From: Trichoplax adhaerens
Taxonomy: Eukaryota; Animalia; Placozoa
Assembly (NCBI RefSeq): GCF_000150275.1
Contig: NW_002060944.1
Location: 6,299,102 to 6,363,101, forward strand
Reading direction: 5' to 3'
DNA: 64,000 nt
Shown: piece by piece, positions 1 through 64,000 of the stretch
Layout: each line of letters starts with the position of its first letter
How positions within the stretch are numbered: position 1 is the first letter of the stretch
Made by a program: the position numbers and the translations under genes
The notes under the pieces: generated by a model
Database searches by the model: none
Seen by the model: only the letters and a program-made list of their open reading frames with translations
Told to the model about the DNA's origin: nothing

Positions 1-2629
1 CAGTCAAAAAAATTATTCTTTAACTCTTACCCTAAATAATTAATCAGACATTATATAGAAGTTCGGACTCAGATGCTGTAAGTAAAACTAGATTTCGGGC
101 AAACTTTATTAATTAATTTACATCCGTATGAATTTAAGTGAAATTATGTCGTCTTAAAATTAAAAAAACTATCATTTCTCTACACCTTGTTATTTCAATT
201 CTTGGTTATCCTTGTTCTAAAACATTTTATTATACACAGTGTAATATAGCAGGAATGACCAACTCTGAAACTCTAATGAAATTACATGGCCTTTCTCTTT
301 GGATTTCAATGCAGTATTTAGGTAATTTAACAAATTAGAGTCTTTATGAATCTACCTTTCAAATTTCGTCATTAAGTTACTATATTACTTCTTGTAGGAC
401 AAGATGCAATGGCAAAAATGGTAAATTTCGGAACAGAATTGGTACGTCATTTGATTATGTGTATACATTTTGATATTCAGTTTTCAAGATAATCAAACTA
501 TTAAATTGCTAATGCGTTATCTGTAGGCTCAACAATTAATTCACCGCCTAGATCTTATGAAAGATGTAACAAGATTGGTAATTATTATACAGTACCATTA
601 CAAGTAATTTTTTTCAGTGTCTGACTATCACATTACACTTTCTGTTAATATTGAATATAAAAGCAACAAGAAAATTCCGTCAACCCAGTTGTGGTATTTA
701 GATATAAACCTAACAGTAAAAGTAATGAATCCAATCATAACCTATCTACACCTCCAGATGATTTATCAAGTACAGTTAAAAAGGATTGTAAGTTATATCA
801 CCAAGATATAAACCGTAATTCTAAAAATAATTTTTGCAAGCCTAAATATAATACACTTAACTTTTCAGCTGTTGAGGAAACCAACTCTGGCATTGTTACT
901 ACAGTGTCAAACTTAGTTTTGGACTCATATAATAAACTGGTAATTATAATATAGATAAGTGCTGCTGTAAATTAAATTATATCCATAATCATCAGTCAAA
1001 GAGCGACTGATTCTAGTCTTTTTAAGCTAAATTTTTATTATCGTTGTAGCTTTTATACCACTTGAGTCAAAGCGTGAGGAGCATGCATATTGAACTGATC
1101 GAGCTTTCAAAGGACGGGTATTGGTTAAAGTTTGATCCCATAAAGACTGCAATCAGTATGTATATATATATATATTATTCACATACTGACCACTATAAAG
1201 TTCTGGCTGCAGTTTCATTTAAAAACTAACCTACTTTATTTTTAGAATACAAAACAACTCAAGATGATGTGGATGAATTTATTTCATGCTTACGGGATGA
1301 AATTGTAAGCCCCTTATTGCTATTTTAAAACTTATTATATTTCGTATTCGCCTAAAATGGTATATAATTATCCAATAGTGATATCTATTCCATATACAGT
1401 TAACCCTTTACAAACTGATTCTACTTTGCATCGCATAGACGGTCATGAATGTTACAATTAATAGCAAATCTGAATTCGAAACAGCCATAAAATCAAATAA
1501 GAGACTTAAATTAGCTGAGGTTCATCAAGTTACCGGTCTAGGCGCAGTTCAGTAAGAAACAAATGAATTTCTGTTTTAAATAACAAAATCTTCGATTATT
1601 TGAAAATGTTTAACTTTTACTTCTTTCCATTACATAAAAGATTTGTGCCAGAATATTTGGTTCATGATGATATAGATACCGTAAAACTCACCGACCGGAA
1701 AAGAAGTGCTTTAAAGAAGGTAAATAGGCTATTGGCTGAAACTTTAGAAGAGCAAGATAAAGCCTTATTTGCCTTAGTAACGACAACGGATGACTATCCA
1801 TGTGTAGCTGTTGGAATGGTTCGTACTCACACATTTTAATCTGTTAGCCTTTATCATTCATGAAGATAACCTTATTTTAAGTTTTTGACTTTACTTAAAC
1901 AATAAATATGCAAGAACTAATGATATACGCTTACTATTTGATTGTAATCGTGCAATAGATTTCACAACCTGAAAAGATACCTAATATTATTGATACTATT
2001 ATTCAAAAGGCATCCGAATTAGATGATAATAGCCAAGTTAGTTACGATTTATTATATTAATTAGTAGTATTGATGCTTTTCTCTCTATGCTAATGGCTAC
2101 ATGGTACCTTTTTTCCTGAACAGTTATTAGAAGAGATGAGTGAATTAATAAAAAAGAGCATAGCTGCAACACAAGAAACGCTAAAACAAGAAGCGGAAGA
2201 TTATTTTTGGGAAGAAGTAAATACTAAAGATCTTATGAGCTCTACTATTACGACCTTTATTTCTTGAATTTTGTTACTGTCAAACCACAACTAAAACATT
2301 ACACATATATTGTAGGGTGTTTATCGTCAAGTGCCTCTCATCTCAACCGTAATGAACTGGTGGTCACCGCCAACAAAAACTGCAATCCCTGGTAGAACAC
2401 TTAATTTATCGAAAGGTAATAGTATAGACTTGTGCACACTTTCGCGTATGCGTACGCTATTTAATAACTAGAGTAAAATTAGTAATTATCGGCTTGCTAC
2501 AGAATTATCTAAAACGACTGCACGCCTCTTCTAATTTTATTTATATCAGGAACTGTCGAATCTACAGAACCTACTTATGAATTGAAAATGCAAGTGCAAC
2601 AATCATTCGATGACGATAATAGCAGTTGA
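1..2629 (+). CDS. PDXDC1: Pyridoxal-dependent decarboxylase domain-containing protein 1, 3' part (multi-exon; 5' end lies outside the window)
   Basis: Exons joined at GT-AG sites give LHGLSLWISMQYLGQDAM ... NPVVVFRY ... DGYWLKFDPIKTA ... TQDDVDEFISCL ... GLGAVQFVP ... CVAVGM ... ELDDNSQLLEEMSELIKKSI ... WEEGVYRQVPLISTVMNWWSP ... PGRTLNLSKGTVESTEPTYELKMQ, ending at TGA 2627-2629. This matches the recalled PDXDC1 C-terminal signature (LPLWLSLQYLG; EGVLRQIPVVGSVLNWFSP; GRTFNLTAGSLESTE). ORFs 691..954 and 1600..1839 overlap exons. Confidence 0.9.
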
Positions 2630-4595
2630 AATACTACATTAAAGAAATCATTTGGATGAAAAATTTAGTGTAATAGATCATAAAATATCATCTAGTGATA
2701 GAACGTGTTAGCGGTATGACTGATATATTTATGAACTTTTTGTTTCCTCTACTATATATTGATAGGTAAATTAAGAAATCACGATTTTATAGTCAGTTTA
2801 AACATTATTATTATATCAGGGTAAACGTCAGAGGTTGACAAAAATGCAAAATCGCAGCGATTAGTTTATTTTACGCTAACATTGACGTAAACTATTGGAT
2901 GTATAATTCAAAAATGACACTGGAAATTGCATAAAATCCTAAAATGTTTTAGACTTTATTTTATTTTTAAATATTTGATAAAATGTAGGATTAGCTATTC
3001 TAATAATTATAAATTACAACTTGCGCAAAAGATTGATGTGCATTTGTTGAATTCTTTTATTCACAGTATATACGATTTTTAACATATGAATGCTGTACGT
3101 TTATATCATTAATTGAAAATAATAAAACTCTATTTCACTTTAAGTTCGGATGTTAGGTAGAAGAAATTATATTCATACATTTGCAAATTGATGAAACTAG
3201 TGTGCATTTTATTAATTGGATTATTATCTGTTTATTTAAAATTGGTTATATTTCTGCATTCCTTAATTGTTTCATCTGAGTTAGTAATAGAAGTAGAATG
3301 AAGTCAATACGATGAACGTAATATATGCGTGTATGTACGTGTAACATGAGACCTTGTATCGCTGAAGCAATGAAATTTTCAATGCTGGTTATTGCTAAAC
3401 TATAAAATAGTATTCACCTTTACGCTAGTATATGGTGCATCACCCACCACATTACATCATCTTTCTTAAGCAGATACTATAGTAGGGTTATACTAAGATA
3501 GCAGAGTATTAATTACGTGGTGTCAGATTAATTCAGTTATATATGTTGGCATTCAGTCCTTATTCCATAAACAATTTAAATGATGTAAGATGACCGGTCT
3601 TCTTACGTCCTATTAAACTGTAATAATATAATTATATAATTTATTTGTAAATCATAGCATTCGGTCACTATTTTCTGAATCTTTGCAGTACACTATGATA
3701 AAACAGTAGCTGATTGAGATTCCTCACCCCTTACTGCAATTATTTTAGCCAGCTTGTTAAATCTACCTAGCATTTATGTACTACTTCAAATTACAGTAAT
3801 ACGGTAATTTTTGGTACATGTGATGTACTATCATAGTCTATTTACTGTTAGTGCATCCTCATATACTGTATAAGTATAACTTTACTGATTCGTTGCATTC
3901 CATCATATTAAAAGTTGATTGAGCTGGTGTATTCGAATTTTGAATATTGTCACTTGATATGCACCTGTAGACACGATGCAACTATAGGGCAATGTGACTG
4001 CTGTATATCCCTTGATTGTATTTACAGTTAGTTCGGATTGCTCTTTCAACGCAACAATTTTGCAATTATGTTTACGTATATGCTTATTAAAGTATTTTAA
4101 GTGTATGATAATAAAATTGAACTAACTATACCACCGTTCGATGAACGAATCACTCATCCCCTTCAATTAATTGTGTAGCTTAATTCTAGATTGGCCAATG
4201 CTTAAATTAGTATTATTTTATTACCAGTATATATTTTATTTGGATAAAGTTTGGCGTAGTGAAATAAGATTATAATGAAGAAACATAAGAAATTTTTGAC
4301 ACCTTTTGAAAGATGTGTAGTAAGTAAAATTTAAAATTTATAAGTATTAAGTCTGAACAAAGGATATTTAATTTAAAGCAAGTAGATTAATTAATTAATT
4401 AATAGTAATATTGTGAGTAAGCTTCCGATGAATTGATAACCTTACTAGTATAGTGTTCTAAACAGAACTTTCAAAGCTATACTAAACAGTACAAAGTGTA
4501 AAGGCGACGTCTTGCCTATTCTTGCCGTACAGAACCAATCTTATTGCAAGACTGCCTGCCCATGCGCGATGACTTTCAACTGAAAATCTGCAAAA

Positions 4596-7500
4596 ATGGC
4601 CTCCAAGACTGGCCGCAGCAGCTGCGTACGAATCAAATTAAAGTTTGCTAATGTAGCTTGTAAAGACTTTACATCAGCTTGGCGACGTTGCTGGTTCATT
4701 TTTGATAGCAATTCTTGCCGACTGGTAGCTGATTTAATCTATTTAATACAAAAACGATTCGCGTTAAATCGTAAATCGAGCTATCACCTCTACCTCGACG
4801 ATTACTTGATCCAACATGATGAACCCATTGAAATCATCCGTGATAATGATATTATTGTGTAAGTTATTCTGAATTAATTGCGGTATATAGAGACGTAAAA
4901 TTTTTTCCTTAATGAACCCATTTAGCTAAGCTAAGCTAACATGAATAATGCACCTTCAAATCTGCTTATACACAGCGTAGAACAGGACGACTCTACAAAT
5001 AAAGATTTACAAATGGCCTATAGCCATGCAGGTAACGCGTTTTAAGATCATTTCAATCGCGGCTTTGCGTTATCCTTTACTATAATCAAAAATTTTACTA
5101 CATAACTATTTCCATTCGTAATGATTACAATAATACTCCAATATGCGATATCTAGAGGCTACTGTCTACATACATTGCTATATGATATAAAGATGGTGTA
5201 CAACATGACAAACATACACCTTGTCATTATCTGAAAGTCTGCAGATACTCGCCACCTTAACATTTTTCGTATAAAATTACTTCAAATGTACGATACGCCA
5301 TCGTAACGTCTACTCACATTGCTATATGATATTAAGATGGTGGATAACATGATAGGAATGTATATGTTGTTACTATCTATCTAGAAATTTGCATATACTC
5401 GTCACATTTATTCCGGATTTCCGTTCGTAATATGATAATGTCGATTTGCGATATATACAGCATACACGTATGCAAGTATAAGCCAACATAACATGCATTG
5501 CCCTATGATATTAAAATGGTTTATAGCACGATAGAAGTGCTGTATTCATTATTATTATCTATCTAGAAGTTTGCATATACTCGTCACGTTAACATTCCTA
5601 TTCGTAATCATTATATTATTACTTCAATGTACGATATATATAAGCCATCGTAAACTTCTACTCAAATTGCTATGTGATGTTGAGATGGTGTGCTGTAGAA
5701 CATGGTAGAACATGATGAAAGCACATATGCATTATCATTATCTATTTCGATATTTGCATATATTCGTAGTCTATGATCTTTACGACTATATCATACCTGC
5801 AACGCTCACAGATAACTTCCAGCTATACAATAATCAACTACTATATTTCAGTATAGTAGCGTATTTTATCAACTTTATTAAAAGTAAATTTTTATTCACT
5901 ATCCGGAATTGATCTTAATAGCGTCATTCTATACTTGCAGGTACACGTGTAAAGAGGAATAAAACTAATAATCTTACATCGAAAGAAGGACATCTTAAAT
6001 CAAGTGAAGCCTCTGAAGATACCTCAAATGAAAAACAATCGTGCTCTAAATCAAATGTAGATATTAAAAATACAACCAACGAAGAACAGTCTTCCTCATC
6101 ATCAGTGGACACCAGTAGCAGTACCAGTTCGACCGAATCAGACGATAGCTCTAGTGATAGTAGTACATCAGATGGCGATAGTGTTGCCGATCAGGATGAA
6201 CGAGTAGATAGTAATGTTCCTTCATATCACTTGAAGGGTGACAAAGACGAAAGCATGGATATTGACAAAAGTGCAACACAAGTCTCCAACAATCATGTTT
6301 TAACACCTTCTAAAGATGGTAAAAAGAGTGGGCTACAAGGAATTGAGGAAATATCCAAGAATACAAGTAGTAATATTGCTATACAAAATCATCCACTTCT
6401 ATCAGATTCTCAATTATCGCAAGGCAGTAAGCGAGCAAGCTTTAATCGTTCTAATGAAACTTCCACTAAAAAGAAAAAATTTGGTAGGTATCCTGATGAT
6501 TATGTATTACTTAAATATAGAATAGCGTTTCACCATTTAAAACAACAGAAATTTCAGTAATGCTACGTTTTAAAAGATAAAATCCTTAAGAAATCACTGA
6601 TATACTCTAAATTTATTATTTAGAACGGGTATCACTTCTTTCCCCAGAAGTAATACTTGATCAGTAGTATACCCGTTCCATGCATAGTTAAAATAGTGTG
6701 ATAGAATGTAAAGTTTGTGTTATTAATGCAATATAATATTTATAGTCTTCAATTCTAATCTTTGATCAGTATGCCGTAGCGCTATACTAGAATGATTACG
6801 TGTCAGTCCTGTTGAGTCCATGAAACCTTCTTCTAACTAGAGTGAACATGAATCATGCATTGAATATTGTTGATAACTTAACAACTAGCTTAAACTGTGT
6901 ATTACCTTGCTCTAAGTGGTCGTATGAATTTTCTAAATCTATAATAATATCTCAAATCTCATTTATTCGAATCAGATTTGTCACAAAATAGCGTAGCAAG
7001 TACCAAAGGACAGCATATCCGCTTCGACTCGGAAGGTAAAATATTTCTTTGCTATTTAACCTTAATACATGCAAGAGTATACAATTATAAAATTATTTTG
7101 TTTATCATCCAGATGAAAATATACAAGTTCAACCCAATACTCTTAATAATTCAAATCCTTCCGAATTGTCTACCTGTTCAGACATTGATAAAGGCCGAAA
7201 ATCAGTCAAAGTACTTTAATTTGTTACAAATGTCGCCTTGTATTATTTCGCGTAATTAAAATTACTGTTGCTAATATCTGTTATTTGAACTAATTACTAA
7301 CTGAAATCTTTCACTATGTATTTAATTTGTTTCCTTCATCAGGTTATGACGAAAAGCATAGCGAAGAATAATCTTAGCGAAAGTAACTGGTACAAAAATC
7401 TTAAAATTTTAAATGCTCCTCCTCGTAGTGGAGATAAGATCGTCTTTAGGGTAAAATAACCAAAATTACTAATTTTTTAGTATATCGATTGTTGACTACA

Positions 7501-8095
7501 GCTGTGTTTCTATTTATTGTGCTTTACAGGTTTTAGAATTGTCATCATCTTATACTCCAGAAATATCAAAATTTAAGGTTAGAAAATCACTATATTTAGT
7601 CAGATCTATCCCTAGACTTAGCTGTTATTGTCGATGTTACTGTTTATACAAACTTATTCATTTATTCATAGGAAGGCGTTGTTGAATCATATAACAATGC
7701 TACAGATCAAATTATTATCAAACTTACTGATAGACAATTAGAGAAAGGTATATATAAATTGAATTAAATTCTAGAGATTTCTTGGGTAAGTTTACAACAT
7801 GATATTAAACTTTGCATTTTGATGGATATAATCAGAACGAAAGGAATGGACTGAACCTGGAAAATTTGAACTATTTGAGGGAGAGGAAGAAAATTACGTA
7901 AAAGAAATTGATCCTATAGTACGCTTAGCTTTAGCAGCTATCAAATATATCTGACTTATCTGAATATACCAGAATTATAATATATAAGCACAACGTATTC
8001 AAAGAGGGTACTAGTGAAATAATTATGATATTTTTATTCATTAGGTTCAAACACCATGGTCATCTATCACTGAAGCAAGACTTATTGAATCTTAA
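4596..8095 (+). CDS. COIL: Coilin (Cajal body scaffold). 9 exons: 4596-4858, 4976-5031, 5941-6483, 6976-7035, 7113-7210, 7343-7450, 7530-7577, 7672-7747, 7836-7918, plus terminal exon 8045-8095 (10 coding segments in total)
   Basis: N-terminal domain VRIKLKF...CWFIFDSNSCRLVADLIYLIQKRF...LYLDDYLI...IEIIRDNDII matches the coilin N-terminal domain. A Ser/Asp-rich acidic region and a KKKK NLS-like stretch follow. The C-terminal Tudor-like region reads PPRSGDKIVFRVLELSSSYTPEISKFKEG...GKFEL...WSSITEARLI. All junctions are GT-AG with consistent phases; stop TAA at 8093-8095. Confidence 0.93.
5100..5770. repeat. Degenerate tandem repeat in coilin intron 2, about 4 copies of a ~145-180 bp unit
   Basis: The core cattgc(t/c)(a/c)tatgatatt(a/g)agatggtg...catga recurs near 5174, 5317, 5496 and 5665, followed by related tatcta/gaag...tgcatatactcg motifs. 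Confidence 0.75.
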
Positions 8096-9503
8096 GCTAA
8101 AAGTTAAGGACATGAATGTCAATCATAAATTTGACTCAATGTAGCGTCCCAATTTAGAAAATAATACTATCTTGTTTGTGACTTGTTTTATACTCCTTAT
8201 ATGTTTATATAAGATAAACTATGTCAGATAATGTATTTGTACAGTATTACTTTATATCAAATATTACTAAGGGCGCTGATATAGTAAATAAATTATGTTT
8301 GCATAAATATAATCATCCTGGATTTTTATATTCCATATGTTAAGCTAATTGACGGCAACTAAAATCTGAGAAATTTGGATCTATCGACGTAACTGACTGC
8401 ACTATTCGGTAGTATGAGTTATGCTTTAAGTCTATAATACAATGCGACTTCTTAAATGTGGAGACTAGTGATACTGGACTGAACGAACCAACTACGGTGT
8501 AACTTGTGCAAATGATTAAAATCTAATTAATTACAGGCCAAATATTTTCACGTCCTTTTTTTTCCTACCACTGTCCTACGTCCTTTCCATGTCCCATTCA
8601 GCGTTGGAAATGTTGCATTCATAGTTCATCGATTACGAATTTAAAATAGCTTATTGCTAATAACTACACCAGATTTGAGTCACCAACATCGTAATTCAAA
8701 AATAATGAAAGAGTTGGAAAGTGCTATTAAATCGATAGTATTACTTGATGGAAGTATGTAGAACTTGATCGCATAATAATATGATATGTAATGGTACAGA
8801 TGCTATAAGCTGCAGTGATGATACCAGGATTAATCTATATTCTATCGGTAATACGTATTTATGAGTGAATTACCATTCTTTGGTCTGAGTACTAATACTG
8901 TAGCTTTGCATACATCAATTCAAATATATATATACAGTAAAAATTTGATATCCAAACGATAAGCCGACTTATACAGAAAATCATACCAAGATCTAATTTT
9001 TAAAAATTCTACTCAAAAGACTTAACATCAACTCCGCGCTAGCCTTAACACAATCTTTGCATGTACGCATAATGTAATTATCATAATTTGTATTTATTTT
9101 TACTTCAAATGGAAGCCTCTAGTTTTAATTGATCCTAACTTCATTATGATAACTATTAATTTTTTTACTTCTCATAATATCATATTCTGTGATTTGTAAC
9201 TCTCATAATATCCTGTTATCGCTTTATAACCTTTTAATACGATTGCAGTAAAGCCTTATATGAGATCAAAGTGTAAATCTCGCAGACAGTGTCCTAGAAG
9301 TGCTTTATTTTCACACATAGATGCATGCAAGATGTATTTCATTGCTTATGAAGTGTATTGATCATATCAAAATCTAAAAAATGAGTAGACTCATATTTAA
9401 TTCGAAATGATAATTCAATTTTATTCTGTTCCTAAGCATTGCTTCGTTTTAAAGGAAAATTTTAAAAATTAAAGGACCTTTTGTCGAAGTTCTTTATCAT
9501 TCT

Positions 9504-10520
9504 CTATATTTCACGCTTCTTATGATTAAATCTGCCTCCCTTCTTATTGTTAGCTTCTGCTTTTCCTCGTTCTTCATTCGCACAGTGAATTTTATTCATT
9601 CAATGCAATTATAGCATATCCAATTTTAGGTACACTAGCTACCTCAATAAAGTAAAATCTGTAATCAATAAACTTCCTTGCCAGCTTATTACGAGCCGTA
9701 AACATAAAGCCAAAGACTGCTTCCGCAATCCAATACTATGTTTAGATAGAGTAGCTTGACTAACGATACCGATCAACTGAGTTTCGAATATTAATCAAAA
9801 CAGCGCTTGCTTTGGGAATAATAAATTAAGTGCAACAATAATTAGTCTGGTGTAATTTTTTCTAGAACTCCTATTTTAACTGCCACAGTGTTCGAAAATA
9901 AGGAAATATTTTCCTACGGTAAGAAATTTATTTCTCGTATATGAATAATTGGTGAATATCTCCTTTCTCCATACACAAGATAAGGTGGAATTATTACCTA
10001 ACACTTCTCACTATAATGTTAGGAAAAATTTTGAATGATTTTTGATAGCATATAATAATACATATATTTTATATCATTAAAGCATCAATTAGAATACCTA
10101 AATTTCCGCAATACTTACTCGACACACATATCTAAGAGGCCTATCTCCCATCCTATAATATAGGTTATATCTATATAAAAAAATTGTATCGGATCTTATG
10201 AAAATCTTGGTTAAACTGAACTCGACAACAGTTTTATAGCAGAAGAAAGTTAAAGTAAAAGCGTTACGATTACGTTAATCGATAACAACGAGATTCCCGT
10301 ACCTGTTATCACCATTTCTTTCCCAAGTGTAAATCCTAAAGGTTCAAATCACTTAGTGTACTGAAATCGAACGCGATGCCATCTTTCAGTTTGCCTGTGT
10401 AGTGAATGCGTACTTTATCCCAATAGACATTTTTAATCATAAGTAAAGGGCTTGTGCTGCTATGAAAGTTAACACAATCCTTAATAATTTTTACTAGAAT
10501 ATCTGTTCTTTTACTCATAC
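9504..10520 (-). pseudogene. Unprocessed FKBP-type peptidyl-prolyl isomerase pseudogene (ER-type, FKBP11/FKBP2-like)
   Basis: Minus-strand exon fragments: DKVRIHYTGKLKDGIAFD (~10420-10365), FTLGKEMVITG (~10335-10303), GWEIGLLDMCV (~10162-10120), EKC*VIIPPYLVYGER (~10010-9960, in-frame TAG), IP..SAVL then a frameshift to LIFETQLIGI (~9820-9765), and a basic tail ERGKAEANNKKGGRFNHKKREI* ending at 9504. Introns are retained. Confidence 0.75.
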
Positions 10521-13500
10521 ATTATCAGTATTGTATGATTCATTTAATCGCCTCACAGAGCATATATATAGAATCCAATTTATTCTTATTGAAAGATCGG
10601 TATCATCTTTACAAGAAATTACCATCAAATGTTGTAAATCGCACTTTGAATCTATACTGTTTGCATCCATTATATGCAAATGATAGTAAGTTTTTATATA
10701 CTCGACTGAGGATCTTTCTGAACATTTGTTTTCAATAAGAACTTGTAGTATTCGTATAATGTAGGCTTAAATTATAGGATAGTGGAGACTGCAATCTCTG
10801 TAGTATACAGATATTTCCTCCTACTTGTGATAAAACAGTTTACCAATGCAAATTCGAACTTCTGTCTTCGATTTGTTACACTGGGTAATTACTATTCAAT
10901 TATAATTAATTATTATTAGAATGAGGTATTGTAATCAGGTTCATACGTTAATCTTAATACTTGAAATCAATACCACCCAATATCTCGATAGCACTGCACA
11001 TTAGTATGATTTTACGGAAGAAAGCTGCCTCAAGGCGGAGACTTTAGTTATCCAATGCCATAGTACAAAAACTTTAAGTTCCTGGTATAGATAAGCTAAG
11101 CTTACTATTGTATATTTATCATCATCTTGGCTATAGTAGGCAATGCTGCAAACCTGTTATGAATATTGATTTAGTGAAATAAAGTGATACAACACTGTAT
11201 AGTATAAATTACGAATCAATTTTTGCTCTTGTATAGTAAATCAGCCTCATGTTCATCATGTTAGATGTAATAGACTTTGATATACTGTACTGTACACTTC
11301 TCTTAAATTTCGATTTAGTAAAGTACCCGTAAGAGGTATGATCGCTTGCCTACTTATTTCTTCTATTCTACTATAAGTTGTACTTATTTTCGCCACAAAA
11401 GCTATAGGATACATTGATACTCGCATAAATCCAGGTTAAAACTTTGATTCAGTAAAATAAAACGATTTATCATATCGAGGGAGTTTATTTCCCATGCATT
11501 GCTATAAGCTATGCTTATACTTATCATGCGTACTGATAGTATCTCGTACTGATCCAAATTGACTATATCTTCAATTTGGTAAATAAAGCCGTATAAGAGC
11601 AATATTTTACATTAGCTTTGCATACAAACGTGAATGATATTGATAATTTAGTTAAACTGATTTTCCAAAGAAATATACTAGTTGAATTCTGTTGATTAGT
11701 GATACTAAGATACCAAAGAGAAACTATTTCGAAGTCTTTAACACAAACAGGGAGTAATCAATAGGATAGCAGTTAGTCCATTTTGCTTAACTACTAGTTA
11801 CATAGGGTAAATCTTGGCTCAATTCTACTTTTCAAATTCAGTAACACCGTGATAACAACATTTATACAGCGGCTTCCACAAACTACGTATACATTATCAT
11901 TAATTCTAAGATACACATACTAATACTTTAGTTAGTAAACAAAATTGAAGTGCTCGCACGTTTATTGCTGATATCTGCATCATAGAGCCAAAATTTGGCG
12001 TTGTTAATTAATAATACACGCCCCATAGTATTGCCAATGGAAAAAAATAGCTCTCGATTACAGCTCGATCGTTTATCGATGGTTATTATGCTATTACCCC
12101 ATAATACCTTAATTTTAATTCTAACTTTCGCATTACTATAATTCAATTAGCAGCATATTGATATAATTTAAGTAAGGCAATGCATTAGATATAGTTATAA
12201 AATATTTTGATTTATAGGTATCCTTTTATCACAAAACGGCATAAATTATTTATTCTTTTTTTTAATGGCAGAACTAGATCCTGAGCACATTCTGATCTGT
12301 TTTGCGACTACTTTTCAATATTTTATATTAGTCAAAAATTTAAGGTCACGATTCAATTTTAGTTATGGTGACTAACTTTAAATAATTAAAATAGAACAAC
12401 ACCAATATATATACTTATACACGTATATTGGTCTTAATCACTAGATACCGTGCAATTTGAATAGTTATACTTGGCAGAGTATCGCTCTGTCACAGAGTAA
12501 AACAGCGATAGTTATCCTAACTACTGTAATAAAACTTTTCTTGCAACAAATCAGAGTAAATTCAATATGGAAGTCTAGGTTAAGGGACGGATTGACAAAT
12601 TAATAAAAACAACCGGTAATATTCAAAAGAGGCCAGAGTAACCAAATCAAATTATGTTTATAAGCCAAATAGAAAGAGCCACTGTTTGACATTTAATTCC
12701 TTTAGGTATACTTTATGATATATTAGCACTTTAAAGTAGGACCTTTCGGTCATATTCAAGGTAGTTGTTTTAGAAGGCGAAACAAGTGAATAAATTATTG
12801 ACGATTTCGCCAGTTATATTATGTAATTAATAATGAGGTATTCTTGTCGTTATGAATGAGATCACTGTTTATTGCGTAATAAATAATAAATAGCCATAAC
12901 AAGTGATAATATCAAATTTTAGAAAAATAACGCTCTACTCGGTGCAATGACTACAATATTGAAATAAATTATACATAAGTTACAGAACGGGTTACTGAGT
13001 ACCAACATTCCAAGATACTATCTATACTACGCGTATCAATGATAGAGTGCGAAATAGTGAGTACTATTGCAATCTATGGTTACTATGGGTGGTAAATTCC
13101 AGGCGAATACGTCACCTGGAAGAAATGACAAAGCAATTAGTTGTCTATAGGGCCTTAAAATGATAAATATGCTAGTTTAGGTTATTGCTGATTAGAATTA
13201 AAGGGAAAATAACTATTAGCCATTTATGGATGAACTCGAGTTGACAAAAACACGCTAATGGATAATTATATCTAAAATCATCTATACTGTATGGTCTATG
13301 CAAAGTACGTAGAACTTAAGTAGGTATCTGTACATGTAGCAGTCATTGGCGTGTTTTGGAAACAATAAATATACATTGCATTGATAATATTAGAGTAAAG
13401 CATCCTATATTAGAGGAGAATGATTATTATAGCAATTAAGTATATTCTATCAACTGTAATTTTTAATCAACATTCAATGCAGTTACTGATAATAATTATC

Positions 13501-13999
13501 TTTAAAATTATAAATGATAAATAATGAATACTAATAAACAATGATAACGAATAACATGTATGGACAAAGATATTTGTTCTTGTTAGTCGTGACACAACCT
13601 TGAGTTTTTAGGCATAAAACTATGTACTGTTTTATTATAGCATATTGTACGTAAATTATGAAACGTGAAAGTAATCGGGTATTACTATACTAGTACATTC
13701 ATATGATAAAAGCCTTCATTCGTTAAAGCGTCTACAAGGACCGCATTATTATCAGGATTACTGTAAGAATATAAACTAATTGGAATATATTCAACTACAG
13801 CATATTCTCTCCATGTACTTAATAAATATAATATTTCTGATTCATGACAACATGCGAACCTAACCCTACCATTGCTACTAGTGTATCATAATATATGTCA
13901 AAAAATGATGATTACAATAGTTATCTTGATTTGCATTGAAATATTTGAAATGTTACTAAAAATCATCTTGTATCTATCTATTCAATTATGTAACTAATA

Positions 14000-16300
14000 T
14001 CTTGCTTTCTGGTGTTATTAGCAACCAATTACCATCCATGGAGATTGATGTAATAATTCCAAGAATACTAAATGGATGCTATAATGGGTAGATAAAATAC
14101 GGCATTCTCTTGCAGATATTGAATCAATGCAATTATAAGTCTCGACGTAACTGCAGTAATCTACTTCGCTAGCTACACTTATCATCTATGCGTCCCTCTG
14201 CTATACAAGTATTTAAATAAAAACAACATTCACAAAAGGGATCATCATTCAATAAAATACAGTAAATCATTAATCGTCAACGCCAATAACATAACTACTG
14301 ATATTCAATTCATCAATAACAATCAATCTTTCTATAAAGCCTGACTATATGCCATTAACGCTTTAACCTATTCAATCCCTAACGCAATTATCCTAATAAG
14401 ATTATTATACAAAATGACTGCCTTCCATTGGTTGGCATAAAATAATGCAAGATTCAATAATCACTTTACATTGATGAAGTTTTCAAAACTATATATTTCA
14501 ATCTATCGCTCCAACAACAGTAAACATAGTCTTCCATACAATTAACGCAATTGCAGGGTAATTCATATCTTATACATATGGAATAATATTGTACTGTACC
14601 GTACATCAGTGACGACAGCATGGGATTAGCAAAGTAGATCAGCCCAAGAGTACATTAGATTATTAGAAATTAAAAACGGATACATTAATATTTTACTCAT
14701 CGAAATTAAATATTATTAAAATATCGACTAACTATCCAATTGATTCGGTAGTTGAGCTTTGCACACAACAATATTGAATCAATCAGCCCAGTGACCAATC
14801 TAGCTAATATTAACAATCATGTCAGGAAATTTATTTTCTATTTAATATCTATCTTTTGATAATCTTAATTTTCAATTTTACCATCAAATGGCTATATTTT
14901 CTTTGAGTAATGTACACTGTACGGTACATTTATGACCGGTATACTAGTAATACATAGACGAACGTAATGTATTAATCATCGATAGAATTTTGACGCTAAT
15001 CATACGTATAATATCAATTTTGTTACGCAGTAAATAAATACGTACAATCATGGCAATATGTCAATTATAATTAGCATCCTATACTATACAATCTACCGTA
15101 AAATTAGTGCTAGCTTGTAAGCAAATTTTCATGATCCGATGTAAGAATGAAGATCAATAAAATAATATGAATGACTATAAATCTGGTAATTTATTGGAGT
15201 GTCTAACCTTCGAGTAATATGTATTTTTTAATTCTACCGCGATAAACAATCATTAGCCAATCTTAATAATGACTCATCAAAGACATATAATCAAAGTCAA
15301 TAACATGATATTGGTGATGTGAAAGTATCCTTTACTTACTCCTAATATAGTATAATCCACTAAACGTCTCTTATTTGCGTGATATATGCGTACAGTATAT
15401 AGGAGTAATGATGAAAAATAAAATTGATAAAACTATTCTGCCTATCCAGAAAGTTCTAATCATCTTGTATCAATCAATATTTCCAAATCATGAGAGTTAG
15501 TCAGTTAATTAGTAAGTAGTATTTATTTAAATGGAATGTTATCATTATTTAACAATATTAGTTGCATTCATGAGGATTTGAGTTCAAAATATTGATCATA
15601 TAGTCAGAAAAAATTCATTTCGACGTCATCATAATTCCGGTAATGATTAATCAGAATAATATTGTGCTATTCATTCTTAGTCAACAATTAATCTCTATTC
15701 TTCTATTGACTATCTTGGATCCACGTGACCACTAATATAATTAATCAGCTATATTTATCTAATATGCTTTATTTTTATTATTATTTATTATTCCTTTGAG
15801 CTACGATAGTCTGCTAGTGTTTTTATTCTGTTGACTATTCAATTGAATGCCCTATCTGGTAAACAAGTTCGATATTATTGTGTGTTATTAGCTTAGGTGA
15901 CCTTATAAAAGAAGCTAAGGGCTATCATGGTAAACATTTTAGCCATCATTTCATCACCTTGATGGTTTGTAGCGTTAATTTTTCATTATTTACCCTTCTG
16001 ACGTTCAGGATGTTATTATTATCTAATCACCTTCTAGTTCAATGCTACTTTATCAATCGACGACATGAATGTAATTATCAAGTAATATGCAATAATACAC
16101 TAAATACATAATGTACGTCCAATTTTGGTTATAATCAACGTATACCTCGATACTTTATAATACAAGCAATCATCTAAAATCTGAGTGCAATAATCAGGAC
16201 TACTGATTATTAATCTGAACAAGCAAAACATACATATCTTGCAAAAGTAATAACAAAGTAAATGCTAAATCGTTCTCAAGCCTATATTCAAGGCTACAGA
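14000..16300 (+). pseudogene. Heavily decayed LRR + 7TM (LGR-like GPCR) relic; boundaries approximate
   Basis: Stop-riddled LRR-like peptides LSFAHNNIESISPV (~14751-14793) and FIGVSNLRVICI (~15190-15225). Hydrophobic segments follow, including a TM3-like LTIQLNALSGKQVRYYCVL (~15830-15890) and a TM4-like AIMVNILAIISSP*WFVALIFHYLPF. Confidence 0.4.
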
Positions 16301-19300
16301 ACATACCGTTATACGAAATGATTGATCTCCATCGCAATTGTTGCTAGTTTAACCAACGATTTTATCATTTGAGTAGCACTACTTGCCAGTAGGCAATATT
16401 CTACTTTATCATCAACCTATAGAGATACTCTCGTCATGATAGTAATAATGAATGAGCAACAGTAGTGAATTACTTCTGTCTACGTAATTCTGTTGATGAA
16501 TTATTTCTTATTTAATTTTATTTGTTATTGTCAGTATGTCACAAACAACCTGAGCCTAGCTTGAAATGAACCCGTATAAATCTTTCTGCAAATCAAAACA
16601 AGGTGATGATAATAATAATACGAGACAACGCGAATCATAATTGCAAGGATAAAAGGGTAAAAGAATAATATAACCTATTACCATAAATGATATTTTTGTA
16701 CTGACTACGTCATTCTTGCATCCACACAACAGCATTCAATTTAGTCAATCAATAAACAAGAACCTGAGTAACATGATTAGATGATAGTCTTGATTATAGA
16801 ATGTGCAATAAATCATACGTATAGTCAAATTGTTTATTAGGTTAATGAGAGGAAAAAGCAACATGGATAATATTACGAGCCCTATGCGTGATAGTCATGA
16901 TTCTAAACATATTTGTAGCAAATTACATTCCTACATAAAAAATAACTAGTAAAAAATAGTAACAGTCGGCAAACACTCAATAAAGTTGTCAATCCCATTA
17001 TTTAATTCATGCCTCATTAGCATAGCTACTCGGTGGCTATAATGTTGTTGTTATCTACTAGGAAAAGTGCGAGTGAATAATATTTCCTCAATAACATGAA
17101 AAGAATGCGAAGAATAATAGCTTAGATACACATCAGTCATACTAAACAATGATGTTATTGATTTTTTCAACATCTTCATCATGATGAAGACAAAATTATT
17201 ATTCTGATTACGGTATTACTTGATAACTATGTTCAACTGGAGATGTTGATAATTACAGGTGATAATCCTTAATGAATTTATATTGCCATATGGACTATAT
17301 GAGTACCTTGCGCTCTATTCTACATCCATTATGATTATAAGCTTATTCTCGTCTTTGTAACTGTAATTGAATTTAGGCAGGGCTAAACTGATGTTCTTTT
17401 TAATTCATCAATGAATTATGATGACAGTTACATGATTAGAAATCCAAAGAATGTCTGTCAAAAACATATTGAAGATAGATTTTACGTCAATCGAAAATTA
17501 GTAACAGCAACAAATTGAACATTTTTTAAATATATCAAACAAAAAGAAATAAAATTATCCTGTTGGATATTTTATATTGTTCCTGTATTAACATTATATA
17601 TCTATACCTTTCAGTTTCTTAATAGATTTCTCATTGCTGAAATGAGATGATTTCGTAGAATTAGGCCATAGCTATGCTGCAATGACAATATTTGTTCGTA
17701 TGCGTATCTAGGTGTCATTCAGATGATAGTCACAATTGCAATTATATTCCTTGTCATTTCAGTTCAGATTATCATTAGTTAATTGTCGATATAACCTACT
17801 AATAATAAACACAATGCTGTATCTTGCAATTTCCATATTAAACTATAATGATTATTGGCTGTGGCCAAGAATAGGAAATACAGTAAAATGCTGCGTTGTG
17901 CACGAGTTATGATTCAAATTTGTACCACGCCTCGCAGAAGGCTATAACGCTTTATTGCTTAAATTAAATGTTCATTTGAATTGATCATATTAACTTATTT
18001 ACTGTTTTATAGAGCATATGCATGTCATCTATGTGTGGCATTTGCGATTACTCCAATAGTTATTTTTACCTACATTGTGATCGATACCATCTTATCATAG
18101 CTTATAGTTTACAGTATTAATCAATTGCAGTAGACATTAATTTTAATTCCAGTATCGATCTATGGGGACAATAACCTGATATGTAAACTAGCAATAAATA
18201 CTAATAAAATATAAAGGTAGAAATAACTTGGGACTTCTGTTAACTATCAACTTCATATATATATAATACAGTCCCATGGCAATCTACAACTTAGAGTGCA
18301 TTGAAAACAATATCCATTATTATCTTAGCAATAGAAATGGCTAAAATACACAGCGTACTGAGTGCAGCCGATGTGCAATGATAGACTGCAAGTACCATAT
18401 GTTGTAAGGTACGATGTACGTGCTGAGCATGTTGATATATACATTTACACGATTTAAATGAATCAGTATCACTTGCCAGTGTAGAAGAAAGTGAGGAATC
18501 GTAATGAAGAGATTATGTACTACGTTAAAACCCTAATATATTAATAAAAACGACTATTTTTCTCTTCAATGTTTACTCGTTTTCTACTTTAATAATACCT
18601 ATTTTTTGCTTTGTTATAATTTATTAAAGTGTTGTTTTCTTCAAATTCGATTCGTCATCTATTCACAATATTTATTGTATTTTTTGTTTTGATATTAAGC
18701 GCTTACTGGTCATTTATTCTTGCTTTATCTTTATCATTACTTACTCTACTGTATAGTATAGTCTATCAGTTCATCATATATTAATGTCTTTCTATGTTTT
18801 ATTTTATTCTATATATTTCATAAAGATAGTACCAAATCTCATTGCCGCTTAATCTTCTCATACGATTTGCTTTCTCTTCCTCGCATAATTTTATCGTTTG
18901 ATCCTTCCGATGACATTGATAATGACAGTATAATACTCAATTTATCATGATGGGCTACAACAGATCCAGTGTACTATCAAGTTAACGGTTTCGATTAATT
19001 AATTAGCTTTGGTAGACAGTGGAGTCCTTGTCTTGATTGATGATAGTATGATAAAATGCTACTACTCTTTATCTAGTTATTCGTTACGATGTTGAATAAT
19101 ATGTGCAAAATATGAATGAAACAACAAATCTGCAGTCAAATATCGTAAACTATTAATGACTATTGAGTGATATTCATCGCCAACTGCTTTAGTAGTCCTT
19201 ACATCATTTCTTTTTTGAGCAATTTTTATATTACAGCCCCTCTCTTTACCACACCCTAAAAATTTCCTCTATTTAATAAATAGGATCGATCATTTCTTAA

Positions 19301-20858
19301 AAGCTTTCAGTCATTATCCTCTTCTTGACTACGAACCTTTCTAACTTGCATTGATTAGAGGCTGAAAACACCGTTACCTTTATCTACTTTAGGTATGCAT
19401 TATAATAGTGATTACAAGAGGATTGTTAATCAATAATAATATCCATGATAATTAAAATAATAAAGAGCTTCTTTATATTTAACTGATGACTATAGTGTCT
19501 TTGTACGAGTAATGTGGTCAATAATATTTTTGCCTTCCGAGCATTGCGCAAGCTACATATACGAATACGTCTTTTAATACATTGCTGTCTTTATCAGAAG
19601 GATCATGTTAGGAAAAACCTAATAATCGATGAAGTTAATGACGTTACACGATAGTCGCAATAATCAATGTAATAAGAAAATAAAACAGCTAAACTACTGG
19701 ACAGTTAGAATTATACTATTGTGCCGTTTGATCAATTTTTCACTCGTCACGGCCATTTTTAATATACATGGTATAACATACGCGTAAAGAAGAGTTAATG
19801 ATGGAAAGCTGAGTTGAATTATACCCACGAAATTTATTTGTGTGATATCTTGTTACTCATAGCTATAGTATTTGTAGAAACACCCACTCTGACATATTAA
19901 ATCAAAATGGTAGCATGGGACTGATTACCGTATGGAATTTTACCATCTGTTTGTCAATAAAGTATATTAGCTTACTGCTGATCAGTCATTCTTCCATTTT
20001 TTTATAGTTTTTATATCATTTTCGCTACTTTGAGAAGTCATGTATGCGCCCTATGATAGGCATTACATCTTGATAACCCTATTCATTATTCCATGACCCT
20101 CAGTTCAAAATAATAACCAGTTGTGTTTATGCTGTATGCAATATTTTCTTTAGTCATTCCATATTTTTCTTGCATAACAATATAATACTTGTTTTCAATT
20201 ACGTACACATCGTAGAGACGTAAACGCTTTTAATTCATTAATTGCTATTGTTATGTAAATGTCATAATTGCATATATCAAGATAGATGTAGGTATGTCTG
20301 TATAACTAATAGTAATAACATAATCAAAAAACATGTTTTCCATCGACAGTCCTAACATACTATGAGGGCATTGATACGGAATAGTTCGTAATATCTATGA
20401 AATAAACAAAACAACCTTTTATTGACCTTAACTGGTGTAGTTATAGACCTTGTGTAACTGGATATGATCATCATTCTGTCAGGCGATTGCCGTCATTAAC
20501 TCATACCTACTCTTAACAAAATTATTATACGTATACCCAATATCCCCAACAGTACCTATCGATATTAAGATTGGAAAAAAATCTTCTTCTCAACTATCCA
20601 CAAAAAAATCATCCAATTTCAACTTGTTATTAGGTAACCCTATATTACATTAAAAAAATAATAAAAATAACGTTCAATTAAAGTATTTAATGCTAACTAT
20701 AAAATATGATCAAAAGTGTAAAAATTTTTGATTCCAATTATATTCATAATGTTAAATAGACTTTAAGTTCAAATTGTTGTTCAAACTAATCTACAAACTC
20801 TCTTTATCTTTCACCGTATACGCATTGATATCCATTAGCAGTATAGTTAAAATATCAG

Positions 20859-20886
20859 TATATATATATATATATATGTATATATG
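20859..20886. repeat. (TA)n microsatellite about 370 bp upstream of zinc-finger gene A
   Basis: A TA dinucleotide run with one G interruption, read directly from the sequence. Confidence 0.85.
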
Positions 20887-21247
20887 AGGACAACGATATT
20901 CATAAATAACTTTATTTCTTTCATGTGATTAAATTAGGTAGTGTTCGCACGCTGCTTATGTATCCACTCGGTGAAATCAGCTAATACTAATTATTTGGAG
21001 CATCATTGGCAATCGATTGCGAATATTATTAAATTACGAAATTCTTAATCTTGAATCTACTAATATCACATTGAGAATATTAATTACAGTGAGTATTAAA
21101 AAAACTATAAGAATTCTCGTCTTTTATGACATATCAATACAATATCGCCATTCATTAAAGACAGAAATTCAGTCAATTAATATTAAGAAGATTGAGACAT
21201 AATTTGATCCAACCTCTTGAAGCTTCGGGTAATCCTCTCTAACAAAT

Positions 21248-22810
21248 ATGACGGAAAGTAAAGAAGATAACACTAGTACCATATACGATATTTTTAATCG
21301 ATCAACTAGTGTTTGGAAACAAATATCGGAAATAGCAAGCAATAGCCGTAATGAATTACCTATACAACCAAGCGTGGCTATGGATTTATTAGAAAAATGC
21401 GCGAGAGAACTTGCGCGGATTGAGCCAATCCCTTCATCCGATACCGACGACGATGAAGCTGAAAATCAAAAACAACAAGAATTCTCAACGACAGAGATAT
21501 TATCCAATGTATCATTTTGGTCATCGCAAATGCTAAAAGTTATTTATAACAAGCAACTTTTACCTACTAATTTGTTGTCGCAACTAACCACCATACTATT
21601 TGGATGTATTCTGCATTCATTACGATTACTGAAAGGTGATTCGTCTACACACAACCTATTGCGGCAAATTCTTACGACGATGGCACCGTCGGATACATCT
21701 AACGATAGTATTGACGAAGACGAAGATATTGAATCCAACGACGATTTTGTAAAAAATGAAACATTTCCTACCGATTCATCATCCGTTGATGACAGTGATA
21801 GCCATAGCCAATCAAGCTTAATTGCTCCAACTGATAGCACTATTTCAAATCCAACACAATCTAACGGAAACAGTGTAAGCCATTCTAACGTCACTAATTT
21901 TAGTGTCAATTGTATCCTAAGCAATAACAGAAACACTGATGTCAAGAACCACGAGGAGTTACCAGTTGAGAAAATGAATGTTGCGGCTTGTTCGATGAAT
22001 AAAGATCAAGATCATTCAGTTAAGGAAACGTTTACCATAAATCGCGGTGTACCACTTCATCCCAATAATGTTTCATGCAATCCTGTTATTTCACCTGTTT
22101 TTATTTACGATATTACACCTGCTGGACCTCGTATTATTCCAGTACCTCAACAACAAGCTATGCCACCAACTGCTGTAGCATATACCAATTTCGGCAATAA
22201 TGTCAATGATCGCATTAACACAGTTAAACCGGTCGTCAATCCTTATCAGGGTGGCTATAATGATAACCCGCCGTTATTTTTCAAGAACAGAAATTTAGCA
22301 TCACCTAATCGTAATGCATTAAATCACGATGGACAATTTAACTATTACGATAATCATGGAGATGGCAGCAATCAAGATGGACCTTATCGATGTGATATCT
22401 GCTACAAAGCCTTTGGTCGCTCATATAGTCTAACAAGACATAAGAGGATACATACTGGCGAGAAACCCTATCGATGCGACGTTTGCCATAAATCATTCAC
22501 TCAGTCCTTTCATTTAAAAATGCATAAACGTACGCATTCGCGCGATGTTTTATATTCGTGCGATATCTGTGGAAAAAGTTTTATCCAAGCAAATGATTTA
22601 AAGAAACATCGAAGAGTTCATACCGGCGAAAAACCATACGTATGCATGATATGCCTAAAGCCTTTTACCGATTCCAGCCAGTTAAAACGTCATATTCGAG
22701 TTCATACTGGAGAAAAGCCATACACATGCGACATTTGCAATAAATCGTTTTCGCAATCTGGTACGTTGGCAAAACATAAAAAAATCCATCTTAGAAACGC
22801 GGAGCAGTAA
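21248..22810 (+). CDS. Zinc-finger gene A: 520 aa; N-terminal helical domain, eh1 motif and five C-terminal C2H2 fingers (putative transcriptional repressor)
   Basis: Single long ORF with 5 CxxC-x12-HxxxH fingers and TGEKPY linkers, except the ZF2-3 linker, which is SRDVLY. eh1-like FSVNCIL at 21899-21919. Confidence 0.92.
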   Translation: MTESKEDNTSTIYDIFNRSTSVWKQISEIASNSRNELPIQPSVAMDLLEKCARELARIEPIPSSDTDDDEAENQKQQEFSTTEILSNVSFWSSQMLKVIYNKQLLPTNLLSQLTTILFGCILHSLRLLKGDSSTHNLLRQILTTMAPSDTSNDSIDEDEDIESNDDFVKNETFPTDSSSVDDSDSHSQSSLIAPTDSTISNPTQSNGNSVSHSNVTNFSVNCILSNNRNTDVKNHEELPVEKMNVAACSMNKDQDHSVKETFTINRGVPLHPNNVSCNPVISPVFIYDITPAGPRIIPVPQQQAMPPTAVAYTNFGNNVNDRINTVKPVVNPYQGGYNDNPPLFFKNRNLASPNRNALNHDGQFNYYDNHGDGSNQDGPYRCDICYKAFGRSYSLTRHKRIHTGEKPYRCDVCHKSFTQSFHLKMHKRTHSRDVLYSCDICGKSFIQANDLKKHRRVHTGEKPYVCMICLKPFTDSSQLKRHIRVHTGEKPYTCDICNKSFSQSGTLAKHKKIHLRNAEQ

Positions 22811-25499
22811 ATTACAATCTAGATACTTCAATTAATTATTATGAAATAATTGCATACTGTTATAATTAAATCGATTGATTCATTACTTATAACATCAGCG
22901 AGAAAAGTATCAGAAGCCAATCTCTTATGTATTACTAAAACTGAAATGTATCTCAAGTGGTTTTCAGATTTAATTTTCAGTACGTTCAATTCAGTTTTTT
23001 GACTTGGCATACAATACGCCAAACATGACCAAATGTTGGTATTAATTGTAATCTTAACAATTATTCAGTATGTTATCAGTAATGTCTTACTCTTAACATT
23101 TGCAACTCTCATGTAGCAATAATTATTAGCACTCTAGTATCTTATATAAATCAATCTTCAAATAATTAGACTCTTAAAACTTGGTATGCTATAAAATAAT
23201 CATCACAATGGTATTAGCTGTAACAATGTGAATAATAATAGGATGATTAGTTTATAGTGGTACTCTAGTCTAAGGTTAGAACCATTTAGAGTTATACATG
23301 TAGTAAAGTCTATAAATGTAATCTTTTATTATACAATTTTCTGTCACGCCTACGAGAATTTAAAGTTAATACTTTTTGCCACGACTGCAAAATTGAATTA
23401 CTTGATGTTTTGCATACAAAAATTTTATTAGACAGCATTTTAAATATTCGTCCTATCTATTTTTGTTTGTAATTCAAGCTGCTATAATCATAAATATTAG
23501 AATATAAATTGGTACCTATTTAACGCATGGTACATTTTATTTTAAAATAGTTATATCAATGTTACTTGGTATTTTATTGATATTGTTGTGATACAATAAC
23601 ACTAAACTATATCACCTCCCAGGAATGATGTCTTCCTTAACCGGTAATGGAAATCGTCCCTTTTATTATCTGTTTATCGCTTATAAATTTGTACTACAGT
23701 ATACAGTATATATATATATACATATATACATGTAAACGTTAATAATTAATGATATATAAATTTATCAATTGAGCACCGATGTTCATAGGCGAATTGCAAT
23801 TTTAAAACATTTCAGCATTTTTGTGGGTTATTTGAAGGCTTTATTTAAAGTATAATCCGCATTTATACTACCATACTACATGAAGATGCAACGGCATCAT
23901 TTTATTTACTTAAATGATGGAATGTATTCTGTTAATAAATTTAAATGATGTCTAAAATGAAGTGTAGCTTACCGAAAATGGATTGACTACTGTATTGGAA
24001 TAATTGTACGGACTAATGTTGCACGAATAAGGTTATTCTTCTATTTATTAGCCATCGGATAAATTGAAACTTAAAAATTTTTTTTACTTAAGCTTTTATG
24101 CCAAGCAGAGATGCCTGATAGCAATACATTTCATTCGTCCCCGAACCTTTACAATTTGCTATTAATCTTTCTACTTCAAATTGCGTAGAATGATTAAACT
24201 CTTGGGTAATAAAAATTCATTTGAACTTTATAGGCTGGCTAATTTGATATAATTTATTGTAAGTCTTGTCTAAAATTTAGTATCATTCATGATTTGAATA
24301 ACAATCAGAGTTCAGTAATGTAATTAAGTCCAATCATATTGTTAATATGCATGTATTGATATATTCAAATCAGCCTATCTACATTAATGAGTATTTGAAA
24401 GTTCTGCTTACTAGGGTTATAATTAATTATTGTACATTAAATTAATTTTAAAGTAGCTTATTGATTCGTTCCGTTCTATTAACATCAGCTACTACGCAAG
24501 CTATCAATCATCGGTTTATCTCTCGTAAGGTCTCATAGCTATCAACAAATTAGAGTATTAAATTATATCTACTTACCGTATGTGCAACTTCTGAATTCTT
24601 AAGGAAATTGTAACAGATAAATAATTTCTGACAGTCAAAAGTTAGTAGCTGACAACTAACATCATATCTTGTTTTCTCTCAGTCTTCTAAGAAATCTTAC
24701 ATGAACATAAATTGAAAACTTTTAGGTTCTATAGAGATATAGTAAATAAAAATGTGAATAAAGATCATAACATGATTGTATTCCATAAAAATATGAACAG
24801 TTCCAAATAAGTACTACAAACAAAAGCAACGTATGTTTCTAGCCAATAACTAAGATAGGAGGATATGCATATTAACGTTCCGGATTAATAATAAAAGTAT
24901 TAAACGTCAGTCATGAAATCGTAATTATACTAATTATGTTTTCAATTTCATCTAAAAATTATATAACAAAAAATTTACATATCACTGTCAATCTTACTGC
25001 TGCAACACGTATAGTTATATTATTAGAAGTTTGAATGGTAATCATGCTCATTAACTTACAATCAACGAATAAAAAGAAATGATAACAAAACATAATGCAT
25101 TACACTCAATATGCCCTCGAAGTTCAGATTAAAATATGATATTTGGTTAAACTACACAGCCTAATCCACAGTATATTACACTTTTTATGTAATATATACT
25201 TACTGGTACTGCATAACTATCTCATAAGGTAACAATTAAGAAAATTTTTTGACTTTCATCTTCATCGTCTTAATGGTCGTAGTAAACATGCCATAAATAT
25301 TTCATGTTGTTTACTGGATGCAACGTTGAATTTTGTGACTCAACGCTGAAATATATGCTCTAAACTATAGTATTTTTATTTTAAATTTTATAAGGTGAAC
25401 ACATTAATAATGAATCAAGACAATAGCGTAGGAATAATTGATCCCTAATGTAAAATAATGCGAACATGCATTGTTTTGATGATTTAGGCAATGATTAGA

Positions 25500-27580
25500 A
25501 CCATCTTTTTTTAAAGAAAAAAATTAAAAGATTTTAACGATGATTCATCCCTAAAATTATCATTATCCATGATTGATAGTAGCGTGGTTATTATAAACGT
25601 ATCTACAACATCTGTTACTGGAAATAAACATGTTTACAAATGAAAGCGCACTAATGCAGAGTGTAAAATATGATATATTGAAAAAATAAAATTAATGTAT
25701 TAATAAAAAATGTAGTCCATATTTTAATACTTCCTGTTGATGCTAATCTAAAATCATTAAACTTCCTTCCGAAAATCGAAATGAATAATCCAATTAAAAT
25801 TTTTTAATGCGTAACAAACATCGTAAATAAATCTTTGAGATTTTATACGATAAGAATATAGAATGCCAAGCAATTATTAAATTCATCTAATAGTTAAGCC
25901 ATCGTAGAAATAGGATGTCAAAGGATGTAATACAATACCAGCATCGATCGATCTATTGATCGTATTAAGTTTGCGTATATACATTTTAAGATAAAAACAC
26001 TGTATTTATTCCAATGTACTGTATGTTTTCTTTCAGAATAAGTTTTCAATAGCATTATTATCTTATAGTAGTTCATAGCTATGTAAGGGGCGACAATAAT
26101 AAAATAGGAACTGTAGTATGGAGATTTTTGAGTAGGATTCAATAATATACGCTAGTAGATGTTATATGACTATATTCATTATCAACCTACATCGGATTTA
26201 ATCAAAATTTCAATAGATGTATTTACAAAATTATTGTTGTCCAAGCGTAGGATTATTACATCTGTATGATGATAATATAAGAAAGGAATTAGAAGTTAAT
26301 GTTAGTTCTTTAACCATGTCGAGAACATTTATATTCAAAGAAGAATTTATGTCAAAGTTCAAGCTTGTAAATAGCTCTGATAATACATTAGAGAGTATAC
26401 TTGTTATAAGACTGCTTCGTGACCGTAGTAAATCTCTTTGACACTATAAATAATTTGTAGATGATGAAAATCATCGTAAATTCAATCTCATCCAAGTGCC
26501 TTAACTTGATACATATCAAAATTAGATTCATATTAATTATAATAAATGATTGATAGCTACTGTTGAAACACAATTTGCTATGTTTCCTTTTATCCATACA
26601 AGCTTTTAATAATGGAAAAGTCTATGTTGTTCATGTCATGCTTTATAAACAGTAATACTTCGTTTCTAAGTTAATTATAATCTACATAACTGTAAGCATA
26701 GGACAGGAATATATATAATAAAAACCTAATTTTAATGTTCTTCTCTACCGCAAACTATACAGTGGGATAATGACTACATTTATTTCCTTTAAATTTGCTT
26801 GTTTTCATATCTAAAGTAAAGTTAAAATATGAAAAATTTTTCTTGTTGTTGTTGTTTTATCTTGTAATTTGATAGAGTGCTACATTCAGTTCGATGAAAT
26901 TTTTTTGTGCTAAAGAATGCTGACATATATGTAAAATCTAAATTTGAAAAAGGCAATTAATCATATTCTAGGTTAGTACATAATTTCTCTACGGAGTACA
27001 CGACTGGGCTATTTCCTTTACACGCCTCTTCTATTATTTCCAACTGATGTACAATTGAATATAGAAAATTCAATACAAGTCAAAAAGTAAACAATAAGCA
27101 ATAGCTATAGTACTGGCATTATGTAAATATACGATAATTCTAAGAGTACTGATGTTTAGCTTATAAAATGAGTAAAAGACAGAGTAAACAAGTATGGTAT
27201 ACACAATTTGAACAAATAAATGACATAGCGTCGATTTTTTAGTTACGAAAAACATTTTACGTACAGTAGATCAGTTCTTACTATAGGTCAGAATTATTTA
27301 GGGCGGGATGTAAATTGGTAACCTTATCACTTGAACATACCTATTTGACAATGACAAACTTTTAAGGCAACATATCCATACTTTTATTAGTGCAATTGGT
27401 ACAAGAGAAGTTCTATTAAGGATATCATCCAAGTACAATGAAGAAAGCATGATACATGAGATATCTTCCATAAATACACTGGCTACCATTAATTGATTTA
27501 GTCCGTGATAAGAAGAAGACAAACATAGAAATTGCATAAAGATACTTATTTTACTACTACAAGAAAAAATTGCCACTTAA
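25500..27580 (-). pseudogene. Decayed LRR-containing GPCR (LGR-like) relic; boundaries approximate
   Basis: Minus-strand fragments in N-to-C order: LSSLYLDDILN and LKSLSLSNRYVQVI (ORF 27298..27576); MVKELTLTSNSFLILS and IILRLDNNNF (~26320-26220); then a TM3/DRY-like CIYANLIRSIDRSMLVLY (ORF 25918..26142). Many stops and frameshifts. Confidence 0.55.
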
Positions 27581-29600
27581 AATCACTAAAATTGGATCTC
27601 TGCTGGTATCAAGATTTTACACCAGATAGAACACGGTAGTACATTTTTTATTTAATTAAAAAACTAGCTTACTGTACATCTTGTACTCTTATAAACAAAG
27701 ACATTTAGTTACTCTATTTTTTATAAATATAAATAGTAGCTTTAAAAAGTATCTGAATCAGAAAAGTTCCGTTTACAGTGCATGGAGAAATTTACTGCTA
27801 TGATGACTATTATCTCTGCTTGACTATTAAAAGCACCATAGTTGTCATTGCTCACCACAAGCCATATAGTTCATTCTAGTTAGGATACACTCGTACTTCG
27901 CATAATATTAGCCTCATCTTATAAATCAGATTAAAATTTAAAGGAAAAAATAACCCCTACTAAACGGCTACGGAACTTTGGAATTGGACGACGCTGCAAT
28001 TAGATGGTTAGCAACATAGCATAAATAGACGTGTTATGATTTAGCGATGTCGTAAGGATATTAAATTAAATTTATAACAGTTAGTAAAATATTTACTATG
28101 ATAAAAGCTTTACAAAAAATGGTTGATAATAATAGTAGGTTATTTTTGCATCATGTAAAAAGGATGTGATCATAGATAATTTTTTCTTTTCTCTTTTAAT
28201 CCAATTTTTAAATTTATCCCGCGATATGAAGCTTAAACGGTTATTTTCTATTATAAGTATGATGTCTAATCAGTGAATTTCCGTATAATGCTATACGTAC
28301 AACGGCTGATTTCACTCAGATGTGATCTAAATAGCGTTAAAGAGATGTTGTTTAATATCAGAGATGACATTGGATGTAATGAAGTAGGTGATATTTCATG
28401 ACTAGCTCTGTTTCTCTAGAAATGTTATGATGTCAAACTACCATATCGTTTATCTCCGAATTTAATTAAAATGTGGTTTTGAGCAGTTTACGTAGTCGTA
28501 AACTAACTTATGACATTTATAAATATAAATCGTCACAATGGAAATATTGCATAATGCACGGGGACGGTTTCTACTCTAATTGTCATTATGTATATAATAC
28601 AATTGGGGCTTGTACTCTCTCATGAAGTGCCATCAGTATTATTACAACTTACTCAACGAAAAAATTTGTATTTAAATCTTTTTCATCATGAGGACAGCGC
28701 CGGTAATACACCATCAAGATCAATTAGTCGAATCCATAGAAGGGCACCTCTATAGTTAATCATAAGTAGGTACGATGATATTTTTTACAAAGTTATTGCT
28801 TGCACGTACCAACTATTAATAACGTGTACGTTACGATTTTGTGCACTGAGTTATTTGTGTTACTCTATTCAATTTAGATTTAACGTCCAATGTGAAGCTC
28901 TTTCATTTGTTTTTAATGTAAGACTCCATGGAATAGTGTAAAGATATGGACAACTTTTTCACAAATACTTTAAACAAAAGACCCATCAATGAGTGCTAGG
29001 AGTGCTTAAACTTTACCAGATTCTATCATTGTACTAGAAATTCATTACAAGTTATCTTTCATAACAGGTAAGACATTACATTAATAACTGAATAGATTTA
29101 GAGTAGAGTTTTATGATTTCAATTCATAATAATTCAGTGTAACATATCACACAACAGCAAACAGAAATTGTATCGTTCATGCAAGCTGAAAATAACATAG
29201 TTTAAACACTACAAGGAATAAGTCATCTACATAAGAGTAATGACATACCTGGTTAATAACCCTTAATGTTGCAACGCTTTACCGATCATGTTCATTCTAA
29301 AATCAGAAATAAGGAAGCCACAATAACAGATGTACTTGTTAATTGACGTCTTACGATATGGCATCGCTATTTTGTGACAAATTTAATTAAGTGTTTGTGA
29401 AAGATAGTGAACATGCACTTTTAGTAACAAGCGGTAGTAGTAGGTATTGATATTTTTCTTCTTAAAAGAAGATCAAATAGATCGGATGCGTATCTTAAAA
29501 TCAAATTTTACTAAGCAAATGCCTGCTCTTAATTAAGAGCTTGATTTATTTCTACCTATATGTAGTAACAATGCTGATATAGAGTTCTATTTGTTTATAC

Positions 29601-29682
29601 ACGCAGCAGACTTATATCTACGCTCAGTAATTTGATACGTTTATAGACGCAGTAGACTTATCTACGCTCAGTAATTTGACGC
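29601..29682. repeat. Short tandem duplication, ~47-bp period, 2 copies
   Basis: acgcagcagacttatatctacgctcagtaatttga at 29601 versus acgcagtagacttatctacgctcagtaatttga at 29648. Confidence 0.85.
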
Positions 29683-30799
29683 TATTCTTTTAATAATTTG
29701 AAATCATACGCTACAGTATATTGCCTGGCAAATTATGTTGTACTTTGATCTTGGAGAGTTACTTATTTGGTATGATACTGTGATGAGGAAGCGTGCTTAC
29801 TTAAAATAGTGTAGTTGCTACAGTACAACTGTAAGTGGAGAGAGAGTAAAGAGATATCATTCGACGATGCAAAACTCTCTCTCTGTCTTACTATCCTAAT
29901 ATACGAAAAACGTGCATTTAATACCGCATATACATTTATATATTTACCTATTCATTACTGTATTTCATCAAATCTAGACTTTAGAATTTTTGATTTTCTT
30001 TATCGAAAACGCAATATTACTGTTTGCCACGGCCGATTTATCCATCCGATAATATAAAAGTATCGTAAGTAAACTAGAACTTATAAATATTAATTGAATA
30101 CCATTATTGATGATCAGTTATAAACAGAATTCAGTTTTAAACTGCGGTAACTGTGCCCTTACAATTTACTGCAACATTTTAGACGTAAACAGTTTTTAGG
30201 TATTAAACTCTACTACTGCTGTAAACTATTGCATCTTCTCATATACTACAATGATGATCAATGGTAAATTAATATTCTTGTACATTGTAAGTATTATGAT
30301 AAATATATAACATACTGACTGGGATTATATCAGAAACTATATGCCTTAAAGATTACAGAACACGTGCACATATACAATATAGTAAAACTGAGATTACACT
30401 ATTGAAGCAATGAATGCAATCGGACAATTTTACTATGACTTGTATCGAGTTTCAGTAGGCAATAGCTATTGCATTTAATATTACATGTTGGTCGTAAAAC
30501 AACTACACTACATAATATGCATTCGTCATAGCATGCCACATTAGCAGCAAATTTTTATTTCAATCTGATCCTAAGATCGATAAATCGTTAGAATTATCTA
30601 TTTTCCTTTCACTCATCTACTATTAGTAACATTTGCTACTATAGAATAAATAAATGTTGATAAGTTTATTGTAGGAATAATTATTGTAAATGACCGAATA
30701 TGTATAAATAGAAAAGGGATGAATGATAAATTAGTACATTGTAAAACTTAGTCAATATCACAATTTCTGACGACTACTTATGTAATTATTGTTAATGCC

Positions 30800-31450
30800 A
30801 TCATACTTGTTGACTATCGAATTTACTTGTCAATTTGGCATGAAATAATGACATCTTGTACCACTCTGTCCAACATCATGGTAGACATTCCCAGGTATAA
30901 TTATCTAAACAGCAATTGCCATTCGTCCTTCATGGACTTTGATCGATTGTGGTTAGTTTATTACAATTTTACCAATTTATCATCCACAATCAGATTTTAC
31001 AGAGCCATCACAGTCTTCATGGATGGATGAAAAAGTGATCATTTATGGTTATTTGTTAGTTTTCCTAAAACCTTACATGTGACTTACAGCTTCTAATAGT
31101 GGTAGTTTCACAGCCGCATAATTGATGAGTAAGCAGCAGTTGGTCACTCATTATATACTATTACTACCATCATCACCCAATTATCATCATTGATTCGCTT
31201 ATTGACGATCAGTTATTTTGATCATGCATCATCTTTGACTCTCAACAATAACTGATCTATTCGTCATACGGGCCAATATGTTAATCATTAGTGATATCTT
31301 GTATTGCTACTGTTTTATTACTCTGGCATTTCATCACCATCTTTGACTTGCATCATAATAAATGACAGCTTTGTTTGTCATTTATTACAATAACCTGATT
31401 TCATTGGTATCTCCATTTGTCAGTTATTAATCAATCAGATAACCGTTAGT
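30800..31450 (-). pseudogene. Possible decayed TPR-repeat gene relic
   Basis: The minus strand reads GNVYHDVGQ (~30895-30868), resembling the LGxVYxxxG core of TPR repeats, within stop-riddled coding-like sequence. Only one clear motif. Confidence 0.3.
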
Positions 31451-32989
31451 CACCATGCAACATAAAATATATACGCTTAGGAAGGCTGAAAAATAGTAGT
31501 TTTATACACATACAGTAGTTAACCCGAAAGTATTTTTCGCAACTGAACTATGCTACAAAATCATTACAACCGGGTAGTTGTGCACAACTGCGTATAAGGT
31601 ACAAGTAACTGTGTAATCATTCCGTTGAACGGAATCAGAATAAAACTTCCAATTATGTTATCTTGCTTTCCTAGAATGGATAGACGTTAAAGCACGTATT
31701 ACTGGAGTTGCATTTGTCAATTCATTTTCGATAATTAAAACCTCTTTCTAGTAGTCAGTACTAACTGGTTCTGAATACTTCTCAGCGGATACGAATCTTC
31801 GACTTTAATTATATTATCCGTACGATAAGTAATATAATCATTATCATGGCCCCCAAATTGCTAGAGGTGCATTTCTGATGATGTGTAAGGTAGTTAATAT
31901 ACGAGTATACTGTACGATTGCCATCTGCCAGGGAATCGATCGATCGATAAAATGGAGCTTGATTGAGTAGTCCTCCTTAGCACTCGCAATTGTATATTAA
32001 TAGTTCTCATAAAAGTTCCAGTAACAGCTAGTAAATCATTATAATATAATCCTTTAAGATGTTCGATTTAATTCGTCACTGATATATATTGATTGTATAA
32101 TTTAAAAATCTGCTTATCTACTGACACTCGTACTTGCACTGTAATTTATAAGCGATTAATGAAGAATATTTCAATATTTAAATGCAGCGGATAGTTATAC
32201 AAAATATGATTTACAATTTGATGTAGTAAGACATGAAATGTATCTATTGATGTACTATTCCCGGTATTATAGCGGTATACGCCACGTCAGAAATGATATA
32301 TTGCTGGCTAGCATCATCAACCATTAGGGCGTCATTGCGGGGAATACTTTAGTTGATTACAGTTAATTGCACGTTATAAATATACCGTATCTGCATCGTT
32401 GTACGTCCTACGACTACGCTATTGGAAAATATAATTTCTGATGGAAATAGATAGCCCACTCCCTCTCACTGTATGCTGGCTGTCATGATCTATTACTGAC
32501 ATTAGTAGTTTTTGAAACTTCTTTTCATCTCCAACAACATGGCATCAATAAGTTAACAGTTGACACTCAACAGAGTAAGTTGATTCTATTATTGATCAGG
32601 CGAAGTATGGTACGGTATTACAGTTAGGAACTTGTGGAACACTCTCCCTTTTAGAAATGCTTATTATTTAATAGTACTGACATGGCACACAGACTACAAG
32701 ATATAGTAATGCAGTGAGAGAAGAAACTGGCGACTGTTGGTTTAGCTCGCTCGATCATTCAGTCGTCGCTTGTGTCGTGTCCATAAACACAGAAACTGCT
32801 AGTAGTCCATGATTGATTGGTTCGTTAATGTCATTTAGTAATGAAGAGATGTAGATAGACTGAAATCTGGTAAACTGACGTTGTTTTATATTCATTTCTT
32901 TCTTTATTTATTCTATTTACAATGTTTATTTGTTTGGTATGGTATTTTTGATATGACGTCCTAAAAGTAACCAACAGTGATTATACCAA

Positions 32990-34500
32990 GGTATTACTGT
33001 ACAGTGTAGAGTGTAGAGTACAAGCACCAACCGTACGCAATGTACTGTACTGTACTCACTTGTATTGTACTGTACTGTACTGTACATTGCGTATTCTAGA
33101 ATCGCTTATGACAACTGTTTGACTGCTTTTTTTTGTTTTCAGCCATCGCAAAAAGTTAAAGTACACTGCTGCAATATACAGTACAGTACTCCACAGTGGC
33201 CATTCCTCTCTCCTTTTGATATTTGATGTAAAGTACAGTAGAAGAAAACCGAGAGAAGGTTCGGTCTTGTTCTAATATACTGTACAGTACAGTACATGTC
33301 CAGTAGTCGTAGACCTGAGAAACAGTGGTCCATGACTGTCTGTGCAGTAGAGTTCAGTACTGTACAGTACAGTAATCCCCCCCCCAAAAAAGGAAACCTA
33401 CAGTACAGTACTGTACAGTAGGTACTGTAGGCTAGTAAGCGACCGATGATCCTCTTTTCGCGTCCAGTACTGGAACTGGTTCTTTGTTTCAATATTGATT
33501 TATCTGCAATATACTGGTACTGTACAGTGTACAGTGTGTACAGTATTACTTATTGTTATCATTGCTGTTATTGTTATTTATTGTTTAGAGTACAACATTG
33601 CAGCGCAATTTTATATATTTTTATCCTTATCTTTTACTGTATCGGTGTGGAAACCTTGGACAGATGTATTTACCGTGTACAGGGGCTTGGGATTGCCGAT
33701 TTATTGTACAGTATACTGAGTCATGGAAACCCCGGGGTTTATGGAGTAGTCCATGACTGAGTAACAGCACGATCACTAGATTGTACTCGTGTACTGTACA
33801 CTGTTACGGAGTGCAGAGTACCAATCAATTGTATGTACTGTAGACTGTAATCTAATCGACTGTCTTGTACTCCAGCACTCGTACTTGTCGTCAACGATGA
33901 TTTACGACTTGAAATACAATATGTTAACAGCACATACAAGTTCCTTATGATAATGAATAACAGAGCGCAATTGCTGTAAACAAATAAGAGGAAAAAAAAT
34001 TACGGTATGGTACGATACGGTACAGTACGGTATAGTGGCATTAGATTACAGTATAGTACTGTACTGAACAACAAAATAAATAGATGTTGTATTGAGAACA
34101 ACAAAAGCGATGTTGGAAATTGTATTACAGTACTGTGTTGTACTGGATATTGATTGGTACGATACATGACGCGATGTATGTTGTACAGACTTGTAGTATT
34201 ATACTAGTTGTAGCCGTTTTGTTAAACGTTAAAAACATTCAAACATGTACACATACATTGTACATGGCTGATTAATGACCTTGTTTTTTTTCTCTTACAA
34301 TATGCAGTTTTATGTTAGTGGAGCACCCACCGCCAATACAAGCCCAACATAGTATACTGTATACTGGAAGTCAAGCGACATAGAGAAGTAAGACATTTTG
34401 AATCGAATCCCAGCACTTGACCGTACAGTCAGTTGTACACACTGTTGTATCATTTCAAACTGCTGTCTCCATTCTACAGTATACTGACTGTACTGTAGAG
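32990..34500. repeat. Dense array of CAGTA/TACTG pentamers and TACTGTACAGTA palindromes upstream of zinc-finger gene B (candidate promoter/5' region)
   Basis: Examples: tgtactgtactgtact (33041), gtactgtactgtactgtac (33067), cagtacagtactgtacagta (33401). These arrays produce the spurious YCTV/QYST-rich ORFs at 33139-33939. Confidence 0.8.
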
Positions 34501-34584
34501 ACACATTCAATTCCGTCGGTTGGTTAATCCACTGCGCTAGAAATATTCTTTGCCTTTGAGCGCCTGACTCCGTACACATCTTTG

Positions 34585-36261
34585 ATGGCAGGAGGTATGG
34601 AGGAAGCTGTTGACATGATCCAGGCGATTAAGTCAAGCAGTACGCCATCAGAATCCTATCAACGTTTTCATCAATTTGTTCAATGGTTGATTAAGACTAT
34701 AGAAGATCACAGATTGGCCAATTCCAATATTGAAAAACTAGTCTTGATGCTACATGAACTGGCTCGAGAGTTAACCAATTATCGCTTAACGTTACCGCAT
34801 GCAGTCGCTGAAGGCCAACGCGGCGACATACACGTAATTTTATATAATATGACATGCTGGTGTATTCAATTAATTAACGCTCTAAAAGAGAATTGTTCTA
34901 CAGACAAGTTAAATTTCATATTAGAAGCCACTACCCAAGCAGCGTTGGTTTATGCTGGACTAATTACTATTGCAGCATCGGGTAGTAATAGCAGCAATAT
35001 CATCGGGCCTAGCCTTGATAACACTTCTGACGTTGACAAAGATATCAACATAGACAATTGTCAGAGTGCTTCACGGCCTGCCGTTTCGGCACAAGGTATC
35101 GACGATAGCAACATCGCTAGCAAAAGTGGAAATTCTAGTCCAAGTCAATACGAACCTCATCAAAGCCGCACCATCGCCAATAAATATTCTAACCTTGGCC
35201 AAAAAGAGCTTACTAGCAAAACCCTTGAATCGACGACGTTAAAAGAGAGCGAGGTCAATGTCACACAACCATCATGCGAGAAAGAGAAGAAGTCTCGAAA
35301 ATCTGTTGAGGAAGACACCACCACCATAGTCAGTACAAATACGCGATCTGATGATGACAACAGCCAACGATCCAAACGTGCATTAAAATCAAGTAAACGT
35401 GGTAATGATCGATTTGAAGTCCGAGAACGAACGAGCATCAAAACTTCCAGTAAGAAAAGCAATTTTTCTGTTAGTTACTTATTAAGCACTGCTTCTAATA
35501 AACAACGAAGTAATGTCAGTACAGGTAGCAAAAACAATTCTCCTTCAGATGAAGATAGAGTTACAAGATCGGATACTCTACTCCGCACTACAAACGTCAT
35601 GAGATTAAACACTCCTCGTGCAGTTCTACCCGGCAATAGCAACACTACACAACCATCCACCTTTATTAATCGGCCCTTACTAACTTATCATCCATCACAA
35701 CATCCGATGATAGTAAATGCGTCTAATAACAACGGACATCAAGCGCCAGTCTATTTGGCCGGCCCAAAAGTTGAAGGATTATATTACTACATGCAAACGC
35801 CAGTGGTGACATCAATTACCGGTCATACCAACATAAATACTCCAATTACCCCAAGCAGGGGTGAAATTCGTCCAGACCAAGCGAGCACAAGCAGCCAACA
35901 TCATACTCCACGTGAGGAAGAGTTACGTGGAAATTTCTTTACTAGTAACAAAGTATCGACGTTCGACGACAAGGACTATCTTCGTAAAGAAATTTCCAGT
36001 CCAGAATCGAGCTCCGCAATAACTGGACTTCGTGCTGGCGATCCACAGTCTAATGAAAGTAGAACTGGCAAATTATACCAGTGTGAAGTTTGTACAAAAA
36101 CCTTTGGCCGCGCTTATTCACTAACTCGTCATAGACGTATCCACACTGGCGAGAAACCCTACCATTGCGTCGTTTGTGGCAAATCATTCACCCAATCGTA
36201 TCATTTAAAGATCCATATGAAAACCCATAGTCGTGATCGACATCGATCAAGGGAGGTTTAA
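34585..36261 (+). CDS. Zinc-finger gene B: ~558 aa; N-terminal helical domain, eh1 motif and only two C2H2 fingers
   Basis: Single ORF (first ATG 34585; alternative ATG 34597). eh1-like FSVSYLL at 35464-35484. Fingers [49 protein letters not shown], then [10 protein letters not shown] and stop. Confidence 0.9.
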
Positions 36262-39200
36262 GAAGAATCTTCGGACATGGTAACTATTACTTTATGGTAA
36301 TATGTGTACAGGATACAGGATGAATACAGCACAGCCAGACTTGGAATCAGATGTATGTACATATATACAGTATATATAGCGCTGTAAAAGTGATTTAAAT
36401 TTTAATTTTAAAAATTGAAAAGTCGATTCATCAGTATTGTATTTAATATTTTGAAAAATTTTTTATGTCGATCACTTTTCTAGAAGCGATGCCCATTGTT
36501 TGGTAGTATATCGTACAGTGAACAGTATTTATATACATTTCTGTACAGTATGATATCAAATAAGTGAAGATAAATCTTTTTGATTAGGAGTTATTTATGT
36601 AAAATGAAATGAGCGATTCCCTAGCCCTTTGTACATACTGTAGTAATGTCGTAGCTTGATTTTCTACAGTATTGGCAATTACTTCTTTATCATTTATTTG
36701 TACAAGAATTAATTTAAAGTTTAAAATTTATTTGAGTTGTAAAAATCTACAACGCACAAGCCTTCTTTTCTCGACATTTTTTGAGTAGTGGTGATCTATG
36801 CGCACAAATTTTTATTGTTGACCAGAGAGAATCTAAAATTTCTTTCTAGAAATTTGCTCTCATCGTTCGAGCAACATGTAACATATCGAAAAAGAAAATA
36901 ACTCAATTCAAAATGCATATTGCTGATTTATTTACATATATTGTCCGTGTCAAGCATTACATTGAGATAAGAAGATAATTTATCCTAAAATTAGAAAGTG
37001 ACGAATTTATATACGTCATAGAAATGAATGTAAATTTTTTTATATATAGTGTCGTTTGTACTTCACCAATGCACTCTTAAACCTATCGAAACATTTCAAA
37101 TTTTTCAATCTCACGCTATACAGCATTATAAACCTTCTGATACGGTCGTTTTTGTACAGCAATAAATCTTATTTGTTACTTCCTAGCTTCGTTCGATTTT
37201 TGTCATTAACCTTAATAAGCTAAATTGTGTTCTTGCACGCCTATCGGAAATGTACACAGTACTGCACAGTGCAGTATAGCGCTTTAGTCTATTATACTGT
37301 AGTGATCTACTCCGATACAATACAAGGAAATTTGTATTGTTATCTACCAGTTAGCTACCTAAATTTTGACAGTATTGGCATTAGTATCTGCACGTATTCT
37401 AAATTGTTTCTGATGCCAACCTTGTAACAATTAGAGTTTCTCTTATCACGGATCTTCAGAGAAATCTTTGATCCTCTTTGACTTAGTTTGATGGCTCTAT
37501 AAAAATTACGCAGAGCATTGATGTGATATGAACACACTTTACAGTGCACTGTACAAGTGTACATCCCCTGTAGCAAATGTTAAGTTATACAAGTGGATAA
37601 ATCAACGCGTAGTACACTAACAGGCGCCTTTTATTGCAGTCGTCACACCTCAGATACGTATTTAAGTTTTACGTTAAGAATTTGGTGATGCAGTCGATTT
37701 TGTGCCAACACAGATTCTGTTCGCGATTTCTAATAACGGTTGAACCTGCATGATTTACTGAAATTATACAGTTTTAAATGTAATCTCGTATGCTAAACAA
37801 TGAGTGAAAGTCGTCTATGCTTCTAATTATTGTTGACCGGCATGTATGTAAGTATTACGAGAGAATCGTACGTTAAATTTACAGTATATTCCCGTTTACA
37901 TCACGTACTTTAATTACCGATTACGAAATCATAACGGTCCCCTTTTTTCGACGGTAACCTGAATCACTGATATGAAATGAAATAATGAAGTGAAATCCAA
38001 TTCATCAGTAAAACAGCAATTTAAATTTGCAGTACACATTCGTTTGTAAAGAGGCCTATATAATAATGTTGCACAATGCACATAGTTGGAGACTGCACTG
38101 TTAATACAGCATACAGTAATTTCCAATTACTAAATGCAGACAGTCTTATTCCCAACCCTGTTTCATGTTTGTGTTGTCGAAAAAAAACACGGCAACGGTA
38201 AAAAAAATAATATCGAACCCATACATGTATTGGTATTTTTATACTCTTTACTTACAGTATATCTTCCACTCAGTTGTAATGTGCCATATACGAGCACGTA
38301 CTGTATGTCATACAGTATCACAAATTCTGCATTTAACTCTTAATTTCAGCGATAACATTGATGCAGTCTGCCATAGCCAATTGGTAAACGACATATATAC
38401 AATACGAGCATTTTGACAGAGATAAACATAACGCGATAGATTTTTGATTTCTAAAGTATGAAGTAAGGAAAGCACATACAGATGCTCGCCACCTTGAATC
38501 AACTAACAGATAACCATACACAGTTTAGAAGGAGAAACTTCACAAGGGTACGTTTCGTTGCTACATATGCAGAAGTAGTGCTACAATTTTTGAAGTTATA
38601 CAGTAAAGTAGTTAGTTATAAGGAGGCTCTCGGAATTACGCCTTGTATATTATCATATGCATATGCAATATGTACAGTATAGCAACATATACAACGTATT
38701 ACGGCAAAGTCCTAACGGCATCATAGACAACAGTAATAAGCCAGTGAACAATTTATTTCTCCCTCTAAAAGAGTACAGTACAGTATGCTGTTCAAACTGA
38801 GCTCATATTAACAATAACAAAGTATTTGCCCAATACATTCTACAGAATAGCACAGTATAACTACGTCAGTTAGAATTTTAGGAGTCGAAATTTTAACATG
38901 AGATAAGTAAAAATAATAAAAACTACTCGGATATTAAACTATAGAACTGCATGTTCTTAGCGTGAAAAGGAAAAAATTAAAAATCGTATAGTGAGTAATT
39001 CGTGATCAATAATTATGATCAATTATCCAGTTATACGCTTGTGCCATGATTCCGACACAGAACTCTGCCTGATATTATTTCGAAATAAATCAGTCTATCT
39101 GCTGAAAATCAACAATACGATTTTATTATATAGAAGGAACACATTAAAATTTATATATATTTTGTATACGTGCTATCTGGAGCACATCGAATCCAACTGA

Positions 39201-40071
39201 TAAATAAATTTTACAGGTAGTAGGTTACTTTCGAGATAAATTCTCATCGAGAACTGATGCAGTAAAATGATACGGAGACGTTTAATGTAAGCAAATGAAT
39301 ACTGTAAAGAACTTCATAGTAAGAATTAAGCAATACACAGTAACCTCTAAATTGAGGTATTTTGATTTGTAATTGATAACGCTTACTTAAATAACGGATT
39401 CCAACTCTGGTGCTAAGCACAGAATAATGGTAATAAAATTAATTATATTTCTAAGTTAGAGAACAATGTTGGCTTTTGCAGCAACCATTATGAACATACT
39501 GGGCTATATTCTTACTGTACAGTAAAATATAGCCAGTAAATTAAGATACGAATCTTCATCCTCGCTGAATCACTGAATAAATAAGTAGATATATTCGAAT
39601 AGCGATACTGGGTTACAGTCTAATCAACTGTAGTTCTTAACTTTTTGATTCTGTACAGTTATCGTAATTTTCAATTTTTAAGTCTCTATCTTTATGAAGT
39701 TAACTAGCAGACTACCCCTTCAAATGAACGGGAATTAAAGTTCAAAGCAAACGCATGACTTATGCAAAAGTCATGAGGTAATCAGTATAGCATGTAAACA
39801 GTATTTAAATCGAGCAAAATGTATATATGTTTTTTGGCTACATGTAATGCTATGGTATACTAAATGGCAATTATACAGTATGTACCGCATAAGTGTAAGT
39901 TGCTGCGATCGCAAGAGAAGTTACATAGTCCTCTTGTGGAGCATTTCTAGATTACGAGCTAGTACAAAGATAAAAGTTCACAGTGTATACAGCCCCCCCC
40001 CAAAAAAAAAAATTGAGAAAATACAAATACTGTGCTGCAGTGATCTGAAGTATTAATACGGTACAGTAATA

Positions 40072-40088
40072 CTAACCCTAACCCTAAC
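40072..40088 (-). repeat. Interstitial telomere-type hexamers ctaaccctaaccctaac
   Basis: About 3 units of CCCTAA, flanked by CAGTA/TACTG motifs. Confidence 0.7.
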
Positions 40089-41419
40089 TATATTACTGTA
40101 CTTTACTGTAAAATTTTTAGAATCGTATGTTTGCAATATAGCATTACACAATTGATTGCAAACAACGCTGTGTATACCGATATGTGATAGCTATCATGGA
40201 GTAAATATGTTAGACTATAAAAAGTAATACAGGTATCCTTATGCTATTATCTCCTCTGCTTTTACGGTAAATGTCATTTTCATTTTCTTGTCACTGTGCA
40301 TAATGAGTGATATCAGTTAATTTTTTTTATCTTTGAGCGGTGTACATCTAGTGTATTACTATAGTAGTTAACATTCACCATGATGTTTCTCGTAAGTTGA
40401 TTACAATCATATTCACCACTTTTACCTATCGCACACTCGCGCGTAACTCTACGTACAGCATGTGCACGTAAATCAAATCTTAGTTTAATCTGATAAGGGA
40501 TATCAGAATATTGTAATTTCGGAAAAGCGAAATTTAAAAAAAACTTTTTTGGTGAAATTTGCATACCTTGATGTTGTTATTAGAGTTCTACGAGTTATAA
40601 GTTAAAAAGGTTGATGCGTTGTCATTAATGTGTACGAGTGACTCAATTTACTGTCAGTAACTGTATTCGCGTACTGAGTCGAAACGAGCAAGCGATACAT
40701 CCAGACTTCTTGTCTGATTATGCAATATAGACGTACAGCCCAGTACGCGTTGGATGCATAGCCTAAAAACTTTTTGCCTTATGATAGATTAAATATCTAA
40801 AATTAAGTACTTTTAATAGAATAATCTACGTGAATTGCAAATTCATTGCAATTTTTTTTTCTTATAGATCTATTTTATTTATTTTATATAATGGTCATAG
40901 AAAATATAGTAAGGTATCATGGTCAGTAGCCACAATAGAAATACGCATCTATGGGGTACTGACAATCTTCGTGAACTGTAATTAATTAGTAAACTTGCAA
41001 ATTGTTTTTTAAAGCTATGTGCCTGTCAAACTATGACCGGCCCAGGCTGATAATTGTTTGCCCGATGAAAGCATCAATAAAAACAATAGGCTGAGCGATT
41101 AAAAACATTATATTTCCCACAAGTACCTCGCCAGTATTATTGTTGTTTTGTAATATAACATACATACTCCATTGTTTTTATGTTGTAAAGCACATGTAAA
41201 ACAAGTTTAACCTGTCATTCATCCCTGTCAATTACAATTACGTATTGTTAACGTTGTAGTTGACCGGGACTCCGTGTTGTTACTGTAAATGGTACATTAC
41301 TAGTGTATGACCATATGGCCATGATGACTATGACAGACAGTATGACATACTATTCTATAGTTATGGTTTCTATGGTCACGGCGCATGCGTTTTTACGCTC
41401 AAGCATTAGACAGTAGGAT

Positions 41420-42250
41420 TGCGTTTACAGTACTGTACTGTAAGTGTTATGACCAGGTTATGACTTGGCTTGTACAGTACTTTTACAGAATGCGAATGGT
41501 CAACACATGGTACTTAGTACTGAGGGAGTACTGGACGCAGAATTTTTTCCTAGTATGAAAAAATTGTGACAATACCTTTGAAAAGATCCATAGCACAGTA
41601 CAAACTACAAAGTGTAAAATGACTGTCAAGATGATAGTGTGCGGTAGTCTGCTTTGCTAGTTCCAAATATTCAGTATATATTATTCTTAAGATTCTTTAT
41701 CCTCCACTTTATACATACTAGTGAATTTTTCTTTTATGGTTGAGACCATTAATTGAAGTGAAAAAATTGTTTTTTTATTCGATACGTGTGATACGATACG
41801 CTACGATTTTCTCCTTTGTACTGTACAGTACAGTACAGTATAGTGTACCTGTATTGAAAACTCTTGGACGGACAGATGCTATCAACCTCATCTCGTTACC
41901 AAACACTGCGCTATGGCGGTACTTTAGTAAGCAGACGGTAGATTTTGAATTGACTGATGATATCTAAATTAAAGTAATATTACGTTGAATCTTATTATTT
42001 GTTACAGAGTTCTGCTTGAAAAAGTTATATAGAAGATTGTAAATGCTATTTAAATTAATACCTGTGATTTAGAAAACAGAAATGGAAAATCCATAGTAAG
42101 TAGTCATTTTTCGATATTTACGACCTCATTTGGTAAGAAAAGTCCACCTGTCCGAGGGAGTGATCAGTCCAGGTCTTGTTCTAGTGGTCTACTGTACAGT
42201 ACAGTGTACACTGTACAGTACATGTACTCGTATGTAATGTACTGTTTTAG
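41420..42250. repeat. CAGTA/TACTG-rich array not adjacent to any recognisable coding gene
   Basis: tacagtactgtactgta (41427), gtactgtacagtacagtacagta (41818), tactgtacagtacagtgtacactgtacagtac (42190). Confidence 0.7.
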
Positions 42251-45200
42251 GGTTCAACAGTCGATTCGATTTGTCGAATCTGGTTATTATTCGATTCGGT
42301 TCGAGAGTTTGTATGTAGAATGTGATTAATTTGAAAATTTAAATCGAAGTTTTTTGTAGTGTTCGATACGTACTGTAAGTGAAATGTACCGTAAAAAAAT
42401 GTACTATAGGTTTTGATCATAAAGGTAAGAGAACCTCTATCTCTATGGATTTGATTGCTGTTGTGTTGACCACTGTTACGGCGGCGTGACTTGTATGCTG
42501 GTTGAACCGACCGTACATGTACCAGTGACTGTTGGTTTGTATTAGAATTTCAAAGAAAATGAAATAACTTAATGCTGCAGTAAAAATTAATAGAAACATC
42601 GAGAGCCAATTACTCAAGGTTGTAATGATCTATTTATGTGGAATTTGAGCCGAATTTAATGTAAATGCCTTGAAAATTTAAAAGATCTAAACTTTCAACC
42701 AGAGAGCTCACCACGCCCCTGAAATAGTGGTCTTAAAGCAACATCAGTACATTTTTACTTTACTGTACTTGTACTGTATGTGCGCAGAACCACGGAGCAC
42801 GGTTCGAACTCAGTCCAATTTCGAGCCGCACTAGAAACATTACCATGGCGGAGTAAAGAGAAAGAGAGGGACTAGGAAGCCATTTTCAGTACAAAATAAT
42901 ATCGAGGCTAATCATTTTCCCGGTCATTCCGTTAAATGGTAGCAATGAATTCATCTATTATACTGCACAAAATCAACTTCGCAGCATGTTTGCAGCTAAT
43001 TTAGATGCGAATATTGGACAGTACACTAAAGTGTACCACTGTAGACGTGCGATATAGTTGAAATGACTAGTAAAAATAACCAGCCTCCACATTATTAGTA
43101 TAGTGAACGACCATTTCTTGTCCCTCTCTTTCCCTTTAGTAGTCCCTGACACTACATACTATGGAGGGGAGAAAAAAATAGAGTTCTAAAAAATCAGGGA
43201 CTTACTACTAAGAAGTTCTTAAGACGGACCGACAACAGGTGTAGCGGTACTCTTATGAACTATGAATCATAGGGTATTATTACAGGACTTTATTGGACTT
43301 TATACCACTATGACACAGCAACTACAAAGTGCCGAAAGATAAAGGCAAAATAATACAAATATCATGTGATAAGTTAAAACAAAGAACAAAGATGGCGTTG
43401 TATTCCTTTGATCTATTTCCGAAACACTCCAGATCTAGAATAAACAATAGTAGACTATTCATCATTGTTAAGTAATTTAACCCGTATTTCGAGATAGCAC
43501 TCCACTAGCGACTGTATTCAGTACGCAGGGCTGTATGCTGTACTATACTGTATTGTAGATTTATTACGAAAAACTTTGAAGATAGTATAGAGACTTAAAT
43601 TAGCACCCGATTTCAATGGATATACCACCTTACTTGTTACCTATACTACTTAGTACAGTACTATGCAAATGTTTATCATACACGGTTCCTGACGTAGATA
43701 ATTACAATATCAAAACTCGAATTGCATACATCCACGATATCGTTCAATGTTATCAAGCACTAGGATTGGCACTATCTTAACTCCTTTACGCAATTATGAA
43801 CTTGATACACAATTTAGATAGATAAACGTCAAAGTTTTTATCTTCAATCTTAGTTAAGTAAAATTTAAAATTCAAACACGCAGGTCTTTGTAATCCACTG
43901 ATGCAACGCCCATTTGCTCGTTGGAATATTGCAGTCGTTTTAGATTGTTCTCTTTATCACTACGATATATGAGAATAGCCTTACACGTAAGTTTCGTTCT
44001 ACCGCTAACATATCACTTGAAATAAAATCATGGGTCATTACGGAATCAGCTTTCGGTATGTCAAGAACCTGATTATCGAGTATCAGATGATGTTACATCA
44101 TTGGAGTTCTCAATACTACATTTTAATGAATTCATTAGTTCGTTGTCTCGAAGGCTTCTTACTATCACAAACGCTATACAGATTTGAAAACTTTCTTGGA
44201 TATTATCTTTCCATCTCATGCCAAATAGCATAAAAGAAATAAATTTAGTAATTCTTAAACTTTATCTGACGTAATTACCTTATTATCAAAATTAAGATTA
44301 CAAAATATACTCGTATGTCAGAGTATAGCTCCACGTACTCGTGCACTAAATGAGGCTTTTTATTGTGTCGAAAGGATATCCATTCAAATATTAAAAATGT
44401 TTATGCTATAGGTGAAGAGCTCCTTAAATTGGCAATTTTGATTATCTTAAAAGCTGTTAATGTCTACCATGTCAACAATTTGTTGATACTTTCGATACTA
44501 TTCATGGCTATTAAGGTATTAAATAATACCAGTATCAATTTCTAGGTCATCTACAGTAAATGTATCACTACTCACAAGGGTTTGGTACTAGTCCGCTTAA
44601 ACTCTATAAATTTCAGGTACGTAACAATAGTCCCTGATGAACATTGTATTGTATTAACAGTCTTCACAGTTAATTAACACTGTACTGCAGCTCGTGTATG
44701 TAGCTGTGGTATGGCGATAAGTTCCGTTTAAGTCTACGTAATGGTATCTTTCAATATCCTCTCTGATATTTCTAATGACAAGTATGCTATCAGTGCTGTT
44801 AATTATCGTCAGGAATTTAAGGGGAAATTGATAGACCATTTGACCGATATGATGACATATAAATGATTGTAACTGGTCTAGACTTTCGTTCAATCTAATC
44901 TTACCATTGAACCAATTTTAGTCAAGTGAAAAACATGAGTTTAGGGTAATATATGAGTATGTATACTTATATCCTTAAGCGTTTATACGATCTGATCAAT
45001 CCAATACGACAATATGTTCGATATTCATATTTCTGTTTAGTATTATCGGACTAACCTGCAATGTTTCTGCTTGATGATTTTTCGATCATAAATATTAAAG
45101 ATGGCTATCGTCACACCGTACCTTTCTTTACCGCCATTTTTTTTTCTTTTTCGTTATAATAGTATAAGCGAAATCAGAGATGAATGTCGTAAAGCATAAC

Positions 45201-46099
45201 CGCCTAGTATCGTATCTGCTAACAAAATTAACGATATATCTAACGTAAGAATTAAAATAAAATTTGGCAGCTTCTCAAGTGTTAGACGATAAAGTTGACT
45301 GACAATGTGTTAATAAGTTTCAGATACAATTAAAAATGTTAGCATGAGAAATAAGCTCGTGCTATCAAGACGTTATTCATGTAAAATTTATAACTATACA
45401 TGCAAACCATCAAACTATGTCTTAACATAAATTAAATTCTCACAGAAATATTGTAATTGTGCAAAATTAATAGATGTTAGCGAATAAAAAAGATTGATCA
45501 AGTTCTTAGTCAGGAACGAAATAAATCGAAGTTTTCAGCCTTGATAGTTCTTACACTAGTGATCAGATGAAGTGTAATACATCACTTTCTAGAAAACATA
45601 CATTGATGTATTTCTCTTTTTCTTGTGTAGATCATACTGTAAACTGCATATTGTACGCTAGTAATAGTAGTAAGCGTTATGTCATCCTAGGATGATCAAT
45701 TGAAGAAACATAACTTCCTAAAATAAAATTCCAAATGATAAAATACCAATTCTAATCTTTCTAGAATTACATTAACGAATAAATTATACTGTATATTTAC
45801 GTAAGGCAAGCTTCATCTTCAAAGGACAGCCAGCTAATAATTCCCAAAGTATAAAGACAATTTGAATATTTTTCGTGAGAGCCTTACAGGCTGATTACGT
45901 GCACGGAATGCTTAAAAATAGTAAAATAAAGAGAAGAGATGTTTCCCAGACAATTATAACAATACATAGAGAAATTATGACATGAGTAAACTTGCTGCTT
46001 AGTGATTACTGCTAACAATACGTAAACGATCATCTGACCCTGACGCTGTAACGGCTTCTCTACAGTGTGTATGTACTACTATCAATAATAAATTCTTTA

Positions 46100-47000
46100 A
46101 AATAATATTCATAGCCAAGAATATCAATTCACTAACAATATTATCACAAACTTTTTGGATTAAATACCAATTAATATTTCATAGATTTTCCTTTAATCAA
46201 GAAAAGGTAGCATGCCAATCTAGATAGATTGTACGTGTAAACAATATCTGATAAAAACTTCTGTAAATACTTTGCGTTAAATAAGCAAAGAAAGTTTACT
46301 GAAAACATACTAAGCTGTCGCAATAAATCCTATACAGACTATAGGATTGAACAGGTCAAATTATTGACTATCTACTACTGGTACAAATTACTAAAGAACT
46401 TTTTGCTCACTCTCAGTGAGATGATCTTTGTCCAGTGTTAAATAGCTTATTGTTTCTGGTCGTCGTTTATGCTAAATTAACAACGTGACTTTCTAATGTT
46501 GTTAGAGGCTCCATGAGTACAACAGCGATGTAATTTTTTTCAATTAACTACTTAAAGTATCTCACTAATATACATAATCGAATAAAAATGTTGTCTTACT
46601 TGGATTGAGGCATTATCGAACAACTACGGCTGGATACCAATTTCAACTGAATAATTAGTTGACCTCGACATAAAATAGCGCCAACGGTATGAAATGACAA
46701 TCAAACCAACGAAAGCTTGCTGCAATCCTGTAGACTGAATTTTACTATGATCAAGTGATAAATAAATTAATTAGAGCATGTCTGAACTTTAGACTGGTCG
46801 TTAGTTATAGTCTAAAGTAAAACATCCAGATTACATAACTGTTGACCAGTTCTCTAAGGCAAATTTGCACAACATGTTAATAAATATTTCACAAATTAGA
46901 AGCTAAACGCTGATTTATTATTAAATAAAAAATGAACTTCATAACAGAAAATATTGATCCTTATGATCTCTTTGATACCGATATTTGTCTCCATGATTAA
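46100..47000 (+). pseudogene. Decayed LRR-coding relic; boundaries approximate
   Basis: One frame at ~46552-46650 reads LKYLTNIHNRIKMLSYLD*GIIEQLRLDTNFN*, which is two LxxLxLxxN-like units. ITKELFAHSQ* lies upstream. Confidence 0.4.
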
Positions 47001-50000
47001 ATTTAGTAATTATCTTCAAGAAATAGACTCGTATACCTTTTCATTGTATTCAGACACTAAAAATGTGATTATAGCTCAAAATTCACAGCGACATTTGATA
47101 AAGCAGTTTTGATCGTGAATGCAGCAGAGTAGTGCCTTTGTGTAAGAAAAAATTATTCACACCAATTAATAGAATCTAGTTTAAAATTATTATACACTTA
47201 TTGGCACTACCATACAATACGAGTACTCTAGAAGCTCACTACGACATCAAATTAAAAACTATATCAGCTTTCATCTATTTAAATTCGCATATACGTCGAT
47301 TTTGATGCTTCATAAATGTACAGTACGTTTATCTCTGCTTTTCATGATCATAATTATCAACCTTTACTCACAATTGTTAGTACATCCATAATTATTAAGT
47401 TACCTTCTCCGATATTGCAATAACTTCTTATCAATTCTTTTATCGTATACTTTGTTACAATGAAATACACCATTTTAAAGGCATGAACAGCATTCATAGC
47501 TGTAAAGATAAAATTAATTACAAGCGTAATAAGAAAGTGGTAACCCTACATCGGTTAATGTATAAAGCTACAGAATCTCATAAGAATCGTTTACTAACGA
47601 AAAATGGGAAAAATTTATGTTTTCCTCAAACGAATTAGTGGAAAAGTTCATTCAGTTGCATAATACACTCAATAGTATCATTGAATGTTAACTTTTCAAA
47701 ATGAAATGTTTTATATAGCAACGATGCCGAATATTAAAGAGTTTTTTTTATAAAGAATGATCATAAAAAATTTATGCAAGATATTACTAGCGTTCTTCTA
47801 AGCTCAAATTATAAAACTTTAAAAACAGTTTAGTTATTGTACTCTTAAGGTATAAATCTTACCTAGTTCTATTTTCTTTGCTAAAATATTTCGGTCCATT
47901 AAAGACACTTTTTCATTGCCTACATGTTAATATACTTATCGAAAAATTAATTAATGTACAACTTAAGAATTTTCATTCACCTTTATTTATATTACTTCGC
48001 TATCTTGATTAGGCCTTCGAGGTGATACTGTAAGTAATTCCTAACTTAGATTGTAATTTTAAATTAAAGAATACCATGTTTAATTACAGTAATGCATTGA
48101 GTCTTTTAATTAACGGCAGCTAAGTAAATATGTGATCACCAAAAACAACCGATTTCGTACCAATTGTAACCATCATTCTCTTTAGTGAACATCGCAACCC
48201 AATCGTACTTTAATCATCTCGACGGCCGGAATCTAGTGAATAATGATCATGATCGATGCACCCAAATTGTATGATATTTGCACTTAGTAAATCAGCGATA
48301 TTGTCAATATTAAACTCACTCATACTCAAGCTACTTCGGTTTGATTTAAGATTTCAGCCAGTGTATTGAGCATTAACGTTCTAAGATAGTTTCTCGCTAT
48401 GATTTGTTAGAAAGTGAAGTAGTTTAAATCTTCTGGCTGCAAGACTGAAAAAATCTATGAATTTACGTTAGATAGCTCCTACAAGTCGAGTATATGTATG
48501 GTAATTGTCGTATATGTTAATGTAAGTAATGATTTTTCGTAATTGGATAATCACGGTTCGTCATTGAACATTACTTGTGTTGAAAACGTGAAATAAACAT
48601 TTTCTAGCGGTAAATGCATAGAATAGCTGCTATAGGGCTATTGCACAGTAATAATGACTATCGAATGAAGATAAACTAACACTATAAGCAAACAGACCAA
48701 TCATAAAGAAGATATTACACAACTTAAAGCTGTCTTATATTATGATACAGGACTAGCATTGTACAATTATAGCTGCAAACAATAGAGCTAGTATACGGTT
48801 CATTAGTTGACATTATTTTTCGTTGATATATACATGAGCCGTATAAATATTCAGCACAATACAATCATTTATATACAGTATATACATTACCTTAGTCAGT
48901 TAGATATTGTAATACAACTTATGTTTAATAAGAATTTACATGAAAATGAAAATGAACTAGAGCGCACTACAACGTACCGCGTTTACTCATAATAATTTAT
49001 AATAGAGCGCTACTACGGGTACATATGTAATCGAGTAATTTTTTGTAACAGTAAGTGTGCTGCTTAGACTATATTTGCAACTTTCCATGTCGGATCGCAC
49101 AATTCGGTCTTAGCAGTAATAAATTCACAACCATTTTCCAAGTTTCAAACATGGAAAGAAAAGAGAGTAAACTAACCTGACCAGCTGGATTCAAATTAAA
49201 AGTGTAGTTTATTTTGCTATGACACTCGTGGTTTTATATTTTCAATTTGCAAATTATACAACAGGTGGAAAATGCACGCGTAAGTTCCATCTATATCGAC
49301 ACAGGATTATTGAAAAAATGAACAACAGATGGATTATTATATTACATACGAAATATGTCAGTCTAAGAAATGAAATTGTACAGTGATATCAATATGTCTG
49401 TTAAGGTAATTTAACGATAGGTAGAAAGTAGTAAAATTTTTAATATATGATCTATGATACGCATATGTTAAATAAATATTATTTATATACTTTTTTAAGT
49501 TGTTCTAATAACCAATTGTCTTATTGGATTGCAATGACTATATTTTCTATACAAGTTACTACCTAAACACCATCCTCAATTTTAATTACTACGATCAGAC
49601 CATATCGGAATAAAAATTAATTATTACAATCTTTTCTAAAGAGAAATTTGCGTTTTACTCATATTGATTCCCCAATAGAGTCTTCAATTACAAATATATA
49701 GCATAGGTTTTAAGAATATAATCGATATTTTATAACATTTGCAGTACTACAGGATAACTTAGCAAGTAATATTAGAACAATAATAGTATTCAGAAGAGAA
49801 GAAAGGTTTCTTTGTGAATATTTTCATTAATTGTAAAATTTAAAGCGCGGACATTTAAAACGCTTTAATCGAGTAAACTTTAGTTTAGAGTAAGCTAGTT
49901 TCACTGCGTAACTGAATTTATGACTGATTTAGTTCGAAAAGAGAGAGATTAGAATGTATACACAAGATGTGTTCCAACTATTTCAGGCTAGTCTCGATGC

Positions 50001-50241
50001 GTAGTTTACAATTTAATCGTCCATTTGAGTTTTTCGATGAGTAACGTAGTTTTAATGTCGATGCATATGCTAATGTTAAGAGTCGATGTCACTTATTTCT
50101 CGTTCAAGCATACTTGACTAACTAATGATGATTATAGCATTAAAATAGAAGATGATACCTACGGGTATGAGTCATGAAGTGATGTCATTGTTTGATTACT
50201 GTGATATATAAGCGTAAGTCCGCTCTATTCTTCTCTACAAA

Positions 50242-51837
50242 TTATGGATTTTCGGCATCTCTTGAATGAATTCTGAAGTGGATTTTAAGATGATAACTCT
50301 GAGAAAAGGATTTTCCACACGTTGAACACTTGTAGGGCCTTTCACGAGTATGGATTCTTTTATGACGCGTTAAACTGTAGGATCGTGTGAAAACCTTAAG
50401 ACATATATTACAGCGGTACGTTTTATTGCTTGTGCTACTTGCCAATTGAAAATATGGGAAACTTTCTTGAGTATGACGAACTTGTACGGGTGCGTATACC
50501 GGAGCAGGAAAAATATTTGGCAATTGATAGCAGTATGTGACAGGTAGCATATTTACTGCAAACTGCTGCGTGGCAATGGTATCAGAGGGAGCTGATGATG
50601 CTATTTGAGATGGGACAGATGATGCAAGGTTACCTTCAGCACTAACCTGTGTGTAATTCACATTATGCGCAACATTCCTGGCTAATGGATTTGACCCTCC
50701 TACATTTGATGACAAGACTGTTTTATAATTACTTAAATTGGTATCATTTGAAATTTTAATTGTTGTTCCTTGTGACGAATCTCGTGCACTTTCAACATCA
50801 CTACCAATGGATGTGGTTGAACTTTCGAGTAATTCATTACTAGCATTTAATAATGTTGCTTCAGTTTCATCTGTAGGCGAGCTTAAGATACGTTTTACAG
50901 AAAAGCTGATCTTAGTGTTAGTCTTAGTAGTATTCATAGTTAATGTAGTATCCTTGTCTAAGTTCAAGCATAAAGTGTTACGATTGTTGATTCTGGATGA
51001 TCGTTTCTGCTTTTCAAATGTACCTTCTGCTACCAATTGATTACTCCCAGATCGAGACGTGGTTAAAATTGCTACAGAGTCAATGTCGCTGCTATCGCTA
51101 GAAGATTCTCTAAATGATCCTTGGCGATGTTGTCTCTTATCGAGTCCTGAAGTAGGTAGTGAAGAAGTAATAGCTGCATTTTTTGCAGTTGGCAGCTCCA
51201 TGTCGTCTCTGCTACAGCCTGCTACTGGACTATCACCTCTTAACAACGCAGACACGTTGCGGCTGGTTGTAATCTCACTATCATTGCTATCTTGCTTGAT
51301 AATATTGCTTACGCATTTGTCACGGTTATTGCGTATGAAAGATGGAGTTAGGTTATCGTCTGATTGTGGAGTTCCAGATTGATTTCCGTCCCTTTCCAAA
51401 GGTTTATCGTTATAATAGATGTATCCCTTATTAGTCGACGATATACTGGTATGTCTTCGGAATTGGTGCAATTCTAATATAATTGCAGCATAAACAGCGA
51501 TCATATTGGTACAATAAGAGGGCAATGATAAATCTTCGTCGGCGGAGTTGAAAATTTTGTGTAGAAATTCCGTCAACCAAAATGTCATCTGGGATATAAT
51601 TTCATCTATAGCAAAATTAGTTTTGCCAGTATCAAATACTGTTGACTTTTTTGATGCCGGATGAACAGGCAAATCTCCAAGCATTTCCCAAATAATTTTA
51701 AGATGAGACTTAGATAATTGCCCATAGCTAGCTGTATTATCTCTGATAACTTGAAGCAATTTGCAAAATAATTTACTGATTGTGTATTGATCTCCACCTA
51801 TTTTAATCTGTCGCAGTATATTGACTATATTTTCCAT
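50242..51837 (-). CDS. Zinc-finger gene C: 531 aa; N-terminal helical domain, eh1 motif and only two C2H2 fingers
   Basis: Single ORF. eh1-like FSVKRIL at 50904-50884. Fingers [49 protein letters not shown], then SRDAENP and stop. Confidence 0.9.
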   Translation of the reverse strand: MENIVNILRQIKIGGDQYTISKLFCKLLQVIRDNTASYGQLSKSHLKIIWEMLGDLPVHPASKKSTVFDTGKTNFAIDEIISQMTFWLTEFLHKIFNSADEDLSLPSYCTNMIAVYAAIILELHQFRRHTSISSTNKGYIYYNDKPLERDGNQSGTPQSDDNLTPSFIRNNRDKCVSNIIKQDSNDSEITTSRNVSALLRGDSPVAGCSRDDMELPTAKNAAITSSLPTSGLDKRQHRQGSFRESSSDSSDIDSVAILTTSRSGSNQLVAEGTFEKQKRSSRINNRNTLCLNLDKDTTLTMNTTKTNTKISFSVKRILSSPTDETEATLLNASNELLESSTTSIGSDVESARDSSQGTTIKISNDTNLSNYKTVLSSNVGGSNPLARNVAHNVNYTQVSAEGNLASSVPSQIASSAPSDTIATQQFAVNMLPVTYCYQLPNIFPAPVYAPVQVRHTQESFPYFQLASSTSNKTYRCNICLKVFTRSYSLTRHKRIHTRERPYKCSTCGKSFSQSYHLKIHFRIHSRDAENP

Positions 51838-52075
51838 TTCGTTCAGTTGAAAAATCGAGACTTGTCAAATGTTCAAAATTCGTCACTGTTTGAACTGTAA
51901 ATAAAAGTCAAGATTTTTAAATTACCTGGTAAACTACGTACTGTATTAGAGTTGCTGATCACTGGTAATTCATAATAATAATAATGATAATAATATGCGT
52001 CAAATTAACTTCGTATGTAATTCATATTATTAATTACCAGCATGCGCACGTCTCCTAGTCAATTAATTGTGAATG

Positions 52076-52093
52076 TTAGGGTTAGGGTTAGGG
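52076..52093 (+). repeat. (TTAGGG)3 about 240 bp upstream of the gene C start codon
   Basis: ttagggttagggttaggg, directly abutting a CAGTA array. Confidence 0.85.
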
Positions 52094-52730
52094 TACACGT
52101 ACTGTACAGTGCAGTACAGTACAGTACAGTAGTGTACTGTACTTTCACAGCGTACTGTACACTGTACTGTACAGTACAGTATAGTCAAACAGTTTAGGGA
52201 CCAAGAGAAAATTTTCTCTTAGTAGGTCCAGTACTGTACAGTAGGACTCCCTACCGGGTTTAAGCGACGTTCACAACGAAGTCGTGTGGCGTCCAGATGT
52301 CCTTTCGTCCGCCGCCAGAACATTGAAGGCTACAGTATGTACTGTAAAGTACGTACTGTGTGTATCAAAGTATTTTGTCACTTTGAAAAGCATCAACCAG
52401 TGATCTTAATGAGCAAATACTGATTAAGAGTTGTTACATTCCATAGCATTTATCATTCTATTATAGCTTTACTGTATTTTTAAAGAAAAATATTGCCCGA
52501 AAGTGACAAAATGTTATGGTACACAGTGTACTGCAAACTCTGGACAAAGCGGTCTTCATGATCTGGTCCGATCCGATCCGGACCCTGGTCTACGGGATGC
52601 AAAGATGGGCCTACAGTACTATATTTCTAGTACTGTAATCCTTGATCCTGTACTGTACAGTTTACAGTATGAACTGACTAACTGTGAGTCAAGTACTGCT
52701 CTACAGTACAGTACTATACCCGTACTTTAC
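52094..52730. repeat. Dense CAGTA/TACTG array upstream of zinc-finger gene C (candidate promoter region)
   Basis: gtactgtacagtgcagtacagtacagtacagtagtgtactgtac (52099) and gtactgtacactgtactgtacagtacagta (52152), interspersed with GC-richer blocks at ~52240-52330 and ~52540-52615. Confidence 0.8.
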
Positions 52731-55700
52731 ATAGTAAGAAACCAGGAATAAACAACAAAGTTGCCGTACTTTAATACCATATTTTGGACTATAAAATCTT
52801 CATTATCATCATATTTAGATTTATAATCAATTAATCATGATCTGGTATTACCGTATTATGATTCATGAATTATTAAATCGCGATGAATCTATACCGTAAA
52901 CATAACATGCATCTTTGTAAATAGCGTATCTACTCGTATATCAATACATGCATGAAATTGTTTTAAACATGGAGAACTACAGTAGACGATCAAAGACTGA
53001 TTTTTTTTCTTTAGCTATTTCTGTTTAGATTAACTACACAGTGGAAATAATCATCTCTAGACTAGGACACTTACTGTAAGTGTATTTAAAATTATACCTT
53101 GGCCCTCGGAATACTATACGTATAGTATTCCATTGTCACTTCCACACATTAAATTGACCAAGTACCAGTGAGTAAGGTCTATTTTACAACTGTTATTGGT
53201 AGTAATGGCGCCATTTATACTACTATACAGTACTATGAGCTTAATTATAGTGTTGAGATAAATGAGTATCAGTATTAAGTTATTACCGTGCTCACTCTAT
53301 AGGAGTACTTGAACGATACTATGCTATCATTAGACAGAGTAAAATTGAAATCAATTGAAATCTATGTATCTTATTAGAGGTAAAGCGAGAAATGTCCCAG
53401 TGATGCAAACCCTTCCGTTCTATCAATAAAATGATTGTATATATATACTGTATACTGTACAATAGTATTGTTTAGTTTATACGTATATCCATATCACTGC
53501 ATGAAGTAGCTGTTAAAATGACTTGGTTATACCAATAGAATAGAAAGAAGTTCTAATTTGAACTATCAGTCTAATAGCACTATCATCGAATAATCTCGGA
53601 CACTTAAATCTTTTTGATCATGCGTAATGCATAGAAAGGAAATGAAAACAGTGGCCGACGACAAGGGGACATTGTCTAACTAGTAATCAAAGCACAATAT
53701 AATAATATACAGTCTACATATGTGCTTTCATTGCATATATTATATCTAAGCCTAGAAATTGATAAGTCTATATACATATATTGTAAATTACTAAACTATT
53801 GACTATTATAATACAACATAATATAGCTACGGATCACTTTCTTACCTAAATTTATGTTTGAGAAATAATTTTTTCAGTCTTTGGTAGGCCCTAGTCTTGA
53901 CTGCACGCTTAAGAGATAGGTTGGAATTTATTAAATGCCCGGATTATCCTACCATTTTATACGTTTAGATTTTGGTTATTGGTAACAACTAAGTAAATAA
54001 AAATAATAGGATAGAATCATAGCAACCAACTTCAACACTCTTACCACACGTCATCATTTCACATAATTGTAGGTATGTTGTGTATTTATGTCTGTAGCAA
54101 TTCGTTATTCAGAAGCGAGTCATTCATTGGCATGTAAATCAAATTATTAACATTATCCTATGGATTGAATAATAGATTAAAATACTTTTTGCTTGTTGTC
54201 ATAAGAATTGTAATATCATACATAGTAAAAAGTACACAGTCAAAATTTGGCAGTTAATTATGCTTTTAACAATACAAATGAATTAAAATAAGAGTTGTAC
54301 AATAAACGCTAACGTTGCATCGCAACCCATGGACTGTATATACTAAAATTGTTTACAACTACTCACATTTACCGTAATTTTAAGTTTTTGTTGTAAACAA
54401 ATTTACGAGCACTTCAAATTATTCCTGAAATACATGGATAATGATTTACAGTAATAATTCACAATGTAAATATAGCGTGTCATTCAAAAAGTAGATTTTA
54501 TCATGTATGCTCCAATAACTGCTATTTAGTAGTATATAAACTGTGTTACCTCTTATAGGGATAGAAATCCTTATCATTAACAAATTGTACCTATTACAAG
54601 AGATATAATAAGCGATTCCATTTCATCACTATACCAGTTGTAGTAATATGCATCTGTTGGGTCATTATGGGTTTTAACTATGGCTTTGACTTCAGCTAGA
54701 ATATGTTAATGAAATCGAATCAATCGTTTGTATACTGTACATAGTATATGAAAATTGAAATGTAAAATAGTGTATACACCGGAATATTGATTGACCTACA
54801 GTATATGCATGCTGATCTTTTTGTACAGGGTCTGTATGCTGACCACTTTAATTCATCATTAACATTTATCAACTGTAATGTAATCATTCTGCAGTTTTTA
54901 CCTATTAGTAATCGGAAATAGACTCATTCAATATCTATTTATACTACAATACAATTGTAAAGCGCTGTAGGATAATTTATATCCGTGTACAAATTATCTA
55001 TTTGACCTAGTCTACAATATTTGTCACTCAAGCGAAATGTACTCTTACGATTCTGTTCTTTAGCTTATGACAATTTTGTAGTATTTTAATTTCCTGATAA
55101 GTTTCTAATATTATCTACTTTAAAATTAGAATCTGACAAACTAAATATAGCCCTTAGTGTAATATTTCTTACTGGGAAGATTGCTGTCCGTATACAGATA
55201 TTATAAGGCATTATTTAAAAATATTTTTATTCTTATACGTATATTAAAATAGTCATATTGTATCAAAATTTCATAGTAAAATATACGTATTTGAATGCGT
55301 ATATAAATAAGTATATTGCATAAGATGCTAGGATATGACTTTTGCATATTCATGATCCTGGCGAGTGCCATACGCTTTGACCAAATACCCAACTCTCTAC
55401 GACGTCATAGAGAAGGTTTCCATGATAACCGCTTTCATAATAATGGTTTACGATAATCGTATAAAATGTATGTGCCTAAGGTATTATTAAGTAAAAACAC
55501 AAGGCAGAGATTAACATGTGGTGGTAAATTCAGCCCGTAACAATTATTAATAGTTAATTTCCATATGACGTCAATGGAGAAGAATATATTTGAGAGGATT
55601 CTTGCTAGTACGGTATACGCCTATTAGGTGCGGGTAATATCTTATACAGAAGTAATACAACCTTAATTATGTTCTGTAGCCACAATAGTTAATAAAAACA

Positions 55701-56188
55701 TAATTATATGGTGCATGCCATTATTATTAATTTCTTCGATTACATCAGCACTTTATTTTCGTTATATACCAGAATGAATCTATAGTAATCTGAATAGAGT
55801 CTTAGGTAAAGGGACTCAGTTAATACAGTATATTACTCATGTTGTTGAGTTGTCGAATAATGAAAAGAATATGTTGTAGTCAAATAAACAACAATATTAT
55901 ATTTACCAAGTACAATGTCATTACTGACGTTGTATTTCTGTAATTATTGTATTCCGGAAAAAAGATCAAAGTAAAAAGATGATACGGTCGGCGCTATGCA
56001 TGCATCATATATGTTCTTTAAAAAATTCTAGGAACCGTGAGCTGGTTTATTACTGTAATATCGAAGTTAAATAGAAACATAAGGAAAATATTTAAATGTT
56101 TACTGTTGGTAGGTTGAACAAAAGTGCCTCGGTAATTAATTAATGAATTTCATAGACTTAGAGTAATTGACCTTATAATCATCTCATC

Positions 56189-56500
56189 ATAATGATATTA
56201 GTTAAATATTGTTCAGAACATCCAATCCTCGCTTACAGTCTTTATAGCTAAATATTATGAAGAATTTTGTATGGGGTCCCATTTCCTTTAATAATCTAAA
56301 GTAATCACTATTTTCTGAACATCTAATTCTTATCAATAGACTTTGTAGCTAAATGATATAAAAAAAACTCCGTATACGATTCCACGTTTTGCAATAATCT
56401 AAAGTAAGCACTATTTTCAGAACATCAAATGCTTACCAATAGTCTTTGCAACTAAGTATTATGTAAAATTTCGTATATAGTTCTATTTCCTGCAATAATT
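56189..56500. repeat. Tandem repeat, ~102-bp unit, about 3 diverged copies
   Basis: aataatctaaagtaa(t/g)cactattttc(t/a)gaacatc at 56290 and 56393; the next unit start aataatt is at 56494. A more degenerate first copy contains cagaacatccaat...gtctttatagctaaatattatg. Confidence 0.85.
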
Positions 56501-58056
56501 TAGCAAACGGCGGGTAGTTTGTAATCGTATACCTATGATATTTTATACGAGCATTTACTTTTGGGCTTCACGTACTACGACTAGGCTTTGAATTGTCAAA
56601 TTTTGAGTTTAACCTTATTTTAATGAAATCCTTCAAATGAAGCATGAAGATCGTTGCTAAATTTAACAGTAAGATAAGCCTTAACTCTTAGAAGTTTCTG
56701 TCATCAAATTTTTTACGGCCAAAAAACTAACGTAAGGCTTTTTCGAGGCTAAACATTATTTAAAAATCTTTTAGCATCGATTACAGTACCACCATTTCGC
56801 TTCTAGACCATCGCATCGATTAATATAGATAAGTGGTTTACGGGTGAAAAATTGAAGATTTAAAAATATCGGGAGCTACACATTGTCATCCAATTACTAT
56901 CTGCATCGTTTATATAATTTGATTCTGCCACGTAAATTTGAATACTGTACTATTAAAACAATTTAAGCATAATATATATATATGAGTACAAATATGCAAT
57001 AAAGTGTTTCCCTTACGAAACTATGTTACAAACTCGTTAAGCCTATGCATTCCATTGATACAATATCATCTATAATATATCATGAGCGCAAAATATAGGG
57101 AGATAATATATTCGTATGTTATTTCGAATTTGATGTAGTTAAAAACTATTGCTTAAGGATCTATTCTCCTATCTTGTGGTGTTAAAGATTTATCGAAGAT
57201 CAGTAGCAGGTCATAGTTTACCCGTATTACCGTAAATAACTATCAAGCCGTCGCACTTTTAAGCCTCAAACATCTATACTTGTAAAGGAATACTATATGA
57301 ATGGGTCTTTGTTACAGGCACAATAACAATTTTTATTGTTGATTGATAAATTATATGCTTGTCCACAAATACGTTGCGAACTCACTGTACATATTAGATT
57401 TCAGTATTCAAGACTGAATTTAGATTGGTACACGTTTTATTTTCAGCAAAATTTAACATGTTCTCAACATGTCATACTCCGCTATCTAAGTTAAAAATTT
57501 AAAGAAAGTTATACCACCTCGAACGAGTGATATCATTTATCAATTACTTAATCAGATTTAAACAAAGCCTTATTGAAATATATTTATGCCGCCATTGATG
57601 TTACATAAAAGTCCATTTTGAATAAATAATAGCATCATTCATCTAAATATTATAAAACTTATAAAGGATTATGTGGTAATACTGTATACCATTGCGTATC
57701 AGACATCATTATATTACAACTAAAATTAATGTAATCGCCAAAGAATTATATAATTTGATACAATCCTTTACTCTCCCTTAGACGATTTTGTATTAAGCGC
57801 TGTACTGATTAAACTGTTCATGAAAGTCTATCTAAGGCTCAATATTTCCTGCATTGGATGCGTTAATGAGTGTTTTTATCGTAAATGATTTCTGTAAATC
57901 GGGAATCTTGTAAGTATCCTACAATCGTAAAACAAATATATTATCAAGCGTCCTATGAATAATTTTAACTTGATGACCTTACTCATTAATACATCATCAG
58001 CCCAGGAATTAATATCATTATAATTATTAATATATCTAGAATTACGGTGTATATCG

Positions 58057-58106
58057 NNNNNNNNNNNNNNNNNNNNNNNNNNNNNNNNNNNNNNNNNNNN
58101 NNNNNN
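58057..58106. other. Assembly gap (50 N)
   Basis: Run of n in the sequence; both flanks carry atatcg at the junction. Confidence 0.99.
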
Positions 58107-58109
58107 ATA

Positions 58110-58580
58110 TCGTATGTCACCATCCAACTACGAAATCCAGTGAATTCGCGAAATGCCTAGTCAGTTTGCAAAATGCCATGCATCTTGTATTATTAACCGA
58201 TACAAATGCTTTAAGGCTAACGTTAAGTCAAAAACTAAATGTTATAATCAGAGAACTTGTAAAAATGAATAATAATTTTCATAATCAGAACATTATCAAT
58301 TCAATAATAACTATATAATTGATAATAGTATCTCTAAATGTTTGGCAATTACTTCAGTAATTGCAAGTTACATACTTGTATGTATTGATTATCTAAATCA
58401 GTTTATTATTATTATAATCATCAAAGAAATATAGATTCTCTGTTTTTTTAGTAACATTACTGCATGAATAAAGATAGTTTCTCTGATTTATGTGTTTTGA
58501 TATTTTTGCAGTTTGCGAACTGACTAGGCATTTTGCAAATATACTGAACTTCGTACTCAAACGGATACAGTGACACTATT
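58110..58580. mobile_element. Foldback / MITE-like element with imperfect terminal inverted repeats of ~50-70 bp
   Basis: tacgaaatccagtgaattcgcgaaatgcctagtcagtttgcaaaatgc (~58129-58176) versus the reverse complement of ~58506-58554 (tacgaagttcagtatatttgcaaaatgcctagtcagttcgcaaactgc). An inner pair aatcagaga / tctctgatt also matches. No ORF; no target-site duplication resolved. Confidence 0.6.
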
Positions 58581-60699
58581 ATCTGTTGAATATCGGCAAA
58601 ATTTTATCCACTTATTAATATTAGTATCTTTAAAATTTTGTAGTTATTCGGTTATGTTATACCATATAGCGAAAATCTTTATTGAAAAACACTATATCTT
58701 ACATGGACCATGCTTTCACTTCAGATTCTATTTAAGCCTGAATATATGCTATAGCCCAAAATTTCATCTACTAGATATTTATTTTTTGATTGGCACTTGG
58801 GTTTTATCCGTATCTTTAAAGCATTTTAAACATTTAATATTTTCAGATGTACGCATATATAATTGAGTGTTGTTACTGATCTTATATTCTCTGCAATAAC
58901 AAAGATCATTATAACTACTATCATATTTCGGTACATGTTTACGTATCTATTTCTGTCAGGCGAAATTAATTGATAAGTTCTATTATCAATATCAGGGTGG
59001 ATTTATACAGTGACATAAAAGTACATATTCTGTCACTAACATCATAAGATACCATTATTACATATATATTATCAATATTAATGATATATAACTGTACATA
59101 TACTTATTTATTTCTAGTTGATACTGAAATGTGGTTGCGATGCTTCTTGCCTTCTCTAACGTTGCGTTATGGCTATTTAAAATATCTTCATAAATCTATA
59201 GTAATACAAGCAATATTCAACTGATATTCCTTATCTCGTAAATAGCAAGATAGTAATTGATTCTAGGATTGGAACGTACGTAACAATAAGTAGTACTATT
59301 TTAACTGGCTTTGTAATACCCCTTATAAAACTCTTGATAATAGCAATACTCATATATATCTTTTAGCAGATATTTTCATTTTGGTTATATTACTAGAAAT
59401 ACGTACGATACGTTGTATTTCCATAATTTACTATTCTATTAAAGCTTGGTATTAGCCAATTCAAGCTAGAGATATTAACAGTTCCGTCATCTTGTACATA
59501 ATGCGATATATTTCTAAACAGCAGTAACGAAAGTTTGTAGCATTGTATTATTTCTTCAATTACAATAAGTTATGGTGATAAAAGCGTTTAAAAATATTTT
59601 AACAAGAATTGTACTTACAGTACTTGTAAACTTACGTTATTACATACTAGTAAATTGATTCGTCTATTAGAGTATAAATTATTATCTACTTTTAATCTAA
59701 AATTGTCTAACTACTTATTACATCAGAATTTGCGATTTACATGCAGTGCTTACAGATCTATTTTTAGTAATATCATCACATTTTGACAATTAAGCCGCAA
59801 TATCAGAACTAAATTTTACTATTGTACGATCTATAAATAACTAGTGCTTTCAATTAAAGTATCATAGTAAATTTAGAATCTAATCCGTAATTTTATCACA
59901 ATACTAAATTACTTAGGTGTCTATTAATGTTTCAAAGCCTAGTTTATGTATCGTTGTGAGGGGGCTACTATTATAAGTATTATGGTTATCATTTACAAAT
60001 GTAAACTTGCGTAATTTTAGAATCTGACGTACAATTTGAAGTCCTATATTATCGCACAACCTCATAACGTTAGTCTTAAGCTAATTTTGAAGACTACACT
60101 ACAGTTATTCATTACCTAATTTAGTATATCATTCTTTATAATAAATACATTATAAATCAAATTTCTTTGTAATAGCTAATAACTCGTCACAATCCTTGCG
60201 CTATATCTTTTACACTATCTTCTTCTACAACAGATGTATTCTAGATATCTTTTGCCATAGGAATGTGTGCATACGCATATTTCAAATGTAATTTAACATT
60301 TTACGGTAAGTGAACGTGGTAGGGGTGGGGTGTCTTATAAAAATCTTAGTTCTTATCTGTTTTATATACTGTAATACTCGTATAAGAATTTAAATTAGAA
60401 TCCTTGATTCGATTTTACTGTATTTGTTTGAGCTGAAAACTATTAATAGTAATTCAGATTTGAGAACATGTTGAAAATGACAACAAATAATATATAGAAT
60501 TAGTAACATCAGAGAATTCAGTGTAATAGTTCAATACAAGTATCTATTTTGGAAATCTTAGGGTGAATTATTTAAAACTGTGATCATATGGTATTCGCTA
60601 TTTATGTAGTTGTAATAGTAACATGATCACAATACTAGTCATTTCACTTGTAAGCCATGTAAGAGGTAAGAGAAACCACTCTTCACGTTTACTCGTATG

Positions 60700-61530
60700 C
60701 GAACATCTTAACTTGTTTCTACGATTATAGGTAAGGTTAAATCGATTAAATAAATGATGGTGTTAAAACCTATTTCATTAAAGTATTCAATTTTCAAAGG
60801 GTTACGGGGAATAATTAAGGGCACAAAGATGAGTAAAGTACAATTTGATAAGCTATTTGATCTCGACGCCGGAATACCATTTGATATCTACTTTTAAGGA
60901 TGATTTCCTCGTTTTCTGATAACTTATGAAATAAAGATGACAATTTTGCATACAAAGCACACAAGTTTTTTTACAATACGATACTGTAGTGAAATAAGCT
61001 TTGAGTTATCAACTCTTATCCCTAGCCATTTCAAGCCCTTGTTATTATTAGAAGCTGTTATGAAAGTTAAGGCAGTACTAAATTATTTATGGTAGTAACA
61101 AACTGTCTGCTTCTGAACTTGTAAACCTATAGTAGTTAAATCCAGATAGAGAATTATATTGTGAGACTGTGGTGCCATGGATTATCCATAGGTTTCGTAA
61201 TCTATAATAATGCACCACATCAGTTATACAAGCTTATATTCTACGGTACTTGAATGGCATTACATTATCAAATTATAAGAACCATCTGTTCTAGGTGCTT
61301 CTATAAATTCCAGCTATAGCATAAAAGCTACAACAATAAATATTAGAGAACGCTCTTTGTAAATCTATTATAAACCACATTCAATACTAAGAATCTATTA
61401 TTTTCAACTTTTAATGTAGCTAATAGTAATTCAAGTGCAGTACTATCGATACTCATTTCGTGTTTAATATTTATTACATTCGATAAAACTAAAATTTTGT
61501 ATTGATTACGTTGAAAATTTATGGCCATAA
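60700..61530 (-). pseudogene. Possible decayed LRR-coding relic
   Basis: Minus-strand peptides YKILVLSNVIN, LATLKVENNRFLVL (ORF 61343..61528), RLRNLWIIHG and LYLDL, with stops between them. Confidence 0.3.
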
Positions 61531-62210
61531 ATACCTTGAAACTTAGTTATTGATCATACGTACATGCGTATTTAATTGAATCACCTGCCAGGTAATTTTA
61601 GTATCGCTTATCACGAATTAGAGCTACTTTATTAATGCTTTAAGAAAGATAGTTTAAAAATTTAGGTAACCCTAACTACAACATCTACAGTATATCAAAT
61701 ATTTAGATATACGCGTATAAGAAACAAGTCACAAAGTAACATTTACCGCATGGTAGTAAGTGTAGAAACACTCTTTAGCAGTAATACTTTAATCAAGTTG
61801 TTACTACTTGAGATGAAGTCTGCAATACCATTGCTTCATAACTTGAAGCACTAGCTACTATATCTAGAAAACTTCAAGACAATATTATTAAAGCGAGAGT
61901 ATCACCATAATTTATCACCGGACGCCCGATAAACTTATTACTCACTCGAAATTTACTCCCTGTATTACATAGCCTTGGCTATTAGGTAATACTTTATGGG
62001 AAACATAACTCACGCAGAGCGCGATGACTTTAAAATCTAAAATTCGTAAATAAACGTTACGTAATAGTCAACAAGTACTATAGTTGCAGTTAACTACTGC
62101 AAGGAAATACCCAGAATTTGTCTCATTGAAATATTGCAATCCCTATGATTACATAAGAATCCGTCAGAGATTATCAAGTTTCAGTAAAATATTAGACTGG
62201 CAATGTAGTA

Positions 62211-63212
62211 CTAATTCGTGGCATTTCTATGTATTATTTTATGCTTAGTTAAAGCTCCCGACTGAGTAAATGATTTACCGCACACTAAACACTTATACGG
62301 CTTCTCTCCGGAATGAATTCGTTCATGTTTTCTTAGTTGACTGGAGTCTGTAAATCGTTTACCGCAATCAGAACATGAATACGGCTTTTCACCTGAGTGT
62401 ATCCTATAATGCTTTTTCAGGTCATTGGCTTGCACGAATCTTTTGTTGCAAACATCACATTTATGTCTCAGATCTCCAGTATGAATTCTTCTATGGATAG
62501 TCAAATGATAAGGTTGGGTGAAAGCTTTTGTGCAAATATCACACTTGTAAGGTCTTTCACCAGTATGAATCCTCATATGACGAGTTAGGCAGTGATAACG
62601 ATCAAAAGCTTTATTGCAGATTTTACAATAATGAGTTCCAGTAATATTAGTACCAGAACTACGGGTACCAAGGCGTTTGGTAATACTATCGTCTGACCAT
62701 GTTTTGTCGTTTACAGGCTTGTCATTGTCAGAAATTTTTGTAGCAGTCACCGGTTGGATAACTGGCGAAGCAGTTTCTTTATGATGTTCAACAGGGTTCA
62801 CGGGATTGGCAATAATGGCACCTGGTGACGCAGGCATGTACATTCGATTGCAAAAGAGGTAGTCAAACGGTAAACAACCAAAATATCCTGACATACCTAA
62901 CTTGAAATTAACACCAAAGGTATTCATTAACGGCTGGATGGCAAAATTCTTTTGAGGATATTGGTGGCAAAGATTACCACCTCCTTGATATTTTATCAGT
63001 GTTTTATCGTGAACACTACCCAAATTATGAAGGATTCGATCGACAGAAAATGGCAATGGACTAACTGCTTTACTAGCATCTGATTTAACCGCTACGTGAT
63101 TGGGTTTACCGGTGCTTTCCAAGCCATCTCGATAGTGAGAGTTCTCATGAAGAGCTCCGATTGCCGCATTATAATTGCTGAGAAAAGTGGGTCCCATGTA
63201 ACTTCCTGCCAT
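62211..63212 (-). CDS. Zinc-finger gene D: 333 aa; eh1 motif near the N terminus and five C2H2 fingers. It lacks the helical domain of A/B/C in this ORF, and the 5' end may be spliced
   Basis: PLPFSVDRIL (eh1, 63050-63030). Five fingers collinear with gene A (RYHCLTRH, QPYHLTIH, QANDLKKH, DSSQLRKH, QSGALTKH). Confidence 0.9.
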   Translation of the reverse strand: MAGSYMGPTFLSNYNAAIGALHENSHYRDGLESTGKPNHVAVKSDASKAVSPLPFSVDRILHNLGSVHDKTLIKYQGGGNLCHQYPQKNFAIQPLMNTFGVNFKLGMSGYFGCLPFDYLFCNRMYMPASPGAIIANPVNPVEHHKETASPVIQPVTATKISDNDKPVNDKTWSDDSITKRLGTRSSGTNITGTHYCKICNKAFDRYHCLTRHMRIHTGERPYKCDICTKAFTQPYHLTIHRRIHTGDLRHKCDVCNKRFVQANDLKKHYRIHSGEKPYSCSDCGKRFTDSSQLRKHERIHSGEKPYKCLVCGKSFTQSGALTKHKIIHRNATN

Positions 63213-64000
63213 TTCATAAAGTGCCCATACAGTTACTTACAATGAAAATGATTTGATATATGCGTCGGCTCTTTTACCTTTGAAAGATCTACCAGTAGCT
63301 GCAAGTAATAATAAATGATTGTCACTTTGACGTTCGTTTTAGCTTTTTGAACTGATCTTGAACCAACGGTAATACTTTTAAAAAGGTCAAGCTTCACGAT
63401 GGGCGATGTAGTAAAGAGAAGGATAGATTCTATTACCAACTTGGATTCGTTTATTAGCTAATTACATAAAATTACGCAAGATATATGTTCCAGTGGACGG
63501 AAGGCAAAGTCGTGAGTCAGACGATTTGTAATCCGTTACGATTGTATCGTTTCGTTTCTTACGAATCGCTGATGTTCAGAGGCGTACTTATTTTGTTTTT
63601 ACGTGTCGAGTATCGAATCTACAGTAAGTACAAACAAAATATGTTTTAAAATATACATCTTTTATATTTGAAATAGTGAAATTAAGAAACAATGTGATAA
63701 AAAATAAGCCTATGGTACATACAGTATAAACAAAGTGGGATCATCAAGATGTTAATTGAATGGTATACCGTATGTACTGTACATACGCGTATATTACAGA
63801 TTAAACTGCAAAAATATTGAAGTTCCCTATATTCTTGGTACAGTATAGAATACATAGATTCAATTCCTCGGTATACAGTAGTAGTATTATTTGAGTAATT
63901 TAGCGCTCTATTTGACAGTCAAGTGTAAAAAGTTTGCTTCCTTCAAGCTACTTTACTAACTGTAAATCTATTTCAAATCATAGTTTATAAAAGCGCAAAA

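What the first reader, a model, noticed from the sequence alone, without database searches (positions are those of the whole stretch)
21248..21640. Unrecognised ~120-aa N-terminal helical domain shared by genes A, B and C
Seen: the N termini of A (21248-~21640), B (~34597-34980) and C (51837-~51455) are amphipathic and ordered-looking, and align on a Trp-centred motif: EILSNVSFWSSQMLKVI / [17 protein letters not shown] / EIISQMTFWLTEFLHKI. The motif is preceded by LLEKCARELA / [10 protein letters not shown] / IIWEMLGDLP and followed by TILFGCIL / ALVYAGLI / IAVYAAII. Known: expanded C2H2 families carry lineage-restricted N-terminal effector or dimerisation modules (KRAB, SCAN, ZAD, BTB). This one lacks ZAD cysteine spacing and the KRAB, SCAN and BTB signatures as I recall them. 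Inference: a previously undescribed zinc-finger-associated helical-bundle domain, possibly mediating A/B/C heterodimerisation.
Basis: partly seen in the sequence, partly recalled or inferred. Interest (0 to 1): 0.85.

Follow-up and report, generated by a model that had tools for sequence, protein, structure and literature searches.

The report
Placozoan-only helical domain on zinc-finger repressors
Three of four neighbouring Trichoplax zinc-finger repressor genes begin with a roughly 125-residue, five-helix domain that is conserved among placozoans but matches no known domain family or specific fold. It is a real, small, lineage-restricted domain, and its function (perhaps partner binding) is untested.

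Summary
The window is Trichoplax (Placozoa). It carries four tandem intronless C2H2 genes: A, B and C, plus a fourth gene, D. All four have an eh1-like FSVxxIL motif.

**Similarity.** A-C and B-C similarity is beyond chance. A-B is linked only through C.

**Evidence for a real domain:**
- In two diverged placozoan orthologues of B, this region is 83-86% identical, against 47-66% in the linkers.
- AlphaFold gives the same five-helix layout for B and C, at moderate confidence.

**No known relative found:**
- Pfam gives nothing at E<=10.
- A profile search of 1.84 billion proteins finds only placozoan copies.
- PDB sequence and fold searches return only generic or designed helical bundles.
- The species' own genome holds exactly three copies, and D lacks the region.

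The reading "undescribed zinc-finger-associated helical domain" is therefore supported. The dimerisation idea remains pure inference, because the one complex prediction gave no verdict. Expression was not shown.

This is a modest, lineage-restricted orphan domain.

The parts
21248..21646 (+). Gene A N-terminal helical domain (residues 1-133). It lacks the first short helix of B and C and has an acidic insertion (SSDTDDDEAENQKQQE) in the helix 3-4 loop. The Trp motif EILSNVSFWSSQMLKVI is at 21494-21544.
   Evidence: Translation; alignment A3; A-C SW z=7.1; HMM tests.
34597..34980 (+). Gene B N-terminal helical domain (residues 1-128, counted from the ATG at 34597). An in-frame ATG at 34585 is used by the Trichoplax sp. 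H2 gene model. The Trp motif [17 protein letters not shown] is at 34834-34884.
   Evidence: AlphaFold model m75bee013007a: pLDDT 71.7, pTM 0.66, helices 2-12, 17-36, 42-65, 74-97 and 102-128. It is 83-86% identical to the diverged orthologues P0008 and P0003, against 47-66% in the linkers.
51448..51837 (-). Gene C N-terminal helical domain (residues 1-130). The Trp motif EIISQMTFWLTEFLHKI is at 51553-51603.
   Evidence: AlphaFold model m863aec2ac419: pLDDT 68.5, pTM 0.57, helices 2-13, 17-37, 43-54, 73-97 and 107-129.
21899..21919 (+). Gene A eh1-like motif FSVNCIL, lying between the N-domain and the fingers.
   Evidence: aligned with the B, C and D motifs in the full-length alignment.
35464..35484 (+). 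Gene B eh1-like motif FSVSYLL.
   Evidence: 13 of 13 residues around it are identical in both diverged orthologues.
50884..50904 (-). Gene C eh1-like motif FSVKRIL.
22385..22789 (+). Gene A: five C2H2 zinc fingers.
   Evidence: Pfam zf-C2H2 E=1.9e-30 with 5 stretches.
36076..36228 (+). Gene B: two C2H2 zinc fingers. The ORF ends shortly after finger 2.
   Evidence: Pfam; no downstream finger 3-5 coding sequence in the window; the same short C-terminal end occurs in the orthologues.
50266..50418 (-). Gene C: two C2H2 zinc fingers. The ORF ends shortly after finger 2.
   Evidence: Pfam.
62211..63212 (-). Gene D, the comparator: a 333-aa paralogue with eh1 FSVDRIL (63030-63050) and five fingers (62229-62633), but no N-terminal helical domain.
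   Evidence: The own-genome profile search finds only A, B and C. D residues 1-50 show no significant similarity to the domain, and the sequence upstream is full of stops.

Best explanation
A, B and C are tandem paralogues of a placozoan eh1-plus-C2H2 repressor family. Each begins with a homologous domain of about 125-130 residues made of five alpha-helices, inherited from their common ancestor. The domain is followed by a long disordered linker that carries an eh1 (Groucho-binding-type) motif, and then by two or five C2H2 fingers. Shown: the domain is under stronger constraint than the linkers, is restricted to placozoans as far as sequence searches can see, and has no detectable relationship to KRAB, SCAN, BTB, ZAD or any Pfam or PDB family. 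Inferred: it acts as a protein-protein interaction module on a DNA-binding repressor. Its most likely role is self- or cross-association, which would let the two-finger proteins B and C bind DNA as pairs or pair with five-finger A. I put the structural and evolutionary part at about 0.8 and the self/cross-association mechanism at about 0.3-0.35.
Against: A-B similarity is not significant on its own. AlphaFold confidence is only moderate, and the alignments are very shallow (3-4 rows). The agreement in helix layout is not statistically discriminating, because both models are mostly helix (0.70 against a control mean of 0.63; 16 of 121 shifts reach it), and the 3D models could not be superposed. 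Diverged orthologues were found for B only, so constraint on the A and C domains is not shown. Nothing supports binding: the homodimer prediction gave no verdict. Transcription of the region was not demonstrated, since contigs from RNA-labelled runs also cover the flanks. The argument from finger number rests on four genes.
Confidence: 0.6

Rival explanations
1. The region is conserved but is not an autonomous folded domain. On this view it is a set of amphipathic helices or short linear motifs that become ordered only on binding a partner such as a co-repressor or an import/export factor, so 'helical bundle' over-reads a moderate-confidence model.
For: pLDDT is only 68-72, no residue reaches 90, and the helix 3-4 loop is below 50. 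The ESM Atlas recognition scores are low (1409 and 1529), and B has no usable hit. Structure searches find only generic bundles.
Against: Conservation is continuous across about 128 residues rather than confined to short islands. Hydrophobic content is typical of a folded core. pTM of 0.57-0.66 points to a defined packing. Residues invariant among A, B and C are mostly buried types (I, L, W).
Confidence: 0.2
2. It is a very divergent member of an already described helical family, for example a HEAT/ARM-like hairpin unit or a SCAN-like or other zinc-finger-associated module. The relationship would be beyond the reach of HMMER and of fold search on a moderate-confidence model.
For: The C domain's nearest ESM Atlas clusters are all HEAT/ARM/TPR-like helical proteins, scoring 0.89-0.94. 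The tools warn that a missing fold match does not show novelty. No profile-profile search against Pfam or PDB70 was available.
Against: The ESM hits are scattered over unrelated families, recognition is low, and B does not reproduce them. Pfam gives nothing at E<=10. No SCAN, BTB or KRAB structure appears in the top 50 rows listed by any of the four fold searches.
Confidence: 0.12
3. The similarity is chance or composition, or the N-terminal part is not really coding (a mis-called start or a 5' UTR).
For: A-B is not significant, and the pairwise identities are only 17-24%.
Against: A-C and B-C exceed all or nearly all shuffles. The ORFs are continuous from these starts to the fingers, with stops 5-23 codons upstream. 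An independently called Logan protein (P0008) starts at the same Met and is 85% identical over the first 40 residues. The H2 annotations have the same lengths.
Confidence: 0.03

Closest known systems
SCAN domain (PF02023) of vertebrate C2H2 proteins
   Same: An N-terminal, all-helical module of about 85-125 residues on C2H2 zinc-finger proteins, restricted to one lineage. SCAN is a dimerisation domain (general knowledge), which is the role guessed here.
   Different: There is no sequence match at E<=10, and no SCAN structure appears among the listed fold matches. The taxon is different (Placozoa). The H2 protein name 'Zinc finger and SCAN domain-containing protein 22' is not backed by any SCAN hit here.
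ZAD (PF07776), KRAB (PF01352) and BTB/POZ (PF00651) modules of expanded C2H2 families
   Same: Lineage-restricted N-terminal accessory domains, joined to the finger arrays by a disordered linker, that serve dimerisation or co-repressor recruitment (general knowledge).
   Different: There are no Pfam matches. No cysteine is conserved among A, B and C, so a ZAD-type zinc site is excluded. The fold is all-helical rather than the alpha/beta fold of BTB. The family has only three members and is not expanded.
eh1-bearing C2H2 repressors of bilaterians (C. elegans ces-1; Drosophila odd and bowl; Fez family)
   Same: An FxIxxIL-type eh1 motif combined with C2H2 fingers. In those proteins it goes with Groucho-dependent repression (PMC1310626). 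Trichoplax has a Groucho orthologue (PMC4943189).
   Different: No N-terminal helical domain is described for those families in the text I read (PMC1310626, searched by terms only). Orthology of A-D to any of them was not tested. Groucho binding was not tested here.

Membership tests
SCAN domain (PF02023) | Match to the SCAN profile | tested here: not met
   hmmscan against Pfam-A: no SCAN hit at E<=1 on the full proteins, and 0 families at E<=10 on the isolated N-domains.
SCAN domain (PF02023) | SCAN-type helical fold | tested here: inconclusive
   No SCAN entry appears in the top rows of Foldseek or VIA for either model. The models are of moderate confidence, and the tools state that a missing match does not show that folds differ.
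ZAD (PF07776) | Four zinc-coordinating cysteines in two pairs, and a profile match | tested here: not met
   No cysteine column is conserved among A, B and C, and there is no Pfam hit.
KRAB (PF01352) | Match to the KRAB A/B box profile | tested here: not met
   No Pfam hit at E<=10.
BTB/POZ (PF00651) | Profile match and an alpha/beta BTB fold | tested here: not met
   No Pfam hit. Both models are all-helical with no strands.
eh1-C2H2 Groucho-dependent repressors (context of the domain) | An eh1 motif FxIxxIL conserved outside otherwise divergent sequence | tested here: met
   FSVNCIL, FSVSYLL, FSVKRIL and FSVDRIL align in A-D within unalignable linkers. 13 of 13 residues are identical in the B orthologues.
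eh1-C2H2 Groucho-dependent repressors (context of the domain) | Physical binding to Groucho/TLE and repressor activity | not testable with these tools
   This needs pull-down and reporter assays.
Dimerising zinc-finger-associated domains (functional class) | Self- or cross-association of the isolated domain | tested here: inconclusive
   Complex prediction on two copies of the B N-domain scored 0.00-0.01 with the verdict 'no answer'. This counts neither for nor against binding.

The most novel reading that the evidence does not exclude
The domain is a placozoan invention that works as a homo- and hetero-oligomerisation module. It would let the two-finger paralogues B and C pair with each other or with five-finger A, producing composite DNA specificities or dominant-negative regulation within one tandem cluster of Groucho-type repressors. 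That would be an independent, non-bilaterian origin of the SCAN/ZAD/BTB strategy.
Probability: 0.25. Interest if true: 0.55.

Novelty: new variant of a known kind. Interest (0 to 1): 0.35.

Why it matters
Lineage-restricted N-terminal modules such as KRAB, SCAN, ZAD and BTB govern how C2H2 factors pair up and recruit co-repressors, and nearly all described examples come from bilaterians. A separate, unrelated helical module on eh1-C2H2 repressors in Placozoa would show the same design arising in one of the earliest-branching animal lineages. It would also give a compact test case: three genes with five or two fingers, plus a natural domain-less control, D. The family is tiny, its function is unknown and no interaction is shown, so the present value is that of a well-supported orphan domain rather than a surprise.

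Tried and rejected
- **Complex prediction (B N-domain, two copies):** verdict 'no answer', score 0.01, controls not run. It counts neither for nor against binding.
- **The listing of cluster members:** this query could not be made because the shared database was switched off.
- **Orthologue searches for A and C N-domains:** only the 99%-identical Trichoplax sp. H2 proteins were found, so constraint is shown for B only.
- **Representative-library hits P0004-P0006:** these are long internal-repeat proteins matched in 5-10 stretches, and I rejected them as false positives.
- **ESM Atlas:** C gives scattered HEAT/ARM-like clusters at low recognition, and B gives no usable hit. I treat this as 'generic helical' and not as a lead.
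- **Fold searches:** only generic or designed bundles and membrane four-helix bundles came back.
- **Read laying on 20600-23400:** contigs from RNA-labelled runs cover the gene and both flanks with no joints. This is compatible with an intronless gene but does not show transcription. The 'organism C' run held only a 269-base, near-identical finger fragment.
- **Vestige of the domain in D:** D residues 1-50 are not similar beyond chance (564-1812 of 2000 shuffles reach the score), and the sequence upstream is full of stops.
- **Secondary-structure agreement statistic:** not discriminating.
- **Downstream finger 3-5 exons for B and C:** none in the window.

Full report
**What is there.** The window is a piece of a Trichoplax (Placozoa) genome: contig C1413 of a 105.6-Mb assembly. 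Gene C is 99% identical to a Trichoplax sp. H2 protein, and A and B match H2 proteins likewise.

Four long intronless ORFs encode paralogous C2H2 proteins:

| Gene | Coordinates | Length | Fingers | N-terminal domain |
|---|---|---|---|---|
| A | 21248-22810 + | 520 aa | five | yes |
| B | 34597-36261 + | 554 aa from this ATG | two | yes |
| C | 50242-51837 - | 531 aa | two | yes |
| D | 62211-63212 - | 333 aa | five | no |

The H2 annotations have the same lengths (531, 520 and 557 aa), which supports the single-exon models. All four proteins carry an eh1-like motif between otherwise unalignable linker sequence: FSVNCIL, FSVSYLL, FSVKRIL and FSVDRIL.

**Checking the observation.**
- The three N-termini align collinearly, with the Trp at residue 91, 88 and 87.
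- Smith-Waterman scores against 1000 shuffles give A-C z=7.1 (0/1000), B-C z=3.2 (8/1000, collinear from residue 1 to about 120) and A-B z=0.5.
- Small family HMMs against 300 shuffles give A-C E=8e-6 (0/300), B-C E=4e-4 (0/300) and a B+C profile against A E=7e-5 (0/300). An A+C profile against B is reached by 4/300, and A-B direct by 30/300.
- hhalign gives P=0.002 (A-C), 0.0035 (B-C, 118 columns) and 0.2 (A-B, right register).

The three-way relationship is therefore real, but it runs through C. Since the genes are tandem paralogues with the same order of parts, common descent of these N-termini is also the expected reading.

**Is it a domain?** Three lines of evidence say yes.
- *Composition.* Hydrophobic content is 0.4-0.6 in the first 120-130 residues and 0.13-0.3 in the linker that follows.
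- *Constraint.* Two diverged orthologues of B were found. P0008 (Logan, 544 aa) starts at the same Met. P0003 (ENA, 504 aa) has a gene model that starts at internal Met51. The table gives identities by region; the Fisher p compares the N-domain with the two linkers pooled.

| Pair | N-domain | Linker 1 | eh1 | Linker 2 | Fingers | Fisher p |
|---|---|---|---|---|---|---|
| B vs P0008 | 83% | 50% | 13/13 | 66% | 93% | 3.7e-7 |
| B vs P0003 | 86% | 47% | 13/13 | 59% | 96% | 7.5e-8 |
| P0008 vs P0003 | 96% | 73% | 13/13 | 84% | 96% | 1e-4 |

Helices 4-5 around the Trp are the most conserved part, at about 90% in 20-residue windows.
- *Structure prediction.*
  - C's N-domain has pLDDT 68.5 and pTM 0.57, with helices 2-13, 17-37, 43-54, 73-97 and 107-129.
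  - B's N-domain has pLDDT 71.7 and pTM 0.66, with helices 2-12, 17-36, 42-65, 74-97 and 102-128.
  - The order of helices and the places of loops agree in the alignment register. The agreement statistic is not discriminating, because both models are mostly helix.
  - The 3D models could not be superposed with the tools at hand.
  - A lacks the first short helix and has an acidic insertion in the helix 3-4 loop.

**Is it known?** I found no relative outside placozoans.
- Pfam-A gives no family on the N-terminal parts at E<=1 in the full proteins, and none at E<=10 on the isolated domains. KRAB, SCAN, BTB and ZAD are therefore tested and not met.
- No cysteine is conserved among the three, which excludes a ZAD-type zinc site.
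- An exhaustive HMMER profile search of 1.84 billion representative proteins returned five hits. Two are placozoan (the A and B families). Three are long internal-repeat proteins matched in many stretches, which I reject.
- A profile search of PDB sequences hit only de novo designed helical proteins and a tektin at weak E-values.
- Foldseek against the PDB gave a best E of 0.45 for C and 0.64 for B.
- The ESM Atlas gave scattered HEAT/ARM-like clusters for C at low recognition and nothing usable for B.
- In the organism's own genome, a six-frame profile search finds exactly three copies.
- D has no vestige of the domain, and the sequence upstream of it is closed by stops.

**How it most likely works.** The shown part is the architecture: a folded-looking helical N-domain, a long disordered linker with an eh1 motif, and then C2H2 fingers. 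The rest is inferred.
- *Repression.* The eh1 motif marks Groucho-dependent repressors in bilaterians (PMC1310626), and Trichoplax has a Groucho orthologue (PMC4943189). A-D are therefore most simply read as DNA-binding repressors.
- *Role of the N-domain.* By analogy with SCAN, ZAD and BTB, the N-domain is most likely a protein-protein interaction module. Self- or cross-association is the most economical guess.
- *Why association is the best guess.*
  - B and C keep only two fingers, which would recognise a short site.
  - Both retain the domain.
  - B's truncated end ([10 protein letters not shown]-) is conserved in diverged lineages, so the two-finger state is old and functional.
  - The only paralogue without the domain has all five fingers.
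- *How strong this is.* It is a correlation over four genes, not a test. The one complex prediction (two copies of B's domain) returned 'no answer' and counts neither way.

I put the structural and evolutionary claim at about 0.8 and the association mechanism at about 0.3-0.35.

**Limits.**
- Diverged orthologues were found only for B.
No DNA of the orthologues, no dN/dS and no synteny analysis were therefore possible.
- The AlphaFold alignments had only 3-4 rows.
- Expression was not shown. Contigs from RNA-labelled runs cover gene A and both flanks without joints, which is compatible with an intronless gene but not evidence of transcription.
- No profile-profile search against Pfam or PDB70 was available.

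**Novelty and verdict.**
- The finding is real: a placozoan-restricted, apparently undescribed helical domain on three eh1-C2H2 paralogues.
- Paper searches found no description of it.
- The kind of thing, a lineage-restricted accessory domain on zinc-finger factors, is well known, so I rate it a new variant of a known kind with modest interest.
- The scan had not found this domain before on other DNA.

Noticed in passing
window 21899-21919 (+), 35464-35484 (+), 50884-50904 (-), 63030-63050 (-): All four paralogues combine an eh1-like FSVxxIL motif with C2H2 fingers, and 13/13 residues at the motif are conserved in the B orthologues. Copley 2016 (PMC4943189) reports finding no EH1-C2H2 association in the non-bilaterians it examined, so this cluster appears to be a counter-example.
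   Followed up: partly
window 36229-36261 (+) and 50242-50265 (-): B and C both end a few residues after finger 2, following a shared HSRD. No finger 3-5 coding sequence lies downstream in the window. B's short tail ([10 protein letters not shown]-) is conserved in two diverged placozoan orthologues, so the two-finger form is old and maintained and is not a recent pseudogene.
   Followed up: partly
window 35650-36060 (+), gene B linker 2: Several short islands in B's second linker are conserved among the three B orthologues: [33 protein letters not shown] and [14 protein letters not shown]. These may be further linear motifs. An APVY-like stretch also recurs in A and C.
   Followed up: no
P0001, P0002 (Trichoplax sp. 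H2 orthologues of C and A): The public name 'Zinc finger and SCAN domain-containing protein 22' looks like a name transferred from a finger-region match. No SCAN domain is detectable in these proteins.
   Followed up: yes
P0003 (ENA-derived orthologue of B): Its gene model starts at the Met that corresponds to B residue 51, which cuts off the first two helices of the domain. The Logan-derived P0008 has the full N-terminus.
   Followed up: partly
window 21247-22068: In one RNA-labelled run (X6), a contig starts at 21247, one base before A's ATG, with higher word depth (594) than the neighbouring contigs (135-317). Contigs cannot show transcript starts or levels, so I leave this uninterpreted.
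   Followed up: no
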